A stretch of 64,000 nt of DNA from an uncultured Candidatus Saccharibacteria bacterium (GTDB lineage: Bacteria > Patescibacteriota > Minisyncoccia > Phycocordibacterales > EsbW-18). A program made the position numbers and the translations under genes. The stretch is from positions 508-64,507 of the forward strand of contig CAYZIR010000005.1 in NCBI GenBank assembly GCA_964478705.1, read 5' to 3'. Positions 1-64,000 of the stretch are shown here, piece by piece. How positions within the stretch are numbered: position 1 is the first letter of the stretch; each line of letters begins with the position of its first letter. Below the pieces are notes generated by a model that was not told where the DNA came from, did no database searches, and was given only the letters and a program-made list of their open reading frames with translations.

Positions 1-1082
1 AACATCGTTTGATGTGTCGCTCACGACTTCTACACGACACGATTCCTGAATCTGTGTGTTTGTGAACGTACAGGTCACCTCTTCTCCTTCTGAGAGCTCA
101 ACAGTAACTTCACCGTCATCACCAACCGACTGGTCCGTACAGCTGATTTGTGGGTATTCCCATCCTTCAGGAACGATTTCCGAAATCGTGTGTGAACCTA
201 CGCCAAGCGCCTGAGTCGTTGACGCTCCGTCACCAAGAGATCCTGCTGATTCTTGGTTAACGAAAAATTCAAAGGTAGCTTCTTGGTTGCTTCCTTCTGC
301 AATCTCCTTAACGATTGTGATTGAACCGCCCTGTGCGACCTCTTCACATTCGTTAGCGTGGATTGCCTGGCCCTCTGCGTCCCAGTTCTTACCAGGGAAA
401 TAGAATGGGATGATAACGATCTTGTACCAGAATGGAGGAATGATGTCCCCGCTGTGGCCGTTGTGACCGTTGTTCAACTTGAGGATGGAGTTGATCGAAG
501 GGCTTTGTGAGACCCATCCGTTACCGTTGTTTGCGTGACAGATATCAACATTTGAAGGAAACGATGGAAGATTGATAAATGCAGCAAAACCTTCTGTTGA
601 AGGTCCTTCTGTAAGCTCTTCACAAGCGTCACCGACGCCGTTTTCATCTGCATCTGTCTGATCTTCGTTTGGTGTGATCGGACAGTTGTCGTCCTCATCT
701 CCAACACCATCATCGTCGAGATCTCCGTTGCCATTGTCGTCGCCTTCAGGAGCCTTTTTGTTGTTTGAAGGACCTGAAATTGATGCGCCCTGAACTTCAG
801 GAGCAGGCTGTGAGTCGTCTACCGAATCGCACGCGTCTCCGACATCATCGCCGTCAACGTCCGACTGGTCGGTGTTCGCATCTGCTGGGCAGTTGTCTGT
901 GTCATCGTTCACACCATCGTCGTCCGCGTCGAGATCGACGGGTTCAACCGGTTCGGTTGATTCGTCGACAACCGGAGCATCTTCTGCTTTTACAGAATTA
1001 GGTGATGAATAAAAAAGACCCGCCATCAAAACGAGTGCGAGCACGAGAAGACCCGTTGTCCAGGCAAAGCCGGCATTGGATC
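1..1082 (-). CDS. Secreted protein with thrombospondin type-3 (Ca-binding) repeats, 5'-partial in window (C-terminus runs off the window edge)
   Basis: Minus-strand ATG at 1082 gives MKLRSNAGFAWTTGLLVLALVLMAGLF (signal peptide), then two DxDxDGxxDxxDNCP...Q.D.D.DG.GDACD repeats (DLDADDDGVNDDTDNCPADANTDQSDVDGDDVGDACD; DLDDDGVGDEDDNCPITPNEDQTDADENGVGDACEE). No stop before position 1, so absent from ORF track. The plus ORF 765..1001 is antisense and spurious. Confidence 0.6.
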
Positions 1083-1388
1083 GAAGTTTCATTGTAAGTT
1101 GTGTATACGACATATTGATAATCAAGGTCTTTAAGACCTCTAATAAAATTCCTATAAAGGTTTAGACAAGACGACGTAGCAACCTTCCCTAGTTCGGGAA
1201 AGTTTTAGCAAAGAACCCTCTTCTGAGAAGACCTCAAAAGCTTGAACTTGATAATAGCAAGATACAAGCTCATGTCAATGATTACGGACATGCTATTCGT
1301 TGAAAATAAAGGACGATTTTGGCATTCTAGGACATAAAATGGTTTTAAAGGACATTCTGAATCAGCTCGTTTTATAGGATACAAATCT

Positions 1389-1419
1389 AAAGGACATTTA
1401 TAGAAATTTTATGTCCTTT
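1389..1419. promoter_or_regulatory. Perfect 9-bp inverted repeat AAAGGACAT-N13-ATGTCCTTT upstream of valS, plus two more direct copies of AGGACAT(A/T) at 1329..1338 and 1347..1357
   Basis: Seen directly in sequence. Candidate operator/transcription-factor site in the 400-bp valS upstream region. Confidence 0.4.
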
Positions 1420-1535
1420 ATAAAAGACACCCCAAAGACATTTTGTGAGACATTACTATCCACACCTTATACACAATGACTTTTTGAATGCAAAAAGTTT
1501 TTGTTCCCGAAAAAAATAGCGCCTGCCGTGGTATT

Positions 1536-3653
1536 ATGATTTTTATGATTCCCGATAAATTCCTGAAACCGTACAATCCGAAAGAAACCGAACCGGCTAT
1601 ATACAAAATCTGGGAGGAAAGTGACTATTTCAATCCCGACAATCTTCCCTCAGAAAACAAGGAGACGTTCACGATTATCATGCCTCCACCAAACGCCAAC
1701 GGCTCGCTCCACGCGGGTCATGCGGTGTTTGTGACCATTGAAGACTTGATTATTCGTTTTGAGCGTATGCGTGGAAAACGTGCGTTGTGGCTTCCTGGTG
1801 CGGATCATGCGGGATTTGAGACACAGGTGGTATACGAGAAGAAACTTGAAAAAGAAGGGCGAACCCGTTTTGGCATGGATCCGAAACAATTGCGTGAGGA
1901 AATCATGGAATTTACGCTCGCAAACAAATCATTCATGGAAGGCCAGCTACGCCAGCTCGGTGCATCGTGCGATTGGGGTCGCGAGAAATTCACGCTTGAT
2001 CCCGACATCATCAATATTGTCTACGATACGTTTGAAACTCTCCATAAGGACGGGCTGGTTTACCGTGGCAAAAAAAGCATCAACTGGTGCACAAAGCACC
2101 AAACCTCTCTCTCTGAACTTGAAACGAAGAGTGAGGAACGTGTCGATCCGCTCTACTACATGAAGTACGGACCGTTTGTCCTTGCAACCGTTCGCCCGGA
2201 AACAAAATTCGGTGACACCGCACTTGCAGTGCATCCCGATGATGCTCGGTACAAAGAATGGATTGGAAAAGAAATTGAGTTTGAGGGATTGATTGGCCCT
2301 GTGAAGCTTAAAGTGATTGCTGATGAGTACGTCGATCCTGCATTCGGTACCGGTGTCGTTAAGATCACGCCTGCTCACGACCCCAACGACTTTGCAATGG
2401 CACAACGCCACGATCTTCCTATTGTTGAAGTAATCGACCAGTATGGAAAGCTCAACGAGAAATGTGGAAAATATGCGGGGCTCAAAGTCGAAGAGGCGCG
2501 GGCAATCATCGCGCAAGATCTCGAAGCTGCGGGCATGCTTGAAAAAGTAGATGCTGAATACAGACACAGTGTGAAGAAGTGCTACAAATGTGAACGTATT
2601 CTTGAACCGCGCGTCCTCCCACAGTGGTTTGTGAATATGAAGCCACTCGCCGAGCCAGTCATTAAGGCGATTGAGCGCGATGAAATCACCTTCTATCCTG
2701 ACCACTATAAAAAGATCATGCTCCACTGGCTGACAAATATTGAAGATTGGAATGTTTCTCGCCAGATTGCATGGGGAATCCCGATTCCTGCATGGTACAA
2801 GGGAGACGAAGTGTGTATCAGCAAAGAAAGACCAAACGGAGATGGTTGGGTCGCTGAAACAGACACTTTCGATACCTGGTTCTCCTCGGGCCAGTGGCCG
2901 TTCGCAGTCCTCGGCTATCCAGAGAATGCGGATTATAAGAACTTCTACCCAACCCAGGTGATGGAGACCGCAGGAGAGATTATCTTTTTCTGGGTCGCAC
3001 GTATGCTTATGTTCGGTCTCTATCGCACCGGCAAACTCCCCTTCTCAACCGTGTACCTCCACGGTATCGTCACCGCAAAAGACGGTCAAAAGATGAGCAA
3101 GAGTAAAGGTAATGTCATTAGCCCGCTTGAGCTCTCTGACAAATATGGCACTGACGCCCTTCGCATGGGACTCACCATCGGCAACACACCTGGGACAACC
3201 ACTGCGCTCTACGAAGACAAAATCAAGGCGTATAAGCTTTTCTCGAATAAACTCTGGAACATTACCCGTTTCGTGCTTGAAAACACTGACAGCATGCCCG
3301 ACACAACGTCAGTCGATACACCAAGCGATACCGCGCGTCGAAATGAACTCGCGACACTCGTACAGGAAGTGACGACAGACATTGAAAACTATCGCTTCTA
3401 CATGGCGGGAGAAAAACTCTATCATTACGTCTGGCACACATTTGCGGACGATATCATCGAAGAGAGTAAATCGATTCTGAAGGGAGAAGATATCCCCGCA
3501 CGCGATTCCCGAAAGGCGCTCCTTATTGATATCCTGAAGACATCGCTGGCACTGTTGCATCCGTTTATGCCCTTCATTACCGAAGAGATTTGGGGACACA
3601 TGCCGGGAACAAATGGAAATCTCTTGATGATTTCGCCGTGGCCTCGCGCATAA
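1536..3653 (+). CDS. valS: Valyl-tRNA synthetase (short form without C-terminal coiled coil)
   Basis: PPPNANGSLHAGHA (HIGH-type) and KMSKSKGN motifs; ValRS-like editing/CP1 region. Start moved to ATG 1536 (MIFMIPDKF..) rather than 1488. Confidence 0.88.
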   Translation: MIFMIPDKFLKPYNPKETEPAIYKIWEESDYFNPDNLPSENKETFTIIMPPPNANGSLHAGHAVFVTIEDLIIRFERMRGKRALWLPGADHAGFETQVVYEKKLEKEGRTRFGMDPKQLREEIMEFTLANKSFMEGQLRQLGASCDWGREKFTLDPDIINIVYDTFETLHKDGLVYRGKKSINWCTKHQTSLSELETKSEERVDPLYYMKYGPFVLATVRPETKFGDTALAVHPDDARYKEWIGKEIEFEGLIGPVKLKVIADEYVDPAFGTGVVKITPAHDPNDFAMAQRHDLPIVEVIDQYGKLNEKCGKYAGLKVEEARAIIAQDLEAAGMLEKVDAEYRHSVKKCYKCERILEPRVLPQWFVNMKPLAEPVIKAIERDEITFYPDHYKKIMLHWLTNIEDWNVSRQIAWGIPIPAWYKGDEVCISKERPNGDGWVAETDTFDTWFSSGQWPFAVLGYPENADYKNFYPTQVMETAGEIIFFWVARMLMFGLYRTGKLPFSTVYLHGIVTAKDGQKMSKSKGNVISPLELSDKYGTDALRMGLTIGNTPGTTTALYEDKIKAYKLFSNKLWNITRFVLENTDSMPDTTSVDTPSDTARRNELATLVQEVTTDIENYRFYMAGEKLYHYVWHTFADDIIEESKSILKGEDIPARDSRKALLIDILKTSLALLHPFMPFITEEIWGHMPGTNGNLLMISPWPRA

Positions 3654-3668
3654 CATTTCTCTTATCGT

Positions 3669-4352
3669 ATGATCTCTCCACTGGCAGTTGCGTTCGCTCT
3701 CATCGGTGGCATCCTTCCTACATTCGTCTGGTTGTGGTTTTGGCTCCGTGAGGACGCAATGCACCCTGAGCCACGGAAAATGCTCGCTCTGTCATTTGTG
3801 TTCGGAGCATGTGGTGTTGCAGTCGCAATACCGTTTGAACAGGCTGTCGCAACATTTGTGGGAAATCCTCTCTATGTGTTTGCCCTCTGGGCACTCATTG
3901 AGGAAGGTTTGAAATATCTTGCCGCATATTTCGGCGGTATGCATACACGCGCAGAAGATGAGCCTATTGATGCAATGATCTACCTCATCACCGCGGCGCT
4001 CGGTTTTGCGGCCGCTGAAAATACGCTCTTCATCCTGCAACCACTCCTTACAGGAGATATCTTTACAGGATTCGTGACACTGAACATACGCTTCATCGGA
4101 ACAACATTACTCCACATTCTTTCATCCGCCTTCATTGGTGCGGCAGTTGCCTTTTCGTTCTACAAGAACGCGCGAATACGACATGAACACCTGCTCTGGG
4201 GATTTCTCGGAGCATCTGCATTGCATGCGCTCTTTAATTTCCTTATACTTCATACAGGCTCACGTGGTATATTTTTTGTATTCCTCTCAATTTGGGTCTC
4301 TATTGTTGGGCTTCTCTTGATATTCGAACGCGTCAAACGCATCCGAAAATAA
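3669..4352 (+). CDS. PrsW-family intramembrane metalloprotease
   Basis: Multi-TM protein with EEGLKY, FAAAEN and HALFNF motifs typical of PrsW/CPBP-like proteases. Confidence 0.65.
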   Translation: MISPLAVAFALIGGILPTFVWLWFWLREDAMHPEPRKMLALSFVFGACGVAVAIPFEQAVATFVGNPLYVFALWALIEEGLKYLAAYFGGMHTRAEDEPIDAMIYLITAALGFAAAENTLFILQPLLTGDIFTGFVTLNIRFIGTTLLHILSSAFIGAAVAFSFYKNARIRHEHLLWGFLGASALHALFNFLILHTGSRGIFFVFLSIWVSIVGLLLIFERVKRIRK

Positions 4353-4440
4353 ATTTATTGGCTGATTACTGTATTTGTTCATTCGAAAAAAGCGTGACTG
4401 GAACGAATACACTAATCAACTAACAAACGAATCAACACAT

Positions 4441-4902
4441 ATGAAACGTTCTTTCTTCCAACGCCTCACTGGAGCAATCAATACGGATGACGAATTTTTT
4501 ATTGACGACTCTGAACCGGTCGTGAAGCGTTCAGGTGAGCGTCTCCTCTCGCTCGCAGAAGACAAAGAGCAAGAAGCGGAGCTCGCGGTTGATGTGAGTC
4601 AAACACCAAACGAAATCATCATCAAAACCATGGTTGCTGGCGTAAGTCCTGATGAACTTGAAGTTTCAATAAGCCAAGAGATGGTCATCATTAAGGGATC
4701 ACGACGACAAGCATACGAAGTTGATGACAATGACTACTTCCACAAAGAACTCTACTGGGGTGCATTTGCCCGAACCATTCTTCTCCCTGCGGAAGTAAAA
4801 TCTGAAGATGCGGTTGCTGAAATCAAACACGGTCTTCTCACTATCCGCCTTCCAAAGATCGACAAGCAAAAGCAGACGAAGCTTCGTATCAAGACGATAT
4901 AA
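4441..4902 (+). CDS. Hsp20/alpha-crystallin small heat-shock protein
   Basis: Alpha-crystallin domain (..IIIKTMVAGVSPDELEVSISQEMVIIKG...GAFARTILLPAEV..AEIKHGLLTIRLPK). Start at ATG 4441 (MKRSFFQRL). Confidence 0.8.
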   Translation: MKRSFFQRLTGAINTDDEFFIDDSEPVVKRSGERLLSLAEDKEQEAELAVDVSQTPNEIIIKTMVAGVSPDELEVSISQEMVIIKGSRRQAYEVDDNDYFHKELYWGAFARTILLPAEVKSEDAVAEIKHGLLTIRLPKIDKQKQTKLRIKTI

Positions 4903-4912
4903 CAAAAACTCC

Positions 4913-4932
4913 CCTTTCGGGGAGTTTTTGTT
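4913..4932 (+). terminator. Rho-independent terminator after hsp20
   Basis: AAAAACTCCCCTTTCGGGGAGTTTTTGTT hairpin plus T-run. Confidence 0.7.
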
Positions 4933-4950
4933 ATGTGTGCTTGGGGGCGG

Positions 4951-5110
4951 TTCGGTCACGAATCACTAAGTATTTTGCTCGCTTTGCTCACAAAATCCTA
5001 AGTGTTCTCGACCCCGCCTCGCCCCGCTCTGCGGGGCTCCGGCCTTCGAATCCTTCCCGAAGCTAAAACAAAAGTCGCCGAATGCTGACGCATCCGGCTC
5101 CTTTGTTTTT
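4951..5110 (-). repeat. ~160-bp tRNA-3'-flanking element bounded by 14-bp direct repeats of the tRNA-Phe 3' end
   Basis: GTGCTTGGGGGCGG at 4937..4950 and 5111..5124. Interior has hairpin CAAAACAAAGGAGCCGGATGCGTCAGCATTCGGCGACTTTTGTTTTAG and module GGATTCGAAGGCCGGAGCCCCGCAGAGCGGGGCGAGGCGGGGTCGAGAACACTTAGGATTTTG, homologous to the element 3' of tRNA-Leu(TAA) at 24758..24916. Confidence 0.7.
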
Positions 5111-5111
5111 G

Positions 5112-5185
5112 TGCTTGGGGGCGGATTCGAACCGCCGACCCTCTGCTCTTCAGGCAGATGCTCTAACCAACTGAGCTACCCAAGC
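5112..5185 (-). tRNA. tRNA-Phe (anticodon GAA), CCA not encoded
   Basis: Cloverleaf GCTTGGG/TA/GCTC..GAGC/TCTGC-CTGAAGA-GCAGA/GGCGG-TTCGAAT-CCGCC/CCCAAGC-A read on minus strand. Confidence 0.9.
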
Positions 5186-5186
5186 A

Positions 5187-5270
5187 TAATTCTTCTCTAA
5201 CCAATCCCGACGCTTCGGTCGGGACCCCGACCTCCGCCTTGCGGAGCGTCGGGGCTGAGCTACCCAAGCA
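5187..5270 (-). repeat. Partial tRNA-Phe 5' copy (nt 1-15 plus 16-25) interrupted at D-loop position 15/16 by a 50-nt GC-rich hairpin
   Basis: CTGAGCTACCCAAGCA at 5255..5270 duplicates 5171..5186. Insert TCCCGACGCTTCGGTCGGGACCCCGACCTCCGCCTTGCGGAGCGTCGGGG at 5205..5254. Near-identical insert at tRNA-Thr (60162..60211) and a related one at tRNA-Arg (5844..5903). Confidence 0.75.
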
Positions 5271-5464
5271 AATGAGGATGACACGCAGCGTTTAGGACGA
5301 AGGTTTCGAGGCGAGAGAAAAAGGAAGCTCGCTTACTTTTTCTTGAGACCGAGGAACCGGGAGTCCGAAGCTATGTGGTCCGAACGCCGCTTGGGTATGG
5401 TACTCCATATCCAAGTCTTGCGTATTCGCCATTTTACCACAATTTTCTAGCCTCTCAATGTACG

Positions 5465-5713
5465 CTAAAAACTGAAGAGATTTTTCACATTTGTTTGTGT
5501 TTCCTGGAAACCACCATACACGCCCTGAAGCGTCTCGAGATATGGCTTGAGGAAAAACAAAGCGCCGAACGACACACCGAGAATAACGACCCAATAGACA
5601 ATTTTTATTGCTCTACCCCACAGTGCTCCTCGGTAGAGTTTTTTTAAAAGCTCATTATTTTCTTTTCCAAGCGCAAGCGATTCTCTGAGCATTCGCTGTT
5701 CTTCGGGATTCAT
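5465..5713 (-). CDS. Hypothetical small membrane protein
   Basis: ORF with one hydrophobic helix (IVYWVVILGVSFGALFFL); no recognisable family. Confidence 0.35.
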   Translation of the reverse strand: MNPEEQRMLRESLALGKENNELLKKLYRGALWGRAIKIVYWVVILGVSFGALFFLKPYLETLQGVYGGFQETQTNVKNLFSF

Positions 5714-5828
5714 GACTGAATTATATCATGCATCATTATGATATAGTCGTTTTACGCCCTCATATGAGTACATATGAGATCGGCGTTCGGACAGAATAAA
5801 AGCAAGCTTTCATTCTGCATCCTCACTT

Positions 5829-5916
5829 GCCCTCATAGTTCAAAGCCGACGCTACGAAGTAGGTCTACTCCCCGATTCACGCCTCGCGTGGCGTCGGGGC
5901 TGATAAGAAGGTGTAC
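5829..5916 (+). repeat. Partial tRNA-Arg 5' copy (nt 1-15) followed by a 60-nt GC-rich hairpin insert
   Basis: GCCCTCATAGTTCAA (5829..5843) is identical to tRNA-Arg nt 1-15; insert AGCCGACGCTACGAAG...GGCGTCGGGGCTGA (5844..5903) shares the ends AGCCGACGCT / GCGTCGGGGCTGA with the Phe and Thr inserts. Confidence 0.7.
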
Positions 5917-5918
5917 GC

Positions 5919-5990
5919 GCCCTCATAGTTCAACGGATAGAACAACTCCGTCCTAAGGAGTGGATCTAGGTTCAATTCCTGGTGAGGGCA
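5919..5990 (+). tRNA. tRNA-Arg (anticodon CCT)
   Basis: GCCCTCA acceptor pairs with TGAGGGC; anticodon stem ACTCC/GGAGT; loop GTCCTAA. Confidence 0.85.
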
Positions 5991-6188
5991 CAAAACAAAG
6001 GAGTCGGATGCGTCAGCATTCGGCGAGTTTTGTTTTGTAGCTTCACAACAGGGATTGAAAGTGAGTGCGGGGCACCCCGCCAGTAGGCGGGGTCGCACGA
6101 ACAGGGCCGAGCGGAACGAGGAGCGACGGCGACGAGTGAGCGCTTGGCCAATTCCTGGTGAGGGCACAAAACAAAGGAGTCGGATGCG
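5991..6188 (+). repeat. tRNA-Arg 3'-flanking element bounded by 39-bp direct repeats that include the tRNA 3' end
   Basis: AATTCCTGGTGAGGGCACAAAACAAAGGAGTCGGATGCG at 5974..6012 and 6150..6188. Interior carries hairpin CAAAACAAAGGAGTCGGATGCGTCAGCATTCGGCGAGTTTTGTTTTG and motif GGAGCGACGGCGACGAG. Confidence 0.7.
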
Positions 6189-6204
6189 AATTGCTATCCT
6201 CTTA

Positions 6205-6660
6205 CTACCCTTTTGCAAGAAATCGTCCCAAGCCCCACACACGTCCAGCGTCAAAAGCATGCACAATAAGGAGACCTATTGCGTACACCACGTGCTCATC
6301 AACAATGTAGGCGTGCTCGTTCGGATATGGAAACTGTAAAATCGGAAGATAGTAGAGAGCCATCAAAATAATACCGAGCACCGAGGACAGTCGCGTGAAC
6401 ACGCCGATGATGAGAGAAACCCCAATCAAGGTGAGTCCCCATTCATTCAAGAAATCAACGAACGGTAATACGTTCGGTTGCGCAAAAAACTGAAAGAGCT
6501 CGGGAAACGTTTTCGCGCCGGCAAGATACCCCGCCGATGTCCACGAAGCATCGAGTACTTTTGTAATACCGGCATAAAAGAAAAGCCAACCGAGCGAGAT
6601 GCGGAGCAAAAAGAGGGAGATTCTCTGAAGCATAGATTCTTGATTAGTGGGTAAGATCAC
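6205..6660 (-). CDS. DoxX-family membrane protein
   Basis: 4-TM protein, LRISLGWLFFYAGITK..GLTLIGVSLIIGVFTRL pattern typical of DoxX. Alternative start at 6633. Confidence 0.6.
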   Translation of the reverse strand: MILPTNQESMLQRISLFLLRISLGWLFFYAGITKVLDASWTSAGYLAGAKTFPELFQFFAQPNVLPFVDFLNEWGLTLIGVSLIIGVFTRLSSVLGIILMALYYLPILQFPYPNEHAYIVDEHVVYAIGLLIVHAFDAGRVWGLGRFLAKG

Positions 6661-6745
6661 TATCCACTAAAGTATATCAAAAACGTATCTATCTGTGTGG
6701 GATTCTCGCGCCTCAACCTTGGCTCAAGACAATTTTACGAACCGG

Positions 6746-6816
6746 TGCGAGTAGCGAGAATCGAACTCGCGTCTGATGCTTGGGAAGCATCCATTCTGCC
6801 ACTGAACTATACTCGC
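6746..6816 (-). tRNA. tRNA-Gly (anticodon CCC), CCA not encoded
   Basis: GCGAGTA acceptor, anticodon stem GATGC/GCATC, loop TTCCCAA, TTCGATT T-loop. Confidence 0.85.
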
Positions 6817-6821
6817 AAAAT

Positions 6822-6860
6822 TCAACGGGGTCGCGTTGTACCACTAAACTAATCCCGCGT
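6822..6860 (-). repeat. tRNA-like 5' half fragment upstream of tRNA-Gly
   Basis: GCGGGATTAGTTTAGTGGTACAACGCGACCCC (read on minus strand) looks like an acceptor/D-arm but has no matching 3' half. Confidence 0.4.
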
Positions 6861-6861
6861 A

Positions 6862-7284
6862 TTAGCGTTGCTTCACATAATCCCCACTCCCCCACGAAAA
6901 CCAACCTTTCATACGCGACCAGATACTTTGTGATTCATTGGAGAGCGGTGTATCTTTCTCGTCCGAAAGTATCACAATCACCTCTTCATCTACTTTTGCA
7001 ACACCGAACCGATCTCGAATCTCTGCCTCAACGCCAACATCGGTCGATAAAGATTCTATTTTCGAATCAAGAAACGCCTCACGGTTTTCAAGGTCGCTAT
7101 ACGCCTCTTTGGTTTTCTCAAGTAACACAGCAGTCTTATGGGACTTCTGGTACATGTCCCATGTGTTCCATGCGCTCATAATAATGAACCCCGCAAAGAC
7201 AATGAACGTGAGCGGAGAATACATAAATCGTCGCGCTCGCTGTTTATCGTGAAAATCAATGTTTTTAGCTTTACGAAGAAGCAT
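6862..7284 (-). CDS. Septum formation initiator family protein (FtsB/DivIC-like)
   Basis: Single N-terminal TM, coiled coil, conserved RDRFGVAKVDEEVIV motif. Confidence 0.55.
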   Translation of the reverse strand: MLLRKAKNIDFHDKQRARRFMYSPLTFIVFAGFIIMSAWNTWDMYQKSHKTAVLLEKTKEAYSDLENREAFLDSKIESLSTDVGVEAEIRDRFGVAKVDEEVIVILSDEKDTPLSNESQSIWSRMKGWFSWGSGDYVKQR

Positions 7285-7366
7285 ATTTGGAAAAAAACGA
7301 GAGACGTACTACTATATCCAGCACCAGTGGTTTCTCAAAACCGCACTGATACACTAACCTAACGAT

Positions 7367-7474
7367 ATGCTATTCGACAAAAAAACTCAAAAAGCAGCAA
7401 AGGGGGTCTGGATGGTGATTTGTATTCTTGTCATCATCAGCATGATTCTCCTCTACACTCCGATTTTCGGCTAA
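7367..7474 (+). CDS. Possible 35-aa hydrophobic micro-protein
   Basis: MLFDKKTQKAAKGVWMVICILVIISMILLYTPIFG; single TM; no SD; converges on lepA 3' end. Speculative. Confidence 0.2.
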   Translation: MLFDKKTQKAAKGVWMVICILVIISMILLYTPIFG

Positions 7475-9270
7475 TTTCCGGAGCCTCCTTTCACCATCTG
7501 CAGAAACACATCGTGCGGAATGTTGACTTTCCCGCGCTCGAGCATTTTTTTCTTTCCTTTCTTCTGTTTTTCAAGAAGCTTCATTTTACGCGTAATATCT
7601 CCTCCATACAGATACCCCGTAACGTCTTTTCGCATCGCAGAAAGACTCTCAGATGCAATGATACGCCCCTTTGCTTTTGCCTGAATTTTTGTAACAAACA
7701 ATTGACGCGGAAGGACATCGTGTAACTTTGTCACCGCTTTCTTTGCCTCTTCTTCAACGATACGATTCGCTACAACGCGCGCAAAGGCCGGAACAGGCTC
7801 ATCAGCGACAAGAATATCGAGACGAACAACATCGGCATCACGAAGCCCTGTGAGTTCATACGAAATCGAGGCATATCCTGAGGTAACGCTCTTCAAGCGA
7901 TCAAAAAACCCACGCATCAGCTCTCGGAGTGGCATCGAGATGGAGAATGAGATGCGACCATCACGAAATGTTTTTGAGTCATCAACACTCGCCTCAAAAT
8001 CATAGAACGCTTGCATGAGCTGACTCATGTACTCAGGTGGAGCAATCAGATGCGCCGAGACCCACGGCTCACGGATTTTGACTGTTTGCCCGTCGTCAGG
8101 AAAAAGTGCCGGCGAGTAAATCATCTCTGTTCTTCCGTCGCGATAGGTCACTTCATAGGTAATTGAGGGGGATGTCACAACCAACGAAAGGTCGGACTCT
8201 CGCCTCAACCGTTCCGTCACAATTTCAAGGTGAAGCATTCCAAGGAACCCACAACGAAAACCGCGACCAAGTGTTCCTGATGATTCTTCTTCGTACGAGA
8301 GTGATGAGTCAGAAAGGCGAAGCTTCTCAAGTGCAAGACGCAAGAAATGCAAATCATCTTGCCCTTCTGGAAACACGCTCGCCCACACTACCGGCTTGGG
8401 TTGTTGATACCCAGGCAATGCCGGAGCAGGATCTTTGACGAGCGTAAGTGTATCACCGACGGAAACGATACCTGGCTTTTTGATACCGGTCACGATGTAG
8501 CCGATCTCTCCTGCGGTCAGAGAATCCATCTCTTTTTCTTGCGGAACGAGTACACCAACATCACCAACAATAAAATCTTCATGCGCCGCGAGAAAACGAA
8601 CTTTTTCTTTTGCCGATATTGATCCACTTTCCATACGAGCATGAACGATGATGCCTCGATGGTTCGAGTACGTGAAGTCAAACACAAGCGCCTGCGTCTT
8701 TCCTGCTTCTCCAACGTGTGGTGCAGGAATTCGTTCGATGATTGCAGAGAGAAGTTCCTCAACCCCCTCCCCCGTTCTCCCAGAAACTTTGAGCACCGAC
8801 TCCGGAGGACAATCCAACAGATCAACGATTTCAAGCAAAATATCATCCGCACGAGCGAGCGGAGAGTCGATTTTTGACAGCACGGGGATAATCACAAGCC
8901 CCTGCTCGCGAGCCATACCAAGCGTGGTAAGCGTTTGCGCCTGCACACCCTGAGTAGCGTCCACCAAGAGAATCGTGCCTTCTACAGCCTTCAGCGCCCG
9001 CGAGACCTCATATGAGAAGTCGATGTGCCCCGGAGTGTCAATAAGGTTCAGAACGTAGCTTGTAGCGTGTAGCGTGTAGTCCATTCGGACAGGGGCCATC
9101 TTAATAGTGATACCGCGCTCACGCTCCAAATCCATCGAGTCGAGGACCTGGTCCTTCATTTGGCGTCTATCAATCGTCTTGGTGTGCTCCAAAAGACGGT
9201 CGGCCAAGGTGGATTTACCGTGGTCAATGTGGGCGATTATGGAAAAGTTTCGGATGTTTTTGACGTCCAT
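7471..9270 (-). CDS. lepA: Elongation factor 4 (LepA)
   Basis: N-terminal GTPase (AHIDHGKST), EF-G-like domains, characteristic LepA C-terminal domain. Confidence 0.95.
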   Translation of the reverse strand: MDVKNIRNFSIIAHIDHGKSTLADRLLEHTKTIDRRQMKDQVLDSMDLERERGITIKMAPVRMDYTLHATSYVLNLIDTPGHIDFSYEVSRALKAVEGTILLVDATQGVQAQTLTTLGMAREQGLVIIPVLSKIDSPLARADDILLEIVDLLDCPPESVLKVSGRTGEGVEELLSAIIERIPAPHVGEAGKTQALVFDFTYSNHRGIIVHARMESGSISAKEKVRFLAAHEDFIVGDVGVLVPQEKEMDSLTAGEIGYIVTGIKKPGIVSVGDTLTLVKDPAPALPGYQQPKPVVWASVFPEGQDDLHFLRLALEKLRLSDSSLSYEEESSGTLGRGFRCGFLGMLHLEIVTERLRRESDLSLVVTSPSITYEVTYRDGRTEMIYSPALFPDDGQTVKIREPWVSAHLIAPPEYMSQLMQAFYDFEASVDDSKTFRDGRISFSISMPLRELMRGFFDRLKSVTSGYASISYELTGLRDADVVRLDILVADEPVPAFARVVANRIVEEEAKKAVTKLHDVLPRQLFVTKIQAKAKGRIIASESLSAMRKDVTGYLYGGDITRKMKLLEKQKKGKKKMLERGKVNIPHDVFLQMVKGGSGN

Positions 9271-9321
9271 AGGGTCGTTCAGTGACCCATCTTAACAGAA
9301 ATAGGCTTATTTTTCAGCTTC

Positions 9322-11058
9322 TTACATCTCCCCTGTCTCCGGAGCGATAGGAGTAGCAGTCTTCCAGAAGCGTGCTTTGATGGTTGTCGAAAATTCAACA
9401 AGCTCCTGATTGCGAAGAAGCTGTAAGGTTGCAACCCAGAAGAGAATGCCACAGACACCGGCGATGAGGCCTTCTACAAACACATGAAGCGCTTGTGACA
9501 GGTCGAAATACGGTGTGAGGAGATTGAGAGCGACGTACGATGCTCCAGCGCCGATAATCGATGCTGAGGCGCTCTGCCAAAATGTTGTATGAACCGAACG
9601 TGGTATGTGCCCGCCGAAGTCACGTCTGAATAAAATCCAAAATATCATTGCACTCGCAATCAAGCCCAGTGAATACACGAAAGCGATAACCAATATTGTT
9701 GTCCCACCAACATCGCTGATGCGAAGAAGAGATTCAAAGAAATATCGAATCATCGGTACCTGCTCAAAAATATTCCGAGCACCAAATGCCATCACGACCG
9801 TTGCAATCGATGTCGTCATAGTGATGATGAGCGGTCGAGCGGTCATACCAGCAGCGTAGTATGCTCGTACGAATAAAAGGATGATGCCGTGCGCAATCAA
9901 TGACACCAGAAAGAGTGCCAGCGCCGCTGCGGTCAAGCGCGTGTCAGCCCAATCGAATGCCCCTGACCCAAGAAGCGTGCGAACGATATGTGCACGAAGC
10001 ACCACCATGAGTGTGAGTGCTGGGAATGACCAGAATATGATGTGACGAAGTGCACTCACCAGCTGATCGATAAATGCTTCACGTTCTCCGTTTACAAACA
10101 ATTTTGAGAGTGTTGGGAATGCTGCGACTGAATATGCAACGCCAATTAACGTGAGCGGTGCCATATAGAGATTCGATGCGAAGGTGAAAATGGTCACTGA
10201 ACCCGGAGCAAGGGTTGATGCGATACCAACGAGCACGAGAAGCACAACCTGGTTGAGAGCAAGTGTGAGCGTTCGAGGAAGTGACACGGAAACCACGTTC
10301 CATATACGACGCAAATTGAAAGTGATAACGGGGCGCGGGAGAAGTCGCTCATGCACCACAACGGGAATCTGAATGAGCGCGTGGAGCAAAGCACCACAAA
10401 CGACACCCCATCCGATACCCGAGAGGCCATAGCGCGGATACAGGAAGATAATGCCAGCGATAATGCCGATGTTGTAGACAATCGGTGAAAGGGCGTAGAC
10501 GATAAACCGCCCCGAGAGCTGTGTGACACCCGCAAGAATGTTTGAGAAACCGAGAAATATCGGCGACAGCAGGAGAATCCTCGTGAGATGTGTAAACTGC
10601 TCTATCTCTGCCGAGCCGAACCCAGGATAGAGATACCGACCGAGTTGTGGTGCAAAGAAAAAGAGGAGTGCGCTCGCGAGGGTAATAAAAAATATGAAAA
10701 ACGACGTAATCTCAGAAAGAAAATGGCGCGCACGCTCCTTCCCTTCGCTCGCGATAATACTCTCAAGAAATGGAATCAGAACAAAGAGCGATACGATTGA
10801 CGCAATGGAAGCAAAAATGAAATCAGGAATACGAAAGGCGGCATAGTAGACGTCGAGTGTTGAGCCAGCACCGAAGAGATGTGCCAGCATACGATCCCGC
10901 ACCAACCCGAGGACTTGCGAAACAAGGGAGAAAATAGCAATAACATACGCGGCTGCATGCATACCGCCGATTGTCTGTGATAGAAGGGATACGATTCGAC
11001 GGACCATACGTGTCTGTGAACGTAATAATAGCAAATACAAGGCTTTCTGTAAGTACAC
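9322..11058 (-). CDS. murJ: Lipid II flippase MurJ/MviN
   Basis: 14-TM MOP-family protein with LGLVRDRMLAHLFGAGSTLDVYYAAFRIPDF signature. Start may be the internal Met at 11007. Confidence 0.85.
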   Translation of the reverse strand: MYLQKALYLLLLRSQTRMVRRIVSLLSQTIGGMHAAAYVIAIFSLVSQVLGLVRDRMLAHLFGAGSTLDVYYAAFRIPDFIFASIASIVSLFVLIPFLESIIASEGKERARHFLSEITSFFIFFITLASALLFFFAPQLGRYLYPGFGSAEIEQFTHLTRILLLSPIFLGFSNILAGVTQLSGRFIVYALSPIVYNIGIIAGIIFLYPRYGLSGIGWGVVCGALLHALIQIPVVVHERLLPRPVITFNLRRIWNVVSVSLPRTLTLALNQVVLLVLVGIASTLAPGSVTIFTFASNLYMAPLTLIGVAYSVAAFPTLSKLFVNGEREAFIDQLVSALRHIIFWSFPALTLMVVLRAHIVRTLLGSGAFDWADTRLTAAALALFLVSLIAHGIILLFVRAYYAAGMTARPLIITMTTSIATVVMAFGARNIFEQVPMIRYFFESLLRISDVGGTTILVIAFVYSLGLIASAMIFWILFRRDFGGHIPRSVHTTFWQSASASIIGAGASYVALNLLTPYFDLSQALHVFVEGLIAGVCGILFWVATLQLLRNQELVEFSTTIKARFWKTATPIAPETGEM

Positions 11059-11094
11059 AAAAGCCCCCGTGTATGCGAGGGCTTCTATGACTAT

Positions 11095-11509
11095 GGTTGT
11101 GCACCTGTAAGCCGAATTCTGTTATCGACAAGCATGTGTCTAGGACAAAGATTACTCAATGCCTCAAGCGGCTCTTCCCGCGAACGGGACACGGCCTTGC
11201 ACGTAGGTAAGGATTTTGCCGTTTCACCTCATTGTTGCCAATGAGACACCCCATGAGATAGTGATGCCCGACTTCTTACTTATTTGGACTCTTATCAAAG
11301 TCCGATTACCAAGTAGTTCAGACACCTTTATCTCACGGGGTCCCTATCCTTTCGGAATCGGGCGTTTCTGCTCGCACCTCTATGCTCACGCACGACGGGC
11401 GTTACCCGCTACCGTCCTCTCGGCATCGCAGAGCGATGACGGACGTGTTCGGACTTTCCTCATCCTCCATAGCTTTAGCGACGGAGGATGCGCTTGCCCG
11501 ATGACAACC
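11095..11509 (-). ncRNA. rnpB: RNase P RNA (bacterial type A)
   Basis: Minus strand reads ..GGGCAAGCGCATCCTCCGTCGCTAAAGCTATGGAGGATGAGGAAAGTCCGAACAC.. (P2/P3/P4 5' strand), GGGTAACGCCCG, GGTGAAACGGCA, and ..ACAGAATTCGGCTTACAGGTGCACAACC (P4 3' strand, P1 closing). P1 GGTTGT pairs with ACAACC. Followed by hairpin GAAGCCCTCGCATACACGGGGGCTTTTGTG (terminator, 11060..11090). Confidence 0.85.
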
Positions 11510-11582
11510 GTATAGAGTATACAATATTTCCTTGTCTCTGGGAAGAGAGTTGTGTATTTAAACATACAGAGCGAGCTTCTCT

Positions 11583-11659
11583 TTTTGAAAGCCTTTGGAG
11601 GAGCGACGGCGACGGAAAGAACAAAAGCCCTGCAGGGCTTTTGTGTGCTTTCAAAAAGA
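11583..11659 (-). repeat. 70-nt structured element just 3' of nrdB (copy 1 of 2; second copy at 51244..51321)
   Basis: Outer stem TTTTGAAAGC/GCTTTCAAAA encloses conserved GGAGGAGCGACGGCGACGG and inner terminator hairpin AAAAGCCCTGCAGGGCTTTTGT. Copy 2 has compensatory outer stem TTCTCTAAGC/GCTTAGAGAA. Confidence 0.7.
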
Positions 11660-11675
11660 TGAAGTGAGCGACGCT

Positions 11676-12683
11676 CTACCACTCCAACTGTCCTCCGGTC
11701 TTGTATTCGGTTACGCGCGTTTCGAAAAAGTTCTTCTCTTTGCGCGCATCCATAATTTCCGACATCCATGGAAACGGATTTTTCGTCCCATAGACAGTCT
11801 TCAATCCAATGCGTTCAAGGCGACGGTCAGCAATGTGTTCAAGATATTCTGCGATTGACTGTGGCGTGAGCCCGATGATGCCCTTTGGAAGCGCTTCATA
11901 CGCGTACTGTTTCTCAAGCTCAACGGATTTTTTAATTTTCTCGGTGATGTCTTGCCTAAACGACTCGGTCCAGATTTCCGGATTTTCAGCGACAATCGCA
12001 TTGATGAGCTCTGAACCGAATGCGAGGTGAATCGTCTCGTCGCGAAGGATGAATTGGAATTGTTCACCAATACCAATCATCTTGTGTCGGCGAAGCATTG
12101 AGAGCATCATCGCAAATCCTGCGTAGAAGAAGATACCCTCCATGATGACGTAGAAACCAACCAAGTCGTGCACGAAACGCTGGATATTCTCCGTGCTGTC
12201 TGTTTTGAATGTGTCATCGAGCACCGATTTGGTGAATCCGAGCACAAAGTCATCTTTTTCTTTAATTGAAGGAATCGTTTGATACATGTTGTACACCTCG
12301 TCGGGATTCAATCCCAATGTGTCACAACAGTAGATGAACGTGTCAGTGTGAATCGCCTCTTCATATGCCTGACGCAGGAGGTACTGACGGCATTCTGGGT
12401 TTGTGATGTGCTTGTAGATGGCGAGTACGATGTTGTTTGCGGTCAATGACTCGGCGGTGGAGAAAAAGCCGAGGTTGTACATAATCATATGACGTTCATC
12501 GTCGGTGATTCCCTTCTCTCCGACCGCCTTCCACATCTCAACGTCCTGTTGCATGGACACCTCTTCAGGAACCCAGTTGTTCGCAACGCCGGTTTTATAG
12601 TATTTACGTGCCCACTGATACTTCATCGGAAGAATCTTGTTTGGGTCGATACCTGATGCGTTGATGATTTGTTTTTGGGCCAT
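11676..12683 (-). CDS. nrdB: Ribonucleotide reductase class Ia small (beta) subunit
   Basis: Ferritin-like di-iron R2 fold (EEAIHTDTF.., ..ILRDETIHLAFG..). Confidence 0.9.
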   Translation of the reverse strand: MAQKQIINASGIDPNKILPMKYQWARKYYKTGVANNWVPEEVSMQQDVEMWKAVGEKGITDDERHMIMYNLGFFSTAESLTANNIVLAIYKHITNPECRQYLLRQAYEEAIHTDTFIYCCDTLGLNPDEVYNMYQTIPSIKEKDDFVLGFTKSVLDDTFKTDSTENIQRFVHDLVGFYVIMEGIFFYAGFAMMLSMLRRHKMIGIGEQFQFILRDETIHLAFGSELINAIVAENPEIWTESFRQDITEKIKKSVELEKQYAYEALPKGIIGLTPQSIAEYLEHIADRRLERIGLKTVYGTKNPFPWMSEIMDARKEKNFFETRVTEYKTGGQLEW

Positions 12684-12710
12684 ATGTACAGGTGGTTAGT
12701 CGAATAGAGA

Positions 12711-15590
12711 TTATTGGCACGATTCACACGTTGGGTCATCCAATTTACAGAGCTTCAGTGTCTGTGTTTGCTGTTGGACGCTCGTTGTGCGCATCACAGG
12801 CACGGTGACGGGTTCGGATGCAGAAATTTCTGCTTTTATGCTTGCAACCGCCTCTTCGGCAACGATACGTTCATGCACCGTCGACGAAAGATTTTGTTTT
12901 TCAAGTGCCACCGTGCTCTTTTCGATAGCAGACGCACCAAGAGAACGGAGATAGTAGGTTGTTTTGACTCCCATTTGCCATGCAAGCTGGTAGACGTCAG
13001 ACAGTTTTGCTCCCGATGTGCCTGAGAAGAAAATATTGAACGACTGGCTTTGGTCAATCCACTTGCCTCGATATGCCGTCGCTTTGACAAGAAATGCCGG
13101 GTCAATTGCAAAAACTTCTTTATGCTTTTCCTTAATCCACGCTGGAATCGATGAGATAGCATCGAGACTTCCTTCTGCTCCTTTAATCATTTCAAGCATT
13201 TCGCTATTCCAGAGCCCCTCTTTTTTAAGATCGTCGACAAGATAGTTATTGAAAACAATGAAGTCACCACTGATATTTGCTTTCACATAAATATTCTTGT
13301 AAATCGGCTCAATGGTTGGGAAACAACCAGCGATATTTGCAATCGTTGCTGTCGGTGCCATTGCCATACAGTTGCTGTTGCGCATACCATATTTTTTCAC
13401 CGCATCACGCACAACGCTCCAATTGAGTTTTGCTGTTCGCGATACGAGTATTTCCTCCCCACGATCGCGGGCGAGCAAATCGAGTGTGTCGACAGGGAAA
13501 ATCCCGCGATCCCATTTTGAGCCCGCGTAGGTCTCGTAGGTGCCACGCTCGCGTGCAAGCTCGGATGAAGCAAGAATCGCATAGTACGAAATCATTTCCA
13601 TACTTTCATCAGCAAAGCGAATACACTCTTCCGATTCAAATTTCAAATCTTGGAGGTACAGCGCATCTTGGAAGCCCATGATACCCAAGCCCACAGGTCG
13701 GTGGCGCATATTCGATTTTCTGGTTTCCGGAATCGGATAGTAGTTCAAATCGATCACGTTATCGAGCATGCGCATCGCAAGTGTTGCCGATTCTTTAATG
13801 CGTGCTTCATCGAGTTTACCGTTGACGATGTGCTCAGCAAGATTGATTGAACCCAAGTTACAGACGGCAACTTCATCGTCAGGTGCGTTGTTCAATGTAA
13901 TCTCGGTGCAGAGGTTTGAGTTGTGTACAACGCCAATATGGTCTTGCGGGCTACGAATGTTGGATGTGTCTTTGAATGTAATCCATGGGTGTCCTGTCTC
14001 AAAAAGTTGTGTGAGTACTTTTTTCCAAAGATCGCGTGCCTTAATTTGCACGAATGTTGTGAGTTTCCCTTCGGCACCAAGCGCTTCATATTCTGCGTAT
14101 CGAGCGCTGAATGCAGAACCATACAAATCAGGAAGCTCCGGTGTTTCATCTGGAGAAAAGAGCGACCACATTTCATCGTCGCGAACACGCTTCATGAATT
14201 CATCTGGAATCCAAAGTGCCGTGTTCAAATCTGGTGTGCGTCGTCGTTCGTCACCAGTGTTCTTGCGAAGTTCAAGAAAATCTTCAACGTCGGCGTGCCA
14301 CGGTTCAAGATACACCGCACATGCACCGCGCCTGCGACCACTTCGGTTGATACACACAACAGTTGAGTCAAGAATTTTCAAAAATGGAATGAGGCCGTTA
14401 CTGTCGATACCGGTTGATTTGATGCGAGATCCAGTTGCACGAAGCTTTGTCCAGCTGTAGCCAACACCACCGTCAAATTTTGCCATGTGCGAATAATCTT
14501 CATATGCCTTGAAGATGCTGTGGAGATCGTCTCCTGTAACACCGAGGTAGCAGGATGAGAGCTGAGAGTGTGGCGTACCTGCGTTAAAGAGCGTTGGCGT
14601 CGACGGCACATAGCGAAGCGCTGACATAAGGTTATAAAACTCAATCGCACGAGCTTCTTTATCGCTTTCAAGGAGTGAAAGTCCCATCGCAACACGCATC
14701 CACATCATTTGAGGCGCTTCAAGATAGATATGGCGCTTGCGGTCACGCTTGTCGCGAAGCAAATAGCGGTCTGCGAGCGTCTGTGTACCGAGGTAGCGGA
14801 GCATATCATCTCGCGACGGCTCAAGCGCCTGCGCAAGACGCACAAGATCAAACTCGCCCATTCGAGTATCGGTGATACCAAGATCGATTCCTTTTTTAAT
14901 TGATGCAATAAATCCCTGACGATATGCATCAGCGAACGCGCCATTTGATGGATCGGTCACGTCCATCGTGTCCGGATAGACAGACAGTTCAAGTGCCGTG
15001 CGCGATGCGAGAAGTGAGTACGCTGGGTCACGCTCGATAAATGAACGCGCAACAAGTGCAACGGTGTGAGAAAGATCGCGCATCGACATGCCTTCATACA
15101 TTTCTCGCTCTGCTTGCGCGACCAACTCATCAATATCAATATCGCGTTCGATGCCACGAGAAGATTTTGTGAACAGTCCGCGCAGGAAATCTCGCGTCAC
15201 TGAAATACGTTCTCCACCGGCGATCGTCACGAAAAATTCGCGACGTTCAATTTTTTCAACAACAACTTCCTGTTTCTCTTCACGAATTTTTGCGTGCTCG
15301 TATCGATAGACGATGTACGATTTCGCAACCTCAAAAAACCCTTTCTGCATGAGGGCACGCTCAACCATGTCCTGCACTTCTTCAACCGCAGGAATGTAGG
15401 TCTCGCCAACCGCATTTGCACGTTCAACAAGGTCGGCAACAACAATATCAGAAACCATCTCTGCATCTTTCTCTCTCTTTTCATTGAGCACATCAAGGAA
15501 TGCTCGCTCAATCGCATGCGTGATCTTCTCTTGCTCAAACGGTACAATCTTGCCTCGTCGCTTGCGAACTTCCTTGATGATTGGATGCAT
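12711..15590 (-). CDS. nrdA: Ribonucleotide reductase class Ia large (alpha) subunit with N-terminal ATP-cone
   Basis: ATP-cone (KRRGKIVPFEQEKITHAIERAF), NrdA catalytic barrel motifs, C-terminal Cys tail (CKLDDPTCESCQ). Confidence 0.92.
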   Translation of the reverse strand: MHPIIKEVRKRRGKIVPFEQEKITHAIERAFLDVLNEKREKDAEMVSDIVVADLVERANAVGETYIPAVEEVQDMVERALMQKGFFEVAKSYIVYRYEHAKIREEKQEVVVEKIERREFFVTIAGGERISVTRDFLRGLFTKSSRGIERDIDIDELVAQAEREMYEGMSMRDLSHTVALVARSFIERDPAYSLLASRTALELSVYPDTMDVTDPSNGAFADAYRQGFIASIKKGIDLGITDTRMGEFDLVRLAQALEPSRDDMLRYLGTQTLADRYLLRDKRDRKRHIYLEAPQMMWMRVAMGLSLLESDKEARAIEFYNLMSALRYVPSTPTLFNAGTPHSQLSSCYLGVTGDDLHSIFKAYEDYSHMAKFDGGVGYSWTKLRATGSRIKSTGIDSNGLIPFLKILDSTVVCINRSGRRRGACAVYLEPWHADVEDFLELRKNTGDERRRTPDLNTALWIPDEFMKRVRDDEMWSLFSPDETPELPDLYGSAFSARYAEYEALGAEGKLTTFVQIKARDLWKKVLTQLFETGHPWITFKDTSNIRSPQDHIGVVHNSNLCTEITLNNAPDDEVAVCNLGSINLAEHIVNGKLDEARIKESATLAMRMLDNVIDLNYYPIPETRKSNMRHRPVGLGIMGFQDALYLQDLKFESEECIRFADESMEMISYYAILASSELARERGTYETYAGSKWDRGIFPVDTLDLLARDRGEEILVSRTAKLNWSVVRDAVKKYGMRNSNCMAMAPTATIANIAGCFPTIEPIYKNIYVKANISGDFIVFNNYLVDDLKKEGLWNSEMLEMIKGAEGSLDAISSIPAWIKEKHKEVFAIDPAFLVKATAYRGKWIDQSQSFNIFFSGTSGAKLSDVYQLAWQMGVKTTYYLRSLGASAIEKSTVALEKQNLSSTVHERIVAEEAVASIKAEISASEPVTVPVMRTTSVQQQTQTLKLCKLDDPTCESCQ

Positions 15591-15797
15591 ACTAAAAGTT
15601 ACATAAAACTACCCCGACCTGATAAAAATAAAATAAAGAAAATCGGACGGCGTACCGGTCACATCAGCGATTCGGGCATCTTCAAACTCGTGGAGACATT
15701 GTAGCTAAAAAATGCCTCTCCCGTCGCGTGGATAAGCCACTCTTTTACTGCTTCAAAACGTATTCGGAGGCACGTCCAGACTTTACAGACTCACGTT

Positions 15798-16274
15798 TTA
15801 TTTTGTCACACCGTCCACCCCAAAAACCTCGAAACATGAGCCTTCAGTGACCTCTGCGGAGTCAAACACGCCAGCATTGACCTCAAGTACATAGCGCACC
15901 GGCAATGGTGGAGAAAAAATCTCTGGATAGGTCTCTGGAGAGACATTTCGAACGTCATAAACCAAGCAAAAAGCGTCATCTAACCATCCAATGTCGATTG
16001 GGAAGCGCATATCTCTCATCCAAAAACCATACGTGCTTGGTTTTTCAAATATAAAAAGCATTCCGGTTGAGGTAGCAAGGTTTTCTCTGCCCCCAAGACC
16101 TTTCCCATGCTCATCAGGAGTGTCCGCAATCTCTAGGGAATATACAACCCCACCAATATGGATGATGTTTTGAGTAAGTTGAGGAGTATTCTCTCCTATT
16201 TCTCTCTGAACTACGAAAAACCAAGCGCTTGCACAAAGCAGAGCTATACTAAGAAATATTAAGAGCGGTTTCAT
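15798..16274 (-). CDS. DUF192 (COG1430) family protein with signal peptide/TM
   Basis: GMLFIFEKPSTYGFWMRDMRFPIDIGWLD pattern. Confidence 0.55.
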   Translation of the reverse strand: MKPLLIFLSIALLCASAWFFVVQREIGENTPQLTQNIIHIGGVVYSLEIADTPDEHGKGLGGRENLATSTGMLFIFEKPSTYGFWMRDMRFPIDIGWLDDAFCLVYDVRNVSPETYPEIFSPPLPVRYVLEVNAGVFDSAEVTEGSCFEVFGVDGVTK

Positions 16275-16287
16275 ACCAAGCGTTATG

Positions 16288-16358
16288 CGGGCCCACGAGG
16301 AATCGAACCTCGACCTTCTCTTTTGGAGAGAGAAATTCTACCTTTAAACTATAGGCCC
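16288..16358 (-). tRNA. tRNA-Trp (anticodon CCA)
   Basis: GGGCCTA acceptor, loop CTCCAAA, TTCGATT T-loop; 3' end ..GGGCCCGCA (CCA not encoded). Confidence 0.85.
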
Positions 16359-16801
16359 TTGGTTTCGTATCCGAAACGCCAGTGTTTTCCTACACGTGCG
16401 GTTTTACGACGATGACAATTTGCACACCTCACATCACATTTTCCTATCTCATTCATTATCTCAGCTACAGAATAACTGTGCCGGAACATTTGAGAGATAG
16501 GGAGTCGTTTATCGGAGCGATGGTCGAAGTCTAGCACAACAATATCGTCTTCTCCACAGTCAATACAAGGATTCGCTTGAAGGTGTCGGAATATCACTTC
16601 CCTCAATACCTGCCTTTGTTTCTTGTTCCATTTCTTCGCTTTTTTAATATATTTTGTACGGTTTGCTTTATAATGGTCTTTTCTGTAGAGAGCATGACAG
16701 CTTTTACAAACATAGTGTCGTAAACCTTTATCTGCATCCTTCCAATTGAAATCATTCTCTTTCTTTCCTTCTTTGCATGTAGCACAAATCTTTGATTTCA
16801 T
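16349..16801 (-). CDS. Free-standing HNH endonuclease with N-terminal Cys4 zinc finger; its last four codons overlap the first 10 nt of tRNA-Trp
   Basis: CIDCGEDDIVVLDFDHRSDK...CDVRCANCHRRKT (HNH/His-Me finger); N-terminal CATCKEG..CKSCH. Final codons AAG GGC CTA TAG coincide with tRNA-Trp nt 1-10 on the same strand. Confidence 0.7.
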   Translation of the reverse strand: MKSKICATCKEGKKENDFNWKDADKGLRHYVCKSCHALYRKDHYKANRTKYIKKAKKWNKKQRQVLREVIFRHLQANPCIDCGEDDIVVLDFDHRSDKRLPISQMFRHSYSVAEIMNEIGKCDVRCANCHRRKTARVGKHWRFGYETKGL

Positions 16802-16814
16802 CTTTTTATTGTAA

Positions 16815-16850
16815 ATAAAAATACTCCAAATGGAATTCCATTTGGAGTAT
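16815..16850 (-). terminator. 36-bp perfect palindrome (bidirectional terminator) between rpmG and the HNH gene
   Basis: AAAATACTCCAAATGGAATTCCATTTGGAGTATTTT. Confidence 0.6.
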
Positions 16851-16868
16851 TTTTATGAAATCTTTATC

Positions 16869-17036
16869 TTATTTCTTCACCTGCTTATAGGTAACACGCT
16901 GTCGAAGCGTTGGGTCGAATTTTTTAAGTTCAAGACGGTCTTTGTTTTGCGCGCCTTGGCTTTTCTTTCCACGACGGCTGTAATAGACGTGGTCTGATTT
17001 GCTTGATTTAAGTCTGATGAGTGCGTCTTGTGACAT
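16869..17036 (-). CDS. rpmG: Ribosomal protein L33 (zinc-less form), 55 aa
   Basis: [55 protein letters not shown]; compare E. coli ..[21 protein letters not shown]. No Cys residues. Below the ORF-track length cutoff. Confidence 0.8.
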   Translation of the reverse strand: [55 protein letters not shown]

Positions 17037-17074
17037 GGAGGTATTTTAACAGATTTTTGACAGATAGCAATCAG

Positions 17075-17458
17075 TTATGAACCACTCTCGAGAAGCTCGA
17101 TGGTTCTTTTTAAAAGACTATTTGCCGTATCGATTTCAGCATGAGTCGTTTTTACAAAGCTTGTCGTTTGTTCCCCTTGAAGCATGGTGTCTAATCCAGC
17201 CTGTCTGCGCGCCCGGAACTCAGCCATAAAACTTTCTACATCATGCTGTAATGCTTGATCTTGAATATGTCCAACAGCGAGAGCATATAAAATATTGCTT
17301 TGCACACTCTGAAACCAATTTCCTCCAACCTTATGAGTTCTTTTGCCGGTCAGATCTTCTTCGGGTATCTCATCGGAATAATTTTCCAAGAGATTCCTTA
17401 ATTGTTCAACAATCTCCCTTCTCTCACCTGCTTCGGATTTGGGAATTTCAGGATTCAT
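17075..17458 (-). CDS. Hypothetical protein (127 aa)
   Basis: Start reset to ATG 17458 (GGAGGT 7 nt upstream) because the track ORF extension overlaps tRNA-Tyr. No recognisable family. Confidence 0.45.
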   Translation of the reverse strand: MNPEIPKSEAGERREIVEQLRNLLENYSDEIPEEDLTGKRTHKVGGNWFQSVQSNILYALAVGHIQDQALQHDVESFMAEFRARRQAGLDTMLQGEQTTSFVKTTHAEIDTANSLLKRTIELLESGS

Positions 17459-17479
17459 AAAGATACCTCCTACAAACTG

Positions 17480-17562
17480 TGCGCCGGGGAGGATTCGAAC
17501 CTCCGTAGGCAAAAGCCAGCAGATTTACAGTCTGCCCTCGTTGACCACTTGAGTACCGACGC
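17480..17562 (-). tRNA. tRNA-Tyr (anticodon GTA), long variable arm
   Basis: GCGTCGG acceptor, GGCAGACTGTAAATCTGCT anticodon arm, TTCGAATCC T-loop. Confidence 0.85.
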
Positions 17563-17568
17563 AAAATA

Positions 17569-17607
17569 ACAAACAACCTACAACAAACAACCTACAACAA
17601 ACAACCC
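17569..17607 (-). repeat. GGTTGT-type tandem repeat directly abutting the tRNA-Tyr 5' end
   Basis: tRNA sense strand: GGGTTGTTTGTTGTAGGTTGTTTGTTGTAGGTTGTTTGTTATTTTGC then tRNA. Same motif upstream of tRNA-Leu(TAG) at 25285..25323. Confidence 0.7.
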
Positions 17608-17619
17608 GAAAAAGCAAAA

Positions 17620-20343
17620 TTATACGTGCGTTTTTTCTTTACTCATTCGCGTATGACCAGCGGTTTTTGCACGAGACGCTTTCCCTTTTTTCGTCAGCGT
17701 AAAGGTAATGTCATCCTCGCCGTTTTCGAGCTTCTGCACATCAATTGAAACACTGCCTCCTTCAAGAATTCCACGTGAGACCATCAATTGCGCAACTTTG
17801 GTGAGAATTTTGTCCTGAATAAGACGCTTCAACGGTCGTGCACCATAGGTCGGATTATATCCGGCTTTCGCCAGATAATCGATTGCGCCGTCCGATACAA
17901 CAAGGTCGATTTCTTTTTCGGTAAGACGCTTGGTGACGTTCGCAAGCTGGATTTCAACGATTTTACGAATCGCGTCGTGAGGAAGAATGTTGAAGAAAAC
18001 AATTTCATCCAGACGATTGAGAAATTCTGGTCGGAATTGATCACGAAGCGCTTCCATGACTTTATCGCGAACATTGCCATATGACTGCTCGCTCGTATCA
18101 CTCGAGCCAAAGCCAATGCCATGCATACGGTCGATATATTGAGCACCAACGTTTGATGTCATGACGATGATTGCATTCTTGAAGTTCACCGTGCGACCTT
18201 TTGCATCGGTCAAACGACCATCATCAAGCACCTGCAACAGGACGTTGAACACATCAGGGTGCGCTTTTTCGATTTCATCAAAGAGGATGACTGAATATGG
18301 GCGGTGGCGAACAAGCTCAGCAATCGTGCCACCTTCTTCATGCCCGACATAACCCGGAGGCGCACCGATAACTTTCGATACCGAATGCTTCTCCATGAAT
18401 TCAGACATATCGACGCGAACGAGTGCTTTCTCGTCATCAAACATGAACTCCGCGAGTGCTTTTGCGAGCTCGGTTTTTCCAACACCGGTTGAGCCAAGGA
18501 ACATGAATGAACCGATCGGTCGGTTTGGATCTGAAATGCCAGCGCGCGAACGCTTGACCGCATTGGCAATTTTTTCAATCGCTTCATCCTGTCCAACAAC
18601 ACGCTTCTTCAACTCTTCTTCCATACGAGAAAGTTTTTCTGCCTCCCCTTCCAGCATGCGTGAGACAGGAATACCCGTCCAGCGTGCGACGATGTCAGCA
18701 ATATCTTCTTCACCGACTTCCTCTTTCAAAATTCGACGAGATTTTTGCAAACGTTTCAATCGTGTATTTTTTGTTTCAAGATCACGTTCAAGCGTCGGAA
18801 TCTTTCCATATCGGATTTCCGCTGCACGAGCGAGGTCGGCCGTCACTTCAGCGGCTTCAGCATCGAGTCGTGCACGCTCGAGCTGTTTCTTAATGTCTTT
18901 AATTTCACTGATTGTCTCTTTTTCGTTCTTCCACTTCAATTCGATTTCTGAGACAGCCTCTTTCAAATCAGCAATTTCTTTTTCAATCGTCTTCGTGCGA
19001 GTTTTTGCCTTTGTTGATTTGTCATCTTTTCCTCCCGCTTCATGCTTGAGTGCCTCTCGCTCAATCTCGAGCATCATAATTTTTCGATGCGTTTCTTCGA
19101 GAATTGGAGGCTTATTCTCAAGCGAGATGCGGAGCGCTGATGACGCTTCATCAATCAAGTCAACAGCTTTGTCTGGTAGAAAACGATCTGTGATGTATCG
19201 GGCTGAGAGGTTCACCGCGGAGATAATCGCATCGTCAGTTATCTTTACCCCATGGTAGAGCTCGTATTTTTCTTTGAGCCCACGGAGAATAGCAACCGCA
19301 TCATCAATGGTCGGTTCATTCACATACACGGGCTGGAACCGGCGTGTCAGTGCTGGATCTTTTTCAATATGACGTTGATATTCTTTAAGAGTTGTTGCAC
19401 CGATCGCGCGAAGCTCTCCACGAGCAAGCGCGGGCTTGAGCATATTCGAAGCATCCATCGCACCTTCTGCAGCTCCAGCGCCAACAATCGTGTGAATTTC
19501 GTCGATAAAGAGAATAATTGATCCGTTTGATTTCTCGACTTCTTTCACGATTGCTTTCAAGCGCTCTTCAAACTCACCGCGGTATTTTGTGCCCGCAATA
19601 AGCGAGCCGAGATCGAGCGATACAAGGTCTTTGTCTTTGAGCGACTCGGGTATGTCCCCACTGGCGATACGCTGTGCGAGTCCTTCGACCACAGCGGTTT
19701 TTCCAACGCCAGCCTCTCCGATAAGAATCGGATTGTTTTTGGTGCGACGAGAGAGAATTTGGATGATGCGCTGAATTTCCTTACTTCGTCCAATCACCGG
19801 ATCGAGTTTATTCTCTTTCGCCATCTGCGTGAGACTGCGTGTGTATCGTGCGATTGCTCGAGGTTTTTTACCAACGCCTCCATGATCAGTTGTGGTGCGC
19901 TCGCGAAGCTCGCGCAATACTTCAAGCACGTGCTCTTTCTCAATCTTGAATTGCGAAAGAATTTCTTTTGAGTCACCTGGAATATCGAGCGATGCAATGA
20001 ACAAGTGTTCTGTTGAAACAATCTTATCTGAAAGCATCGATGCGACATGCGTTGAATACTCGAGTGCTTTTGCTAGCTCAGGAGTAAGAAACATTTGGTA
20101 TGACGGAGACACCGTTGCGCCCTGATCAGGGTCTTCGAGTGCGTCGACAAAAGCATCGGTGAGAGCAATGGTATCGACTTCAAGTTTGTCGAGAATTGAA
20201 GCAACCATGCTCTCTTCCTGCAAAATGAGCGCTGTGAGCAAATGGATGATATTGACGTGACTCTGCCCACGCTCAAGAGCAAGCTCGTGCGCCTTTTTAA
20301 TCGCTTCCTTCGCTTTGGTTGTGAAATTCTTGAATGGAGACAT
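17620..20343 (-). CDS. clpB: Chaperone ClpB (two AAA+ modules and middle coiled coil)
   Basis: Clp N domain, two Walker A/B modules (GEAGVGKT; GSTGVGKT), long M-domain coiled coil. Confidence 0.95.
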
Positions 20344-20399
20344 AGTAGTGTGCTATCGCCGATAACAAAATATCACATATATTATGCGTTCGTCAAGCT

Positions 20400-21167
20400 C
20401 TACTCCCCTGCGCTTTCGCGGAGCGTCAGGAATACATCACTCCCGACATCTTCAGGCATCCCAACGATAGCCCCGGCAAGGTCAATCAATGGCGTTCCAA
20501 GGGGGATAGCAACACCGTTGATACTTGCACGAAGTCGTGAAGACACTGTGTTGATGCCAGACGGTATGAGCTCTGCGATGACGCCAGGCGCTATTTTTGT
20601 TGAAGCATCACCATAGAGCGCGATGACGCTTTGACCAAGAACGAGATTGTCGAACGGAGAAAATGCCGCGGGAGAGAGTGCTGGGAGAGGTTCGTTTGTT
20701 TTGCTTTCAAGACGGAAGAAACCTTGCTCTGTATCTGTTTCCGATGGATTCGCTTCGAGTTCTGTGCCATCAGAGAGTATTGCAACGTATCGTTCTCGGG
20801 AATCAACAATACGACGATCAGCAACAACAACGCCTTCTGCAGAAACAATCACGCCCATTCCCCGAAACTCAAGATTATTCTTGCCTTCAATCGTATAGAT
20901 TCGAACGATAGATTTTTTTGCGATATCAACAGCCTTTGCGACTTGTTCGCCCTCGGAGACAATCACTGTGCGTTCCTCAACAACTGTTTGTCCGCCAGTA
21001 ATGTTTTCGATTGGTTGTTCGATGATTCTGCTAATGACACGCGTCACATCGGTCGGTGCTTTTTCCATCAACGATACCGTTGCGATACCGGTCGCAATCG
21101 AAGTGACGAATGACACAAGGAGTGTCAGGAGAATGATCTGTGTTTTGTTCAAGCGTTCCAGATCCAT
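20400..21167 (-). CDS. Membrane-anchored trypsin-like (HtrA/S1C-like) domain protein, probably catalytically inactive
   Basis: Aligns to the HtrA core but the His position reads ADRRIV and the GNSGG Ser motif is replaced by AIPLGTPLIDLAG. Confidence 0.4.
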   Translation of the reverse strand: MDLERLNKTQIILLTLLVSFVTSIATGIATVSLMEKAPTDVTRVISRIIEQPIENITGGQTVVEERTVIVSEGEQVAKAVDIAKKSIVRIYTIEGKNNLEFRGMGVIVSAEGVVVADRRIVDSRERYVAILSDGTELEANPSETDTEQGFFRLESKTNEPLPALSPAAFSPFDNLVLGQSVIALYGDASTKIAPGVIAELIPSGINTVSSRLRASINGVAIPLGTPLIDLAGAIVGMPEDVGSDVFLTLRESAGE

Positions 21168-21182
21168 AGTGGGGTCATTATA

Positions 21183-21381
21183 TCATGTAGCGCGAAACAT
21201 GTAACATGTAGCGTGCAACACAGAATACGGAGTACAGAGTACGGAACATAGAGTACGGAGTACAGAGTACGGAACATAGAGTACGGAGTACAGAGTACGG
21301 AACATAGAGTACGGAACACGGAGTACGGAGTATGGAAACTCCAAACTCATGTACGCGTTACATGTTACATGTTTCGCGCTA
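21183..21381. repeat. 25-bp perfect inverted repeat enclosing a 28-bp tandem repeat array
   Basis: CATGTAGCGCGAAACATGTAACATGTA (21183..21209) and its reverse complement TACATGTTACATGTTTCGCGCTACA (21357..21381). Between them AGAGTACGGAGTACAGAGTACGGAACAT occurs three times plus partials. Confidence 0.8.
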
Positions 21382-21401
21382 CACGCTCTGTGCTCTGTCT
21401 T

Positions 21402-22565
21402 CTACGATTTCACAATATCTGAAAGTGCACTTGCGAGTATATCGATCTCTTCGGTTGTCGTCTCACGACCAAATGAAATACGGAGAGCATTTCGTGCCCG
21501 CTCGGGAGCAATCGCCTGCACGACATATGATCCTTCACCATCAGCTGAAAGACATGCACTTTTTGCAGACACAGCAATTCCTACTGCGTCGAGACGGGCT
21601 GAAATATACTCACCGTCATGACCTGGGAATGCAATGTTGATGATGTTCGGTGCTGATGCTTCAAGAGAACCGTTGATAACAACCTCCGGAAAGCGCTCTT
21701 GCAGTCGTGCAACGCAATACTCTTTCAAATCTTTCCAACGCTGAGAATCGTCAGCACGACACTCTGCAACACGGTCAATCGCGCATCGTAAACCAATTGC
21801 ACGAGAAACGTCTGGCGTTCCTTCATGCGAACGAATCCCTTGTGTCCCGCACGGCGATATATACGAAATTCCGCTTCGCACAAACAAGAGCCCCGTCCGT
21901 TTTGGTCCGTATATCTTCTGTGCGTCAATGACAAGCAAGTCTGCACCTATGTCATGTGGCAGGACATGCTCCGTGGCGACCGCCTGACTCGCATCAACAA
22001 GCAAGTTCGGTCGAAATGTTGCTGACGCGTACCGTTCTGTAATGATGTGCGCAATATCACGCAACGGCTGTCGTGTACCTAGCTCATTGTTCACAAGCAT
22101 CACGCTCACGAGTATCGTCGTATCACGAAGTGACTCGCGCAATCGATTACAATCAATGATTCCCTCTGCTGTCACAGGCACAACAGAGAGCGCTACACCT
22201 CGACGGGTGAGTGCCTCAACACATGATCGAACGGCCGAGTGTTCTATCGCACTGATCACGATGTGCATATCGGTATAGCTCGCGCCTCGATCGAGCCGTG
22301 CAGTGACACTTCCAAGAATCGCGCGCGACAATGCATCCGTTGCACCGTTCGTCATGTGACACTCATGTGCTTTGACACCAAGGTGTCCTGCGATTGCAAA
22401 GCGTGCATCTTCAAGCGCCTGTTTTGCTTCTCGCCCACCAGCATGCGCTGAATGTGCATTTTCAAAGTGCACGTCGTCCCACGCGCGCATTGATTCCTTT
22501 ACCAACGGATCAAGTGGTGTCGCTGCTGCATAGTCAAGATAGATTCGTGATGACATGTGCTTCAT
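21402..22565 (-). CDS. Cysteine desulfurase (class V aminotransferase, IscS/NifS-like)
   Basis: PLP-dependent fold, SRIYLDYAAATPLDPLV N-terminus, active-site region SAKSACLS. Confidence 0.8.
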   Translation of the reverse strand: MKHMSSRIYLDYAAATPLDPLVKESMRAWDDVHFENAHSAHAGGREAKQALEDARFAIAGHLGVKAHECHMTNGATDALSRAILGSVTARLDRGASYTDMHIVISAIEHSAVRSCVEALTRRGVALSVVPVTAEGIIDCNRLRESLRDTTILVSVMLVNNELGTRQPLRDIAHIITERYASATFRPNLLVDASQAVATEHVLPHDIGADLLVIDAQKIYGPKRTGLLFVRSGISYISPCGTQGIRSHEGTPDVSRAIGLRCAIDRVAECRADDSQRWKDLKEYCVARLQERFPEVVINGSLEASAPNIINIAFPGHDGEYISARLDAVGIAVSAKSACLSADGEGSYVVQAIAPERARNALRISFGRETTTEEIDILASALSDIVKS

Positions 22566-22648
22566 TCTAGTGAGAAAGCGAATGCGGTCAATGAAACATT
22601 CCGAATAAAGAAAAAACGTGGTATAGTAGTACTCGTTCTCATAAAACT

Positions 22649-24154
22649 ATGCCAGACAAAGGAACTATACAACGGCCTCCCGTTGTTGTCGTTCTTGGAC
22701 ACGTTGACCACGGTAAATCGAGTCTCCTCGACTTCATCAGGAAAACGAATATCGTTGCGCGAGAAGCTGGTGGTATCACCCAACACACTGCTGCATACGA
22801 AGTTGTCCATACGACAACCACGGGCGTAGAGAAACGAATTACCTTCATTGACACTCCTGGTCATGAGGCTTTTTCAGCACAACGAGAGCGTGGCGCGGGT
22901 ATCGCTGATATCGCAATTCTCGTGGTCTCTGCAGAAGACGGCGTCAAAGCACAGACAAAAGAAGCCTACAAAGCAATTGTTGCTTCTGCTATCCCCTTCA
23001 TTGTCGCAATCAACAAAATTGATGCACCAAACGCAAATATCGAACGAACAATCGCTTCCCTTGTAGAAAACGAGATTTATCTCGAAGGACAAGGTGGTAA
23101 CGCACCGTATGTATCAATCAGCGCAAAACGCGGAGATGGTATTCCAGAACTCCTTGAGTTGATTACCTTGCTCGCCGACATAGCAGAACTCACCGGCACA
23201 CCGAGCGCGTTGGCACACGCAATTGTTGTTGAGGCACACCGTGATCCAAAGAAAGGAATTTCTGCGACGTTCATCATCAAAGACGGAACACTGTCAAAAG
23301 GCATGTTCATCGCAAGCGAGGGAGCGTTCGCGCCTGTGCGCGCCATGATTGATTCATATGGTGCAGTGGTGGATACCGCAACGTTCTCATCCCCGATTAC
23401 CGTCGTCGGTTGGAGCGCCCTTCCACAAGTTGGTGCGTCGGTATCTTGTTTCTTAACGAAGAAGGAAGCTGAGGCACATGCTCTCATACACACAGCGGTT
23501 GTTTCTACAAAAACTACTGTAGATACAGAAGAATCTACCGACGATGAAACAGCGCTTATCCCACTTATCATCAAGGCAGACGTGCTTGGCTCGATTGACG
23601 CACTCAAACACCAAATTAATAAACTCGCTCTCGATCGTGTGAAATGGAAAATCCTCCACACCGATGTTGGTAATATTTCAGAAAACGACATCAAGCGTGC
23701 CGGCGGTGACACACGAACGGTGATTATCGGATTCAATGTACGCGTTGAGAATGGCGTAGCAGAAATAGCAGAACGAGCGGGCATCACGATTGATACCGAC
23801 ACTATCATTTACAAACTGACTGAACGACTCGAAGCCCTTATGACATCTCGTCGACCAAAACGAATGGTCGAAGAGCAACATGGTATTGCAAAAATATTGA
23901 AAACATTTAGTCAGACAAAGAGTAAACAAATCATCGGTGCGCGTGTTGAAGAAGGCGCTCTCAAGAAAGGTGATGTAGTGACTGTACTCCGCCGTGGTGA
24001 AATTATTGGCAAAGGGAAAATTCTTGAACTCCAGCAAGGCAAGCGTGATGTGCATGAAGTCAGTGAAGGCTCCGAGTTCGGCACAAAGATTGACGCGACA
24101 GTCGAAATTGCTCACGGTGACTCTATTGTTGGCTTTACATCGGTTGAGCGCTAG
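22649..24154 (+). CDS. infB: Translation initiation factor IF-2 (minimal form starting at the G domain)
   Basis: VVVVLGHVDHGKSSLLD G1 motif at residue ~11; G domain, domains II-IV; 501 aa. Confidence 0.9.
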   Translation: MPDKGTIQRPPVVVVLGHVDHGKSSLLDFIRKTNIVAREAGGITQHTAAYEVVHTTTTGVEKRITFIDTPGHEAFSAQRERGAGIADIAILVVSAEDGVKAQTKEAYKAIVASAIPFIVAINKIDAPNANIERTIASLVENEIYLEGQGGNAPYVSISAKRGDGIPELLELITLLADIAELTGTPSALAHAIVVEAHRDPKKGISATFIIKDGTLSKGMFIASEGAFAPVRAMIDSYGAVVDTATFSSPITVVGWSALPQVGASVSCFLTKKEAEAHALIHTAVVSTKTTVDTEESTDDETALIPLIIKADVLGSIDALKHQINKLALDRVKWKILHTDVGNISENDIKRAGGDTRTVIIGFNVRVENGVAEIAERAGITIDTDTIIYKLTERLEALMTSRRPKRMVEEQHGIAKILKTFSQTKSKQIIGARVEEGALKKGDVVTVLRRGEIIGKGKILELQQGKRDVHEVSEGSEFGTKIDATVEIAHGDSIVGFTSVER

Positions 24155-24214
24155 ATAGATGATACTTCATGTATCAGTGCCTCGATTCACTCGTTAGGAA
24201 CACACAACACCCCC

Positions 24215-24547
24215 ATGCGACATCATGCACAAAAAGAAGAAGCTCTTGCACACCTCGCTGCTGAATTTATTAACAGCACGTCTAATCGTAGATCGCTCAT
24301 TACGGTTACACGTGCATATCTCACCCCCGACGAGCGCCGTGCAGATATTTTCTTTACGGTATTCCCTGACGAACGCGAAGCAGAGGTTATGGAGTTCATG
24401 ACACGGAAACGTGCGGAGTTTCGTGGTTTTGTAAAAACACACACGAAATTTCGAATCTTACCAACAATGGATTTTTTGATTGATCGCGGAGAAAAAAATC
24501 GTCAGGCGCTCGAAGAGTTGTCAAAAGAGGATTCCCCCTTAGAATAA
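24215..24547 (+). CDS. rbfA: Ribosome-binding factor A
   Basis: RbfA KH-like pattern (..LITVTRAYLTPDERRADIFFTV..) and conserved infB-rbfA synteny. Confidence 0.7.
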   Translation: MRHHAQKEEALAHLAAEFINSTSNRRSLITVTRAYLTPDERRADIFFTVFPDEREAEVMEFMTRKRAEFRGFVKTHTKFRILPTMDFLIDRGEKNRQALEELSKEDSPLE

Positions 24548-24558
24548 GAGCAAGAGAT

Positions 24559-24630
24559 GGCCTGGTAGACAAGTGGTAAGTCGAGGGACTGCAAATCCCT
24601 TATGCGGGAGTTCGATTCTCCCCCAGGCCT
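24559..24630 (+). tRNA. tRNA-Cys (anticodon GCA)
   Basis: GGCCTGG/CCAGGCC acceptor, loop CTGCAAA, TTCGATT. Confidence 0.88.
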
Positions 24631-24667
24631 CATGGAGATAGTCATGGGTCATTAGTTTTGTTGATAT

Positions 24668-24755
24668 GCCCGGGTGATGGAATTGGTAGACATACAGGAC
24701 TTAAAATCCTGGGGCCGTGAATTCGGTCGTGTGGGTTCGATTCCCACCCTGGGCA
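24668..24755 (+). tRNA. tRNA-Leu (anticodon TAA), long variable arm
   Basis: GCCCGGG acceptor, loop CTTAAAA, variable arm GGGCCGTGAATTCGGTCGTG, TTCGATT. Confidence 0.88.
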
Positions 24756-24757
24756 CT

Positions 24758-24916
24758 CGGAGGAAATTTAAACATTTTGATCGACGGTGGGAATCGAAGG
24801 CCGGAGGCGCGCCATTGGTCTGAGCGCCGACCTGCCTGCCGGCAGGCAGGGGCGGGGTCGAGAGTACTTAGAATTTTAGGCGCATAGCGACTAAAATACT
24901 TGAGTTGCTCGTGACC
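24758..24916 (+). repeat. 159-bp tRNA-3'-flanking element bounded by 19-bp direct repeats of the tRNA-Leu(TAA) 3' end
   Basis: GATTCCCACCCTGGGCACT at 24739..24757 and 24917..24935. Interior ..GGAATCGAAGGCCGGAGGCGCG..GGGGCGGGGTCGAGAGTACTTAGAATTTTAGGCGCATAGCGACTAAAATACTTGAG..CGTGACC is homologous to the tRNA-Phe element. Confidence 0.75.
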
Positions 24917-24960
24917 GATTCCCACCCTGGGCACTTACAGAATATTTTCAAAATAGGGCA

Positions 24961-25011
24961 CTTTGTTGTAGAGTTGTTTGTACCACCCATATAGACAACC
25001 TATATGGGTGG
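24961..25011 (+). repeat. GGTTGT-repeat plus tRNA-Lys 5'-end fragment embedded in an 11-bp palindrome
   Basis: TTGTTGTAGAGTTGTTTGT then ACCACCCATA (= tRNA-Lys nt -1 to 9), forming the palindrome CCACCCATATAG-ACAACC-TATATGGGTGG. Confidence 0.5.
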
Positions 25012-25153
25012 GGCGTGCGGACCACATGGCGTAGATAGCTCGGGCTCCCATTTTCTCGTGCTCAAGCAAAAATAAGAACAAGCTCTTATTTTTGCTCTCC
25101 ACTCGAAAACACGCCCTCGCTTGAGAGACACACCGCGTGTCATCCTTACTAAA

Positions 25154-25226
25154 CCACCCATAGCTCAGCTGGTAGAGCAGCTCCCTCTTAAGGAGACGGT
25201 CGTAGGTTCGATCCCTACTGGGTGGA
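25154..25226 (+). tRNA. tRNA-Lys (anticodon CTT)
   Basis: CCACCCA/TGGGTGG acceptor, loop CTCTTAA, TTCGATC. Confidence 0.8.
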
Positions 25227-25284
25227 CAGCGTTTAGAAAAAGCTTGGCAACTTGTAATGATATGCGATTCGCCTTTTGTCTGTC

Positions 25285-25323
25285 TTTGTTGTAGGTTGTC
25301 TGTTGTAGGTTGTTGGTTATTTC
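25285..25323 (+). repeat. GGTTGT-type tandem repeat abutting the tRNA-Leu(TAG) 5' end
   Basis: TTTGTTGTAGGTTGTCTGTTGTAGGTTGTTGGTTATTTC followed immediately by the tRNA. Confidence 0.7.
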
Positions 25324-25405
25324 GGGCGAGTGGCGAAATTGGTAGACGCGCTAGCCTTAGGAGCTAGTGTCGCAAGACATGGAGGTTCGAGTCCTCTCTC
25401 GCCCA
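25324..25405 (+). tRNA. tRNA-Leu (anticodon TAG), long variable arm
   Basis: GGGCGAG/CTCGCCC acceptor, loop CTTAGGA, TTCGAGT. Confidence 0.88.
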
Positions 25406-25570
25406 CAAAACAGAGAGCCGAGTGCGTCAGCATTCGGCAATTTTGTTTTGCGCGATTGAGAGAGGGCTCGAAGGGCGGAACCCCGCAGAGCGAGGTGAGC
25501 CGGGTCGAGAAATTTTTACGAGCGACGGCGAGTAAAAAAATGTTCTTGGCCGAATTCTCTCGGCCAAAGC
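25406..25570 (+). repeat. tRNA-Leu(TAG) 3'-flanking element with degenerate direct repeat
   Basis: Hairpin CAAAACAGAGAGCCGAGTGCGTCAGCATTCGGCAATTTTGTTTTG, module GGGCTCGAAGGGCGGAACCCCGCAGAGCGAGGTGAGCCGGGTCGAGAAA, motif ACGAGCGACGGCGAG. Degenerate repeat TCTCTCGGCCAAAGC (25556..25570) versus tRNA 3' TCTCTCGCCCACAAAAC. Followed by a perfect hairpin 25569..25597. Confidence 0.65.
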
Positions 25571-25658
25571 TTAGCTTCGGGTAAACCGAAGCTAAGCTTT
25601 GCTATTTATTGATGGCTATTTTAGGCCTCAACCAAGGGTTCAAAACCGTATCTATTAC

Positions 25659-25686
25659 TTGACTTTTCATATAAAAATGATACAAT
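25659..25686 (+). promoter_or_regulatory. Consensus sigma-70 promoter (TTGACT-N16-TACAAT) for the 25755..27271 operon
   Basis: aTTACTTGACTtttcatataaaaatgaTACAATag; shares extended TACTTGAC -35 with promoters at 43196 and 53654. Confidence 0.65.
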
Positions 25687-25754
25687 AGTCCCAGAAGCAC
25701 CTTTACAACCTGTACGAAAATTAACTCTTCCCTCTTGTGGGAAAGGAGCGGTTC

Positions 25755-26366
25755 ATGACTAAATTTACCAAGTGGTTGACTGGCGCATTCGCGGAACACG
25801 CGGTTGTCGCCGGAGGAATCGCCGCAGGAGGCAAACTTCTTCAAAGCTTAGCGGACGTAGGTGTGGAGAAGGCCGGGGAGGCAATCATGCGAAAGTTCAC
25901 AACAGAAGACAGGATGGAAGCAAACCAGCTTCTGACAAAGGCTCTCTACGATACGAGGCTGATACCACAAGAGCGCGAAGGCGCCAAGGTGGTCAACTTC
26001 TACTATGCCAACCTCGACCCTGATGGACGCGATCGATTCGAGCGTCTCGTGGGATATTCGTGGGCCGTCATGAAAGACGGCATTGGCGCGCTCGACCTCA
26101 AACAGGTCGAGAAGACCGAAGAGAGACCCCAGCAGAAGAAGGGTGAAGAACCGAAGCCGCTGAAGACGAAGACGGTCTTGATCCCCAACAACCCCCCTGA
26201 TCTTGCGTTCATGAAACACTGGACGCAAGTTGGGATGATGGGAGAAAAATTCATCATCCTTGAGCTCGACAAGCTCGACAAGTCATCGCCGTGGACCCGA
26301 GTAGTTTCCAGCGGAGAGGCAGTCATTGACTTCATCGATGGATTCACGAATGGAGAAAAGCGATGA
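25755..26366 (+). CDS. Hypothetical soluble protein (203 aa), first gene of an orphan two-gene operon
   Basis: AGGAG 8 nt before ATG 25755; GC-rich relative to neighbours; no recognisable domain. Stop TGA overlaps next start (ATGA). Confidence 0.55.
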   Translation: MTKFTKWLTGAFAEHAVVAGGIAAGGKLLQSLADVGVEKAGEAIMRKFTTEDRMEANQLLTKALYDTRLIPQEREGAKVVNFYYANLDPDGRDRFERLVGYSWAVMKDGIGALDLKQVEKTEERPQQKKGEEPKPLKTKTVLIPNNPPDLAFMKHWTQVGMMGEKFIILELDKLDKSSPWTRVVSSGEAVIDFIDGFTNGEKR

Positions 26367-27271
26367 GCACCACAAGCACAACTGCGCACCAGCGTGGGCA
26401 ACAGGCGCGACAGATCGTCAACAAGGGTGTTGGCGGTCTCGGTAAGCTCGGCGCTTTTGGGGGATGTCTCTTGGTTATTCTCTTCCTGCTTGTTTGCATC
26501 TTCATGATGTTCGCAACCGGAGGGATCGTGGGACTCTTCACTACCGCTGGTGGATCATATGCGGGCAGTGAAATCACTCAGCGCATGAGCATGAGTGCTG
26601 TCTTTGCTGTGCTCCTTCTCATGAGCGCTCCACTCGCCGCGCTCGCATTGAAATCACTTTTCGGAGTGAAGAATGCGAGACAGAGCTGGTTGGGATTCGT
26701 TGTTTCCATCCTCATGGCAGGACTCATGACATGGGGAGTCAGCCTGATTCCGATGTCTAGCCCACGTTGGGGTCAAATCGCAATGATTGGATTGTTCGTC
26801 TTGATGATTGGGGGGCTTCTCCAAATCTTCCTTGACGAAAAATTCCTACCACGACTACGAACATTTACACAGTTGGGATGGGTACTCCTTGCTGGCGCTC
26901 TCATCGTGAGTGTCGCCACATGGTGGGACTCCCGTCCAAGTGGACCAACGGGGGGAAACACACCGATTCAGCATCAATTCTCATCAAGTGCGAACTTCGC
27001 GTTCGTCTTGGAAAACGGCAAGACCATTGTGCTTGATGTCGAGGATCCGAGGTACAACCTCGACCCCGACAACAAATACGATGTGGTGTGGGACAACCCA
27101 GCATTCGGGTGCATGGAGGTGCTCTTTGCAGGGCGCCTCGTCTGCACCGACTGCGCTGAGAAGCGCGGAGAATGCAAGTATCGGCAAGACTCAGCAAAAA
27201 CGGTCTTATTCCGGCCACTGCACCGCGGGGACGTGGTGCACGTGAGCGGAATAATCACCGCACGACGTTGA
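26363..27271 (+). CDS. Hypothetical 4-TM membrane protein with Cys-containing C-terminal soluble domain (302 aa)
   Basis: Four hydrophobic helices (aa ~35-175), then soluble domain with CTDCAEKRGEC; no recognisable family. Confidence 0.55.
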   Translation: MSTTSTTAHQRGQQARQIVNKGVGGLGKLGAFGGCLLVILFLLVCIFMMFATGGIVGLFTTAGGSYAGSEITQRMSMSAVFAVLLLMSAPLAALALKSLFGVKNARQSWLGFVVSILMAGLMTWGVSLIPMSSPRWGQIAMIGLFVLMIGGLLQIFLDEKFLPRLRTFTQLGWVLLAGALIVSVATWWDSRPSGPTGGNTPIQHQFSSSANFAFVLENGKTIVLDVEDPRYNLDPDNKYDVVWDNPAFGCMEVLFAGRLVCTDCAEKRGECKYRQDSAKTVLFRPLHRGDVVHVSGIITARR

Positions 27272-27287
27272 TTCGTACAGGTAACAC

Positions 27288-27325
27288 AAAGGCCCGCGTG
27301 CACGCACGCGGGCCTTTTTTCTTTT
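27288..27325 (+). terminator. Strong rho-independent terminator
   Basis: AAAGGCCCGCGTGCACGCACGCGGGCCTTTTTTCTTTT. Confidence 0.8.
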
Positions 27326-27340
27326 GAAAGAAACCACCTA

Positions 27341-27658
27341 TCAGAGTCCTTCTTCGATTTTCAATTCTTGCGTCCCCTGAAATTTGTTTTTTACATCGTC
27401 GTAGTTCGCTGGCTTGTCAGCACCAATCGTACCGATAATGATATTGATGATACCGAATACGGACACCATGATCACCATGCCAACCATTCCCCAGATGATG
27501 TTATTTCTCCCCTTCTCTCGACCGTCGTCGCTATCGCTGTTTCTAATGAATTCGATAACGCCCCATATGAAGATGATGACTGCAACTCCGAAGAGCGCGA
27601 ACAGTAAGGGCTCGAGAATCGAATCGTAGATACGAGCAAGAAGCTGATCAACGGTCAT
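27341..27658 (-). CDS. Pilin-like two-TM small protein, paralog 7 (no signal peptide)
   Basis: Core FIWGVIEF..DGREKGRNNIIWGMVGMVIMVSVFGII matches paralogs 1-6. Confidence 0.45.
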   Translation of the reverse strand: MTVDQLLARIYDSILEPLLFALFGVAVIIFIWGVIEFIRNSDSDDGREKGRNNIIWGMVGMVIMVSVFGIINIIIGTIGADKPANYDDVKNKFQGTQELKIEEGL

Positions 27659-27667
27659 GGACGTTGA

Positions 27668-28018
27668 TTATCGCTGAACGCCTGGAACAGGAAGTGAACC
27701 TCCTGTCTGAACATCAAACGCATTTGCAATGAATTTGACGAGACCAACAACGGCAACCATCACGAAGAGTGCGATGATACCGTAAATCATCAATTGCTTT
27801 CCTTCTGAACTCTTGTCCTCGTCGCCCTGTGCGAAGATGAACTTCACCAAACCCCAGAAGAATGCGAGAAGTGCCAAACCAACAACGATAGGTGTTGCAA
27901 GGTTTACCAATCGTCCGATTGCTTGCACAAGGTTCTCGATATTACCGAGTGACTGTGCGCTCGCAAGCGACGGAAGAAATGCGAATGCCGCAAGAGCGAG
28001 TACTGAATACTTTTTCAT
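27668..28018 (-). CDS. Pilin-like small secreted two-TM protein, paralog 6 (VirB2/TrbC-like topology)
   Basis: Signal peptide (..LASAQS), TM1 ..IVVGLALLAFFWGLVKFIFAQGD, charged loop, TM2 MIYGIIALFVMVAVVGLVKF. Confidence 0.5.
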   Translation of the reverse strand: MKKYSVLALAAFAFLPSLASAQSLGNIENLVQAIGRLVNLATPIVVGLALLAFFWGLVKFIFAQGDEDKSSEGKQLMIYGIIALFVMVAVVGLVKFIANAFDVQTGGSLPVPGVQR

Positions 28019-28099
28019 AGTGTTACTGTTTTTGAATCTAATTGCCTTTTATGGCCTTGTAATACGTATAAGTAAACCACGCTATCCCTAAACTATCAA

Positions 28100-28510
28100 T
28101 CAGCGGTTGTTGAAAGCTGGAATGGTCGGTGGAGGTAGCCCTTGGTTGTTCCCTTGATTGGTCTCATTAATGCCAACCGCACGCTGAAGGAAGCGAACGA
28201 TACCGAAGACTGAAAACATGACGAAAAGCGCAATAACACCGTACGTCATAAGCGTTCTTCCGGCCTCCTTCTCTTTTGGATCCCCTGCTTTGATGATGAA
28301 TTTGACCAATCCAAAGAAAAATACGAGGAGTGCGAGGGATGCGAGAATGCCAATAGCGATATTGATAATCGAAGTAATACCATCAAGTAAATTACAGAGC
28401 GTTGGATTGAGTGCTCCGGTACAATTTACGATTGCTGCGTCCACCGCAAACGGTGTGAGCATGAGTGCAAGAATACCGAGCCCGAAAGAAATTTTGATAT
28501 ATCGTTTCAT
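28100..28510 (-). CDS. Pilin-like small secreted two-TM protein, paralog 5
   Basis: ..FFFGLVKFIIKAGDPKEKEAGRTLMTYGVIALFVMFSVFGIVRF.. Confidence 0.5.
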   Translation of the reverse strand: MKRYIKISFGLGILALMLTPFAVDAAIVNCTGALNPTLCNLLDGITSIINIAIGILASLALLVFFFGLVKFIIKAGDPKEKEAGRTLMTYGVIALFVMFSVFGIVRFLQRAVGINETNQGNNQGLPPPTIPAFNNR

Positions 28511-28530
28511 ACAATAATGATACTAAGCGC

Positions 28531-28851
28531 TTAATTAGGTAATAGTGCGTTCTTAAGGAATTGTACGATGCCCCAGAACGAAAACAAGACAAACAACCCG
28601 AGAATACCGTAGCCCATCGTGCTTTTTGCACTCAGCTTCTTCTTCTCATCGCCTGCATACAAGATGTATTGCACAACCCCCCACATAAAGAAGAGCACCG
28701 CGAGCGACGAGAGGAGACCAATCAACGGGTTGACGAGCCCTGTAAACATTTCAATCAGTTGTTTGAGATTTTGTGGGGCACCCGCTGCCACCGCACTTAT
28801 CGGCAGTACTGCGCCAAGCACCATACCTATTCGAGGGAAAAATTGTTTCAT
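28531..28851 (-). CDS. Pilin-like small secreted two-TM protein, paralog 4
   Basis: ..LFFMWGVVQYILYAGDEKKKLSAKSTMGYGILGLFVLFSFWGIVQF.. Confidence 0.5.
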   Translation of the reverse strand: MKQFFPRIGMVLGAVLPISAVAAGAPQNLKQLIEMFTGLVNPLIGLLSSLAVLFFMWGVVQYILYAGDEKKKLSAKSTMGYGILGLFVLFSFWGIVQFLKNALLPN

Positions 28852-28855
28852 ATGA

Positions 28856-29263
28856 TTATTTGAGCACTTCTGTCTTTGGCGTCGGTTCTTTTTTTAGGTC
28901 GTCGACGGTTCCTTTAATGACATTGGCAAGTACTGTTGCACCAAGTAAAATCGCCGCCCCAATGACGGTGTAAAGAAATGATTCCTTCGCTTTCTTAAGC
29001 TCATCTTTATTACCCCGCGCCTTCACGAAGAGAAATCCTGAGTAAATGATGAAAATTGCAACAACATAGAATCCAATTTCTGCCACTTTTTCTGAAATCG
29101 CAATGATTGCGCCTCCAAGGTCGTCACAGTTTTCACATGCAAGCGGGTTCTCTATACCTTTTACCTCACCTGTTCCAACACCTCCCTGAGCAAAGACTGC
29201 AACAGGAATCATAATAAAAAGTGCAAGAACCAAGCCAAAAATATGTCGTTTATATGATTTCAT
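28856..29263 (-). CDS. Pilin-like small secreted two-TM protein, paralog 3
   Basis: Signal peptide ..AVFAQG; ..FYVVAIFIIYSGFLFVKARGNKDELKKAKESFLYTVIGAAILLGATVL.. Confidence 0.45.
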   Translation of the reverse strand: MKSYKRHIFGLVLALFIMIPVAVFAQGGVGTGEVKGIENPLACENCDDLGGAIIAISEKVAEIGFYVVAIFIIYSGFLFVKARGNKDELKKAKESFLYTVIGAAILLGATVLANVIKGTVDDLKKEPTPKTEVLK

Positions 29264-29690
29264 GAATACTATCTATTCTACCTTGTTTCTGAAAAACCTC
29301 ATCCACATCGGTATCCAAAAAGAAGTTCGTGAAGAGATTCACAATCAGCCACGCTGAAAATGTTATGGTAAGACCCCAAAATACATTCTGAAAGATCTTT
29401 TGTGCCTTACCTCGGTCTCCTGGGTTAGCGCTCGATGTTAGGTAGAGAAACCCTGCCCACGAGAAGAGAATTGCTGAGAGTGGAATCGCGATTGTCATCA
29501 AAAAATCAATGACGTTCTCGATGAGTGTTATAAAGTCAAGAAAATTACAATCCGGCCCTGCACATGGCACAAGGCCACCCGCACCAGGTATAGGATCCGC
29601 TGCCAAGACCGCCATCGGAACGAATATAAGACATATAAGCGCTATTGAGACCGCAATGCCACGGCAACGCATGTTCATATGCTCTTTCAT
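29250..29690 (-). CDS. Pilin-like small secreted two-TM protein, paralog 2
   Basis: Start reset to ATG 29690 (MKEHMNMRCRG..). Signal peptide ..AVLAADP; two TM with loop ..SSANPGDRGKAQK. Confidence 0.4.
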   Translation of the reverse strand: MKEHMNMRCRGIAVSIALICLIFVPMAVLAADPIPGAGGLVPCAGPDCNFLDFITLIENVIDFLMTIAIPLSAILFSWAGFLYLTSSANPGDRGKAQKIFQNVFWGLTITFSAWLIVNLFTNFFLDTDVDEVFQKQGRIDSIHEII

Positions 29691-29763
29691 ATATCCTTGC
29701 ATTGTATCGTAGAACATACGGTAACCACGCACGATAGAATCAAAAGAAGTGGACAACTGCCCT

Positions 29764-31059
29764 CTATCGGATCTCTGCACCCAAACGTGCTGACACATCC
29801 GCTACGGCGCGAGAAATCGAGAGACGCCCCGATGTGATATTGGCGACCATGTCAGAGAACGCCTTGTCTGTTTCAGACGAATTTGGGTCGAGAAATGCCG
29901 ATGCAATCAATGCTTCGTCGTAAAAAAGTGCTTGATAGGGGTCTTGAGGTTCACCAGCGAGCAAATCACGACGCACTGGAGGAAGATTCATCTTTTCGCT
30001 CCACAACGCCCCGGCGTCTGAGCCAGAGAGCAACGTCATGACACGAAAGGCACCCGCGACATTATCTGTCTGTTTTACGATAGCAATGCCATATATTCTT
30101 CCGAACGTTGTCACAAAGGAACTTTCACGAATCTGTGGAATGGCCGTCACATCGAAGTCGAGATTCGGATTTTTGTCACGGATTGCGAAGAGTTCGCTTG
30201 CAAAACCGAGGTACAGAGCAAGATCGCCTCGAATAAAGAAATCTTGGGAACGCGGAAGCGCTCTATTCCATGAGTAGAGTGGCTTAACGGGATTTGCAAA
30301 TTCCGTATAAAAACGAAGTGCAGAATCTGCTGGTGCCTCAGGAAGACCTAAGTCATCCGCGATGATGACACCTAAACGATTTCCTGCATCACGAAGCGTG
30401 ATAGGATTGCCCGCTTGCATGATTAAGGTTGCGATGATTTCTCGCGCATGATCAACGTTGCCGTATTCACCGAGTGCAATGACACTTTGGAGCACATTGA
30501 ACGAATCATCCACCTTAGTGAGTTTTGGATGGAAGTCGACAAGTTCATCCCAGAAGCGCGGTGGCTCAGGCAATCTCGCTGTATTCAATAACGTTCTGTT
30601 CCAGTACATCATCAGAGGATCGACGAGGATTGGAAGGCCGAGAATCCCATTCCGAGAGACAAAAATCTCTGATCCTTGTGTGTAGGTGTCACGAAAGAGG
30701 CGTTCGGTGATTGATTCAAACGGCACGGTGTAGAGCTTGTCTTCATACTCTGCAAGATGATCCCCTTGTACGATAATCGCATCGGGTCCGGTTCCTGATG
30801 CAAGGGCGTCAATCAACTCTTGCTTAAATTCGGCCTCCGAAAATGCCTCGTAGGTCACTTGTAGAGCACCACTCTGTGCTTCGTTGTATTTACTGACCAC
30901 TGAATTCACGATATCCGCTGGCAGGGTTCCCCAGACAATCGCTTCAGCAGGAACATCCTCACCACTACCGCCTGATTTACCGAACGTCGCAATAACAATA
31001 ACGCCGGCAACAATAAAAAAACCAAAAATACCGAGGAGTACTGACTGAAATGTACGCAT
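29764..31059 (-). CDS. Membrane-anchored extracellular solute-binding protein (ABC-transporter SBP family 1-like)
   Basis: N-terminal TM anchor then ~400-aa periplasmic-binding-protein fold; first gene of the minus-strand unit containing the pilin-like array. Confidence 0.55.
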   Translation of the reverse strand: MRTFQSVLLGIFGFFIVAGVIVIATFGKSGGSGEDVPAEAIVWGTLPADIVNSVVSKYNEAQSGALQVTYEAFSEAEFKQELIDALASGTGPDAIIVQGDHLAEYEDKLYTVPFESITERLFRDTYTQGSEIFVSRNGILGLPILVDPLMMYWNRTLLNTARLPEPPRFWDELVDFHPKLTKVDDSFNVLQSVIALGEYGNVDHAREIIATLIMQAGNPITLRDAGNRLGVIIADDLGLPEAPADSALRFYTEFANPVKPLYSWNRALPRSQDFFIRGDLALYLGFASELFAIRDKNPNLDFDVTAIPQIRESSFVTTFGRIYGIAIVKQTDNVAGAFRVMTLLSGSDAGALWSEKMNLPPVRRDLLAGEPQDPYQALFYDEALIASAFLDPNSSETDKAFSDMVANITSGRLSISRAVADVSARLGAEIR

Positions 31060-31113
31060 ATATATCTTAATAATACCCCATAGGTGTGCTCGACACGAGA
31101 GGTCTGTGGAAGA

Positions 31114-31650
31114 CTAGTGATGGGCAGATTTCCGCAACAGAAGACCGTAGTGGTGTTCTCCCGCATCAATCTTTTTTTCAAAAGTAAATCCAGCTTTTTC
31201 TGCAAGCATGCGTGCGGTCTCTTCTGAGACAACCTGATCCGGATGCGGACCCATCATCCCAAACGATTCCTTCCAGTCGACAATGAGCATTCGACCGAGC
31301 GGACGCAAAATACGGTATGCTTCAACAAGCAATTGTGCCTTATGTTCTATCTGAAATAATGTGTTGCTCAAGAGCACGAGATCAACAATTCCATCGGCAA
31401 GCGTTGTGCCCTTGGGTTCCTCAAGATCCGCCCAGATAGGGTGAAGATTTGAAATGTTTTCTTCTCGAGCTTCTTTGGCCAGTCGTGTAACTAAATCTTT
31501 TTGCACATCAAGTGCATATATCGTGCTTTGCGCTCCTGCATGTTTCACTAATTCCCGCGCATGCACACCGCTTCCGGTTCCCAAGTCGGCGATGACCATA
31601 CCATCACTCACACCTATCTGCCGAAGAATATCGTTTGGATGAGAAATCAT
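31114..31650 (-). CDS. Class I SAM-dependent methyltransferase
   Basis: Motif I VIADLGTGSGVHA, motif post-I LDVQKD. Confidence 0.7.
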   Translation of the reverse strand: MISHPNDILRQIGVSDGMVIADLGTGSGVHARELVKHAGAQSTIYALDVQKDLVTRLAKEAREENISNLHPIWADLEEPKGTTLADGIVDLVLLSNTLFQIEHKAQLLVEAYRILRPLGRMLIVDWKESFGMMGPHPDQVVSEETARMLAEKAGFTFEKKIDAGEHHYGLLLRKSAHH

Positions 31651-31712
31651 ACAAAAATAATAACGCCTCTTCACCAATTGTCTACCTGCCGTTGGTTGTC
31701 AGCTATTGGTTT

Positions 31713-34172
31713 TTAGAGACACACAAAGGAAGCAATAGAATCCCCTTCGCGCATTTTCATGATGCGAACACCTTGTGTTGCGCGACCGAGTTCAGGAATC
31801 TCTGCAATTGATGTGCGGATGACTTGGCCTTTCTGCGACATGACGACTAACTCTTCAATATCTGGAGTTACAACGTGCCCTGCAATCACCGGACCTGTTT
31901 TTTCAGTGACGTGTGATGTTTTGATACCGGAGCCACCACGATTCTGTGTTTTATAGTCGCTCTCAGGAGTACGCTTACCATACCCATTTTTCGACAAAAT
32001 AAGAATCGATGCGTCGGTGCGCCCCTTCTCAATAACGCCTGCAGAAACGATAATATCTTTTGCTTCAAGCTTCATGGCACGCACACCACCAGCGGTGCGA
32101 CCCATTTGGCGAATATCGCCCTCGTCAAACCTGATTGATTGCCCTTTTGATGTAATCAATGAAACCTCGTCTCCTTCCTTAACAAAGACGGTCGCCATGA
32201 GTTCATCGCCACTATCGAGCTTGATGGCGATAATGCCACTTCGACGTACATCGTGGAAACTTTCTGCTGCAACTTTCTTTGCTGTACCTCCCTTGGTGAC
32301 CATCATAATACTTCCCTTCTGTGCTTTCATATCTTTCGAAACAGGAAGAATTGAGGTGATGCGCTCGCCCTCAGATAATGAGAGGAAGTTCATGATCGAC
32401 TTACCTTTTGTCGCACGTTTTCCTTCCGGCAATTCATACATTTTCAACTGATACGCCTTTCCTTTATCAGTGAAAAAGAGCAAGTCACTATGTGTTGACG
32501 CAGTTAAGAATGTTGTCACGAAGTCCTCTTCCTTTGTATTCAAATCAACGACACCCACACCGCCTCGTTTCTGTGCTTTGTATTCAGATGGATTGGTTCG
32601 TTTGATATACCCGCCTGCGGTGTAGACGAGCACGTTTTCTTCGTCGGCAACAAGGTCTTCGACAGAAAATGCTTTGATACCACCTTTGACGAGTTTCGTG
32701 CGACGATCGTTGCCATATTTTTCTTTGATATCATTCAACTCGCCAACAATCACCTCGCGCATTTTTTTCTCACTCTTCAACAGCGCTGTAAGTTCTGCAA
32801 TGAGCTTCTGGATCTCTGCCAACTCGTCTTCAATTTTCTGTCGCTCGAGACCTGCAAGCTTTTGCAGACGCATTTCAAGAATTGCATTCGCCTGTATCTC
32901 AGAGAATTTAAACTTCTTGATGAGATTTGCCCGCGCTTCACCGGTATCTTTTGATTTTTTGATAAGTGCTACAACTTCGTCGATATGGTCGAGAGCTTTC
33001 GTAAGCCCCACAAGGATATGTTCACGTGCTGCCGCTTCTCGCAAATCAAACTCCGTACGACGACGGACAACAACCAAACGATGTTTGATGAATTCCTCGA
33101 GAATACTCTTCAGTGAAAGTGTGTGAGGAACACCGTCGACCAAACACACCGTGTTCATGTGGAAGGTGTCTTCAAGCGATGTGTGCTTATAGAGATAATT
33201 AAGAACTTTTTCTGGGTATGCTCCGGTCTTTAGTTCAATAACAATACGGATGTCTTTTGCCGATTCGTCACGAACATCACGAATACCCTCGAGTTTCTTC
33301 TCGTGGTGCAGGCTCGCGATTTTCTGGATAAGCTCAGCTTTGTTAACGCGGTATGGTAGCGATGTAATAACAATTTGGAATTGTCCTTTCTTCCCTTCAA
33401 CAACCTCCGCTTCACCACGAACAACGATACCACCTTTCCCCGTGGCATACGCATGCGCAATATCTTTTGCGTTGTACATAATACCGCCGGTCGGAAAATC
33501 TGGTCCTTTCACGAATTCAAGTAAATCTTCTCCCGTCGCATCTGGATCATTAATGAGCGTAACAGTCGCATCGATGATTTCACGGAGGTTATGCGGTGCA
33601 ATGTTTGTTGCCATACCAACCGCGATACCCAACGTTCCGTTCAACAAAAGGTTCGGAACAGCAGAAGGAAACACTACTGGCTCTCTGTAGCGACCGTCAT
33701 AGTTTGGTCGCCATTCAACCGTTTCTTTTTCAATATCACGAATGAGCTCAGCAGAAAGTCTCGACATTCGCGCCTCGGTATATCGCATCGCTGCCGGTGG
33801 ATCACCGTCGATCGATCCGAAGTTACCTTGACCGAGCACCAATGGGTATCGGTAGGAGAAGTCTTGCGCCATACCAACCATCGCGTCATACACAGAGGCA
33901 TCACCGTGCGGGTGATATTTACCGAGCACTTCACCGACAACCGCAGCTGACTTACGTGGTTTTGACGACGCCGTGAGTTTCATGCCATGCATTGCGTAGA
34001 GAATACGACGAAGCACCGGCTTCAAGCCGTCACGGACGTCTGGTAGTGCACGCATCGTAATCACCGACATCGCGTAGTCGAGGTACGATTCTTTCATTTC
34101 CGTCGTCACACTTCGGCCTATAACCCCGTCGACCGCGATTTCAGGCTCCTTGTCGTTGTTATGCACTGCCAT
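31713..34172 (-). CDS. gyrA: DNA gyrase subunit A
   Basis: Topo IIA N-terminal breakage-reunion domain (..[10 protein letters not shown]..) and C-terminal beta-pinwheel repeats. Confidence 0.95.
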
Positions 34173-34223
34173 AGAATACGCTCAGTATACAGTAAAAAAG
34201 ACCGTTTTTAAAGGAATATCGCA

Positions 34224-34457
34224 CTAAAAATTCTTTCGAAATGAGTCAAAAGCACCTCGTATTTGCGTCATCACACTCTGTGTTGGAGAAGGCGCTGTGG
34301 TCGTTTTAACCTCACTATCGGTGCTCCCAAAGCGTACAAAAAGCGACACAACCCACAAAATGGCAATAATGCCTGTAATCGTGAGGGCGGTCAGAAATGA
34401 GATACGACGACGCTCGTGTGGCGGTCGCTGTCGTAACCGTGCGATGAGCTCAAACAT
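34224..34457 (-). CDS. Hypothetical small membrane protein
   Basis: 77 aa with one TM (LTALTITGIIAILWVVSLFV). Confidence 0.35.
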   Translation of the reverse strand: MFELIARLRQRPPHERRRISFLTALTITGIIAILWVVSLFVRFGSTDSEVKTTTAPSPTQSVMTQIRGAFDSFRKNF

Positions 34458-34466
34458 ACAATAGAG

Positions 34467-35094
34467 TTACGCTTGTGGTGCCAGAACAACAATTTCACCC
34501 TCTTTCTCACTGATATCCTTTTTCTTGATGGTGAGCTTATCAATCGGAGCAACAGTTGAACCTTCTTCTTTCAAGAAAGCTGCGAGTGTGTCTTTTTCGT
34601 AATGAACAGGTATTACAATACGAGGCTCAAGCGAGACAACAAGTTTATGCGCCTCCGCTGGTGTCAGCACACCGTCACCCCCAACCGGGACAAAGAGGAT
34701 ATCGATATCACCCAATGACTCAAGTGTTTCGGGAGTCAGTGTGGTTGTGCCGAGTGGACCAAGAAAACAGAGTCGTGCATCTTCAAGGGTCAGCGTGTAG
34801 ATCGTGGCAATTTTTTCAGCACCTCCATACGTTGATACCGAATTCCATCCTTTAATAAAAATACCGCCGACTTCGTACTCACCCGCTCCCGAAATAACGA
34901 ATGGCTCTTTCTCACCACGAGACACGCTCTCAACGCCATTCATATCGTCGTGATTGAGAGAGATGAGTGCAATATCAGCACCAAAACTTGATGCGGAGTA
35001 TTTTTTTGAACGTTTCGAAACAGGATTAACCGCAACAATGGTTTCGCCAAATTGGATCTTCAGAGATTCGAGGGTGTTGTAGGTGATGATCATA
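34467..35094 (-). CDS. MBL-fold metallo-hydrolase (UPF0173/YtkL-like)
   Basis: Beta-lactamase-fold motifs (..ISLNHDDMNG.., ..VPVGGDGVLT..). Start reset to ATG 35094 (MIITYN). Confidence 0.6.
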
Positions 35095-35140
35095 ACCCGT
35101 ACAGTATAGCGAAAAAAACGTCTCAAGAACATATATGTGA

Positions 35141-35180
35141 GAACGTAAAAAGCGCCCAACCCTGAACGGGTTGGGCGCGA
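35141..35180 (-). terminator. Rho-independent terminator
   Basis: GCGCCCAACCCGTTCGGGTTGGGCGC + T-run on minus strand. Confidence 0.6.
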
Positions 35181-35187
35181 CAGTTTA

Positions 35188-35655
35188 TTATCCAGAGGCA
35201 ACTTCTAGGGGCTTTTCCAACTCCGTCAGAAGTGAGCTCAGTATCACTGCTCTGCTTTGCACTGTCCTGATTTCCCTCGCAAGGGACTCGAGAATAGCCT
35301 TCTTGAAACGATCAACTTGTCTCGAGACATCAAGACGTTGCACCTTATCCTCTGTTCTATCTTCCAACGGTGCATAACTAATTTCAAATGAATGCGACAC
35401 GCTCGGGATTTTCAAGATGTCACCCAGTGGGTGAAATGTTGGCTCAACACCCTTGAGCTCAAACGTGACTTTGAGACAAGAGTAGTGAAACGTACGCGAA
35501 TCAGTAATAACAATCTTGAGATGTTCGAAGGAAAACCTAGACGATGCTGGATCTTCCAACCCTTCGAGAGCGACCTGGACGATGCCGAGGACACAGTCCG
35601 GTTTGAGATTCGGCCCGATTGGCAAAACCTCAACGCTGAATCTGTTGCCCATCAT
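35188..35655 (-). CDS. Hypothetical protein (~155 aa)
   Basis: Start probably at the MMGNRF Met pair. No recognisable family. Confidence 0.4.
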   Translation of the reverse strand: MMGNRFSVEVLPIGPNLKPDCVLGIVQVALEGLEDPASSRFSFEHLKIVITDSRTFHYSCLKVTFELKGVEPTFHPLGDILKIPSVSHSFEISYAPLEDRTEDKVQRLDVSRQVDRFKKAILESLAREIRTVQSRAVILSSLLTELEKPLEVASG

Positions 35656-35746
35656 GATAAAGAACTCCTCTCTGGGGTGCTCTGCACCCCTTTCCTGTCG
35701 GCTCCTTCCCTGGAACCTGACATACAAGCTATATCACGCTTTTGAA

Positions 35747-36691
35747 TTACTGTAAATAGAGCCGTTTATTTTCTTTGTGCTCTTCAAATGTCGTCGCGTA
35801 ATGCATGATTCCGTCGTTTCCGGTGAGATAAAACCAATAAGGCGTTTCGGTTGGTTTGAGTGACGCTTCAAGCGATTCGATTCCTGGGTTACTGATTGGC
35901 GTTGGCGGAAGACCTCGGTAGAGATAGGTATTATACGGAGAATCAAACTCGAGCTCTCCCGCATCGAGCTCATGGGATGCTTTACCGAACAGATAGTAAA
36001 ACGGTGCATCCACCTGCAGTGCATGTTCTTCACGAATCCGTTTCCAGAGAATGCCTGAAACTATCTGTTTATCTTTTTCACCACGAGCTTCTTCTTCGAT
36101 GATTGATGCCATCGTCACCACATCACTCCACGATGTGGCGCCATCGGGAAGTTGGCTCTCTGCCAAGAGTGCCGTCTTTTCAATAAAGGTATTTCTCATT
36201 ACCTCAATGACCTCAGAGGACGTCACCGTCGGCAGAAAAAAATAGGTGTCGGGGAAAAGGTATCCTTCAAACGGACGTGCCTCTGCTTCAAACTCAGTTG
36301 GGTTAATGCGAGGGAGCACCCGTGCAAGTATGTCACCCATTTCAAATGATGTTGTCCCTTCAGGGATCAATACACGTACTGTCATTAGACGATAATCGCC
36401 CTTCGCGAGCCTCCATGCGATACGTACAATATTTTCCTGCTCTCGAAAGAGATAGTCTCCTGCTTTCACAGAGTCCGCTCCGCCCATAAACGAGATGGCG
36501 ACACGTAACATCGTGGAGGACACAATGATGTTATTCTTTTTTAGAATTTCGCCGGCGTCGTGCAATGAGCTTCCCGAAGGGATCGAAATCAGTGTATTCG
36601 GTGTAAACGTTTTTGGTGTTTGTAAAATGAGCACGAGAAACAATACGCTACACGCCACAGCACACCACGCGTACGTTCGCCGACACCACAT
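35747..36691 (-). CDS. mltG: Endolytic murein transglycosylase MltG/YceG family
   Basis: N-terminal TM, YceG-like domain (..VLIPEGTTSFEMGDILARV.., ..YLFPDTYFF.., C-terminal LTGNDG..HYATTFEEH). Confidence 0.75.
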   Translation of the reverse strand: MWCRRTYAWCAVACSVLFLVLILQTPKTFTPNTLISIPSGSSLHDAGEILKKNNIIVSSTMLRVAISFMGGADSVKAGDYLFREQENIVRIAWRLAKGDYRLMTVRVLIPEGTTSFEMGDILARVLPRINPTEFEAEARPFEGYLFPDTYFFLPTVTSSEVIEVMRNTFIEKTALLAESQLPDGATSWSDVVTMASIIEEEARGEKDKQIVSGILWKRIREEHALQVDAPFYYLFGKASHELDAGELEFDSPYNTYLYRGLPPTPISNPGIESLEASLKPTETPYWFYLTGNDGIMHYATTFEEHKENKRLYLQ

Positions 36692-36693
36692 AT

Positions 36694-37998
36694 CTATACA
36701 GGAAGGTTAACTGGCGGTTCAGCCTTACGTGATTCGATACGACCAAATGTTGGTGTTTGGGCAACACCTCCTGGGAAGTGATAAATTGTTGCGAGCTCTT
36801 CAGTGTTCAACACAAACGTCTTGCTCTTGTGCGGTGGATGAAAATATCCGCGAGCGCGATAGGCGTCGAACATTTCTTTTTTCATACTCGCGAGCTTTTT
36901 GCCGAATGGATCTTGGAACCAATAGTCAAATCCCGTACCACGAAACTTCTTGAACCCGTTCAAATGCTGACTACTATACTGCGCAAGCACACCATTCAAG
37001 GCGCCCTTGTTCGCTGAATTGAATTTGTCTTTCTCAGCAAGATACAGTGCACGAATTCCAACATCGAAGCCAAGCTTTGAAATACTACGCTCGAGTGCAT
37101 TCACAATATCTTTCTCAAAGGTTGTGAGGTTAATCGGCCCACCTTCTTCTCCGTCCTTACCTTGGATGCGTCGTTTCTTGATGATTGATTCAATTTCTTT
37201 TTTCACGTCATCTTTCCACTTATCAGTCGGTTTCATTTGATCACCCACTTTCTTACCAATATCAAAAATATCTTCTATCTTCTTAATGCCTGAAAAGAGA
37301 CCTCCCTCTTTTTTATCTTCTGCTTTGTGTGCACGAACAACAATCTGAATCCATGCTTGTTCTCCCTGCCCCAATCCACCGAGGTATTCAATCACCGGCG
37401 TTATTGGGTCAATCTTAAATTCTTCTTTAGGATCACGATCCATACCGTAGTCGACATATGTTTTGATAGGATATGGATCACCTTTTGTGAGTTGAAATTC
37501 GGCAGCAGAAATGTCTGCCGTGTCTTTGTCGTAAAGAAACGCGAGTGTATAGTCAGGTACTTCAACAACCTCCGTTGTCGGATACTGTGCATAAATATTG
37601 TTTTGGATGCTCTTAACGCCACCCTTCCATGTCCAAATAAAAAACTTCACGCGTCCTTCAAGCGAGACCAATTCAAGTGACGACCATCCCCGAACACCTC
37701 CCTTCCAGTACTTATCTTTCCATGTACCTTCACCACCGGTGTTATAGAGCGAATTGAGCACAATCTCCATGGCAACCGGTGATTTGTTTACTTCTTTTGG
37801 CACCCGGATTTCGAGGAGCACTGGCTCTTGCGACAAAATATACATCGTTCGTCGCCATCGCATCCATGCAATGCAAAAACCATAAACAAGAACAATCGGT
37901 AGCCACACGGGTGACGCGAGAAGAATAAAGCGAACCGCTGGCCAGAGTGCCACACCTGCATCTACGAAATACGAAATCATATGCCTATGATAGCGCAT
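36694..37998 (-). CDS. Hypothetical 2-TM membrane protein with large extracytoplasmic domain (434 aa)
   Basis: Two N-terminal TM helices then ~370-aa Lys/Asp-rich domain; no P-loop or recognised motif. Confidence 0.4.
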   Translation of the reverse strand: MRYHRHMISYFVDAGVALWPAVRFILLASPVWLPIVLVYGFCIAWMRWRRTMYILSQEPVLLEIRVPKEVNKSPVAMEIVLNSLYNTGGEGTWKDKYWKGGVRGWSSLELVSLEGRVKFFIWTWKGGVKSIQNNIYAQYPTTEVVEVPDYTLAFLYDKDTADISAAEFQLTKGDPYPIKTYVDYGMDRDPKEEFKIDPITPVIEYLGGLGQGEQAWIQIVVRAHKAEDKKEGGLFSGIKKIEDIFDIGKKVGDQMKPTDKWKDDVKKEIESIIKKRRIQGKDGEEGGPINLTTFEKDIVNALERSISKLGFDVGIRALYLAEKDKFNSANKGALNGVLAQYSSQHLNGFKKFRGTGFDYWFQDPFGKKLASMKKEMFDAYRARGYFHPPHKSKTFVLNTEELATIYHFPGGVAQTPTFGRIESRKAEPPVNLPV

Positions 37999-38057
37999 AG
38001 AGCGCGAACGTCGAGATACAAAAATCCTCCGCGATGTGCAGAGGGTTTTTGTATGGT

Positions 38058-39128
38058 TTATCGAGAGATACTGTAGCGTCCTTGGTCGTCTTTATCGAAG
38101 TAGTCGTCGTCTTGGAGGTTTACCACAATGGTGTTCGGTTTGACATATCGTTCTTTGAGCACTTTCTCGATGATATCGTCTTTTGTCATTGGACCGTGTT
38201 CATTGAGTACTTTTTTGATGACGTCGCGGACAACTCCTTCGACATAGCCCCATTCTGAGAGCGCGTAGAGACCTCGACCAACGAGCACAAAGCGAGAATC
38301 TTTGATGAGTTCGTTGTGGGTGGTTGCAATATGTGCCTTCTTGCCGAAGAGTTCAGCGATACGCTTTGCAACTTCAGTGAAGTGAAGCGGGCTTCCGTGG
38401 TTACGGATAGCAAGATATGCGTAGTCGCGGATACCTTTCGGTGTAATTGATGTTGATTCAGATGGACCCCATTCACCGAGTGCGTTGCTACCGATCTTTT
38501 TTGAAATCGAAAGCCAACGACGAATCATTTCTTCGGTTTTGTAGTGGTCAGAAAGATCTTTGACGTGGCTGAGGAACCCAGCGATGATATCTGCCTCTGA
38601 TACAAGCTCTTCGTCAGAAAGACCTGAGTAGAGTTTCTGGATAGCTTCTTCAATTGTTTCAGCAACTGACGAGTCAACGTGCCAGCGGTGTGTAAAGTGC
38701 TCATCTTCTTTTCGTTTCTCGAACGCTTCGCCAACAACCAAGAGGAAGTGATAGTGGTTGCGTGTTGATGGATCTTTTGAGAGGTGATTCAAAAATTCTT
38801 CTTCAGAAACAATTGCACCGAAGAAGAGCATTTCTTCTTTCAACTGATCGAATACGGCGCTTTCCTTTCCGTAGACGTCAGATTTACGAATAGTTGCAAG
38901 AGCGTAGTTCTCAATCTGACGAACGCGCTCACGTGTGATGTCGTATTGTTCACCAATCGCCTCAAGCGTCATGCGCTTCACTTTGTCACCCAAACCGTAT
39001 CGTTTGATGATGACGTCGCGAGCACGGTCAGAAAGAGCGCCGAGGAGACGCTTGGTGACCTGTTTTGGGTTGCCTGAAACCGCAATTGGCTTCGAAGCTA
39101 CCTTAGTTTTTGGAGCTGGTTTTGACAT
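38058..39128 (-). CDS. Sigma-70 region-4 HTH plus C-terminal HARE-HTH domain protein (putative transcription regulator)
   Basis: N-terminal RDVIIKRYGL..TLEAIGEQYDITRERVRQIENYALATIR (sigma r4.2-type HTH). C-terminal HFTEVAKRIAELFGKK...RFVLVGRGLYALSEWGY (HARE-HTH-like signature). Confidence 0.5.
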   Translation of the reverse strand: MSKPAPKTKVASKPIAVSGNPKQVTKRLLGALSDRARDVIIKRYGLGDKVKRMTLEAIGEQYDITRERVRQIENYALATIRKSDVYGKESAVFDQLKEEMLFFGAIVSEEEFLNHLSKDPSTRNHYHFLLVVGEAFEKRKEDEHFTHRWHVDSSVAETIEEAIQKLYSGLSDEELVSEADIIAGFLSHVKDLSDHYKTEEMIRRWLSISKKIGSNALGEWGPSESTSITPKGIRDYAYLAIRNHGSPLHFTEVAKRIAELFGKKAHIATTHNELIKDSRFVLVGRGLYALSEWGYVEGVVRDVIKKVLNEHGPMTKDDIIEKVLKERYVKPNTIVVNLQDDDYFDKDDQGRYSISR

Positions 39129-39204
39129 ACACGTTTTTTTAATATCTTTTGATTACTGTGAGATTCCCCAGTGTATCATGTGAATAACTATGCGTCAAGC
39201 GCTG

Positions 39205-42108
39205 TTACCCCTCCCTCACCACGAGGTTAAGGACCTTGTTCTTAATATAGACAATTTTGGCTATATCCTTGCCGTTAAGCCATTTTTCGATGTTTTCCTC
39301 GCCCCGAGCCAAGGCAAGAACGGTCGCTTCCTCGGTATCTCGAGAGCAGGTTATCGTTCCCCTGACCTTTCCATTGACCTGAATGGCTATAACGACCTCA
39401 GCCTCAACAAGCTTGTCCGAATCGAAGGTAGGCCACAAAGCCTCGTGAACTGATGACGTATTGCCCATGCTCTCCCAGAGCTCTTCCGTGAGGAACGGTG
39501 CGAATGGTGCCAAAAGGAGTAGGAGCGTAGTATATGCCGTGCGAGAAACAGCCGTCTCTTTTTCGATTGCATTCGTTAGAATCATGAGTTGCGAGACTGC
39601 TGTGTTCATACGAAGTGCTTCGATATCCTCCCCCACTTTCTTGATGGTTTGATTGAGGACCGTTTCAAGCTCAGGCGACAACACGACGTCCTCGACTCTT
39701 TCCTGCAGACGCGCAACGCGTTCAAGAAAGCGTCGTACACCAACGAGTCCATCGGTTGACCACGCGATCGCTTGATCGAACGGTCCCATGAACATCTCAT
39801 ACGTGCGGAGCGCATCTGCACCAAAGCGTTCAATAATGTCATCCGGGTTTACCACGTTCCCTTTCGACTTACTCATTTTCTCCCCGCCTTCGGCGAGAAT
39901 GAGTCCGTGGCTCGTACGCCGTTGGTATGGCTCAGATGTTGGAACAACGCCAATGTCGTAGAGAAACTTATGCCAAAAGCGCGAATAGAGAAGGTGAAGC
40001 GTTGTGTGCTCCATACCACCGTTGTACCAATCAACCGGAAGCCAGTGCTCAAGTTTTTTCTTGTCGGCGAGTACTTCCGCATTCTTCGGATCGCAGTAGC
40101 GAAGGTAATACCATGATGAACCTGCCCAGTTTGGCATAACATCGGTTTCTCGTTTCGCATTACCACCGCACGACGGACATGTCGTATTGACCCACTCATC
40201 CATGTTCGCGAGAGGTGAATCCCCTGTGTCAGTTGGTTCGTAGCGCTCAACGTGTGGTAGTTCTACCGGAAGGTCGGATTCGGAGACCGGCACCCATCCG
40301 CACGATTCGCAGTTGACCATTGGAATCGGTTCGCCCCAGTAGCGTTGACGTGAGAAGACCCAATCACGGAGTTTATATTTCGTCGTCCATGTGCCACCAA
40401 CTGCTTCAGTTATTTTTTTCCTTGCATCTTCACTGGCTAGACCATCAAATTGTTCAGAGTTGAGAAGTATTCCTTCACCAGTGTAAGATTGCTGACCGCC
40501 CACATAAAACTCCGCATATTTTTTGTGGTGTGGCCACGTAATCGTTGAAATAAGTTTGTCCTTTGAAACAACGATGAGTTCGTGTCTCCCCTCTTCTACT
40601 TCTGACTGTGAACGTTCTGTGGAGTTTAGAATAATTTCAATGGCAGGGCCGAGTGTTCGCTGATTTTTATTTTTTGTGTGTCGATATCCATGACAAGAAA
40701 TCATTGAGGTCATTGAATGCATGTTCACTTCAAAATCTGTGAATCCTGTTTCTTCAATAACCTCTCTGCGAACTGCGGTCAGAAGATCCTCGCCATCTTC
40801 AACTCCTCCACCCACCAAGTGGACATGATCTCCATCTTTAAGAAGGTAGAAGTTCCCCATGGTATCGTGAATGATTGCATCAACAGTTCGTCGGTTTAAC
40901 GTTTCGAGACCGGCACGCTCTTGGTGTATTCCCGCCCCTATTTCTTGATATGCGACTACCTGTCGCATAGGCAAATTAAATTTCTGTGCAAACGCGAAAT
41001 CACGTTCATCGTGTGCAGGGACCGCCATCACCGCACCGGTGCCGTACGAACCAAGCACGTAATCCGCAACATACACAGGAATCTCTTCATTGTTCGCAGG
41101 ATTGATTGCTGTAATACCTTCGAGCCGAACACCAGTCTTTTCTTTCCCTTCCGCGGTACGTTCCATTTCTTCCTTATTCTTTGCCTCTTCGATATATCGC
41201 AGAATCTCTTCTCTGTTCTTTATCGACTCATGACTAGCGACTAATGACTGCACCAAGGGGTGCTCAGGTGCTAAAACGATGTAGGTAGCGCCGAAGATGG
41301 TATCTGGTCTGGTTGTAAAAACAGTGATTTCTTTTTTCTCGCCCCCAGTAGCTAGAACCTGGAATCTGATCTCAGCTCCTTCGCTCTTGCCAATCCAATT
41401 ACGTTGTCCTGCTTTAGCCCGCTCAATATAGTCAACGGTGTCGAGGTCATCGTAGAGGCGTTCGGCGTATTTTGTGATCGCAAGCATCCATTGCTCTCGT
41501 TCGCGTTTCTCAACCTCCGTCCCACATCGCTCACACTTACCATCAACAACCTCTTCGTTTGCGAGACCGATTTTATCTTTCGGACACCAATTAATGGGAA
41601 CTTTTGATTTGTATGCAAGATCGTGTTTGAAGAGTTGCAAGAAAATCCATTGCGTAAAGCGGTAGTATGCGGGGTCAGTTGTGTTTACCTCACGCTCCCA
41701 ATCAAAGGAGAGTGCTAAGCGCTTCATCTGTGCGCGGTAATTGTCGGTATTTTCTTTTGTTACCTCACGTGGATCGCGTCCGACCTTGATTGCATAGTTC
41801 TCTGTAGGAAGACCGAAGGCGTCCCAACCAATTGGATAGAGCACATTCTCCCCTTGTCTGCGACGCTTACGAGCAACGACGTCGAGTGCAGTGTAGCCAC
41901 GAACATGACCGACATGGAGCCCTTCTCCTGACGGAAAGGGAAATTCGACGAGTAAGTATGTTTTCTTTTTATCCGCGCTATCGGACGCTTTGGGGGCACT
42001 CTTCTCAAAGATTTCGCGCCATTTCTCTTCAATCTGTTTGGAATCGTATTCGCGCATGAATAGCTTATAGCTTCTAGGTACGAGCGTGTAGGTAGGGACA
42101 TCATACAA
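39205..42108 (-). CDS. leuS: Leucyl-tRNA synthetase with inserted NUDIX hydrolase domain
   Basis: HVGHVRGY (HIGH), KMSKSKGNVV, CP1 editing domain (TTRPDT..YVLGSYGTGAVMAVPAHDERDFAFA). Inserted ~150 aa (aa ~385-535, nt ~40506..40956) contains Nudix box GGGVEDGEDLLTAVRREVIEETG. Confidence 0.9.
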   Translation of the reverse strand: MYDVPTYTLVPRSYKLFMREYDSKQIEEKWREIFEKSAPKASDSADKKKTYLLVEFPFPSGEGLHVGHVRGYTALDVVARKRRRQGENVLYPIGWDAFGLPTENYAIKVGRDPREVTKENTDNYRAQMKRLALSFDWEREVNTTDPAYYRFTQWIFLQLFKHDLAYKSKVPINWCPKDKIGLANEEVVDGKCERCGTEVEKREREQWMLAITKYAERLYDDLDTVDYIERAKAGQRNWIGKSEGAEIRFQVLATGGEKKEITVFTTRPDTIFGATYIVLAPEHPLVQSLVASHESIKNREEILRYIEEAKNKEEMERTAEGKEKTGVRLEGITAINPANNEEIPVYVADYVLGSYGTGAVMAVPAHDERDFAFAQKFNLPMRQVVAYQEIGAGIHQERAGLETLNRRTVDAIIHDTMGNFYLLKDGDHVHLVGGGVEDGEDLLTAVRREVIEETGFTDFEVNMHSMTSMISCHGYRHTKNKNQRTLGPAIEIILNSTERSQSEVEEGRHELIVVSKDKLISTITWPHHKKYAEFYVGGQQSYTGEGILLNSEQFDGLASEDARKKITEAVGGTWTTKYKLRDWVFSRQRYWGEPIPMVNCESCGWVPVSESDLPVELPHVERYEPTDTGDSPLANMDEWVNTTCPSCGGNAKRETDVMPNWAGSSWYYLRYCDPKNAEVLADKKKLEHWLPVDWYNGGMEHTTLHLLYSRFWHKFLYDIGVVPTSEPYQRRTSHGLILAEGGEKMSKSKGNVVNPDDIIERFGADALRTYEMFMGPFDQAIAWSTDGLVGVRRFLERVARLQERVEDVVLSPELETVLNQTIKKVGEDIEALRMNTAVSQLMILTNAIEKETAVSRTAYTTLLLLLAPFAPFLTEELWESMGNTSSVHEALWPTFDSDKLVEAEVVIAIQVNGKVRGTITCSRDTEEATVLALARGEENIEKWLNGKDIAKIVYIKNKVLNLVVREG

Positions 42109-42171
42109 CAGAAAAACCCGAACATCGAGATGTCCGGGTTTTTCTAGAAGCTAGCACCTACAACCGAGCCC

Positions 42172-43128
42172 CTACTTCTGATACGGCGGATATTTGACCG
42201 GATCAATCGTTCGCGTAAAGCAGGTTCGCCCCGCTTCATGCGTAAAGCGTGGGTCGAGACCTCCTCCCCATGAATCAATTGGCATTGCAACAGGGTCTTT
42301 GCCTGCGAGCGTACTTTCACGCGCAAACGTCGCGCATATCTCAAATGAAAGTGGGCCTGTGAGCGAGTATTCGTATGCGGTTTTTGTCTCTGGATCTACT
42401 GGAGCAACGTAACCGGTGAAGTTGTCGCCGAGGTCAGCGAGTGTCTTTGGAAGCTTCTCTTGCGTCTGCCAGTAGTTCAAGACCTGCCATTGAATATCCG
42501 AGAGGTGCATTTCACGCTGGCTATCGAGTCGCATCTCACGCTGTGCGCTTGGTGAACCAAACGTCATGAATCCACAGATAATCGCGAGAAGAATGAAAAG
42601 TCCTGCGATACCAACGAAGAGTTTATTCGGCTTCGATGAAGCGTCGCGACGAAGATCGTAAAAGTAGTATGCGAAGATGCCACCAGCGACAACTAATACC
42701 GCAAACACCTTGAGAATGAATCGAACCGTAACCTCACCTTGGAGGAATGTGTGGAGAAGCGCAACAAGATCACCCGCAACAGCGATACCTGCAGCGAAAA
42801 TAGTTAACCACACAAACCACTTACGAATCGGAAAATTACGCTTCTCACCATCCGCCAGGATGCTTTTACGAATGTGGTACGAGAGGAACAAATAGATTGG
42901 CACCACAATAATGAGCGTTGCGATTGCGAACATCGCACCGCCACCCACGTAGGTTCCATAGGCGTAATAGCCGTAGGATGTGTCGAGTGCATCAGCGAAG
43001 CGCTGGTTGATAATCGAAAACAAGAGCGCGAGCAAGCTCCCGGCCGATACATAGAGCGAAATCGCTGTACCAAGGTAGATAAAGAAATCTTTCGGCGTTG
43101 CTTTTACTTGATTTGTCTGTGAATCCAT
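42172..43128 (-). CDS. Multi-TM membrane protein (DUF5671-like N-terminus)
   Basis: Six predicted TM helices then soluble C-terminal domain. Confidence 0.4.
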   Translation of the reverse strand: MDSQTNQVKATPKDFFIYLGTAISLYVSAGSLLALLFSIINQRFADALDTSYGYYAYGTYVGGGAMFAIATLIIVVPIYLFLSYHIRKSILADGEKRNFPIRKWFVWLTIFAAGIAVAGDLVALLHTFLQGEVTVRFILKVFAVLVVAGGIFAYYFYDLRRDASSKPNKLFVGIAGLFILLAIICGFMTFGSPSAQREMRLDSQREMHLSDIQWQVLNYWQTQEKLPKTLADLGDNFTGYVAPVDPETKTAYEYSLTGPLSFEICATFARESTLAGKDPVAMPIDSWGGGLDPRFTHEAGRTCFTRTIDPVKYPPYQK

Positions 43129-43195
43129 AAATGGCTTTATTTTAAGGGCTAAAATACCCCTTCAGGATAGCATATCTGTTTTGCTGTCGGGGTAC

Positions 43196-43223
43196 TTGAC
43201 AAATAAATCTAGGGGTGTATAAT
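43196..43223 (+). promoter_or_regulatory. Consensus sigma-70 promoter TTGACA-N16-TATAAT
   Basis: gTACTTGACAaataaatctaggggtgTATAATgg; no ORF downstream before the terminator at 43766. Confidence 0.6.
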
Positions 43224-43229
43224 GGTCTT

Positions 43230-43797
43230 GTTGAGGTCGGCTTCGGTGAGCTTAGAAAGAAAGCTCTACGCCTTCCTTGGCATCACAGGTCGCCCCCCGG
43301 CCAGATTGTCTGCCGAGGGTCTACGCCTGCCACCGCGCCAACGGAAAAACACGGCGCCTGTTCTTTCAAAAAGGAGTCACACATTGAAGAAACGTTAGCA
43401 GTACGTTAGCCACGGAATCGTTCCGTGCTAAGGTTCCGTTCGCCTTAATCCCCTTTTAGGGAGAGAAAAGGAACGGAAACTAAACGTCGGACCAACGATA
43501 CACCTAAAATGGGTGACGGAGCTAACGATGCCAGGTGTGACTCGGCGCCGGAGATGAAAAGGGTGGCGCTGTATAAATAAATAACCCTGACTGTGACGGT
43601 AGTAGTGTTGTGTCGAATGCCGACAGAGGTTAAGACCCATCGGCAAACAGCCACGAGTGTGGCAAGACCAACAACATGAAACCGCAAAATCCTAGATCGT
43701 GCCTTACCGGTACGGCGACGGGTCGCAATATCTCCCCCCCCCACTAAATCTTACCGAAAGGAAGTGCCCCCGGCTCAACGAGTCCGGGGGTTTTCAC
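43230..43797 (+). ncRNA. Candidate ~570-nt structured non-coding RNA of unknown class
   Basis: Consensus promoter upstream, strong terminator GCCCCCGGCTCAACGAGTCCGGGGGTTTT at 43766..43794, no ORF with an SD. Internal hairpins CACGGAATCGTTCCGTG and GGTTCCGTTC...GGAACGGAAAC. Lacks tmRNA T-loop and SRP motifs. Confidence 0.4.
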
Positions 43798-43801
43798 ATA
43801 T

Positions 43802-44896
43802 CTAAATTCTAAACTCAATCACATCCCCATCTTTAACGATATACTCCTTCCCTTCTGTTCGAACGAGACCTTTCGCACGTGCTTCAGCGTATGAACCAGA
43901 ATCAATCAAGTCTTTCCAAAACACCACTTCTGCACGGATGAATTTATCTTTGAAGTCCGTGTGAATCGCCGTGCCAGCGATTGGTGCAGTCGAACCACGA
44001 GCAATCGTCCATGCGCGGGTTTCGTCTTCCCCTGTTGTCAGGAATGTAATCAAGTCGAGGAGCGCGTAGCCCGAAACAATCAAATCCTCAATACCACCGC
44101 GAACTGAGAGACTCTTTCGCATTTCTCCACGCTCGCTATCATCAACCGCATTCAACTCCGATTCGTTGCTCGCATCAACAATAACGTACGACGCTTTTTC
44201 CTGCTCAAAGAACGCAAGAAGATTCTGCCAACGTGGATCGTTACCTTCATCCAGGTTCGTCCCACCAGATTGCACGTTCAAGACGTAGAGCATCTTCTTC
44301 ATCGTGAGAAGCGTGAGCTTTTTCACTTCTTTCTCTTCATCCTCGGTCAATGCAACGGTTCGTGCGAACTTCTCCGCCAACAATGCTTCTTTTACCTTTG
44401 CGAGACCATTTCGTTCATGGAGTGCTTCCTTGAGCCCCGCACGTACCTCCTTTTCAACGGAGGAAAGACGCTTTTCAACAACCGCAAGATCCGCGAGAAT
44501 CAGCTCCAAGTTAATCACCTTGATGTCTTCGAGCGGTTCAATCTTTCCTGCAACGTGGATAATGTCGCCGTGCTCGAAGATGCGCACCACGTGCGCAATC
44601 GCATCAACCTCTTTGATGTGCGAAAGGAATTTGTTGCCGAGTCCCTGCCCTTCCGACGCACCCTTCACCAACCCCGCGATATCAACGAATTGAATTGCTG
44701 CAGGGATTGTTTTCTTCGACTTTGAAAAGTCAGTGAGTGCTTTCAAACGTGCGTCAGGTACTTCGACAATACCGACTGACGGGTCAATCGTACAAAACGG
44801 ATAGTTTGCAGCATCAACCGATTGTTTCGTAAGCGCATTAAAAAGGGTCGATTTGCCGACATTCGGTAATCCAACAATTCCGATTGATAAATTCAT
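43802..44896 (-). CDS. ychF: Ribosome-binding ATPase YchF/Ola1
   Basis: GIVGLPNVGKSTLFNALT P-loop, TGS C-terminal domain. Start at ATG 44896 (MNLSIGIVG). Confidence 0.9.
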   Translation of the reverse strand: MNLSIGIVGLPNVGKSTLFNALTKQSVDAANYPFCTIDPSVGIVEVPDARLKALTDFSKSKKTIPAAIQFVDIAGLVKGASEGQGLGNKFLSHIKEVDAIAHVVRIFEHGDIIHVAGKIEPLEDIKVINLELILADLAVVEKRLSSVEKEVRAGLKEALHERNGLAKVKEALLAEKFARTVALTEDEEKEVKKLTLLTMKKMLYVLNVQSGGTNLDEGNDPRWQNLLAFFEQEKASYVIVDASNESELNAVDDSERGEMRKSLSVRGGIEDLIVSGYALLDLITFLTTGEDETRAWTIARGSTAPIAGTAIHTDFKDKFIRAEVVFWKDLIDSGSYAEARAKGLVRTEGKEYIVKDGDVIEFRI

Positions 44897-44899
44897 ATT

Positions 44900-45012
44900 A
44901 AATGCGATATACATTACCCTCTGAAACCACTACCTGCCCCGCGAGATGCGATGCTATCTCTGCGGGGCCGACGTTCGGTAATCCAACAATTCCGATTGAT
45001 AAGTTCATATTA
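44900..45012 (-). repeat. 45-bp duplication of the ychF start region separated by a 68-bp GC-rich near-palindromic insert
   Basis: CCGACATTCGGTAATCCAACAATTCCGATTGATAAATTCATATTA (44855..44899) versus CCGACGTTCGG...GATAAGTTCATATTA (44968..45012), 2 mismatches. Insert contains CCCCGCGAGATGCGATGCTATCTCTGCGGGG. Confidence 0.75.
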
Positions 45013-45237
45013 TTGTCCGAGCAGTTGCTTAAGTTCGTCTGCGTGCTTCGCAAAGACCTGCTGTGCTGCGGTCATTCTATCCATACCACTTTTTGTCTTT
45101 ACTTCCGCCTCTTGTGCTATCTTCATGAAGAAATCAGGGTTCTTCTCAAAGGCCGAAATAATCATCTGTTTCTGGTCGTCAGGAACGCCCGCGAGCTGGC
45201 GCTCCATGAGTTTTTTCAATAAAAGTTCTTTAAACAT
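45010..45237 (-). CDS. Hypothetical small protein (75 aa)
   Basis: Helical, charged; no recognisable family. Confidence 0.4.
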   Translation of the reverse strand: MFKELLLKKLMERQLAGVPDDQKQMIISAFEKNPDFFMKIAQEAEVKTKSGMDRMTAAQQVFAKHADELKQLLGQ

Positions 45238-45307
45238 GTGGGCATCCTACCACAAAAAGAAAACCGCGTCCTGTAGTACAGAACGCGGTCTCTTTCGTCG
45301 AGTCAGC

Positions 45308-45559
45308 TTACTGAAGCTCGATTGTTGTGGTTGCGTTCAACGTGGTCGTTGATGTGCTTCCAGATTCATCTGTCGTAACGACTGTCGTGTTTGACGTCGT
45401 TGTAGCAGGAGTCGTTGTAGCACCATCCATGATAACTGCATCGTCTCCGCGGTTTACGAAGAAGAGGATACCAGCGATGATGAGGATAACGACAATCACC
45501 AAGATGGTGACACCTGCGTTACCGCTTTTGAAGTTGCGTGACATACCAATGTTTGACAT
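45308..45559 (-). CDS. Hypothetical membrane-anchored Thr-rich small protein
   Basis: N-terminal TM (VTILVIVVILIIAGILFFV), Thr-rich tail. Confidence 0.4.
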   Translation of the reverse strand: MSNIGMSRNFKSGNAGVTILVIVVILIIAGILFFVNRGDDAVIMDGATTTPATTTSNTTVVTTDESGSTSTTTLNATTTIELQ

Positions 45560-45684
45560 TTAATTACTAATCACCAATTGACCCTATCGGCGTATTACGC
45601 TTACAAACGCCGTTCAAAAGCGTCCGAAAGGAGCATCGCGACAGGAAGCCACATTCTAACAGAAAAGGGGTGAAAAAGCTATAC

Positions 45685-45722
45685 CCAGCTTGGTTCAAAC
45701 CAGGCTGGGTAGAGCACCGAAA
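45685..45722 (-). terminator. Rho-independent terminator for the large surface-protein gene
   Basis: TACCCAGCCTGGTTTGAACCAAGCTGGGTA + T-rich tract on minus strand. Confidence 0.6.
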
Positions 45723-45749
45723 AGGGTTATGGCCTCCTCTGTAGTTGTC

Positions 45750-48700
45750 TTACGAGCGGGTATTTTCGACTGTTTCTGGAGCAAATGCGTACGCACCACC
45801 AATTGATCGAAGAGAGCGTTCTTTCAGCATGTCGAGAACTCGCACAAGTGAAAGGCGAACTGACGTATAGGCTGAGTCATAACGTTCGTCAACACCATGA
45901 AGGAGCTCTGCGACGATTGATTCAAGTTCTTTATTCGAGAGATGGTAGGTCACTTCAGCGATGTGCGTATTCACACGGGTTCGCTCTTCTGCGCCCTCAA
46001 GTCGTGCACGATGTGCACTGTCGAGTTCAGAAACCACCTTGCGCATGAAGTCGGCGACCGGCTGTTCTTGATGCTTCAACATTCGAAGGAAGGTAAAGAC
46101 CTTTTTGTCTTCGCCTCGGACAATCCATTCAACAAAGATTGGAATCATCGAGAGTGTTGAGATGAAGAGTGATTCACGAACACGCTCTTTATCAAGAACC
46201 AACCAACCATCTTCACGAGGGAAACGACCCTTTGCGATTTCGATTACCTGCGAGAGGCGCTCGAGGGCTTTCTTTTCATCGTTCTCAACTGAATTGCCGA
46301 TGAGTTCTGCTCCATCATCAGAAACCAAGACTCGTGATACTCGTGCTTCGTTCTGAATGCGAGAATAATCGCGTCGAGCAGGTTGTTCGGTCATTCGGGT
46401 ATCAACAAACGCTGGTGTAGAGGTTTTCTCAACAACTGGTGTTGATACTGACGCAAGTGCATCTGGAGCTTGTGCTACCGGTCGTGAGAATGATTCATGC
46501 ATGCGTGATTCTTGTACAATTTCACGAATAGACTGAACACGGGCTGGCGCACTTGCTGTGACCGTATGTGCGAACTCTTCGTATGAGGCGAGAGGTTCAT
46601 GAGCAGACGATTCGTACTCAGCGTCCATAGATGGCGCTACGTTTGTGAATCGCTGTCCTGACTTGCGGAGAAACGCGTATACAACACCTGCTGAGATTGC
46701 CACGAGACCAAGAATAAAGAGAATGATTTGGACAATACTTGAGCCAAGACCAGTGTATGGAACTTGTGTGAGCGAAATCGATGCTCCCAAGACTTCTGGT
46801 TCAGAGAAGAGCACAACGCTCGGTCGGCGACGGTGTCCGCCACCCCCACCACCTCCATCATCATCGTCATCGTCATCATCATCATCGTCGTCATCTCCAG
46901 GAGTTTTGACAACAACACTACCCTTACATGCAATGCCACCACTTGGTCCAGTGAACGAAGCAATGTAAACAGTGTCTACCGTTGGCTTTGTTGTTGTTGA
47001 ACCATTCAGTGGAACTGGTCCGATACCCTGATCAATCGTCGCTGATGTGACATTCTTTGATGTCCACGTGAGTGTTACTGTCTCGCCACTCTGAATAGAG
47101 TTTGGACTTACATCGAGCGTACACTCAGGAACCGGCTCGCTTGAAGGAATAGTGAATTTCACACCTGCATTACAGTAGTTGCGCCCAGGGGTGAAGTTTG
47201 GATCAACCCAAAATGAGTACGTGCGACCTGGCTTGACCGGAACGTTCGTAACAGTTGCTCCGGTGATTCCGTCTTCACAATAGTAGTGAGGGCTTGCACC
47301 ATCAAGACAGGTTTTGAAGCGTGGGTCATCGTAGCGGTCGGTCGTACCGTCATCAAGGCGAATATTGTATGAGACCGCACCTGGAACTGGATTCCACGAG
47401 AGCGTGACGGTGTTTGTATCTGCAGGAAGTGTTCCTGACGGGAAGAGATTTGTTGGGGGAATACAGATGGGGCTGTCAGTCACCGTAATCGTGAGGGTCT
47501 GAGTAATCGCACATTCAGCACCGCTATTCGCAGATGTTGCCTTAACGAGGTATGTGTATGTACCAACCGCAGTAACTGTTCCCGAAATCGTTGCGCCATT
47601 GATCGAGAGACCTGGAGCAGCATTCACCGCTGTGATAACGATTGAGACAGGAGCGATACCACCCGACGTCGTCACCGTGTGTGAGAACGGAAGATTAAGA
47701 CCGGCAACCGCTGTGTTTGAACTTGTGATGGCTGGTTTTGCAGGACACTGGTTGGTCTGGCCAACAGTGATTGTAAAGACCTGACGTGTCGCACATGAAA
47801 GTGTGCTGTTACCACCGCTCATCGCAGTGACCTCGTAGGTGTACACACCAGGGGTCGTTGGCGTACCCGACACTGTCGAAGCACTCGTGTCGATCACCAA
47901 GCCCGGTGCAGCAGGACCAATAGGATTAATGCTGATTGAAATCGGATTCACACCGCCTGTGGTTGTCACTTTGTAGAAGTACGGAACACCAAGCATCGCT
48001 GTTGCTGAAGGAGTGCTTGTGATCGTCGGTTGAACAGGACACTCATTGACTCCGTCGCCAATGATGATTGTCAGAGTTTGTGTTGGACCACACGCAGAGT
48101 CACCATCAGCATTTTGTGCCTTGATCGAATAGGTGTATGTGCCGGTTTGTGTTGGCGTACCTGAGATTGTCTTACCGTTGATTGAGAGACCAGGAGCAGG
48201 ATTGACCGGTGTGATTGTTACAACAGTGCCAAGACCGCCCGCGGTTGTTACGGTGTGTGAGAAAAGCTGACCAACCTGACCCGATGCTGACGCAGGACTT
48301 GTGATGGTCGGCTGACCTACCGGACACTGTGGAGGAGGCACGATCGTAACTGAACACTGTACGGTCTTTGTCTGACTCTTAAACGTTACTGCAACCGTCG
48401 CAGTTTTAGTTCCAACAGTTGTGTATGTGTGAACGACTGGGTTTGTCGTCGAACCATCAGGGAACGTATCATTACCGTTCCAAAGATATGAGAATGCACC
48501 CGTAACACCCGTAATTGTCGCAGTCCATGTTACTGGTTCGCCAATTTTTGCAGGGTTCGGGAGACCGACACACACAAGATCCCAATCAGGATCCTGCGAA
48601 CAGAGTGGGAGCTGCTGGTAGACCTGACCTTTGATGAGCTTTGCAGACGATGAATAGTTTGAGTTTCCTGGGAATGAGACGACATCGAGCTGATAGCGAC

Positions 48701-49199
48701 ATGACGGAAGGTCGACGCGGAAGCTCTTGGTCTGACCAGGGCCAATTGTTTTTTCGTCAGAATCAAAAAGTGTCTGAGGAATCTGGTGAATCGGATCTGA
48801 ATAGACTTGGAAAACTTTCAATGCAAATGGGAACGAACATGTTGGGTGTTCGTTGGTAATTGAGACAGTACCACCTGCAAGATCAAAAGTGTTGTAGATC
48901 TTGAAGTACTGGTCACGAAGCTGACGCAACTCAAAGTCGCTTGCTGGAATACAATCGTCGACTGTCGTTTCTTGACCACCGTCGCCAGGGGCAGGATCGA
49001 CGGGTTCGTCTTCTTTTGGTGCGGGTTCAACAGGTGTAGGCTCTGGTGCTGGGTCAGCCTTCTCTTCTTTTGTTTCTTCGGCAGTCGTGCCACTCGTGTC
49101 TCCACTTTCTTCAGCGGTTACGGCGAACGGAATTTGCCAAGCAACAAAAACCACAAACGCGAGAATTGCGAGTGTTTTGAGGACTGAAATACGTGTCAT
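45750..49199 (-). CDS. Large single-pass surface protein: signal peptide, Pro/Glu linker, four Ig-like repeats, FnIII-like domain, poly-Asp/poly-Gly tract, TM helix, ~330-aa cytoplasmic domain
   Basis: Four ~95-aa repeats (QCPVGQPTITSPASASGQVGQLFSHTVTTAGG..; ECPVQPTITSTPSATAMLGVPYFYKVTTTGG..; QCPAKPAITSSNTAVAGLNLPFSHTVTTSGG..). D13-G7-HRRRP tract encoded at ~46800..46900; VPYTG then TM then RK; start set at MTRISV (49199). Confidence 0.7.
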   Translation of the reverse strand: MTRISVLKTLAILAFVVFVAWQIPFAVTAEESGDTSGTTAEETKEEKADPAPEPTPVEPAPKEDEPVDPAPGDGGQETTVDDCIPASDFELRQLRDQYFKIYNTFDLAGGTVSITNEHPTCSFPFALKVFQVYSDPIHQIPQTLFDSDEKTIGPGQTKSFRVDLPSCRYQLDVVSFPGNSNYSSSAKLIKGQVYQQLPLCSQDPDWDLVCVGLPNPAKIGEPVTWTATITGVTGAFSYLWNGNDTFPDGSTTNPVVHTYTTVGTKTATVAVTFKSQTKTVQCSVTIVPPPQCPVGQPTITSPASASGQVGQLFSHTVTTAGGLGTVVTITPVNPAPGLSINGKTISGTPTQTGTYTYSIKAQNADGDSACGPTQTLTIIIGDGVNECPVQPTITSTPSATAMLGVPYFYKVTTTGGVNPISISINPIGPAAPGLVIDTSASTVSGTPTTPGVYTYEVTAMSGGNSTLSCATRQVFTITVGQTNQCPAKPAITSSNTAVAGLNLPFSHTVTTSGGIAPVSIVITAVNAAPGLSINGATISGTVTAVGTYTYLVKATSANSGAECAITQTLTITVTDSPICIPPTNLFPSGTLPADTNTVTLSWNPVPGAVSYNIRLDDGTTDRYDDPRFKTCLDGASPHYYCEDGITGATVTNVPVKPGRTYSFWVDPNFTPGRNYCNAGVKFTIPSSEPVPECTLDVSPNSIQSGETVTLTWTSKNVTSATIDQGIGPVPLNGSTTTKPTVDTVYIASFTGPSGGIACKGSVVVKTPGDDDDDDDDDDDDDGGGGGGGHRRRPSVVLFSEPEVLGASISLTQVPYTGLGSSIVQIILFILGLVAISAGVVYAFLRKSGQRFTNVAPSMDAEYESSAHEPLASYEEFAHTVTASAPARVQSIREIVQESRMHESFSRPVAQAPDALASVSTPVVEKTSTPAFVDTRMTEQPARRDYSRIQNEARVSRVLVSDDGAELIGNSVENDEKKALERLSQVIEIAKGRFPREDGWLVLDKERVRESLFISTLSMIPIFVEWIVRGEDKKVFTFLRMLKHQEQPVADFMRKVVSELDSAHRARLEGAEERTRVNTHIAEVTYHLSNKELESIVAELLHGVDERYDSAYTSVRLSLVRVLDMLKERSLRSIGGAYAFAPETVENTRS

Positions 49200-49273
49200 A
49201 TATGCGTTACTCATAGTCTGTAGAAATAAAACCCACACCAGTAATCGTAGAATCAATTATACACCTAATAATA

Positions 49274-49906
49274 TTATCCGTCAAGTGCTTCATCTGCTAT
49301 CGGATACGCACCAACAAATTCTGCTGAAACAACATATCGCTCTTCTTTTGCACCAAATACGTTACACGTCGCAAGCGTCAGCATCTTCACCGAGCTACGG
49401 AGATTGATTTCGGCCTCTTCGGCATTGACCAATCCGACACTTTTGACGCGATAGAGGTATTCTTTCCCTTCTGACTGCACGCGAATCACATCATTCTCTT
49501 TGAGATTTTTCAAACCATTGAATACCTTATACGCTTGATTGTTGACGACACGAAATCCTGTTGAGTGGCCAAGGAGAAACATATTGCTCGTATCTTCAAG
49601 ATCACCCGACCCTGGGTAATGTACAACGCCCTCCATGAGTGCTGCATCAAGCGCTTCAATCGAGCGTGACACCGGATTCATAATCTTTGCGTCAACATCG
49701 ATAGCATCAATAATGATCCGAACTGGCGCATCATCATATGCCAACGGAGCTGTGGTGTCTGTCGTCGTACTCAATGATACTGAAGAGTTTTCCTGTGCAA
49801 TATCGAGTTTCGGCATAATGCCCAATGACCATGAGAGTGCAAGGAGAATTGAGAATAGAAAGAACCACGTGACACCAACCGTCACAGGTCGTTGCTGTGC
49901 AAGCAT
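49274..49906 (-). CDS. Sortase family transpeptidase
   Basis: N-terminal TM, conserved His (MFLLGHSTGF), active-site TLATC (LTLATCNVFG), Arg downstream. Directly upstream of the surface-protein gene. Confidence 0.7.
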   Translation of the reverse strand: MLAQQRPVTVGVTWFFLFSILLALSWSLGIMPKLDIAQENSSVSLSTTTDTTAPLAYDDAPVRIIIDAIDVDAKIMNPVSRSIEALDAALMEGVVHYPGSGDLEDTSNMFLLGHSTGFRVVNNQAYKVFNGLKNLKENDVIRVQSEGKEYLYRVKSVGLVNAEEAEINLRSSVKMLTLATCNVFGAKEERYVVSAEFVGAYPIADEALDG

Positions 49907-50163
49907 AATGAAACCCTCCACAGCGTAGAGTGGAGAGTTTTTCGAGATGTTTGTTGGTCGAAATACCTTCTGCATATGGGTCGTATCTAGAGAATCAATG
50001 ATATCATAATTTATATAAAAGTCAAGTATCCCCTGTATCTACCGCCACGGTACTTTTTTGAGTCATAGAGCAAACCTTGACATTGTTTTAAAATCGTATA
50101 TAATGCTCGCACCTATCGGTTTTTCGAAGCCGAGGCCATTGTTAGAGGGTTTTAGAAAATTAT

Positions 50164-51225
50164 ATGACATATCTCAATATTCAGACGTCTCAGACCAGCA
50201 AAGATACTGCAAAACAGGTTCTCCGAGGAGTCGGGGCACTTGTCTTTGTTGTTGCGATTGTATGGGTTGGCATGCAGAGCTTCCGTGTACTTCCAGGCGT
50301 TCGTCACCTCTTCGCAAATGCACTCGTCTCAGTACAGTCGTTCTTCTCACCTGAAGAGCGCATCGTTGTATCGGTTATCGACAGCCAAGTTGTTGTCGAT
50401 AAACCATTCAACATTACATGGGAACACCGAGGTAAGGAGGATCGAGGTTCATACACCATGATGTATGAGTGTCGTGACTCAGTGCACCTTGCACGTGTTT
50501 CATCAACAGGAGGAGAATCAACAATCTTCTGTAACACTGAAGTCCCTATCCTTGGAGACGAAACGAACCTTTCCCTCATTGCGCGTGGCAACGTCATCGG
50601 CGCTGTTGATGTTCCCTTCTATGTTCGCTTCACGCGAAATAATACATCGGTCATCAGTGAAGAAGGTTCTACTGCTATCCGTGTTCAAGAAATGTACTTC
50701 GATACCGGCATCGCAACATCAACCGATAGCACTGCAACAACACCCTCAACTCCATCAACACCAGTGACACCAGTTCCTGGAACCCCAACAACGGTCACAA
50801 TTCCTATCGTGACATCACCGACCTCAGATCCAAACGGTGAAGCCGACCTCTCAATTCGCATCATCGCAGTTGGTCTTGTCGATAAAAACAGTGGTTCGTT
50901 CAGCGAACGCAATGAAATTCCAAAAGACCTCCCATCAAACAAGCGTGGTGCAATCAAATTTGAGATTGAAAACAAGGGCACAAAAAAGACTGGTGACGAT
51001 TGGAACTTCTCTGCGAAACTCCCAACATCACCGTCGTACACGTACACATCGCAATCACAGCAGGACCTCTACCCTGGCGACAAGATCGAATTCATCATTG
51101 GTTTCGACAAGCTCGTGAATAAAGATGAGGCAAGCTATACCATCACGGTTGATCCGAAAGATGAGATTGACGAATCAAACGAAAAGAATAACTCAATCAC
51201 ACGCACGATCGAAATTGATCGATAA
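50164..51225 (+). CDS. Membrane-anchored protein with Thr/Pro-rich linker and C-terminal CARDB-like domain
   Basis: N-terminal TM; TPSTPSTPVTPVPGTPTT linker; C-terminal beta-sandwich pattern (ADLSIRII..IKFEIENKGTKKTGDDWNFSAKL). Confidence 0.45.
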   Translation: MTYLNIQTSQTSKDTAKQVLRGVGALVFVVAIVWVGMQSFRVLPGVRHLFANALVSVQSFFSPEERIVVSVIDSQVVVDKPFNITWEHRGKEDRGSYTMMYECRDSVHLARVSSTGGESTIFCNTEVPILGDETNLSLIARGNVIGAVDVPFYVRFTRNNTSVISEEGSTAIRVQEMYFDTGIATSTDSTATTPSTPSTPVTPVPGTPTTVTIPIVTSPTSDPNGEADLSIRIIAVGLVDKNSGSFSERNEIPKDLPSNKRGAIKFEIENKGTKKTGDDWNFSAKLPTSPSYTYTSQSQQDLYPGDKIEFIIGFDKLVNKDEASYTITVDPKDEIDESNEKNNSITRTIEIDR

Positions 51226-51243
51226 AAATCGCTCGTCAGTTAC

Positions 51244-51321
51244 TTTCTCTAAGCACACAAAAGCCCCGGGTGGGGCTTTTGTTCTGTCCGGCGCCGTCGC
51301 GCCTCCCAAGGCTTAGAGAAA
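51244..51321 (+). repeat. 70-nt structured gene-3' element, copy 2 (homolog of 11583..11659)
   Basis: TTTCTCTAAGCACACAAAAGCCCCGGGTGGGGCTTTTGTTCTGTCCGGCGCCGTCGCGCCTCCCAAGGCTTAGAGAAAG. Confidence 0.7.
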
Positions 51322-51397
51322 GAACAGACTCGCTCTCGTGTTGGAATACAGAATACAACACCAACCCGAGTCTCTGCTGCTGAGCACTCGCTATAAT

Positions 51398-53521
51398 TTA
51401 GATATCGAGGTTCGCAAGTTTTGCGTTGCTTTGGATGAATGATTTGCGGGATGGAACGTCGGTGCCCATAAGGATGTCGAAGATTCGGTCGGCTTCTTCT
51501 GCATCATCAATACGAACTTGTTTCAGGATGCGTCGCGCAGGATCCATGGTTGTCTCCCACAGCTCGTCTGAGTTCATTTCACCAAGACCTTTGTATCGCT
51601 GGACCGAGAGTTTTGGTGTTTTAGCTACCTGTTTTTTTACTGTTTCTTCCTCTTCGCTTTCCTGCTCGCTTGACTCGCCTTCTGCACCCTCACTCTCATC
51701 GGTTTCTTCGATATCGTCAGCTGACACACCTTCTGACTTCAAAAATGTTGCTTTCTCTTCTTCTGTGTAGAAATAAAAGAGTTCTTTTCCTTTTTTGATT
51801 TTGTAGAGTGGTGGCTGGGCGATGTAGAGGAATCCACCATCAATCACAGGGCGGAAGTAACGGAAGAAAAGTGTAAGGAGAAGCGTGCGGATGTGTGCAC
51901 CGTCAACATCGGCGTCGGTTGCAATAACAATTTTGTGATAACGCAATTTTGAGATATCAAATGTATCCGCGATTGCGGTCCCCATCGCAATGACGAGATT
52001 TTTAATCTGTTCAGAGCCGAGCATGCGATCAAGACGGGTGCGCTCAACATTGAGGATTTTACCGCGGAGCGGGAGAATCGCTTGTGTGCGACGATCTCGA
52101 CCGCTTTTTGCGGTACCACCAGCGGATTCTCCCTCCACAATGAATATTTCAGACTCTTCGGCACTCTTCGATTGACAATCGGCAAGCTTACCTGGAAGGG
52201 TCATCCCGTCGAGTGCCCCTTTGCGAAGAATCGAATCTTTTGCCGCTTTTGCTGCCTTACGCGCACGAAGCGCAAGAATTACTTTCTGAACAATCGCTTT
52301 TCCATCGTCAGGGTGTTCTTCGAGGAATGTAGAAAATGCTTCACCGAAAACGGTTTCAGTTGCTCCACGAGCTTCAGTTGATCCGAGCTTTGCCTTTGTT
52401 TGACCTTCAAACTGGATCTCAGGAAGCTTCACCGATACAACTGCGGTCAATCCTTCGAGCACATCCTCGCCGGAGAATGCACCGTCCGCTTCTTTGAGTG
52501 CACTACCCTTCTTTGCAAAATTGTTGAGCGTTCGCGTGAGTGCGGTTTTGAAGCCAGTGATATGTGTTCCCCCTTCGCTGTTGTAGGTGTTGTTTGCAAA
52601 CGCCGTAATGCGCTCAGAGATGTCATCAACATATTGAAGTGCGACCTCCACATATACGCCGTCCATTTCTTTCTCAACATAAAAAATATTCTTGTGGAGC
52701 GTCGCTTGGTGTTCGTTGTAGTGGCGAACGAGCGACATCAAACCTCCTTCGAAATAGAAGGACATTGATGGATTGTCGGTGAGAAGTGTACGAACGTAGA
52801 GCTCACCTTCGTCTTTAAAATCACCTTTCATCTCGCGTGCATCAACAACGCTGATGCGAAGCCCGCGCACGAGGTATGCCTGCTGACGCAAATGACCAAC
52901 AATCTTGTCCCATGAGAACGCAATTTCTTTAAAGATCTCTGGATCTGGTTCAAACGTAATAGCGGTACCGCGTGCATCGGAACTCCCAAGTTTTTTTACA
53001 GCGGCCTTCGTCTTCCCCTGTTTGTACTCCTGCATGTAGTGGCCACCATCGCGGTGAACATCGGCACGCATGTAAATAGAGAGTGCATTCACCACTGATG
53101 CACCGACACCGTGCAAACCTCCCGAGACTTTGTATCCACTATCATCACCACCGAACTTACCTCCGGCGTGAAGCGTTGTCATGATCGTTTCAAGCGCGGA
53201 GACACCACTTTGTTTGTGTTTATCGACAGGAATACCACGGCCGTTGTCGGCAACCCGAATGCGATTGCCTGGAAGCAAGACGACTTCGATATCGTTGGCA
53301 TGTCCACCCATCGCTTCGTCACGCGAGTTGTCGAAGATTTCCCAAATGAGATGGTGAAGACCGTCGAGACCTGTCGTACCAATGTACATACCCGGTCGCT
53401 TGCGCACCGGTTCCAATCCTTCGAGGACTTGAATGGAATCAGCACCATATGATGCCGATACTTTCTTTTCTTTATCCTTGCCGGCTGAAGCTTCAGCGGA
53501 GGTGGGTTTTTTGGATGCCAT
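51398..53521 (-). CDS. gyrB: DNA gyrase subunit B (with acidic insertion near C-terminus)
   Basis: GHKL ATPase, transducer, TOPRIM and tail domains; insertion ADDIEETDESEGAEGESSEQESEEEETV. Confidence 0.95.
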   Translation of the reverse strand: MASKKPTSAEASAGKDKEKKVSASYGADSIQVLEGLEPVRKRPGMYIGTTGLDGLHHLIWEIFDNSRDEAMGGHANDIEVVLLPGNRIRVADNGRGIPVDKHKQSGVSALETIMTTLHAGGKFGGDDSGYKVSGGLHGVGASVVNALSIYMRADVHRDGGHYMQEYKQGKTKAAVKKLGSSDARGTAITFEPDPEIFKEIAFSWDKIVGHLRQQAYLVRGLRISVVDAREMKGDFKDEGELYVRTLLTDNPSMSFYFEGGLMSLVRHYNEHQATLHKNIFYVEKEMDGVYVEVALQYVDDISERITAFANNTYNSEGGTHITGFKTALTRTLNNFAKKGSALKEADGAFSGEDVLEGLTAVVSVKLPEIQFEGQTKAKLGSTEARGATETVFGEAFSTFLEEHPDDGKAIVQKVILALRARKAAKAAKDSILRKGALDGMTLPGKLADCQSKSAEESEIFIVEGESAGGTAKSGRDRRTQAILPLRGKILNVERTRLDRMLGSEQIKNLVIAMGTAIADTFDISKLRYHKIVIATDADVDGAHIRTLLLTLFFRYFRPVIDGGFLYIAQPPLYKIKKGKELFYFYTEEEKATFLKSEGVSADDIEETDESEGAEGESSEQESEEEETVKKQVAKTPKLSVQRYKGLGEMNSDELWETTMDPARRILKQVRIDDAEEADRIFDILMGTDVPSRKSFIQSNAKLANLDI

Positions 53522-53653
53522 GAAATGAAAAAGCGCCTTTCACCGCCTCTGGCGGGATTCCGCTAAAAGCGGTGATGCGTTGTGGGTCTAGTATAGCAAA
53601 AAAGAGGTCACATTTGAAGCAAATATGACCAATTTATATGAGGTTTTTGATAC

Positions 53654-53682
53654 TTGACATTTATATTGTAATATAGTACAAT
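53654..53682 (+). promoter_or_regulatory. Consensus sigma-70 promoter TTGACA-N17-TACAAT
   Basis: aTACTTGACAtttatattgtaatatagTACAATatt; third copy of the TACTTGAC-type promoter. Followed by a ~78-nt structured leader (GAGGTGGGATACGCCATCTCAC; ACCCGGACGGGT). Confidence 0.6.
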
Positions 53683-53766
53683 ATTCTCCGTAGAGGTGGG
53701 ATACGCCATCTCACACTTTCAGAACCCGGACGGGTTCAAAGGGTCGGACGACCCAGAAAGGCAGCC

Positions 53767-54183
53767 ATGTTCCTTCATAAGAAGCAGGTACGACCGGTGT
53801 TCGAAGCTGTCCTCAAGGACTTCCCGTGGCTGTGGTCAGTGATCCACGGCGACTGGAGTAGGAAAGACTTCAACGTGCACCGAATCCTTCAGCTGGACGA
53901 CATCGAAGGGCGCGTGTCCTTCAACGAGTTGGTCCCAACGACGATCGTGGCCTACTTCGAAACTGGAGGGGTTCCACACGTTGGGGTGATCACGCCAGAG
54001 AGGCTGGTGGAACTCACATCCTGGAATCCGCCCGCGGGAGAATTCGATCGCGGAGGAATCCGGATCGCAAACATCCTCCGCGAAACATTCGCGGTCGCAA
54101 ACAACATCGTCATCGATCTCAAGGCGGTGGCGGTCACGACCCCGAACTTCTGCATCATCTGGGTTCTTGCGCCGAACAGCTGA
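53767..54183 (+). CDS. Hypothetical protein (138 aa), GC-rich orphan gene
   Basis: No recognisable family; visibly GC-rich; own promoter, leader and terminator. Confidence 0.5.
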   Translation: MFLHKKQVRPVFEAVLKDFPWLWSVIHGDWSRKDFNVHRILQLDDIEGRVSFNELVPTTIVAYFETGGVPHVGVITPERLVELTSWNPPAGEFDRGGIRIANILRETFAVANNIVIDLKAVAVTTPNFCIIWVLAPNS

Positions 54184-54190
54184 CAACATC

Positions 54191-54225
54191 GCTCCCGAAG
54201 CTCTCGTAGCTTCGGGAGCTTTTAT
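54191..54225 (+). terminator. Rho-independent terminator
   Basis: GCTCCCGAAGCTCTCGTAGCTTCGGGAGCTTTT. Confidence 0.75.
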
Positions 54226-54227
54226 AT

Positions 54228-54734
54228 CTACAATCCAATAAACATTGCCAATCCGCGCCATGAAGACATAAAATCTTCTTTTGGCATACAAAGGTTCGGT
54301 CCAACTTCTGGGTCATGGTACAAAAAACCGCGCTCATCGCTCCCGACGACAAGAACCGTGTGGTATGAACCATTGTTTTTCTTAAGAGACACGATCGGAA
54401 GTCCGTTGCGTTCATGAGATTTTCGTATTTTTTCGTATCCTTCGTTTCGCAAACGCGTTTCTTCTTCGGGATCCTTGTTTCGAAATTCTTCTCGATGCGC
54501 GGGCACGCCATACTTTTTTGCGAGCTCGATGATTACATCGTGCTTCCATCCTCGCTCACAAAACCCGCCCACTGCAGAAGCTTCATCAAGAAGTTCGTTA
54601 ATCGTTCGCCCCTCAAGTTTCCCGTAGTACGAGAGAGCCATAAAAAGATTCACGATTGTGCACGCGCGAGGACGCCATATCTCTGGGAGAGAGAAATCGT
54701 ATTGAGAAAGATATGGGACGGGCAGATTTTGCAT
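54228..54734 (-). CDS. C39-like papain-fold cysteine peptidase domain protein
   Basis: Cys in PRACTIVNLFMAL, His in YHTVLVVG, Asp in FLYHDP; peptidase_C39_2 / YvpB-like arrangement. Confidence 0.5.
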   Translation of the reverse strand: MQNLPVPYLSQYDFSLPEIWRPRACTIVNLFMALSYYGKLEGRTINELLDEASAVGGFCERGWKHDVIIELAKKYGVPAHREEFRNKDPEEETRLRNEGYEKIRKSHERNGLPIVSLKKNNGSYHTVLVVGSDERGFLYHDPEVGPNLCMPKEDFMSSWRGLAMFIGL

Positions 54735-54786
54735 ACTAAGAAATCATTGTACTAAAAAGCCCGTCACAATGTGACGGGCAGGAACA

Positions 54787-55356
54787 TCAGTCTTCTTGTA
54801 CCCCGCATCGCGCAACAACTTGGATATAACTCTCGGTTCTGAACAGCTCGGACGGCTCACATACGATTCCAGGCAAATTCATCCCATCAAGACAAAGCAC
54901 GTAGTGCATGTTTTCACCAGGAATGGACAGTGGTTTGTGCGGGAAAATGAGCTTACGCCCCTCCATTGTCTTGCGGTTATGCGGTTGGAAAAATGCCACT
55001 GCATCTTCCCACGTCGGGCGCTCAAGACCTTCATCCTTGATAGCCTTTAGTATTTGTGGGAAAGAAAGTCCGTTAGGAAGTTCGAGAATTCGAACCTCTA
55101 CACGACGTCTCTTTTGAGTTGGCACAAGTTTATTCGAGCTGAGCATGAGGTCAGCACGCGGACTGAACGAAAGTTTCAACACTTCAGCAAGCGACCGATA
55201 CCGCCCGAGTGTAAGCATGAAGGTCGGCCACGGATTTTCCCGACGCATAAACCTTTGAAGCGCTTCTGCCCACTCGTGAGCAACCTTTTTGTTACTAGAC
55301 CCCAAGCGATCGAACAGATCCTTAAGGCTACCGCTGACTTCCCATACCTCTAACGC
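54787..55356 (-). CDS. Hypothetical protein (189 aa)
   Basis: Start reset to ATG 55356 (MNRALEVW) with AGGAGG 5 nt upstream; no recognisable family. Confidence 0.45.
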   Translation of the reverse strand, partial: ALEVWEVSGSLKDLFDRLGSSNKKVAHEWAEALQRFMRRENPWPTFMLTLGRYRSLAEVLKLSFSPRADLMLSSNKLVPTQKRRRVEVRILELPNGLSFPQILKAIKDEGLERPTWEDAVAFFQPHNRKTMEGRKLIFPHKPLSIPGENMHYVLCLDGMNLPGIVCEPSELFRTESYIQVVARCGVQED

Positions 55357-55518
55357 ACGGTTCATACAACCTCCTTTAAGGTTGTGCCATAGGGCCACCA
55401 AAATGGCAGTCATAGCACGTAACGCTCCATGGAGTGAAGAGCTATGTGCTATGACCACCGTACACAACAACAAAGAACACTGAGAGCGTTATACTCCTCT
55501 CCCATCTTCGGGTCAAGG

Positions 55519-55556
55519 CTAACGAACCTCCCCCGCTCAGCGGGGGTTGGGTGCGC
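55519..55556 (-). terminator. Tandem hairpin terminators after pheT
   Basis: GGTGCGCTAAGCGCACC and CCCCCGCTGAGCGGGGG on minus strand. Confidence 0.6.
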
Positions 55557-57950
55557 TTAGCGCACCTCCCATCCCTTTCCGCGAATCTCATCCTCAATCT
55601 TACCCATGATCTCACTCACCTCAACATCAGAGAGCGTTTTTTCGTTCGATTGAAAGACGATGTGATATGCGTATGATGTTCTTCCCTCTTTGGTGAATGT
55701 ATCGAAAAGATCCAACCGAGCAAGAAGTTTGCCAGCATGACTTTTGATGACGCCTTCGAGATCTTCTGAGCTGTTGGTTGTTGGTTGTTGGTTGTTGGTT
55801 CCCCCGACCCATACTGCAATGTCACGAAGGATAAAAGGATAGACCGAGATCGGCGCGAATGTCATGTTTGGCAAACGTGGCAAGTCGCCGTACGAGTCAG
55901 GAGTTGGAAGCGATTTGATCGTTTTTGAAAGGGATGCGGTGGCAATGTTTGCTCGCTTCATCCATACAAGCGGAGAAGTGGAGGTCGTCGTCACTGCTGC
56001 AATTGCAGCATCAAGATCTCTGCCCTTTTCTGTCGCAATCCCAATTTGTTGTTCCTCACCAGTCTTACTAAATATGGTGCCAATTTCGAAAATTCGTACA
56101 GCATCGACGCCAATGAGCGGCCTATTTTTTTGGTTGAGCTCAAGGGCAGCCTTTAAACCTTCTACGAGTGACGAACGAAGATATTTTTTATCATTAGCAA
56201 TCGGGTTCGCTACTTCAATTTCACCATCGTCTTGAAATGAGTATGTCGACACCTCGGAAAAGCCGGCATCAACAAGCGCTCGGCGGACGAGCGCTTTGTA
56301 GTATTCGTTCTTGTTGACCGCAGGTGTGAATCCGTCGAAAGGCAACGGTGTTGATGGAATCGATTCAAGACCTTTGAGCCGGCCGATTTCTTCGATCAAA
56401 TCTTCTTTGATACGGATGTCGATGCGCGGCGCGGGAACTGTCACCACAAAGCGTGGTTCGTTGTTCGTGATGATGCGACGATAGCCGACGATATTTTCAA
56501 ATGCCTTGGAACCAGAAAGATCTTCAATGACGACTTCGCCCTTATCCCATTTTCCTGATGCATGAAGGATTTTCCCTTCACCAAGATAGATGCCGTTGTG
56601 ATCGATACCTGCCGAGAGCTTTGTCCCTGCCATGAATTCATGCGAGACACTTGTCTGACGAACTTGGTCGATACCAAGACTTTCAATATGTTCTGTCGAT
56701 CCATCACCCTTTCGATCTGAGAATACGATGTCTCCCGCACGAAGATCATTTGCCTCAACCGGCGCACTAAAAACAAACTGATCAACAGCCATACGCGGAA
56801 TTGCGATTCCAGCTTGTGCGTAGAGATATGCGACCAAAGATGAGCAGTCGAAAGCTCTTGGCGCATCACTCAAAACACTTGCACCGTATTTGTATGGAGC
56901 GCCAACCAAGGTTGGAGCAAGTTTCAAAATCTGTTCAAGCGGCTGTATGTAGGTGTATTCAAAACCAAGACGCTTGAAGTAGTCTTCGACCTCACTTTGA
57001 GAACACGTCGTGCCGAGCGCTGTGTTAATTTCCGAAAGTGAGACGCCAACAACGTAGAGATTCTTTTTGTTTGGATACGACTCAACAATGTCTTGTGCGA
57101 CTTTTCCATTCGCGAGCTCTTCAATGAGTGCCGAAAGACGCTCCATAGCAATCGCAGTAAGTTCAGGACTGATTCCCTGCTCGAATCGGATTGACGCATC
57201 GGTGCGAAGTCCGAGCTTCTTTGATGTCTTGCGAATGTTTACGGGATCAAAATTGCAGACCGAAAGAACGATGCGTGTCGTGTTCGCATCAATACCCGAT
57301 GTCGAACCGCCTTTTACGCCAGCAATATCGAGTGCTTTCTCGCTGTCGCTGATAACAAGAACGTCTGGGTTCAGTACGAATTCCTTACCATCAAGGGTGG
57401 TGATTGTTTCATCTTCTTTTGCTGAACGTATTGAAAGAGCTGTTGGTTGTGAGTTGTTGGTTGTGAGTTTGTCATAGTCGAATGCGTGAACCGGCTGACC
57501 TGTTTCGAGCATCGTGAGGTTCGTTGCATCAACAACGTTGTTGATCGAACGCTGTCCGTGTGCAGCAAGTTTTATTTTGAGCCATTCGGGAGATTCGCCG
57601 ATTGTGACACCTTCGACATAGCGCTTCATTGCGCGTGGAACGAGCTTTGAGTTTTCGATGGTAAGCGAAAGATGATCGCTTGTTGAAATACCTGAGTCGG
57701 TTTTTGGATGAGCCTCAGGAATGTTTGCTGTGACATTGAGAAGCGCGGCGACTTCACGAGCGATACCGTGGTATGAAAAACCATCGTGGGAACGGTTTGG
57801 AAGCACTTTGATATCGAGAATCGTATCGCTGCCGTGTGACTCGGTTCCGTCGATTTCAAATGCATGCATCGTAATCGTGCGCGACAAATCAGCAACCGAT
57901 GGAAGCGGTTTGTCGAAATATTCCTGAAGCCATGCGTAGGAGAATTTCAT
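55557..57950 (-). CDS. pheT: Phenylalanyl-tRNA synthetase beta subunit carrying an inserted NlpC/P60 domain and two in-frame microsatellite insertions
   Basis: B1 and B3/4 (..PEWLKIKLAAHGQRSINNVVDATN..), B5 (..VEDYFKRLGF..), B6/7 (..VTVPAPRIDIRIKEDLIEEIGRLKG..), FDX-ACB C-terminus. aa ~340-490 (nt ~56481..56933) carry APYKYGAS..FDCSSLVAYLY..AGDIVFS..HNGIYLGEGKILHAS. Repeat-coded peptides TTNNSQPT (nt 57441..57464) and GGTNNQQPTTN (nt 55770..55802). Confidence 0.85.
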   Translation of the reverse strand: MKFSYAWLQEYFDKPLPSVADLSRTITMHAFEIDGTESHGSDTILDIKVLPNRSHDGFSYHGIAREVAALLNVTANIPEAHPKTDSGISTSDHLSLTIENSKLVPRAMKRYVEGVTIGESPEWLKIKLAAHGQRSINNVVDATNLTMLETGQPVHAFDYDKLTTNNSQPTALSIRSAKEDETITTLDGKEFVLNPDVLVISDSEKALDIAGVKGGSTSGIDANTTRIVLSVCNFDPVNIRKTSKKLGLRTDASIRFEQGISPELTAIAMERLSALIEELANGKVAQDIVESYPNKKNLYVVGVSLSEINTALGTTCSQSEVEDYFKRLGFEYTYIQPLEQILKLAPTLVGAPYKYGASVLSDAPRAFDCSSLVAYLYAQAGIAIPRMAVDQFVFSAPVEANDLRAGDIVFSDRKGDGSTEHIESLGIDQVRQTSVSHEFMAGTKLSAGIDHNGIYLGEGKILHASGKWDKGEVVIEDLSGSKAFENIVGYRRIITNNEPRFVVTVPAPRIDIRIKEDLIEEIGRLKGLESIPSTPLPFDGFTPAVNKNEYYKALVRRALVDAGFSEVSTYSFQDDGEIEVANPIANDKKYLRSSLVEGLKAALELNQKNRPLIGVDAVRIFEIGTIFSKTGEEQQIGIATEKGRDLDAAIAAVTTTSTSPLVWMKRANIATASLSKTIKSLPTPDSYGDLPRLPNMTFAPISVYPFILRDIAVWVGGTNNQQPTTNSSEDLEGVIKSHAGKLLARLDLFDTFTKEGRTSYAYHIVFQSNEKTLSDVEVSEIMGKIEDEIRGKGWEVR

Positions 57951-57953
57951 AAT

Positions 57954-58457
57954 TTATTTGAGAGTATATGAATGTTCAACCGTATCGGTCTGGCTTGTCG
58001 AAACGTTCCAGATGCTTTCTCTCATCGTGAGAAGTGCTGACTGATTCTTGAGATCAATCTTGAGAACATAATCTGACTCCGGACCATCACCCCCACCAGC
58101 TGCTTCAAGTGAAGATCCTGACCATGCGGTGATACCAAAATGATATGGACGAACCATTGGGTAATACTGTCCGTTATCCTGCAACTGAAGTACGACGGCT
58201 CTGTATTCATCGCATGTCATGTCAATCTGATGACAGTAGATCTGAGTCGAGTGGGCAGCCTTGGCCGGCACCGGACCATTCTCGTCAACCGTCCACGAAC
58301 CGCTGATACTGATCCACTGATCTCCCGGAGTGCCACCACTATCGAATTCCATCGGAATAGACCCGACAAGGTCGCTAATGCCGACCGACGTACGACCGCA
58401 CATCCAAATGACTACGGCAACAATAACGACAATGAGACCGATGATGATTTTTTTCAT
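57954..58457 (-). CDS. Hypothetical membrane-anchored protein (167 aa)
   Basis: N-terminal TM then soluble domain; no recognisable family. Confidence 0.4.
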   Translation of the reverse strand: MKKIIIGLIVVIVAVVIWMCGRTSVGISDLVGSIPMEFDSGGTPGDQWISISGSWTVDENGPVPAKAAHSTQIYCHQIDMTCDEYRAVVLQLQDNGQYYPMVRPYHFGITAWSGSSLEAAGGGDGPESDYVLKIDLKNQSALLTMRESIWNVSTSQTDTVEHSYTLK

Positions 58458-58459
58458 AG

Positions 58460-59317
58460 TTAGAACTGATCAGTTACACGAAGATCGCCCGAGTAGAGCA
58501 GTCGAACGTCGGGAAGTCCGTGACGAAGCACAAGCAAGCGATCGATACCGGCGCCAAACGCGAACCCACTCCACTCGCGCGGGTCGATACCCGCGCTCTC
58601 GAGCACTTTGGGGTGCACGAGTCCTGCGCCCATGATCTCAATCCATCCAGTGCCTTTGCAGACACTACACTCCCTCCCCGCCTCACCACCACAGCGGAAA
58701 CACGACACATCAACTTCAACGCCCGGTTCGACGAACGGGAAGTAACTTGGACGAAGTCGCACGATACTTTCGGCCGCGAAGAACTTTGAGAAGAATGTCT
58801 CGAGCGTTCCCTTGAGGTGCGCGAGGCTAATGTTCTTACCAACAACAAGTCCTTCGAGTTGATAGAACTGCGCTTCGTGTGTCGCGTCAGTTGCTTCGTA
58901 ACGATAGACCTTACCCGGCGCGATGATACGGAACGGCGGTTTGTGCGATTCCATGTAGCGCACCTGCACCGGTGAGGTGTGTGTGCGCAGAAGAGACGCG
59001 GAATCACGCGAATTTTTATTTGCGTTTATTTGCGTGGGCTCTTCATTCGCGTTTTTTGGCGTCTTCAACCAGAAGGTATCCCACATATCCCTAGCAGGGT
59101 GATGTTCCGGGATATTCAACGTATCAAAGTTGTAGTGTTCGGATTCAGCTTCAGGTCCTTCAGCGACCTCGAACCCCATCGAACCAAAAATGCCGATAAT
59201 ATCGGAAATAGCCAACGATATAGGGTGTTGATGGCCTTTTGGGTCGGTCATAGAGAAGCCCATTGTACGTTTACAAGTAGCTTTTTCCAAGTCGTCGCAC
59301 GTAATCCACTTGGTCAA
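58460..59317 (-). CDS. pheS: Phenylalanyl-tRNA synthetase alpha subunit (catalytic core only)
   Basis: Class II motifs (..FRCGGEAGRECSVCKGTGWIEIMGAGLVHPKVL..GFAFGAGIDRL..); lacks the N-terminal coiled coil. True start uncertain (59317 or internal Met). Confidence 0.85.
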   Translation of the reverse strand: MTKWITCDDLEKATCKRTMGFSMTDPKGHQHPISLAISDIIGIFGSMGFEVAEGPEAESEHYNFDTLNIPEHHPARDMWDTFWLKTPKNANEEPTQINANKNSRDSASLLRTHTSPVQVRYMESHKPPFRIIAPGKVYRYEATDATHEAQFYQLEGLVVGKNISLAHLKGTLETFFSKFFAAESIVRLRPSYFPFVEPGVEVDVSCFRCGGEAGRECSVCKGTGWIEIMGAGLVHPKVLESAGIDPREWSGFAFGAGIDRLLVLRHGLPDVRLLYSGDLRVTDQF

Positions 59318-59390
59318 TACGAGTCAAGAGGTATATACCTTGCTATGGATGTTACGAATTATATAACCCACATACACGGAGGAAATATCG

Positions 59391-60002
59391 ATGCCCGAAA
59401 CTCAAGGGTTGATTCGACCTGATCCGAGCGTAGTCATGCCCAGTACCCACGTCGCCCGTCAACGAAAACTGCCTGATGTGCGCAATGCAATCACGCACAA
59501 AGGTACGGTTGGTGAGCACGAAATCTACATCACCGCGGGGACGTACGACGACGGGACACTCGGTGAAGTGTTCATCATCATCTCGAAACAAGGTTCGACA
59601 ATTTCAGGACTCCTTGATGGTTTCGCGATTCTCTTCTCGGTTGCACTTCAATATGGTGTACCACTCGAGGTCATCGTCGAAAAACTCTGTCACACACGGT
59701 TCGAACCATCAGGGTTTACCAAGAACCCAAGGATTCCTATCGCAAAATCGATTTATGACTACATCGTACGCTGGCTTGCATCCAAGTTCTGTTCACCGGA
59801 TGTACAACAGGCTTTTGGTGTCATCAGGAACGATGCGACAGAACCTGAAACCTCAGTGACGGTGCAACATGCACCTACAAGCTCTCCGACCATTCGTCAT
59901 GGCGGTGACGGCATCAGTTGTCGTGTATGTGGCGGAATCACTGTTCGTAACGGTTCTTGTCACGTCTGCCCCAACTGTGGCAGCACAACCGGATGCAGTT
60001 AG
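59391..60002 (+). CDS. Stand-alone TSCPD-domain protein (class II RNR C-terminal-like) with C-terminal Cys4 zinc ribbon
   Basis: GEVFIIISKQGSTISGLLDGFAILFSVALQYGVPLEVIVEKLCHTRFEPSGFT resembles the NrdJ C-terminal region; CRVCGG..CHVCPNCG ribbon; GGAGG SD. Confidence 0.55.
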   Translation: MPETQGLIRPDPSVVMPSTHVARQRKLPDVRNAITHKGTVGEHEIYITAGTYDDGTLGEVFIIISKQGSTISGLLDGFAILFSVALQYGVPLEVIVEKLCHTRFEPSGFTKNPRIPIAKSIYDYIVRWLASKFCSPDVQQAFGVIRNDATEPETSVTVQHAPTSSPTIRHGGDGISCRVCGGITVRNGSCHVCPNCGSTTGCS

Positions 60003-60066
60003 ATTACAACGATCGCTGTACCAACATGGCCCACCGTCCAATTAGGACGATGGGCCTTCGTTTTTC

Positions 60067-60142
60067 TGGAGCCGCTTCCCAGACTCGAACTGGGGACCTT
60101 CTCTTTACAAAAGAGTTGCTCTACCAACTGAGCTAAAGCGGC
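60067..60142 (-). tRNA. tRNA-Thr (anticodon TGT), CCA encoded
   Basis: GCCGCTT acceptor, loop TTTGTAA, TTCGAGT, 3' ..AAGCGGCTCCA. Confidence 0.88.
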
Positions 60143-60150
60143 AATATATT

Positions 60151-60227
60151 TATTCTACCAAAGCCGACGCTTCGGTCGGCTCCCCGACCCTCGCCCTGCG
60201 AGGCGTCGGGGCTGAGCTAAAGCGGCA
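60151..60227 (-). repeat. Partial tRNA-Thr 5' copy interrupted at D-loop 15/16 by a 50-nt GC-rich hairpin (sibling of the tRNA-Phe insert)
   Basis: CTGAGCTAAAGCGGCA at 60212..60227 duplicates 60128..60143. Insert AGCCGACGCTTCGGTCGGCTCCCCGACCCTCGCCCTGCGAGGCGTCGGGG (60162..60211) is ~85% identical to 5205..5254. Confidence 0.75.
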
Positions 60228-60254
60228 GTAAAAGCGAGTATACACTAATCTCTC

Positions 60255-60632
60255 CTATTCTTCATTCATTTTTCCATGCTCCTTAATACGCTTAAGGTAC
60301 AATGACGGAGCACCTTTTGAGACCAACAACTTTTCTCCTTTCACCGCTTTTATCATTTTTTCGGCAAGAAGTACGATAACGAAACGTACTGTCCACACCA
60401 CATATTCTTCCCCCCTCTGGATACTCTTCATAAGAAGAGTACTCAAAGAACCGAAAGCGCGCTGTAATGAAGCAGACATCTGTTCCCACCACGCTTGAGC
60501 TCGCGGAGACCATCGGACGAGAAAGCGAGTTAAAAAAGTTTGTGTACCTCCGTACACTTCGCGTTCTTTTACAGCAAGAAAAAGTGCTGTGAGAAAAAGA
60601 CTTCCAAGAAATATCGGTATTGCAAGTGGCAT
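60255..60632 (-). CDS. Hypothetical membrane protein (125 aa)
   Basis: N-terminal TM (IPIFLGSLFLTALFLAV); no recognisable family. Confidence 0.35.
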   Translation of the reverse strand: MPLAIPIFLGSLFLTALFLAVKEREVYGGTQTFLTRFLVRWSPRAQAWWEQMSASLQRAFGSLSTLLMKSIQRGEEYVVWTVRFVIVLLAEKMIKAVKGEKLLVSKGAPSLYLKRIKEHGKMNEE

Positions 60633-60659
60633 ACTGTGTGCGGAGTACTTCCGCTACGG

Positions 60660-61124
60660 TTAGATTGAATATTTCACAAACTTCCCAAGCTCTGTACGCT
60701 CGCCAAACTTTTGCACTGCACTCTTGATGAGATCGCCGATTGTTTGATCAGGGTTTTTGATGGCAGGCTGTGCAAGAAGCATGTCTGCTCCACCAGCAAG
60801 AATTTCATCGTCGGTTGCAGCAATTTGCATTGCAATATCTTTTGCAAGCTGTTGAAATTCTTCATTGCGTGCAACGAAATCCGTCTCACAAAGGAGCTCT
60901 ACCAACGAACCAACCGCACCGTGCCCATGAATGTACGCCTGGACGGTCCCTGAACCGAGATCACGATCAGATTTCTTAGAGGCAATCGATGCGCTTTTCT
61001 CACGAAGGTGTGCAAGTGCTTTCTCCATATCACCGCCAGCTTCTATGAGCGCCTCCCGGCATTGCATCATCGAAACGCCCGTTGCATCGCGAAGCTGTTT
61101 AATGTCTTGTGCTGATACTGTCAT
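60660..61124 (-). CDS. tsf: Elongation factor Ts (short form)
   Basis: N-terminal UBA-like [34 protein letters not shown]; conserved rpsB-tsf order. Confidence 0.8.
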
Positions 61125-61174
61125 ATAAAAATATAATAGCGCGAGAGCGCAACATGCGCCATCGTAAAAACTCT

Positions 61175-61954
61175 CTAGCCACGTGCCGGACGTCGCGCAG
61201 GGCGTTCTTCACGATCTACGACAGGAGCTTTCGTAGGCTGTGCTTCAACAACACGAGCAGGGGCACGCTTCGCACCTTCACGGTAGGCTTCGGCAAGTTG
61301 GCTGAGGACGTAGGTGATCGAAGAGCGATTAGAATCATTTGCAGGAATCGGATACTTAATCGCTCGCACATCACAATCTGAGTTTGCAATAGCGACAACC
61401 GGAATCTTTAAAAGTTTTGCTTCCGCAATGGCGTTTTTTTCGTGTCTTGGATCAACAACAATCAATGCCGAAGGGAGGCTTCGCATTCCACGAAGACCAC
61501 CAAATGTCTCATCGAGACGCTTGATTTTTCGATCAATCATCAGACGTTCAAGTTTTGTGTATTTTGTGAGTGTTCCCTTCTCTCGATCATCTGAAAGCGT
61601 TTCAAGACTATCGACGCGCTTCTTGATGAGTGCAAAGTTTGAAAATGTTCCTCCAACCCAACGTCCTGCGACGTACGGTGCATTGATAGACTCTGCGATG
61701 CTCTTCACAGCACCGCGTGCTTCAAGCTTGCTACCGGCAAAAAGGATCTGTTTGCCTGATGCACCGAGGGCTTCAATAAATTCAGTCGCACGTGCGATTG
61801 CTTGTGCGGTTTTTTCAAGATCAAAGAGTTCAACACCACCTTTTGCACCAAAAAGATTCTGCTTGTGCGATGGGTGACGACGCGCCTTTGGATATGCGTA
61901 ATGAGCACCTGCCTTGAAGAGTGCGTCGACTGCTTTTGTATCGGATACTTTCAT
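61175..61954 (-). CDS. rpsB: 30S ribosomal protein S2
   Basis: [64 protein letters not shown]. Start at ATG 61954 (MKVSD). Confidence 0.85.
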
Positions 61955-62050
61955 GTGTTTTTCGAAAAAAAGAGACCCTGTTCGAATGTCTAGGGCGTGG
62001 ACGCAGTGTACCAAAATAAGGCTCTTTCTGCAAGATACCCGTCTGTATGT

Positions 62051-63025
62051 TTATTCTGTGTCTTCTTCGGACAAAGAACCGCCCCCTGCCTGTGAAAGTG
62101 CCGTTACTATTTTATCGATACCTCCTCCGAGAATTCCAGGAATATTCGACCAGCTCTCTTTGATGCGGTGGTCAGTGACACGGTCTTGCGGGAAGTTATA
62201 CGTGCGAATCTTTTCCGAACGATCCCCTGTTTTGATGAGGGTTTTTTGCTCGGTCGAGTCTTTCTTCATCTGTTCTTCCTCGTGCAGTGCCTCGAGTTTT
62301 GCTTGAAGGATTTCAAACGCCTTATCACGATTTCGCCCCTGACTTCGCTCTGACTGCGATTTCACGATGATGCCGGTTGGCTTGTGTACCAGTCGAACCG
62401 CAGTCTCCACTTTGTTCACGTTTTGCCCACCAGCACCACCCGAGCGCGTGAATTCCATTTCCACATCAGTCATGTTGATGGTAACGGTTTTTTTCTTGCG
62501 AATCGGGAGCACCACTACCGCAGCGGTTGATGTGTGAATACGACCAGATTTCTCGGTTGCTGGAATTCGCTGTACGCGATGTACCCCAGTTTCGAATTTA
62601 AGCTCAGCGTACACGCCTTTGCCACTGATTTCGAATGATGCGTCCTTGTAGCCACCCATAGTTGCACGTGACTCATCGAGCACAGTCACTCGCCAGCCTT
62701 TTATTTCTGCGTATTTTCGGTACATCATCGAGAGCTCCTCGGCAAACAGTGCTGCCTCTTCCCCGCCAGCACCCGCACGCACTTCGAGGATAATTTCGTT
62801 TGGCGACTCTTCATCAGCTTCATCTTCCTTCATAATCATCTCAATCTGTTCGGTCAACGCTTTTTCTTGGAGCTCAATGTTTTTGATATCGTCTTCCGCC
62901 AGTTCCGCAAGCGACGGATCATCCATGGCAGTCTTCTTGAGTGCCTCTTTTTCGCGCGAAAGACGCTCCAACTCTCCGGCGAAGTAGGCGGTTTTCTGAT
63001 TCTTTTTTAGAGCATCAAGATCCAT
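62051..63025 (-). CDS. prfA: Peptide chain release factor 1
   Basis: GGQ motif ([18 protein letters not shown]), PxT-class domain. Start at ATG 63025 (MDLDALKKN). Confidence 0.85.
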
Positions 63026-63096
63026 ATGTTTTTCATTATCATAGCAGGAATCCCGCCCCGCCCTCATATGAGGGCGGGGCGGGATAGAAACTGTAT

Positions 63097-63381
63097 TTAT
63101 TTTTCCTCCGATTCAGTCTTCTTAGGAGACTTTTTGGCGGCGCGCTTGGTTGCGGTTGCTTTAACAGCTTCGCGCTTGCCAGCTGCGGTTGCCTGAAGGT
63201 TCTTGAATTTCTCAAGGCGTCCCGCGAGAATCTTTTTACTGTCGTCACCGACGTAAAATGGATGACACGATGAACACACCTCGATATCGAGTTTCTCCAT
63301 CGTCGAGCCGACAGTAAAGGTGTTACCACAGGCACACTTTACGGCCGCTTGATAGTATTTCGGGTGGATATCTACTTTCAT
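63097..63381 (-). CDS. rpmE: 50S ribosomal protein L31 (with Lys/Ala-rich C-terminal extension)
   Basis: [45 protein letters not shown] (Cys4). Start at ATG 63381. Confidence 0.8.
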
Positions 63382-63424
63382 AAGGAGCCCATGATACAAC
63401 AGGAAAACCTTATCTGCAAGACTT

Positions 63425-64000
63425 TTAGAGAGCTTGAATATAGGCTCGTGTGATCGGCCCAAAGAATCCGACCGCAGGAGTGATGCCGACCGCTGTTTGG
63501 AATTCTGCCAATGCAGCTTGGGTGAGCGGGCCAAAGTATCCTGTAGCTCCATTTGACGCCAGAGTTTGTGCCTTTGGTCCTTTATTTTGAGCAATAAGGA
63601 AAAGCTGGAGCGTTCGGACATCATCACCGATATCACCAAGGGTGAGGTTGCGGGTGTAGGTGAAGTCGGAGGATGAATCTGATGTATCTTCGAGATATTT
63701 TTCTGCGCCCGCCGGGACTGTGCCACCAGCAAGAACGAGCTCAAGGAGAAGCTGTTTCAGTTTTGCGATCAGTGCAAAGAGATTGAATCCTCCCGAGCTT
63801 CCTCGTATAGGTTTGTTGTGCGAACCACTGCTTCCCCCTCCATCATTATCTTCTTCCGGCGCTGGTTCCTCATCATCTCCACCAATTGCGCTTCCGTCGT
63901 CAAAAAGAATGAAGTATCCAAGACCATAGGCGCTCTCCTCACTGGCGAAGTTGCCGCTGAAGTACAATTCAGTCTCGTTGGCAGGAAGACCGATTGCGCT
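63425..64000 (-). CDS. Peptidoglycan-binding (PG_binding_1) domain protein, 5' end beyond window
   Basis: LTLGDIGDDVRTLQLFLIAQNKG...GYFGPLTQAALAEFQ matches the PGBD consensus; the reading frame stays open from the annotated Met at 63967 to the window edge. Confidence 0.5.
   Translation of the reverse strand, partial: SAIGLPANETELYFSGNFASEESAYGLGYFILFDDGSAIGGDDEEPAPEEDNDGGGSSGSHNKPIRGSSGGFNLFALIAKLKQLLLELVLAGGTVPAGAEKYLEDTSDSSSDFTYTRNLTLGDIGDDVRTLQLFLIAQNKGPKAQTLASNGATGYFGPLTQAALAEFQTAVGITPAVGFFGPITRAYIQAL

Follow-up and report, generated by a model that had tools for sequence, protein, structure and literature searches.

The window, a 64-kb stretch of DNA from an ultra-small bacterium of the Candidate Phyla Radiation (CPR), carries a gene-less insert of about 160-200 nt 3' of four tRNAs, those for Phe, Arg-CCT, Leu-TAA and Leu-TAG. 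The order of parts in these modules is the tRNA tail (a), a terminator hairpin (H), the tail again in inverted orientation (a'), a core of about 105 nt and the displaced old tail. No description of such elements was found in the literature, and the tRNA-tail modules apparently form a widespread, undescribed family of miniature elements. We tentatively favor the reading that they are miniature non-autonomous site-specific integrative elements, mobilized in trans, that insert in the T-loop of a tRNA, tmRNA or tRNA-like gene. A preliminary description of the window had reported four tRNAs with a family-related, gene-less element bounded by tail repeats; this holds, with the tRNA positions unchanged.

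The closing repeat of each window module is the tRNA segment from T-loop position 56 through the 3' end. The repeats had been taken as copies of the tRNA 3' terminus; they do reach the 3' end, but they start inside the T-loop, at C56. On the reverse strand, tRNA-Phe(GAA) (5111..5185), of which the last approximately 20 nt (from C56) would be the tail supplied by the element, is followed directly 3' of the discriminator base by a terminator-like hairpin H (5065..5110; CAAAAACAAAGGAGCCGGATGCGTCAGCATTCGGCGACTTTTGTTTT), also present 3' of Arg-CCT and Leu-TAG and of other tRNAs in four MAGs. Next on that strand lie the a' segment (IR-L, 5045..5064; AGCTTCGGGAAGGATTCGAA), an imperfect reverse complement of tRNA-Phe positions 54-73, and a branched type A core (4955..5044) with helices P1, P2 and P4-P5-P3, conserved GGGGTCGAGAACAC and GTGATTCGTGAC, covariation and a fold z of -5.8. 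The module closes with the displaced tRNA-Phe tail (DR-R, 4936..4954), which runs from C56 to the 3' end with one deletion, and directly after it stands a bidirectional hsp20/tRNA terminator (4897-4935). The Phe direct repeat (4936-4950 = 5110-5124) is exact over 15 nt, rather than the 14 given earlier, and reaches about 19 nt (4936-4954) when one indel is allowed.

The other three modules lie on the forward strand. After tRNA-Arg(CCT) (5919..5991) comes an H hairpin (5992..6037) that is 96% (43/45 nt) complementary to Phe H on the opposite strand, that is, the same sequence in tRNA orientation. It is followed by an IR-L that is an imperfect reverse complement of the tRNA-Arg tail (6038..6059; TAGCTTCACAACAGGGATTGAA) and by a type C core (6060..6148; ...GGCGGGGTCGCACGAAC...GAGCGACGGCGACGA...GCGCTTGGC). 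The long direct repeat of this module (5973-6012 = 6149-6188) is exact, as had been described, over 40 nt instead of 39. Its second copy (6149..6188) combines the tRNA-Arg tail with the left half of H, stops in the H loop (GGATGCG) and is now read as a truncated second tandem unit; the same truncation point is seen after tRNA-Gly in relative L127. The module of tRNA-Leu(TAA) (24668..24756) is a copy without the H hairpin, with an AT-rich spacer (24757..24785), an IR-L GGTGGGAATCGAA (24786..24798) that is the exact reverse complement of tRNA positions 54-66, and a type A core (24799..24915) whose enlarged P2 holds the palindrome CCTGCCTGCCGGCAGGCAGG. Its DR-R (24916..24934) repeats the tRNA tail at 24738-24756, and the length of 19 nt stands. 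After tRNA-Leu(TAG) (25324..25406) come a variant H hairpin (25407..25450), an IR-L ATTGAGAGAGGGCTCGAA (25455..25472) that ends in 15 nt (GAGAGAGGGCTCGAA) of which 14 agree with the complement of the tRNA tail, a core that is a hybrid of types A and C (25473..25550) and a second tail copy (25551..25566; CGAATTCTCTCGGCCA), which is degenerate as first described. The functional tRNAs at all window modules are intact.

Homology was tested with a covariance model (R1) built from unrelated metagenome copies and run with filters off over the whole 64-kb window. The Phe module (97 bits, E = 3e-20) and the Leu-TAA module (62 bits, E = 4e-12), which had been thought homologous, both match this one model, as does the Leu-TAG module (37 bits, E = 1.7e-6). 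There was no further significant match in the 64 kb, the divergent type C core of Arg-CCT being beyond the reach of R1; the Arg-CCT module has the hairpin and the GGCGGGGTCG motif in common with other window modules. The hairpin core TGCGTCAGCATTCGGC occurs exactly three times, always immediately 3' of the discriminator base, in agreement with the earlier count of three copies. The module core is under strong structural selection, with 95.8% of cells paired and compensatory changes in 24 of 25 pairs, and it also has about 40 nt of conserved unpaired sequence. Rfam 15 (gathering threshold and E <= 10) returned matches to tRNAs only, with nothing for the core, H or the 5' inserts.

H is terminator-like: the H spacers contain a hairpin in 58 of 59 cases, with a T-run behind it in 53 of 59, which bears out the suggestion that the hairpin may terminate the transcript. 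Its loops are of RNA type, unlike the tips of the core hairpins, which are mostly c(GNA)g and T-rich triloops, GNRA being rare and UUCG absent. On the tRNA-sense strand, G.T exceeds A.C (60:35 and 43:20). Together, the core loop types and this excess fit folding of one DNA strand, and the loop types point, on statistical grounds and with hairpin stabilities taken from general knowledge, to a core that folds as single-stranded DNA. In many copies, a' together with the tail takes on a minihelix-like shape, made up of an acceptor-like stem, a T-stem and a small hairpin at the center. T-loop sequence universal to tRNAs is present at both core junctions. H and core assort independently, one H being found with a type A or a type C core, and the type C core itself occurs at Arg-CCT in the window, at tRNA-Tyr in L125 and at tRNA-Phe in L144.

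Further copies proved to be numerous. The family is present in at least 120 metagenome contigs as well as in CPR MAGs, and its hosts comprise about 20 tRNA identities plus tmRNA. Directly 3' of a tRNA or tmRNA are 77 of 129 cores, and 14 more stand in tandem; the arrays beside tRNA or tmRNA genes contain up to four units, with H and core differing between units. Among 132 CPR tRNAs with full flanks, the tRNA 3' end is repeated downstream in 71 and upstream in 2, and its reverse complement is found downstream in 68 and upstream in 1. Thus, chance is excluded as the source of the recurrence. The direct repeat has a sharp T-loop edge, at C56 in types A and C and at T55 in type B, from where it runs to the tRNA end, and the junction position is uniform across more than 100 loci. 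Unit length is likewise constant, the repeats of essentially every single unit being spaced 180-220 nt apart. There is also a mirror-image family at the 5' side, whose modules are placed between the original promoter and the tRNA; these 5' counterparts were absent from the preliminary description, as were the inverted tail copy and the covarying core. RNase P RNA was considered as an extra target at two loci (L074, L107), where Rfam gave no RNase P gene upstream, and no claim is made for it.

Modules are gained, lost and swapped at orthologous tRNAs. The tRNA-Phe sequence is identical in the window and in relatives L125, L126 and L142, and among these only the window has the module; L144 has a tRNA-Phe module with a core of another type. 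Conversely, L127 carries modules at Gly-CCC and Trp, both of which are without one in the window. Orthologous loci thus do not have the same flanks everywhere, and the presence/absence variation expected of the elements is found. The Phe module of the window is 83% identical over 193 nt to the tRNA-Gly(TCC) module of another MAG, versus at most 71% for coding DNA. The copies that a genome carries differ considerably from each other, and just two core pairs at different tRNAs are at least 92% identical, which indicates that movement is neither recent nor frequent; recent transposition bursts were rejected on this count.

The origin of the two tail copies can be read from loci at which they differ. 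In L022, L037 and L038, the functional tRNA has a CCA, to which a' is complementary, and the displaced copy has none and retains its own terminator; L144 shows the converse CCA asymmetry. At 142 positions where the tail copies differ, a' matches the functional copy in 106 and the displaced copy in 15. The a' segment stays complementary to the tRNA in situ, and the displaced tail decays. Because a' tracks the functional tRNA, the insert must have brought its own tail and terminator: the element carries both. The earlier interpretation of the repeats as target-site-like duplications is therefore abandoned, since the two copies can differ (CCA in one only). Simple target-site duplication of the casposon or CRISPR kind was rejected because the copies differ at birth, and a retro-origin, in which a mature tRNA is copied with its CCA, was rejected because module-bearing tRNAs show no higher CCA frequency (8/68 versus 8/60).

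The reading as miniature integrative elements draws on the T-loop boundary of the repeats, the element's own tail, the restored terminator and the turnover at orthologous loci. It draws equally on the tandem arrays, the range of about 20 tRNA identities plus tmRNA and the likeness of the Phe and Gly(TCC) modules relative to coding DNA, as well as on structural selection on the core, the lack of an internal ORF and the constant unit length. The integrated layout would be tRNA positions 1-55, the element (a_el, H, a' and core) and then a_orig. Here a_el, the element's tail copy from C56 to the 3' end, would complete the functional tRNA, the H terminator would restore the end of the transcription unit, and a_orig, the displaced chromosomal tail, would decay afterwards. 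In the free form, a' would pair with a_el to give a rod or dumbbell whose stem is the double-stranded target tRNA segment and whose caps are H and the core. The element may fold as single-stranded DNA, and a trans-acting enzyme, for which a tyrosine recombinase is the most plausible candidate, would recombine it with the T-arm of the target gene, in the manner of CTX phage at dif and of integron attC sites. Tandem arrays could arise by repeated insertion, or by slippage between tail repeats, and units could be deleted by recombination between these repeats; the universal T-loop sequence flanking the core would let cores and hairpins reshuffle between tRNA-specific stems. Of these steps, passage through single-stranded DNA and through a circular form is inferred, and the recombining enzyme is hypothetical.

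Searches for such an enzyme or a carrier bear on this reading. About 40 of the 54 window ORFs were scanned with Pfam, without a match to a recombinase, transposase, HUH protein or RT, and TnpB, IscB, IS110 and TnpA/RAYT were not found among them either; no recombinase or other enzyme recurs as a neighbor among 1,650 ORFs at 124 module loci, and no integron integrase was seen. As first described, the elements are without an integrase, there being no ORF inside the module in any unit, and no kb-scale version bounded by direct repeats occurs in the loci examined. An autonomous parent element was rejected on these four results: no internal ORF, no kb-scale version, no recurrent neighboring enzyme and no Pfam match to one among the window ORFs scanned. 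By blastn, the modules matched neither phage nor plasmid records. Viral contigs gave 0 matches in a first motif scan and 14 in a second, all chance matches and none with covariance-model support, and no free or circular module copies were found. Against the mini-element reading thus count both the lack of an enzyme gene, in the ORFs scanned or as a neighbor at the 124 loci, and that of a free, circular, phage-borne or plasmid-borne copy. In addition, one core family serving about 20 tails needs frequent retargeting of a and a', for which we only propose mechanisms, and long-term covariation could instead reflect a host-level function. The upkeep of a' alongside decay of the displaced tail is not what a purely selfish, immobile relic would predict.

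A more specific form of the mini-element reading, which we regard as doubtful, sees in the modules the integrated state of a site-specific mobile element smaller than any known, a gene-less single-stranded rod or dumbbell of about 200 nt with a re-templatable tRNA-tail stem and with caps consisting of the terminator and a core that recruits a host recombinase or polymerase. If so, and with the 5' family included, parasitic mini-elements would keep rebuilding CPR tRNA genes from both ends.

Alternatively, the core may represent a new class of tRNA-linked structured RNA. In this rather unlikely scenario, read-through of H would produce it as a host-functional ncRNA or as a cis-acting RNA element in the 3' trailer of the tRNA; the closing helix would mimic a tRNA acceptor/T-stem, the ends could be set by RNase P, RNase Z and the CCA-adding enzyme, and the repeats would be by-products of a gene that duplicates with tRNA tails. 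The very strong covariation and the conserved unpaired nucleotides of the core, the excess of G.U over A.C on the sense strand, the RNA fold score (z = -5.8) and the minihelix-like pairing of a' with the tail in many copies would all suit an RNA, as would the maintenance of a' in situ and the age and divergence of intragenomic copies. However, the units are preceded by a terminator-like hairpin with a T-run (53/59), and a promoter has no room. The a' segment complements the single-stranded NCCA end, which follows the logic of a hairpin and not that of tRNA mimicry, and decay affects the displaced tail, with which the RNA helix would have to be closed. Relatives whose tRNAs are identical differ in whether they have a module, tandem arrays contain diverged units, the triloops are of the DNA-minihairpin type instead of GNRA or UUCG, and no Rfam family matches.

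It is unlikely that the modules reflect no dedicated mobility, their zig-zag order a, H, a', core, a having arisen from errors made when highly transcribed tRNA genes are replicated or repaired. The inverted copy would result from fold-back priming at H, template switches at T-loop microhomology would bring in a core from another tRNA locus, and quasi-palindrome correction would keep a' matched. A direct-inverted-direct order is what two template switches characteristically leave, and both core junctions lie in T-loop sequence common to all tRNAs; the tracking of the functional tRNA by a', the independent assortment of cores and hairpins (type C at Arg in the window and at Phe in L144) and the failure to find an enzyme gene in the window ORFs scanned or at the 124 loci also agree with errors. 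The CCA asymmetry between tails, however, implies imported DNA; the core keeps its sequence and structure across distant CPR lineages, unlike error-driven filler DNA, and junction and unit length are sharp and uniform over more than 100 loci.

Decay of ordinary integrase-encoding prophages or islands to attL/attR plus an arm is very unlikely as the source of the modules, even though the tail repeat starts in the T-loop, displaced tails retain their own terminators and tmRNA is among the targets. A repeat spacing held at 180-220 nt with no kb-scale versions in the loci examined, the lack of ORF remnants, compensatory evolution in a homologous core and the lack of copies in viral contigs and in phage or plasmid records all contradict it, and the proposal that the elements are att-site relics is given up for the same constancy of length, structural selection and missing kb-scale versions. 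Highly improbable is an arrangement in which a' (or the displaced tail) serves as guide, with the core as guide-RNA scaffold for an RNA-guided enzyme encoded elsewhere (TnpB/IscB omega-RNA or bridge-RNA-like) that targets tRNA genes. The layout does resemble a guide joined to a structured scaffold of about 105 nt, specificity for the tRNA is confined to the guide-like segment, and the sharp junction beside GTTC resembles a target-adjacent motif. Such a guide, however, would direct the enzyme to an essential tRNA gene of the cell itself and lead to self-targeting, no TnpB, IscB or IS110 gene turned up among the scanned window ORFs or as a recurrent neighbor, the units are insulated by terminators and Rfam gave no omega-RNA or HEARO match.

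The modules are a large, apparently undescribed, structure-conserved nucleic-acid family, absent from Rfam, in genomes famed for reduction to essentials. They explain 'extra' tRNA fragments and inflated intergenic regions beside tRNA and tmRNA genes in CPR assemblies, displaced tRNA tails are no evidence of prophages, and the modules are markers of strain-level variation. If they are mobile, the minimum size of a site-specific integrative element falls to about 200 bp, and the target, the tRNA T-loop, is biology's most conserved sequence, hit harmlessly through a spare tRNA tail and terminator. A core that is instead an RNA, or a DNA fold that recruits a recombinase, would offer a new handle on CPR biology, which is otherwise experimentally hard to reach.

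Several known systems share features with the modules. Group I introns in tRNAs of Patescibacteria are structured non-coding insertions at tRNA genes in the same phylum; they sit in the anticodon loop at position 35/36 of a functional gene and are self-splicing (PMC13011429). A group I or archaeal-type tRNA intron was rejected for the modules, as the tRNAs are intact, the insert lies downstream, the core is only about 105 nt and no Rfam intron matches. Nor do the modules resemble retron ncRNAs, there being no RT in the window ORFs scanned or beside modules.

MITEs, REP/REPIN sequences and IS200/IS605 PATEs are, like the modules, small, non-coding, hairpin-rich, multi-copy and intergenic, and they depend on a trans-acting enzyme. 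Unlike these, the modules have no terminal inverted repeats of their own sequence and no short fixed TSD, are not dispersed (window copies occur only after tRNAs, as do most elsewhere) and hold host-gene sequence in both orientations. The ends AAAACAAAGG... and ...GTGATTCGTGAC are not inverted repeats, and the flanking repeats of 18-21 nt are not true duplications; the analogy with MITEs and REPs made in the preliminary description fails on the missing terminal inverted repeats and fixed short TSD. PATE/RAYT systems insert 3' of a fixed tetra- or pentanucleotide without duplication and have subterminal hairpins; the modules have hairpins and a junction that follows GTTC in the T-loop, but bear tRNA-specific sequence at their left end. 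Casposon and CRISPR Cas1-type integration, which duplicates 14-37 bp of target, likewise produces repeat-insert-repeat-insert arrays growing from one side, and some casposons target tRNA 3' ends. The module repeat, about 18-21 nt, is as long as the tRNA 3' segment; module repeats are not identical at birth, which speaks against fill-in duplication, and neither TIRs nor Cas1 are present.

The T-loop was reportedly named a classic sublocation of integration in tRNA genes by Williams in 2002. Islands and prophages at tRNA and tmRNA genes (tyrosine integrases), together with derivatives of them that lack the integrase (CIMEs, cis-mobilizable elements), share with the modules a repeat from the T-loop to the 3' end and a replacement tail that keeps the gene intact, as well as a tmRNA target, tandem accretion and presence/absence variation between relatives. 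Loop-start direct repeats, an element-supplied tail and presence/absence polymorphism, all marks of tRNA-targeting integrative elements, are thus found; an integrase in the element or in a related resident element was not (units, about 40 of 54 window ORFs and neighbors), and, unlike islands, module copies have none in or near them. Islands measure 5-100 kb and the modules about 200 bp, a 100-fold difference; an island serves one tRNA, whereas one module family serves about 20, and the modules additionally carry an inverted tail copy and a covarying branched core.

CTX-phage attP(+) at dif (an IMEX) and integron attC sites have inverted arms about 100 nt apart that fold to a hairpin mimicking the double-stranded target, as do the modules. 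The integrated order is also the same (target hybrid, element, inverted arm, loop, target hybrid), structure is conserved above sequence, and arrays extend beside the primary site. The modules accordingly show imperfect inverted arms folding round a branched center, greater conservation of structure than of sequence, and triloops compatible with DNA folding. In CTX and attC systems the enzyme acts in trans, and for the modules a recombinase and a single-stranded intermediate are presumed. The targets there are dif or attI, as opposed to the tRNA T-arm. Such sites carry conserved recombinase boxes (R''/R' RYYYAAC/GTTRRRY, or a dif-like 28-mer); in the modules an R/L box consensus is not apparent, the GTTCGA of the T-loop resembling GTTRRRY but not fitting. 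Unlike CTX and attC, the arms of a module are copies of each specific tRNA tail, so that the whole element is little beyond the site itself.

Four tRNA genes of the window, those for Phe, Arg-CCT, Leu-TAA and Leu-TAG, are each followed by the element that the preliminary description placed there, and the repeats are exact wherever this was claimed: 15 nt at tRNA-Phe (4936-4950 = 5110-5124), 40 nt at tRNA-Arg-CCT and 19 nt at tRNA-Leu-TAA, with a degenerate copy at tRNA-Leu-TAG. The hairpin core TGCGTCAGCATTCGGC, described as following the discriminator base, occurs exactly three times in the window and abuts that base each time. The window contains ten intact tRNAs (ARAGORN and Rfam); its gene content is typical of Campbellbacteria-like members of the Candidate Phyla Radiation (CPR), and its LepA shares 77% identity with the LepA of a Candidatus Campbellbacteria genome.

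The module has more parts than the preliminary description gave. In tRNA orientation, it consists of the tRNA tail (a), a hairpin with A and T tracts on its flanks (H), a reverse-complement copy of tRNA positions 54 to ~73 or 76 (a', or IR-L), a core of ~105 nt and a second direct tail copy from C56 on (DR-R). The tail is therefore present three times: direct, inverted and direct. A long hairpin can form from either a-H-a' or a'-core-a (z = -5.8 and -8.6), and many relatives have a' divided by a small additional hairpin into an acceptor part and a T-stem part. Among 132 CPR tRNAs with complete flanks, the upstream side serving as control, a direct tail copy is found downstream of 71 versus upstream of 2, and an inverted copy downstream of 68 versus upstream of 1. 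Repeat spacing in single units is 180-220 nt. No ORF was seen within any unit, and no kilobase-scale elements bounded by the same tail repeats were seen in the loci examined. At Arg-CCT, the 40-nt repeat stops within the H loop, and so does a similar one in L127 (L numbers denote CPR loci from metagenome contigs or MAGs; L125, L126, L127, L142, L143 and L144 are relatives retrieved through LepA); both are read as truncated second tandem units. A GC-rich palindrome, CCTGCCTGCCGGCAGGCAGG (24838-24859 (+)), which may be a small hairpin insert of its own within the Leu-TAA core, also lies within or beside modules of the L142 Gly trailer, L122 and L126.

A hairpin-based genome scan identified four CPR MAGs with this architecture, at Arg-GCG (in three) and at Gly-TCC, and the same loci hold additional modules at Arg-TCT and Arg-TCG. 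In a metagenome scan, the right end of the core has matches in at least 120 contigs. Of the 129 non-overlapping cores, from 100 loci, 77 stand directly 3' of a tRNA or tmRNA, 14 follow another core in tandem, 21 lie at contig edges and 17 are 'orphans'; ~20 tRNA identities carry them. Several orphans follow tRNA-like 3' ends uncalled by ARAGORN (tmRNA-like ...ATCTCCAC), and one, lacking tail copies, stands behind the rpsI terminator. Examples of arrays are three units behind tRNA-Gly(GCC) in L122, four cores behind tmRNA in L050, and five type B units with one of type A in L103. Some modules (L074, L107 and also L103) directly follow a conserved 3' end, ...ACAGTTC(G/T)AACATCCTCTACGACGGCGCCC, with a T-loop-like GTTCGAA inside; RNase P RNA was suspected as its source, without confirmation by Rfam.

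Orthologous loci retrieved via LepA homologues, and hence unbiased as to the element, differ in module content. At tRNA-Phe, the window has a module with a type A core; L125, L126 and L142, whose tRNA is identical to the window's, have none, nor does L127; L144, with the same neighbouring hsp20 terminator, has the same H family with a type C core, the right half of which is near-identical to the window Arg-CCT core. H and core assort independently. Modules absent from the window tRNAs Gly-CCC and Trp are present in L127, and that absent from tRNA-Tyr is present in L125 and L143. Uniform flanks at every orthologous tRNA, which would speak against integration, are therefore not what is found.

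Where the functional tRNA encodes CCA (L022, L037, L038), a' complements it (TGGTG...), and the displaced tail lacks CCA and has its own terminator behind it. The converse holds in L144, with CCA in the displaced copy and not in the functional one. At 142 positions (within 56-66) differing between the tail copies, a' agrees with the functional tRNA in 106, with the displaced copy in 15 and with neither in 21. Therefore, the inserted DNA consisted of H, a' and the core together with a new tail, and the repeats are not a target-site-like duplication; the insert pushed the old tail downstream, where it decays.

The 5' ends are also affected. Each of the window tRNAs Phe, Thr and Arg-CCT has upstream of it a displaced copy of its own first 15-25 nt, and the D-loop of that copy carries a ~50-nt GC-rich double hairpin. 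These mirror-image modules (5186-5270 (-), 60143-60226 (-), and 5757-5765 and 5829-5918 (+), respectively) consist of a copy of positions 1-15, the double hairpin, positions 16-25 and a 9-10 nt spacer before the real tRNA. In L142 and L126, the same promoter-proximal motif abuts tRNA-Phe directly, an empty site, and L003 and L001 differ by a 37-nt 5' insertion polymorphism. Such repeats occur in 21 of 132 CPR tRNAs; among them, L039 has 85-nt units in tandem, and L076 and L114 have a 30-nt repeat whose insert measures 170 nt. Upstream of the window tRNA-Gly(CCC) (6744-6816) lies a 30-nt 5' fragment (6829-6858 (-), GCGGGATTAGTTTAGTGG...) of a different Gly(CCC) allele, the one that functions in L125, L126 and L142; L143 shares the window's arrangement, and the window gene seems to have come in as a replacement copy. 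Thus, tRNA genes in these genomes are remodelled from both ends.

Several tRNAs also have a conserved leader of ~165 nt (~5271-5435 (-), 24981-25153 (+) and ~5750-5828 (+); also L004, L126, L127 and L142). It has a hairpin in which the 5' acceptor strand of the tRNA is joined by its complementary sequence (24983-25011 is one example), continues with GGACCACATGG... and ends with an A/T-flanked hairpin and GCGTGTCATCCTCAyTT immediately 5' of the tRNA; TACAAT in this segment of L127 is probably a -10 box. A second leader type, tandem TGTTGTAGGTTGT copies (25287-25314 (+), 17563-17610 (-); L142, L125, L126), lies directly 5' of Leu-TAG and Tyr, and of Trp in relatives. An ORF ending ...CDVRCANCHRRKTARVGKHW... 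(16359-16480 (-)), just 5' of tRNA-Trp, looks HNH-nuclease-like by eye and as delimited has no Pfam match; GIY-YIG genes lie near tRNAs in L126 and L143. Elsewhere in the window, bacterial class A RNase P RNA (11091-11509 (-)) was missed by the default Rfam scan because its 93.1 bits fall just below the gathering score of 100. Pfam places an inserted NUDIX domain in leucyl-tRNA synthetase (39205-42108 (-)) and an inserted NlpC/P60 domain in the phenylalanyl-tRNA synthetase beta chain (55557-57950 (-)), and four small genes in a row (27668-29798 (-)) match a type IV secretion pilin family (T4SS_pilin/TrbC).

Aligning 34 cores reveals a helix of three pairs (GNC with GN'C), the variable hairpin P2, the long composite helix P4-P5-P3 and several stretches that are unpaired but conserved (GGAG, CGAG, GGGGTCG(A/C)GAACAC and GTGATTCGTGAC). 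In 135 covariance-model matches, 95.8% of cells are paired versus 30-40% with partners slid, pairing being somewhat inflated by the model-fitted alignment; double changes occur in 24 of 25 pairs, none of 500 shuffles reaches the observed values, and a MAFFT alignment contains the same compensations. The core, in short, has a structure that is conserved and covaries. The model matches three cores in the window, those of Phe, Leu-TAA and Leu-TAG, and no others; the Arg-CCT module has a related type C core, also found 3' of tRNA-Tyr in L125 and tRNA-Phe in L144, and at other loci a shorter core, type B, takes this position. None of the module parts matches an Rfam family.

H resembles an intrinsic terminator, as the preliminary description had suggested: 58 of 59 spacers contain a hairpin, its loops mostly tetraloops with GNRA among them, and 53 have a T-run 3' of it. 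The hairpin tips of the core look different: P3 mostly ends in a triloop, for the most part c(GNA)g, and P2 in T-rich triloops, where GNRA is scarce and UUCG absent. As DNA, d(cGNAg) minihairpins have exceptional stability; structured RNAs instead favour GNRA and UNCG. On the tRNA-sense strand, G.T is in excess of A.C both within the core (60:35) and within a' (43:20), which fits one-strand folding, DNA or RNA alike. Every unit is terminator-insulated and lacks promoter space, and on balance folding as single-stranded DNA is favoured as an inference; that core or module is a functional RNA is unlikely. An error-driven origin is somewhat less probable still; quasi-palindrome correction, or selection, could keep a' matched to the tRNA in situ. 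A guide-RNA system is highly improbable. These three are kept alive by the ~20 tails that one core family serves and by the in situ match of a'; core swapping via T-loop homology would be a plausible route to the former.

The best available interpretation, held tentatively, is that of the preliminary description, a non-autonomous miniature integrative element; its labels of target-site duplication, MITE/REP and relic do not stand. There is a real chance that the family is something more unusual, a gene-less ~200-nt hairpin element or a new RNA class; no description of it was found in Rfam or the searchable literature. As an integrative element, the module appears to behave like a tRNA-targeting one cut down to its recombination site. 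The recombining enzyme would have to act in trans; no recombinase-type enzyme was detected in the ~40 of 54 window ORFs scanned, and no recurrent enzyme was found next to modules. In a free form, a' would pair with the tail into a stem copying the target, capped by H and the core, and strand exchange with the gene in the T-loop would yield exactly the order observed. Formal analogues of such a mechanism are CTX-phage attP(+) and integron attC.

Follow-up and report, generated by a model that had tools for sequence, protein, structure and literature searches.

Why should three tRNA genes of an ultra-small CPR/Patescibacteria bacterium each be preceded by a dead stub of themselves, split by a GC-rich double hairpin? 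We addressed this question on a 64,000-nucleotide stretch (hereafter the window) of an uncultured Candidatus Saccharibacteria genome, and compared it with loci fetched from genome and metagenome collections (designated by L numbers). The results suggest that these structures are probably the leftovers of an apparently undescribed selfish cassette carrying a predicted nuclease gene, which overwrites tRNA genes.

Structure of the three interrupted tRNA stubs

Direct reading of the sequence, combined with ARAGORN and the Rfam tRNA model, resolved the same layout at three loci: a copy of tRNA nt 1-15, a double hairpin of 50-58 nt (element E), a copy of nt 16 to about 25, a spacer of 9-11 nt, and then the intact tRNA.

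5111-5185, - strand: intact tRNA-Phe(GAA) (ARAGORN; Rfam tRNA model, 75 bits)
5186-5194, - strand: 9-nt spacer between the stub and the intact tRNA-Phe, part of an 84-nt insertion
5195-5204, - strand: copy of tRNA-Phe nt 16-25 (TTGGTTAGAG)
5205-5254, - strand: element E, 50 nt, reading CCCCGACGCTCCGCAAGGCGGAGGTCGGGG + TCCCGACCGAAGCGTCGGGA in tRNA sense, inserted exactly between nt 15 and nt 16 of the stub
5255-5269, - strand: copy of tRNA-Phe nt 1-15 (GCTTGGGTAGCTCAG), in the native upstream context, directly after the conserved block ending ...GTGTCATCCTCATTT
5829-5843, + strand: copy of tRNA-Arg(CCT) nt 1-15, in the native upstream context (...CATCCTCACTT)
5844-5901, - strand: degenerate E copy, 58 nt, whose family-sense strand is the - strand
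5902-5909, + strand: GATAAGAA, an imperfect copy of about tRNA-Arg nt 18-24
5910-5918, + strand: 9-nt spacer GGTGTACGC
5919-5991, + strand: intact tRNA-Arg(CCT) (ARAGORN; Rfam)
60067-60142, - strand: intact tRNA-Thr(TGT) (ARAGORN; Rfam)
60143-60153, - strand: 11-nt spacer
60154-60161, - strand: copy of tRNA-Thr nt 16-23 (TTGGTAGA)
60162-60211, - strand: element E, 50 nt, reading CCCCGACGCCTCGCAGGGCGAGGGTCGGGG + AGCCGACCGAAGCGTCGGCT in tRNA sense, exactly between nt 15 and nt 16
60212-60226, - strand: copy of tRNA-Thr nt 1-15 (GCCGCTTTAGCTCAG)

A preliminary description, made from the sequence alone, had reported this arrangement, and its observation proved correct to the base. In the Phe and Thr stubs, E sits exactly between G15 and T16, with no base lost or duplicated at its own edges. 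The exact 13-mer GCGTCGGGGCTGA occurs three times in the window, only at these sites, and the first 14 nt of each of the three tRNAs occur exactly twice, while the other seven of the ten tRNAs of the window carry no E. The element folds into two adjacent hairpins, with a dG of about -38 kcal/mol for Phe (-38.8 kcal/mol, z = -6.4) and Thr (-38 kcal/mol, z = -5.5), but with only z = -2 for the Arg copy, which keeps the CCCCGA..TCGGGG hairpin but is mutated in the left arm of the second one (AGTAGAC instead of AGCCGAC). The Phe and Thr inserts are 82% identical, against a preliminary estimate of about 85%. Recent intragenomic copying between them was not supported, since each is closer to E copies from other genomes (0.88-0.92) than to the other (0.82). 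In addition, all three E copies share the same orientation on the + strand, a detail missed by the preliminary description, so that E is inverted relative to tRNA-Arg compared with Phe and Thr; E is also inverted in the related tRNA-Arg(TCT) cassettes L112 and L148.

The structure is not an assembly artefact, as three independent assemblies of the same species from other sequencing runs (L247-L249) carry the identical Thr-locus structure. The species occurs in the samples SRR16481183, SRR16481186 and SRR16481187, and a close relative is represented by GCA_020049755.1. Rfam searches returned only the ten tRNAs at the gathering threshold and nothing further on the loci, even at E <= 1. No consensus promoter lies in or after E and no T-tract follows it, although a promoter-like site lies about 160 nt upstream of the Phe stub.

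Insertion polymorphism and a widespread palindromic family

Relatives with the same gene order have plain tRNA genes at all three loci. At the locus ValRS-PrsW-Hsp20-tRNA-Phe-ORF82-tRNA-Arg, L252 and L255 have a plain tRNA-Phe, while L254, L256 and L258 have plain tRNA-Phe and tRNA-Arg; empty Phe and Arg sites occur in five relatives, including a close one lacking exactly 84 nt. This close relative, L259 (Hsp20 97% aa, flanks 93% nt), lacks exactly window positions 5186-5269; it also carries a second palindrome next to a 176-aa ORF that gave no family match. At the locus rpsB-tsf-small ORF-tRNA-Thr(TGT), L250 is empty, the window and L247-L249 carry E only, and L241 carries E together with a nuclease ORF. 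The small ORF next to the cassette in L241 shows no detectable similarity to that of the window, so that orthology of the Thr locus rests on gene order only. The stub, rather than the intact gene, is the native piece: the conserved upstream block and the ...CATCCTCAyTT motif that abut nt 1 of intact tRNAs in relatives abut the stub in the window. The same block directly precedes nt 1 of an uninterrupted tRNA-Phe in L258, L254 and L259, and L254 and L258 have ...CTCACTy directly before tRNA-Arg nt 1.

Element E belongs to a family found across CPR genomes, with a conserved CCCCGAC..GTCGGGG + nnCCGAC..GTCGGn'n' core, of which 87 distinct copies were collected in fetched CPR loci, in intergenic, tRNA-stub and coding contexts. 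Its termini are conserved across dozens of CPR genomes. The structure is under selection, as the variable pairs are fully compensatory (0 of 42 unpaired at two closing pairs) and 0 of 500 shuffles reach the score, whereas a comparison of G:U versus A:C pairs yielded too few informative pairs to indicate the strand of action. In an unbiased sample, 7 of 25 copies split tRNA 5' stubs, against about 0.4% expected. Others lie between genes or in frame inside HisRS, Pth, LigA, two MurD-like ligases, an exonuclease and a glycosyltransferase, none of them in the window. All seven of these coding insertions have lengths that are multiples of 3 (p = 5e-4), and in LigA the alignment to solved LigA structures resumes immediately after the inserted peptide. 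The conserved termini, the association with tRNA genes and the polymorphism at all three loci satisfied the conditions under which the preliminary description would have stood.

These searches differed in their selectivity. The pattern CCGACGCTN{20,50}GCGTCGGGGCT, scanned against the genome collection, returned 120 hits, most of them chance matches in high-GC genomes (Lysobacter, Streptomyces, Polyangia), which were filtered out by GC content and by the double-hairpin rule. The metagenome scan required E joined to TAGCTCAG and also returned about half chance hits in high-GC coding DNA; being biased towards the tRNA context, it cannot measure how often cassettes lack E and was not used for frequency estimates. 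In the viral contigs, the one hit was a chance match and a generic E pattern gave none.

A putative nuclease cassette and its alternatives

About 56 metagenomic stub-E loci were found, nearly all followed within 18-100 nt by the matching intact tRNA (Thr, Val, Ile, Phe, Lys, Ala). In about 25 related loci, a gene of 86-88 aa encoding a UPF0213/Slx1-like GIY-YIG nuclease sits between a hairpin-plugged dead tRNA copy and the intact tRNA, with mirror-image and nested or tandem versions; one of these is L241, the locus with the same gene order as the Thr locus of the window. The ORF matches Pfam PF01541 (E = 1e-12 to 1e-14), a profile search hits the UPF0213 structures 1zg2 (E = 2e-13) and 1ywl, then SLX1, and the catalytic Y, G, R, H and E residues are invariant. 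No such ORF lies in the 64-kb window, so that the link to the nuclease rests on related loci and the window copies can only be derivatives. Of four loci reached through the protein alone, three carry E (L241, L243, L245) and one a single related hairpin (L244), while more divergent GIY-YIG ORFs show the same logic with other palindrome families plugging D-, anticodon- and T-loops. Stub and intact tRNA differ in acceptor nt 1-7 in 7 of 8 ORF-bearing loci but in only 7 of 28 ORF-less loci (p = 0.003), which fits intact ORFs being recent arrivals from other lineages. Furthermore, the tRNA-Gly of the window shows overwriting without E, its native 5' 30 nt (as in L258) being stranded upstream of a different, complete tRNA-Gly. 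Both observations match the co-conversion of flanking host sequence, giving chimeric flanks, expected of a homing cassette.

We therefore consider it most likely (probability of about 0.6) that the three sites are ORF-less footprints of a family of selfish cassettes that colonise tRNA genes in CPR/Patescibacteria. In this view, a complete cassette would comprise a dead copy of the tRNA gene (either a 5' stub of nt 1-~27 upstream, or a nearly whole copy lacking nt 1-7 downstream), the small nuclease gene, which often reads through tRNA nt 1-7 and stops at T8-A9-G10, and an intact copy of the same tRNA, which keeps the cell alive. The dead copy would always be plugged by GC-rich palindromic hairpins placed in its loops, the plug being E, exactly at D-loop position 15/16, in the Thr/Val/Ile/Phe/Lys/Ala type. 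The polymorphism, the native position of the stub, the cassette architecture in related loci, the assignment of the ORF to the GIY-YIG nucleases, the selected structure of E, its dispersal as an insertion element, the stub mismatches and the tRNA-Gly replacement are established by the present analysis, whereas cleavage by the nuclease and its specificity, the role of the hairpin and the mechanism as a whole are inferred. According to this proposed mechanism, the nuclease would break a cassette-free tRNA gene, position 15/16 being only a candidate cleavage site, and repair would copy the cassette from a donor allele by homing, as for phage SegB, leaving the resident 5' part stranded upstream in its native context and rebuilding a complete tRNA downstream. 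The hairpin plug would make the spare copy uncleavable and cut the direct repeat into pieces too short to recombine, stabilising the cassette. Once the cassette is fixed in a population, the nuclease gene would decay and be deleted, leaving the stub-E-stub-spacer-tRNA state seen three times in the window.

Several elements nevertheless weigh against this model. The intact tRNA copy still carries the unplugged D-loop sequence, so that a simple model with this sequence as the target predicts self-cleavage, and an 86-aa protein with no DNA-binding domain is an unlikely sequence-specific enzyme. If ORF-less forms were plain deletion derivatives of the ORF-bearing ones, their stubs should mismatch the tRNA just as often, which they do not; some ORF-less units may therefore arise or spread on their own. 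The model also leaves unexplained how a cassette first acquires the 5' sequence of a new tRNA type, and L030 has an E-split full-length tRNA-Arg(TCT) with no intact copy within 8 kb.

The interpretations advanced in the preliminary description were only partly supported. Mobile, insertion-derived DNA tied to the tRNA D-loop is supported, and a recombination signal remains possible in a modified form, as a plug that blocks cleavage or recombination of the spare copy; by contrast, a miniature transposon generating long target duplications is not supported. An autonomous or trans-mobilised element of the MITE or REP type, targeting the D-loop or hairpin loops in general and itself producing the local duplication, with the GIY-YIG genes as mobilising enzymes or hitch-hikers and window copies that never contained an ORF, is the least unlikely of the alternatives, although still improbable. 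E does occur on its own in intergenic and coding DNA, nests inside the loops of other E hairpins and has ends forming a 9-11 nt inverted repeat; in 21 of 28 ORF-less loci the stub is identical to the adjacent tRNA, as expected for a local event, and the structure-specific (Slx1-like) affinities of the nuclease would suit a hairpin substrate. However, E has no target-site duplication in any context and its coding insertions are clean and in frame, the tRNA repeats flank the spacer or, in full-length relatives, the ORF rather than E, and the tRNA-Gly locus shows the same stub-spacer-tRNA layout without any E. Among about 260 fetched loci, no autonomous parent with the same terminal repeats and a transposase was found, the only recurrent neighbour being the GIY-YIG ORF, which is not bounded by E ends. 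A local duplication including upstream sequence is excluded, since the flanks before the two copies are unrelated in most loci; the apparent 12-nt flank repeat in L241 is a conserved motif found before many tRNAs.

The remaining readings appear very unlikely. A host-beneficial 5' leader, acting as a structured RNA or DNA signal for transcription, RNase P processing, insulation from upstream transcription or regulation of the tRNA, would fit the position of the unit in the presumed pre-tRNA leader downstream of a promoter-like site, the selection on the hairpins and the mostly shared orientation of E and tRNA, but close relatives express the same tRNAs without it, seven of the ten tRNAs of the window lack it, the Arg copy is inverted and decayed, no T-tract follows the hairpins and the same element is tolerated in frame inside protein genes. 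attL/attR scars of a prophage or integrative element that used the tRNA gene as attB and was later almost entirely deleted are no more plausible: tRNA genes are classical attachment sites, partial tRNA duplications are their hallmark, and the window also has 3'-end duplications at tRNA-Arg and tRNA-Leu, yet no integrase lies near any of about 60 loci, only 9-11 nt (window) or the GIY-YIG ORF (relatives) lies between the repeats, the 5' rather than the 3' part is duplicated, E was absent from the viral contig collection, and the same 80-90 nt layout recurs at three loci and in dozens of genomes, which random deletion would not produce. Least likely of all is a relic of a tRNA intron or of a split or permuted tRNA, in which the hairpin would be removed or would join two halves at the RNA level. 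The position inside a tRNA loop, the GC-rich helix and L030 could argue for it, but the window stubs stop at nt 23-25 with no 3' half, the adjacent genes are complete and uninterrupted, no ribozyme core, splicing motif (group I or archaeal bulge-helix-bulge) or Rfam intron match was found for this 50-nt element forming two plain hairpins, and E is translated when it lies in genes, so it is not spliced. In addition, a survey of Patescibacteria tRNA introns reports group I introns in the anticodon loop and nothing of this kind (PMC13011429).

Related systems and implications for CPR bacteria

Neither Rfam nor our literature searches turned up a description of these structures. The closest precedent is SegB, a free-standing GIY-YIG homing endonuclease wedged in the tRNA gene cluster of phages T4/T6, which cuts inside tRNA genes, is inherited together with flanking tRNA sequence and drives tandem [tRNA + segB] amplification through microhomology between the tRNA 5' end and the segB 3' end (PMC2330249; PMC13096335), resembling the ORF/tRNA overlap and nested units seen here. 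SegB is however a phage protein of about 220 aa with a DNA-binding domain and a cleavage motif in the T-loop, whereas the present protein is an 86-aa chromosomal UPF0213/Slx1-like domain with no homologue found in the phage collection, one tRNA copy is deliberately dead, and this copy carries palindromic plugs that SegB loci lack. The best sequence matches of the ORF, the small UPF0213/COG2827 proteins (BH0048, EF2693; E. coli YhbQ class) and the Slx1 structure-specific nucleases, share its catalytic residues; no biological role or genomic context rule is known to have been assigned to bacterial UPF0213 proteins, and an association with tRNA genes and palindromes was not found in the literature searched.

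Rickettsia palindromic elements (RPE) and REP/BIME-type repeats are likewise short GC-rich palindromic units dispersed between genes of reduced genomes and, for RPEs, in frame inside protein-coding genes, adding a short peptide. Their sequences are unrelated to E, which is a double hairpin with a fixed CCGAC/GTCGG core, strongly enriched in the D-loops of dead tRNA copies next to a nuclease gene; no RAYT-type transposase was seen, although no whole genome was covered. Mobile GIY-YIG ORFs of fungal mitochondria insert into genes and carry a replacement copy of the gene end, leaving a displaced, non-functional fragment beside a restored functional copy, and the GC-rich double-hairpin elements (DHEs) of Allomyces mtDNA and yeast mt GC clusters are mobile double hairpins of 26-80 nt lying next to such insertions; there, the setting is organellar, the targets are protein genes, the hairpin sequences are unrelated and no plugs occupy defined loop positions of a tRNA. 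MITEs resemble E in being small, non-coding, multi-copy and polymorphic in insertion with terminal inverted repeats, but E is far smaller, lacks a target-site duplication and a cognate transposase-bearing parent with the same ends, and the observed repeats belong to the cassette rather than to E.

A bolder reading, which we regard as doubtful though not excluded, is that UPF0213/Slx1-like nucleases and palindromic plugs together form a previously unrecognised, structure-guided selfish system of CPR bacteria. The nuclease would attack the hairpin loops of tRNA genes, with the tDNA extruded as a cloverleaf or cruciform, and tRNA genes would be overwritten by cassette copies. Palindromic elements would be copied into the broken loops (D, anticodon, T) of the spare copy, immunising and stabilising the cassette, while the same palindromes would spread RPE-like into protein genes. 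If true, this would give bacterial UPF0213 proteins, to our knowledge, their first biological role and would explain a class of pseudo-tRNA debris around CPR tRNA genes.

In practice, stubs and split copies can be miscalled or can mask tRNA genes, and they represent an assembly hazard, as two of the three independent short-read contigs of this species stop within the first 28 nt of the intact tRNA-Thr, just past the repeated stub. The polymorphic insertions might also be useful lineage markers in metagenomes. The palindromic family, conserved across CPR classes and tolerated in frame inside housekeeping proteins (HisRS, LigA, MurD-like ligases, Pth), matters for protein annotation and structure prediction, and the cassettes offer a concrete hypothesis for the widespread small GIY-YIG (UPF0213) proteins. 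Finally, CPR/Patescibacteria have tiny genomes, usually with one gene per tRNA species, in which a selfish element that repeatedly overwrites these essential genes and leaves hairpin-plugged debris is unexpected; on the reading favoured here, it would extend homing-endonuclease biology from phages and organelles to the chromosomes of reduced bacteria.

Structure and distribution of the hairpin element

Of the ten tRNA genes carried by the window, three show the layout given in a preliminary description, in which a split partial copy of the tRNA precedes the intact gene, and this observation was confirmed by direct reading of the sequence. The three intact genes are:
5111-5185, - strand, tRNA-Phe
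5919-5991, + strand, tRNA-Arg
60067-60142, - strand, tRNA-Thr

Read on the tRNA strand, each locus consists of a copy of tRNA nt 1-15, a GC-rich insert (hereafter E) of 50 nt for Phe, 58 nt for Arg and 50 nt for Thr, a copy of nt 16 to 23-25, 9-11 unrelated bases, and the intact gene. In Phe and Thr the insert lies exactly between G15 and T16 of TAGCTCAG^TTGG. The 13-mer GCGTCGGGGCTGA occurs exactly three times in the 64 kb, only at these sites, and no further copy of E, whole or half, exists in the window. E folds as two adjacent hairpins, CCCCGAC-(variable mini-hairpin)-GTCGGGG followed by nnCCGAC-loop-GTCGGn'n', with energies far below those of shuffled controls for Phe and Thr (z about -6), whereas the Arg copy is weak (z about -2) because one arm has mutated. 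All three copies point the same way on the + strand, and E is therefore inverted relative to tRNA-Arg. Three independent assemblies of the same species have the identical Thr locus, so the structure is real.

E is a family rather than a local oddity. A loose pattern scan of species-representative genomes returned many chance hits in high-GC genomes, but also about 25 true double hairpins in Saccharibacteria, Paceibacteria, Kaiser-, Adler-, Vogel-, Zambryski- and Taylorbacteria, and a few oddly labelled MAGs. Seven of these 25 split a tRNA 5' fragment in the D-arm, a share very unlikely by chance given that tRNA genes make up about 0.4% of such genomes (p about 1e-11). Across all retrieved loci (designated L hereafter) we collected 87 distinct copies. 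In an alignment of 42 of them the core is invariant, in part because the search pattern selected for it, while the free positions covary perfectly: the two closing pairs of the second hairpin take the forms AG/CT, TC/GA, CT/AG, CC/GG, GG/CC and CG/CG with no unpaired case, and no shuffle reached the observed covariation. Small CCGAC..GTCGG hairpins were also found nested in the loops of larger E copies. Rfam has no matching family, literature searches found no description of the element, and a 2026 survey of Patescibacteria tRNA introns does not mention anything like it.

E is also found beyond tRNA genes. In the retrieved CPR loci it lies in frame inside housekeeping protein genes, namely those for HisRS, peptidyl-tRNA hydrolase (Pth), NAD-dependent DNA ligase (LigA), two MurD-like ligases, an exonuclease and a glycosyltransferase (L012 at about 3926 and about 1741, L072 at about 6118, L227 at about 3241, L062 at about 1472, L101 at about 4458, and L169), adding peptides such as APTSGVGAPTGSVG that resemble APTxxVGAPTxxVG. 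All seven insert lengths are multiples of three (p = 5e-4), and the alignment of the ligase to solved LigA structures resumes directly after the inserted peptide. This is the behaviour of Rickettsia palindromic elements, and we found no report of it for CPR.

Genomic neighbourhood of E and a small GIY-YIG nuclease gene

A metagenome scan for E joined to TAGCTCAG returned more than 120 loci, of which about 56 are true stub-E units, nearly all followed, 18-100 nt after E, by the matching intact tRNA (Thr, Val, Ile, Phe, Lys or Ala). In a subset of these, the gap holds an 86-88 aa ORF that is a GIY-YIG nuclease domain (Pfam PF01541), whose closest solved relatives are the UPF0213 proteins 1zg2 and 1ywl, then the structure-specific nuclease SLX1, and whose catalytic residues are invariant across 31 sequences. 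A profile search of all loci recovered about 25 distinct copies of this ORF and several more divergent ones, and in a tree of 30 distinct copies, 24 have a tRNA gene immediately beside them. No nuclease gene lies in the window itself.

Two mirror-image layouts were distinguished. In the first, [nt 1-15]-E-[nt 16-27]-about 17 nt-ORF-[intact tRNA], the ORF often runs through tRNA nt 1-7 and uses T8-A9-G10 as its stop codon. The second reads [intact tRNA]-terminator-ORF-TAGCTCAG-E-[nt 16-76], and in one such locus (L155) the downstream part is identical to the live gene. Nested and tandem units also occur (L022, L152, L182, L168, L149 and L181). Of four loci reached through the protein alone, three carry E (L241, L243 and L245) and one a single related hairpin in the dead copy (L244).

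More divergent GIY-YIG ORFs show the same logic for tRNA-Ile, Tyr and Val (L102, about 5040-5400; L170, about 370-1000 and about 1030-1650; L208, about 1100-1700). There, other palindrome families (for example CCACCGCC..GGCGGGG and CCCGCC..GGCGGG) sit in the D-loop, in or replacing the anticodon loop or arm, and in the T-arm of the dead copy, spaced about 20 nt apart. The common rule is one live tRNA, one dead copy, a small nuclease gene between them, and GC-rich hairpins plugged into the loops of the dead copy. By contrast, L030 (about 6100-6330, - strand) holds an otherwise full-length tRNA-Arg(TCT) split by E in the D-arm after nt 11, with a second insertion of about 75 nt in the T-arm, and neither an intact copy nor a GIY-YIG ORF lies within this 8-kb locus.

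Insertion polymorphism and tRNA footprints in the window

The window comes from a Parcubacteria-type CPR organism, the relatives of its Hsp20 being named Pace- and Campbellbacteria. The gene order ValRS-PrsW-Hsp20-tRNA-Phe-ORF82-tRNA-Arg-...-tRNA-Gly is conserved in five relatives, and in every one that covers them, tRNA-Phe and tRNA-Arg are plain, with no CCCCGAC or GTCGGGG nearby. The closest relative, L259 (Hsp20 97% aa, flanks 93% nt), aligns up to the tRNA-Phe 5' end and resumes at window 5255, therefore lacking exactly the 84 nt at 5186-5269. In another relative, L254, a free-standing 88-aa UPF0213-type GIY-YIG ORF (1510-1776) lies between valS and prsW, whereas these two genes are adjacent in the window, 15 nt apart (3653/3669). 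This is a second presence/absence polymorphism of a small GIY-YIG gene, here without a tRNA or E.

In the relatives, a conserved upstream block of about 110 nt ends in ...GTCATCCTCAyTT and touches nt 1 of the tRNA, while in the window the same block touches the stub, and it also precedes the window's own tRNA-Lys. So the upstream stub is the resident 5' end, and the piece E + nt 16-25 + spacer + nt 1-15 is the extra DNA. At the tRNA-Thr locus (rpsB-tsf-small ORF-tRNA-Thr(TGT)) three states exist, namely empty (L250), E only (the window and L247-249) and E plus the nuclease ORF (L241), although orthology with L241 rests on gene order because the small ORFs are not detectably similar.

Further footprints and repeated modules were detected in the window:
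6817-6858, - strand, upstream of tRNA-Gly(CCC) 6744-6816: a displaced tRNA stub without E, in which the 30 nt GCGGGATTAGTTTAGTGGTACAACGCGACC (6829-6858) match the 5' part of the native tRNA-Gly(CCC) of relatives L258 and L256 and are followed, after a 12-nt spacer, by a different, complete tRNA-Gly(CCC).
5973-6012 and 6149-6188: an exact 40-nt direct repeat covering the tRNA-Arg 3' end (from the T-loop) plus 21 nt of downstream flank, the copies being separated by 136 nt of GC-rich sequence without Rfam match.
24738-24769 and 24916-24947: the 3' end of tRNA-Leu(TAA) and its duplicate 178 nt downstream.
24831-24850: a perfect 20-nt palindrome, CCTGCCTGCCGGCAGGCAGG, in the DNA between these two copies.
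5270-5400, - strand, and 25020-25153, + strand: the conserved block, about 110-130 nt long (...GGACCACAT..CTCAAG.AAAA.TAAG...TCGAAA...GTGTCATCCTyAyTT), immediately upstream of tRNA-Phe (before its stub) and of tRNA-Lys, and present upstream of tRNA-Phe in relatives (L258, L256, L259).
5458->5431, - strand: a promoter-like site.
5065-5110, - strand, 5992-6036, + strand, and 25407-25450, + strand: nearly the same terminator module (AAAACAAAGGAG-CGGATGCGTCAGCATTCGG-CGA-TTTTGTTTT) after tRNA-Phe, tRNA-Arg and tRNA-Leu(TAG).
About 17563-17610, - strand, and 25286-25323, + strand: the tandem motif GTTGTAGGTTGTTTGTTGTAGG, directly upstream of tRNA-Tyr and tRNA-Leu(TAG).
21189-21356: an array of nine overlapping copies of a 56-nt unit spaced 14 nt apart (a 14-nt periodicity; AGTACAGAGTACGG / AACATAGAGTACGG).

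The tRNA-Gly locus shows the same kind of event as the E-bearing loci, the resident gene seemingly having been overwritten by an incoming one. At the tRNA-Arg repeat, the native downstream context (as in L258) follows the second copy, and tRNA-Arg therefore has footprints on both sides. The palindrome of the tRNA-Leu(TAA) locus also follows the stub in L128 and L186, and in L259 it splits the T-loop of a tRNA-Phe 3' fragment next to a 176-aa ORF of unknown family, which looks like a second palindrome family with a T-loop preference. A short motif, CATCCTCAyTT, also abuts tRNA-Arg and both tRNA copies in L241, and the conserved block may be a shared pre-tRNA leader or promoter-proximal element. 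The recurrent terminator suggests a shared portable 3' module. Short tandem motifs similar to GTTGTAGGTTGTTTGTTGTAGG flank E copies in L035, L019 and L072.

Inferred life cycle and comparison with known systems

While the architecture of these loci, their polymorphism, the native position of the stub, the nuclease family, the selection on the hairpin structure and the general mobility of E are shown by our analyses, the way in which the cassettes spread is inferred. In this view they would behave like free-standing homing-endonuclease genes: a break in a cassette-free tRNA gene would be repaired from a cassette-bearing allele, stranding part of the resident gene and installing the ORF together with a complete tRNA, and after fixation the ORF would decay and be deleted, leaving the E-only state seen in the window. 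Two observations fit this life cycle. Stub and live tRNA differ in the acceptor stem in 7 of 8 ORF-bearing loci, against 7 of 28 ORF-less loci (p = 0.003), intact ORFs therefore looking like recent arrivals from other lineages, and the nuclease tree clusters partly by tRNA type. The precedent is SegB of T4/T6, which cuts inside tRNA genes and generates tandem [tRNA + segB] units by microhomology between the tRNA 5' end and the segB 3' end (PMC2330249; PMC13096335).

For the hairpin, we propose as a hypothesis a plug function selected at the level of the cassette, which would destroy the putative nuclease site in the spare copy and cut the direct repeat flanking the ORF into pieces too short for recombination (15 + 10 nt in the window). 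Longer dead copies carrying several plugs about 20 nt apart fit this proposal. By contrast, other features do not fit. Besides the absence of a nuclease gene from the window and the E-split tRNA-Arg(TCT) of L030 without a live copy, the live tRNA keeps the unplugged D-loop sequence, so that a purely sequence-specific enzyme would endanger its host, and an 86-aa Slx1-like domain more likely reads DNA structure. The high share of perfect stubs in ORF-less loci further suggests that some E-only units spread or arise without an ORF in cis, and the model leaves unexplained how a cassette first captures the 5' sequence of a new tRNA type.

The interpretation offered in the preliminary description, which considered a miniature mobile element targeting the tRNA D-loop and generating long target duplications, or a relic of a tRNA-gene intron, was partly supported: the sites are insertion-derived, but the system fails the defining tests for a MITE and for a tRNA intron, as it does for an integrase scar. 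Confidence that the three sites are polymorphic, insertion-derived relatives of the nuclease cassettes is high, whereas confidence in the homing and plug mechanism is moderate, and we place the overall probability of this reading at 0.62.

In its inferred function, the system works like a free-standing GIY-YIG homing cassette (SegB), and it also resembles the mobile GIY-YIG ORFs with duplicated gene ends and the neighbouring double-hairpin elements of fungal mitochondria. It differs in the nuclease class (UPF0213/Slx1-like, with no DNA-binding domain), the chromosomal setting in reduced bacteria, the dead-copy/live-copy design and the loop-specific palindromic plugs. The window itself holds only the fossils, but they led to a widespread and apparently undescribed system.

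Follow-up and report, generated by a model that had tools for sequence, protein, structure and literature searches.

The tRNA-Arg(CCT) gene of a member of the Patescibacteria (candidate phyla radiation) bears three small non-coding insertions on its flanks, each of which adjoins a copy of the tRNA piece that it displaced. Comparison with orthologous loci demonstrates that the flanking blocks are insertions and that they belong to recurrent families. The interpretation that we regard as probable is that they are non-autonomous, non-coding insertion elements of Patescibacteria whose targets are the ends of tRNA and tmRNA genes, with tRNA-Arg hit at least three times and probably four. The window referred to below is the whole stretch of DNA analysed (64,000 nucleotides), in which the tRNA-Arg locus is composed of the following features.

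5740-5755, plus strand: original upstream flank, gatatagtcgttttac; an identical 16-mer abuts position +1 of tRNA-Arg(CCT) in the relative L241
5756-5764, plus strand: outermost displaced 5′ fragment, tRNA positions 1-9 (gccctcata), at the place where the tRNA starts in L241
5765-5828, plus strand: truncated Z element (loop tgagtaca, tatgag, ggcgttcggac...catcctcactt), identified by its layout match with other Z loci
5829-5843, plus strand: second displaced 5′ fragment, exact copy of tRNA positions 1-15 (direct-repeat family D6)
5844-5901, plus strand: X insert, double hairpin (..CCGACG.. / CCCCGA...CGTCGGGGCT), at position 15/16 of the displaced copy
5902-5918, plus strand: diverged copy of tRNA positions ~17-23 (gataagaa) and 9-nt spacer ggtgtacgc
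5919-5990/1, plus strand: intact tRNA-Arg(CCT), CCA not encoded (ARAGORN; Rfam tRNA, 61.1 bits)
5973-6012, plus strand: copy 1 of a 40-nt repeat, tRNA from C56 to the 3′-end plus hairpin nt 1-21 (direct-repeat family D1)
5992-6036, plus strand: hairpin H, a 45-nt intrinsic-terminator-like stem-loop with a T tract
6037-6059, plus strand: segment I, a diverged inverted copy of the tRNA 3′-end (..TCAC..CAGGGATTGAA)
6060-6148, plus strand: divergent 3′ core with two hairpins, retaining GGCGGGGTCG and GAGCGACGGCGA and ending in ..CTTGGC
6149-6188, plus strand: copy 2 of the 40-nt repeat, displaced tRNA 3′-end (19 nt) and second hairpin H stub (21 nt)

On the 5′ side, a repeat search recovered the 15-nt duplication described in the first-pass annotation as an exact direct repeat (5829-5843 = 5919-5933; tRNA-Arg positions 1-15) with a spacing of 90. 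By our arithmetic, ~3e-7 recurrences of a given 15-mer are expected within 300 nt, and such recurrence was seen at three of the ten tRNAs in the window, at identical tRNA positions. A third partial copy, gccctcata (tRNA-Arg 1-9, at 5756-5764), had been overlooked and is followed by a 64-nt insert (5765-5828). The tatgag of this insert is a partial inverted copy of tRNA positions 1-9, and the same Z layout (direct copy of positions 1-9, loop, inverted copy, core, tRNA) is found 5′ of tRNA-Lys and tRNA-Phe in the window and 5′ of tRNAs in other contigs.

The 75 nt separating the two longer 5′ copies contain a double hairpin, the X insert, with 74-81% identity on the plus strand to inserts at tRNA-Phe (5187-5254) and tRNA-Thr (60158-60211; family D4). 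The tRNA-Arg gene is on the plus strand and tRNA-Phe and tRNA-Thr are on the minus strand, and the X inserts of all three share the plus-strand orientation that had been ascribed to them from the first inspection; the Arg insert is thus inverted relative to its tRNA. All three X copies, the only ones available, are co-oriented and flanked on the plus strand by YCAA on one side and CKGA on the other. The stretch equivalent to 5902-5918 matches positions 16-25 of its own tRNA exactly at Phe, and positions 16-23 at Thr. A BLAST search among the fetched loci found no relatives of the Arg-type core, X or Z outside the window.

On the 3′ side, an exact 40-nt direct repeat (5973-6012 = 6149-6188, spacing 176) comprises the tRNA-Arg sequence from C56 to the 3′-end (19 nt) and the first 21 nt of the hairpin at 5992-6036. 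The first-pass annotation had correctly seen a repeat that runs from the tRNA end into the hairpin, yet it gave a length of 39 bp, which is one too few since mismatches bound the repeat on both sides, and it assigned 23 nt rather than 21 to the hairpin. An exact 40-mer repeat would be expected by chance ~1e-18 times in 2.4 kb (our arithmetic). Hairpin H, which was scored as a terminator-like site, is 96% identical to the hairpin after tRNA-Phe (inverted pair I1, that is, the same sequence on opposite strands). All 45/45 positions of the Phe hairpin are in turn shared with the hairpin after tRNA-Gly(TCC) of the metagenome-assembled genome (MAG) L109; relative to these two, the Arg hairpin has 2/45 differences. 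Scanning the genome contigs with a 16-mer of hairpin H gave ~117 chance matches, with true relatives only in L094 and L109. The 3′ unit places a terminator-like hairpin directly behind the tRNA, and segment I, which pairs with 5973-5991, extends hairpin H to a stem-loop of ~85 nt.

The core of the Arg 3′ unit has a fold z-score of -8.6 and can be aligned by layout with the elements at Phe, Leu(TAA) and Leu(TAG). It was not matched, even at E <= 10, by a covariance model (R1) of the two-hairpin core (GCCGSAG..GGCGGGGTCGMGAACACTTAG..CTTAGTGATTCGTGAC), and is therefore a degenerate or variant copy. Its tie to the family consists only of hairpin H (96% to Phe), the layout, GGCGGGGTCG, GAGCGACGGCGA and the ..CTTGGC end shared with Leu(TAG); judged from sequence, it is a divergent relative of the R1 family and not a model-confirmed member. 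The 21-nt hairpin stub at the end of 6149-6188 is read here as what is left of an earlier tandem unit that has largely been deleted, a reading based on the tandem arrays that such elements form at other loci.

The same layouts recur in the window at tRNA-Phe, Thr, Leu(TAA), Leu(TAG) and Lys. Among the ten tRNAs, four have a 3′ unit, three have X at position 15/16, and three have Z (Phe, Lys and the remnant at Arg). Matches of the 3′ cores to R1 reach 88.6 bits at Phe, 61.1 bits at Leu(TAA) and 25.9 bits (E = 3e-4) at Leu(TAG).

4936-5400, minus strand: tRNA-Phe locus with all three element types
5271-5400, minus strand: Z element at Phe, with an inverted copy of tRNA positions 1-9 at 5389-5397
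5186-5270, minus strand: X unit at Phe
5111-5185, minus strand: tRNA-Phe
5065-5109, minus strand: hairpin H of the Phe 3′ unit
5045-5064, minus strand: segment I of the Phe 3′ unit
4955-5048, minus strand: core of the Phe 3′ unit
4936-4950, minus strand: displaced 3′-end at Phe
24757-24935, plus strand: 3′ element after tRNA-Leu(TAA)
24786-24798, plus strand: inverted copy at Leu(TAA), ggtgggaatcgaa
24795-24915, plus strand: core at Leu(TAA)
24916-24935, plus strand: displaced tRNA end at Leu(TAA)
24983-25153, plus strand: full Z element 5′ of tRNA-Lys(CTT) (ccacccata, loop, tatgggtgg, core ending catccttactaaa)
25407-25569, plus strand: older 3′ element after tRNA-Leu(TAG), with H, inverted copy, core (25469-25550) and decayed tRNA-end copy
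60143-60226, minus strand: X unit 5′ of tRNA-Thr(TGT) (tRNA 1-15, X, tRNA 16-23, spacer)

The insertion status of the flanking blocks was determined by the comparison with orthologous loci of relatives that the first-pass annotation had proposed. In L241, the upstream flank gatatagtcgttttac abuts position +1 of tRNA-Arg(CCT) and the 5′ inserts are absent; the 3′ side holds only a degenerate element of ~80 nt with a 9-10-nt repeat. L242, a closed genome of the Campbellbacteria, has a tRNA-Arg(CCT) without elements on either side. With two syntenic relatives lacking the 5′ inserts, and one of them also lacking the 3′ insert, the flanking blocks are insertions. Presence and absence also vary at other genes: the tRNA-Phe ortholog of L241 has none of the elements, although the tRNA is 100% identical, and that of L242 has only Z, whereas tRNA-Gly(CCC) and tRNA-Trp are filled in L242 and empty in the window. 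The suggestion of repeated or nested insertion at a hotspot is accordingly upheld for tRNA-Arg, with two nested insertions on the 5′ side (the Z remnant, then X) in addition to the 3′ unit and the hairpin stub.

Such repeats could also be produced by faulty assembly, mis-joining or collapse of reads being the source of both the 40-nt repeat and the partial copies of the tRNA. A separate short-read contig from this organism does break within copy 2 of the repeat, extending from the right flank 30 nt into it before ending, but a genuine repeat that exceeds the word size of the assembler should cause just such a break. An artefact is unlikely in the extreme: the closed genome CP064977.1 has an equivalent repeat of the 40-nt type (tRNA end plus hairpin start) at tRNA-Gly(CCC), the general layout is found in dozens of independent contigs, the flanks of the two copies differ and are sensible, and the junction of copy 2 with the right flank is reproduced in an independent Logan contig.

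Beyond the window, the 3′ family has a constant layout of tRNA end, terminator-like hairpin, inverted tRNA-end copy, two-hairpin core of ~100 nt and direct tRNA-end copy. A 21-nt motif of the core is present in at least 120 metagenome contigs and had no match in viral contigs; it served as the search pattern for the metagenome loci, so its conservation is partly by construction. Further members come from MAGs with the labels Saccharibacteria, Parcubacteria and Campbellbacteria. The 130 non-overlapping model hits include 63 behind a tRNA on the same strand (23 anticodon types), 1 behind a tmRNA called by ARAGORN, and 9 in tandem behind another core; several hits classed as "other" lie behind tmRNA-like or tRNA-Met-like 3′-ends. 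About half of the copies, or more, follow a tRNA or tmRNA gene. Tandem arrays exist, and one copy lies within a disrupted pseudo-tRNA.

The core is conserved and covarying, and it folds into two hairpins on the tRNA-sense strand. Paired states occupy 95.9% of alignment cells, compared with 79% in shuffled alignments (0/500 reach the observed value) and 26-43% with slid partners, and compensatory changes occur in 25 of the 26 core pairs. G-U pairs are tolerated, including one that is invariant. An apical C(GNA)G loop is present in at least 39 of 72 core copies, compared with 3% by chance; triloops of this type are known as very stable DNA mini-hairpins.

Copies of the tRNA end are retained to different degrees. 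Among 64 non-redundant members, 53 (83%) have the inverted copy directly 5′ of the core, and only 20 (31%) have kept a direct repeat of at least 9 nt, so duplication is not universal. A direct repeat of the 3′ part of the tRNA, as at Arg, was found at 45 non-redundant tRNAs in related contigs, and several elements have repeats of only 4-8 nt at the acceptor end. The 3′ junction is precise, with the core abutting C56, and the far end of the repeat is variable: in the GTGAC family, the displaced copy begins at C56 in 15 cases and the repeat ends between -10 (decayed copies) and +45 nt, counted from the tRNA end. Segment I has a mosaic make-up, in which the hairpin-proximal part corresponds to the local tRNA and the core-proximal part is shared across different tRNAs. 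Elements at tRNA-Phe, Gly(TCC) and Arg(GCG) are 84-86% identical overall, each with its own tRNA end, which supports an origin of the direct repeats in the target. Identity is 35-63% between copies on the same contig and at most 86% between copies at different tRNAs. With near-identical duplicates set aside, core pairs at the same tRNA are no more similar than pairs at different tRNAs. Neither tRNA-specific element lineages nor near-identical copies at different tRNAs were found.

No mobilising enzyme is linked to these units. The Arg interior between the 40-nt repeats (136 bp, 6013-6148) encodes nothing plausible, as the long ORFs that cross it are mechanical, antisense to the tRNA and without support; no ORF was found within the units, and no integrase, transposase or reverse transcriptase near them. 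Among the 29 proteins of the window, Pfam searches gave only housekeeping matches (the neighbours include DoxX, HSP20 and other housekeeping genes) or none, with no integrase, and no Y1/HUH transposase, TnpA or TnpB was found in the 64 kb. Clustering of ORFs within 3 kb of at least 120 metagenome loci revealed no recurrent mobility gene, only housekeeping families and one HTH protein. In Rfam, whose scope includes ribozymes, retron msr, IS605/HEARO RNAs, tmRNA and riboswitches, only the tRNAs reached gathering scores and the cores had no match even at E <= 10. Literature searches gave no relevant match to the core sequence or to the 3′ family.

Several resemblances were considered and dropped. 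The string ..GGGATTGAAAG, which had suggested the end of a CRISPR repeat, is the T-loop in inverted copy. Within the core, similarity to a hammerhead (UGAG..CGAA), to domain V of a group II intron (GAGCCGTAG) and to a k-turn was judged by eye only and had no Rfam support at E <= 10. A retron-like a1/a2 reading lacks a nearby reverse transcriptase and a recurrent neighbour among the at least 120 loci. Both a TnpB/omega-RNA-like arrangement (scaffold plus 20-nt 3′ guide), which also lacks a linked nuclease gene, and a tRNA-like minihelix formed by pairing of segment I with the displaced copy are at odds with a direct copy that is kept in only 31% of members.

Among known systems, tDNA islands are recognised by a tRNA or tmRNA target, a regenerated gene and a displaced fragment (the Islander principle, PMC4383910), and an archaeal tRNA has been described with a displaced 5′ fragment beside a recombinase-encoding insert (PMC3293823). 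The units described here share with tDNA islands the tRNA and tmRNA targets, the regenerated gene beside a displaced far-end fragment, a repeat from the T-loop to just beyond the 3′-end, and tandem arrays. They could thus be mini-islands of the integrase type, or fused attL/attR remnants, whose attP includes a tRNA 3′ segment and which are moved by a tyrosine integrase in trans; a T-loop sublocation class of tRNA integration sites was reportedly recognised by Williams in 2002. This origin is nevertheless improbable, because units of 75-190 bp without an ORF are not accompanied by an integrase in the window or by a recurrent one near the at least 120 loci, 5′ fragments are displaced as well, and several elements have only the 4-8-nt acceptor-end repeats. 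Moreover, homologous cores stand behind 23 tRNA species, each with the local tRNA end, contrary to the element-borne attP that would tie a lineage to one tRNA, and attP arms have no counterpart to a covarying hairpin core or a tRNA-specific inverted copy. In the Caldiarchaeum tRNA-Thr (PMC3293823), an insert likewise displaces a 5′ tRNA fragment upstream of the intact copy, but the archaeal insert is 1.8 kb and encodes a recombinase, unlike the 64-75 nt of hairpins in Patescibacteria. A further reading, somewhat less doubtful but still unlikely, is that all three element types move as single-stranded DNA in the manner of IS200/IS605 or REP-RAYT, with a Y1/HUH enzyme recognising sub-terminal hairpins and the inverted copy serving as an extended guide able to base-pair both with the targeted tRNA end and with the right end of the element itself. 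In its favour, X resembles a REPIN doublet and, in all three copies, has a single genomic orientation whichever way the tRNA points and lies between YCAA and CKGA; at the end of the 3′ core stands a long, imperfectly paired hairpin with the junction at its foot; folding is strand-specific, as in IS200/IS605 ends and PATEs; and the C(GNA)G loops are of the very stable mini-hairpin kind. In addition, the right-end hairpin is preceded on its 5′ side by the inverted copy and followed on its 3′ side by the direct copy, to which the inverted copy is complementary; the guide and the cleavage site have these positions at the right end of IS608. Set against this are the absence of a Y1/HUH gene and of TnpA/TnpB from the window, a complementarity of 9-20 nt rather than 4, and a direct duplication of the target where IS200/IS605 make none and use 4-5-nt sites, not 19 nt; Rfam gave no match to IS605-associated RNAs, segment I looks secondarily adapted, unlike a programmed guide, and the target motif rests on only three X copies.

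Small, non-coding, multi-copy, hairpin-forming units that, if mobile, are mobilised in trans also recall MITEs and REP/REPIN sequences, but the core has no element-borne terminal inverted repeats and is flanked only by inverted copies of the local tRNA end. There is no short fixed target duplication, the repeats being of tRNA sequence and 4 to 40 nt or more; within-genome copies are highly divergent (35-63%), with no near-identical set, and their location at tRNA ends is strict. The retrotransposons Ty3 and Dictyostelium TRE are eukaryotic elements that target tRNA genes; they bring enzymes of their own and integrate beside the gene, not within it. Such elements, and target-primed insertion in general, share with the Patescibacteria elements the tRNA landing pad, one precise junction, a variable duplication and a variable 5′ part, but the latter have no reverse transcriptase and no poly(A)-like tail. 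The 3′ unit might alternatively serve the host as a non-coding RNA or cis-regulatory trailer, co-transcribed with the tRNA precursor or released from it, perhaps as a processing or termination device or an antisense switch, the tRNA copies being pairing partners and not scars. Strong covariation with strand-specific G-U pairs, the constant sense orientation behind the tRNA, the retention of an inverted copy able to pair with the tRNA end in 83% of members against 31% for the direct copy, and the persistence of motifs in old, divergent copies within a genome all speak for a host role. We nevertheless consider this reading unlikely: a terminator-like hairpin separates the tRNA from the core, any tRNA species may carry or lack the unit and orthologous tRNAs of relatives differ in its presence, degenerate copies are found at Arg, Leu(TAG) and Arg of L241, and tandem arrays and the copy within a pseudo-tRNA exist. 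Host function and mobility are not mutually exclusive.

If the units are insertion elements that target tRNA ends, each surviving insertion would leave an intact tRNA beside a displaced partial copy. The 5′ side of tRNA-Arg would then hold a Z remnant behind a copy of positions 1-9 and X within a copy of positions 1 to ~23, and the 3′ side one unit (H, I and core), the end displaced from C56, and 21 nt of an older unit. More tentatively, and short of an even chance, we infer that the direct repeats derive from the target and not from the element. A DNA nick in the T-loop would set one junction, the duplication would arise by resynthesis of the tRNA end or by a second, variable cut, and only events that keep the essential tRNA intact would survive. 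The inverted copy I may have been adapted later, when template switching across hairpin H lengthened the palindrome; an enzyme encoded elsewhere and acting in trans would recognise the folded core with its apical C(GNA)G triloop; and X may insert without duplication beside YCAA on one genomic strand, in REP or IS200/IS605 style. Simple target duplication does not explain the extra piece of tRNA 16-25 that the X units hold. Mobility is further weakened by the lack of an identified mobilising enzyme and of any observed circular or excised form or recent transposition event. With copy identities of 35-63% within a genome and <= 86% across tRNAs, there is no sign of a recent burst of the classical MITE kind, and long-lived copies with conserved motifs could equally indicate a host function. 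A more speculative possibility, which we hold with low confidence, is an undescribed "self-healing" class of hairpin units of ~100-180 nt that, as single-stranded DNA or RNA, would enter at a T-loop or D-loop nick in any tRNA or tmRNA gene by means of a trans-acting enzyme, with the tRNA end resynthesised and a terminator (3′) or promoter region (5′) supplied.

Genes for tRNAs are classic landing pads of mobile DNA, and their known users are kilobase-sized with an integrase of their own. The Patescibacteria units are ~100 times smaller and encode nothing, and a conserved folded core stands behind many tRNA species throughout an entire radiation of bacteria whose genomes are very small. In practical terms, the units interrupt short-read assemblies at tRNA loci and can cause tRNAs and islands to be misannotated in these genomes. 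Were the units immobile, they would represent an RNA or DNA signal, widespread and hitherto unknown, that accompanies tRNA genes. Mobility would imply an enzyme that recognises a feature common to all tRNA genes and inserts while sparing an essential single-copy gene, and such an enzyme would be of mechanistic interest and possibly usable as a tool; should the self-healing reading prove true, insertion would follow a new mechanism whose target is universal and defined by structure.

The tRNA-Arg(CCT) gene is bordered on both sides by partial copies of its own ends, two of which were recovered as exact duplicates in a repeat search. The locus is made up as follows:

5756-5764: a third partial copy of the tRNA, gccctcata (tRNA 1-9), followed by a 64-nt insert
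5829-5843: exact duplicate of the first 15 nt of the tRNA
5919-5990/1, + strand: tRNA-Arg(CCT) gene (ARAGORN, Rfam)
5992-6036: H, a 45-nt terminator-like hairpin 3′ of the tRNA
6149-6188: second copy of an exact 40-nt direct repeat (tRNA C56 to the 3′ end plus H nt 1-21)

The first-pass annotation had the 15-nt duplication right, and the 5′ hairpin insert does share the forward-strand orientation of the inserts at tRNA-Phe and tRNA-Thr, so that it is inverted relative to the Arg gene. A repeat joining the tRNA end to the hairpin start also exists as described, but it is 40 nt long rather than 39 bp and takes in 21 rather than 23 nt of H; the description was otherwise correct, except that the third partial copy was overlooked. 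For the 21 nt of H in the downstream copy the preferred reading, given that tandem arrays occur at other loci, is a stub left by an older tandem unit.

When each of the ten tRNAs of the window was compared by script with its own flanks, a duplicate of tRNA 1-15 was found 84-90 nt upstream of Phe, Thr and Arg, and a duplicate of the tRNA 3′ end 174-178 nt downstream of Phe, Arg and Leu(TAA); at Leu(TAG) the 3′ unit is older and its tRNA-end copy has decayed. The upstream unit with insert X reads, in tRNA orientation, tRNA 1-15, a double hairpin (X) of ~50-58 nt, tRNA 16-~25, a spacer of 9-11 nt and the intact tRNA. All three X copies have the same orientation on the + strand, with flanks YCAA and CKGA (ACCAA and CTGAG at Phe and Thr, TTCAA and CTGAT at Arg). 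X is inserted at position 15/16 of the D-loop and can run with or against the tRNA. In this X resembles the site- and strand-specific hairpin elements of REP or IS200/IS605 style, a likeness that three copies support only weakly; a simple target duplication accounts for neither the additional piece of tRNA 16-25 nor the intact gene downstream.

A second 5′ element, Z, lies farther upstream at Phe, Lys and Arg (truncated at Arg), and consists of a direct copy of tRNA 1-9, a short loop, an inverted copy, and a core of ~60-150 nt ending in catcctYAYT, followed by the tRNA. Three examples are:

window 24983-25153: Z element
window 5271-5400: Z element
L242 (closed Campbellbacteria genome CP064977.1) 9230-9374: Z element

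A Z core of ~130-150 nt is conserved, with its catcctYAYT end directly before tRNA +1, and other contigs have shorter versions of 75-80 nt at tRNA-Asp, Thr, Arg and Phe; Z may carry the tRNA promoter. At Phe, Arg and Lys the catcct motif is conserved, 5-7 nt ahead of tRNA +1. At the other end of the genes, CCA is not encoded in most window tRNAs (Thr encodes it), and several end in ..GCAC followed by an A-rich hairpin.

Orthologous loci were fetched by LepA homology from two syntenic relatives, the contig L241 (83% LepA identity) and L242 (77%), in both of which Gly(CCC), Arg(CCT) and Phe(GAA) stand in the same order. The window derives from a Patescibacteria genome, its best named relatives by LepA being Campbellbacteria, Paceibacterota and Wolfebacteria.

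Table. Inserts at orthologous tRNA loci
Arg(CCT), window: Z remnant, X and 3′ unit
Arg(CCT), L241: 5′ side without insert, gatatagtcgttttac (= window 5740-5755) adjoining +1; 3′ side with a degenerate ~80-nt element and a 9-10-nt repeat
Arg(CCT), L242: both sides without insert
Phe(GAA), window: Z, X and 3′ unit
Phe(GAA), L241: both sides bare; tRNA 100% identical to that of the window
Phe(GAA), L242: Z only
Gly(CCC): window without 3′ unit; core not detected in L241; 3′ unit in L242
Trp: window without 3′ unit; 3′ unit in L242; outside the fetched stretch in L241

The comparison with related genomes that had been proposed thus finds the window blocks missing, in part or whole, from both relatives, and this demonstrates that the flanking blocks are insertions. 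The alternative that the long repeat is an assembly artefact is disfavoured, because a like repeat of ~40 nt (tRNA end plus hairpin start) occurs at the Gly unit of the closed L242 genome and the layout recurs in many independent contigs. L001, an independent Logan short-read contig from the same organism, also reproduces the junction of the second repeat copy with the right flank and breaks off at window ~6159, 30 nt inside the 40-nt repeat.

The 3′ unit comprises, from 5′ to 3′, the tRNA end (D1), the terminator-like hairpin, sometimes a small extra hairpin, an inverted tRNA-end copy (I), the core, and a second direct tRNA-end copy (D2). An inverted match of at least 9 nt lies directly 5′ of the core in 53 of 64 non-redundant copies, and a direct repeat of at least 9 nt follows the core in only 20 (the longest match expected by chance is ~6 nt). 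The core combines a short hairpin closed by GCC/GGC with a long imperfect hairpin ending ..GTGAC. In an alignment fitted to the model, 95.9% of cells are paired and 25 of 26 pairs show compensatory changes, with shuffled and slid controls far lower. The core contains G-U pairs, one of them invariant, which identify the tRNA-sense strand as the folding strand. In at least 39 of 72 copies the loop at the apex reads C(GNA)G (3% by chance), as in the very stable DNA mini-hairpin of the d(GCGAAGC) type. No Rfam family matched the core at E <= 10, and no occurrence of the core strings was found in the literature searched.

In 15 cases C56 is the first D2 position in this GTGAC family, and the far repeat end ranges from decayed to +45 nt; some copies lie at the acceptor end, where their repeats are only 4-8 nt. 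The layout is shared by at least two other core families, whose junctions lie at T54 or G53, and modules can occur in combination. One core ends ..CATGTAAT before G53, and another runs GCCCGATTGAG..CCAATTGGGGTACTGAA..TGTAAGT before T54. The two further families are found in four contigs, of which L182 shows a tandem array:

L182 1338-1620
L176 125-330
L141 3957-4150
L195 3413-3600

At Phe, Gly(TCC) and Arg(GCG), the hairpin-proximal part of segment I matches the local tRNA and the core-proximal part is common to the elements; segment I looks secondarily adapted, judging from these matches. In L215 (2320-2504), a disrupted tRNA-Ala(TGC) pseudo-copy upstream of an intact tRNA-Ala(TGC) carries a hairpin and GTGAC-family core between its positions 24 and 28, and its anticodon stem-loop has become a perfect palindrome.

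A covariance model of the two-hairpin core (R1) scores Phe at 88.6, Leu(TAA) at 61.1 and Leu(TAG) at 25.9 bits in the window, and did not detect the Arg core there. The Arg hairpin H matches that of Phe at 96%, the unit has the three-hairpin fold of the 3′ family (z = -8.6), and its core has the family motifs GGCGGGGTCG and GAGCGACGGCGA and, like the Leu(TAG) copy, ends in ..CTTGGC; it is treated here as a divergent or degenerate relative.

A 16-mer scan of GTDB genomes returned two true relatives, each a MAG (labels are the submitters' own): one labelled Saccharibacteria, with elements behind Gly(TCC) and Arg(TCG), and one labelled Parcubacteria, with an element behind Arg(GCG). The Gly(TCC) and Arg(GCG) elements are 84-86% identical to the window Phe element, and H of Gly(TCC) is identical to that of Phe. 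At least 120 metagenome loci have a 21-nt core motif, whose conservation is partly an ascertainment effect, the motif being the search pattern. The covariance model, built from 66 cores, yielded 130 non-overlapping copies from 100 sources; one contig often holds more than one, at times arranged in tandem. A same-strand tRNA (23 anticodon types) precedes 63 of the 130, a tmRNA called by ARAGORN one, and tmRNA-like or tRNA-Met-like 3′ ends without an ARAGORN call several others; some have other sequence upstream. The tRNA-Met-like end (..ccccggttcgattccgggccccgcaac), which lies upstream of the cores in L137, L143, L180, L149 and L182 without such a call, may belong to a tRNA gene that contains an insertion or intron. 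Several cores per contig occur in L164 (three in tandem within 430 nt, 173-599), L150, L152, L161 and L188, and elements are dense in some genomes.

The window also contains an intergenic array in which a 14-nt AGTACGGAACATAG-like unit is repeated head to tail about twelve times (21189-21356), a 46-nt direct repeat near the end of the YchF GTPase gene (44855-44900 and 44967-45012, 96% identity, 112 nt apart), and short GTTGTTGGTT-type repeats at 25283-25318 (just upstream of tRNA-Leu(TAG)), 55765-55800 and 57434-57469.

Of the known systems, the nearest in principle is the one in which an integrase directs insertion into tRNA and tmRNA genes, regenerating the gene and displacing a fragment (PMC4383910); in an archaeon, a displaced 5′ tRNA fragment adjoins an insert encoding a recombinase (PMC3293823). 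The units described here do not pass the defining tests of integrase-mediated islands, MITEs, retrons and every Rfam family. No ORF lies inside the units, the window proteins (from only 64 kb of genome) have housekeeping Pfam matches or none, and no recurrent mobility gene was found near the at least 120 metagenome loci. Copies within one genome are only 35-63% identical, which counts against a classical MITE, and pairs at different tRNAs reach at most 86%; this low identity implies slow turnover, or copies kept by selection. An RNA with a host function stays alive as a reading, and is compatible with mobility.

The evidence establishes that the units are inserted, belong to a family, have a folded core and are non-autonomous. 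That they are miniature insertion elements targeting tRNA ends, with the Arg locus a pile-up of them, is in our judgement probable. Their direct repeats are most simply target-derived, because homologous elements at many tRNA species each bear the end of the local tRNA. How the repeats arose can be proposed only tentatively, by an inferred route that we regard as possible but rather doubtful: a fixed nick in T-loop DNA would set one junction, the second would vary beyond the tRNA end, selection would retain only events sparing the essential tRNA gene, the element's own terminator-like hairpin would bound the tRNA transcript, and segment I would stem from palindrome extension across H. For the genomes that carry them, element-bearing tRNA loci are places where short-read assemblies fragment.
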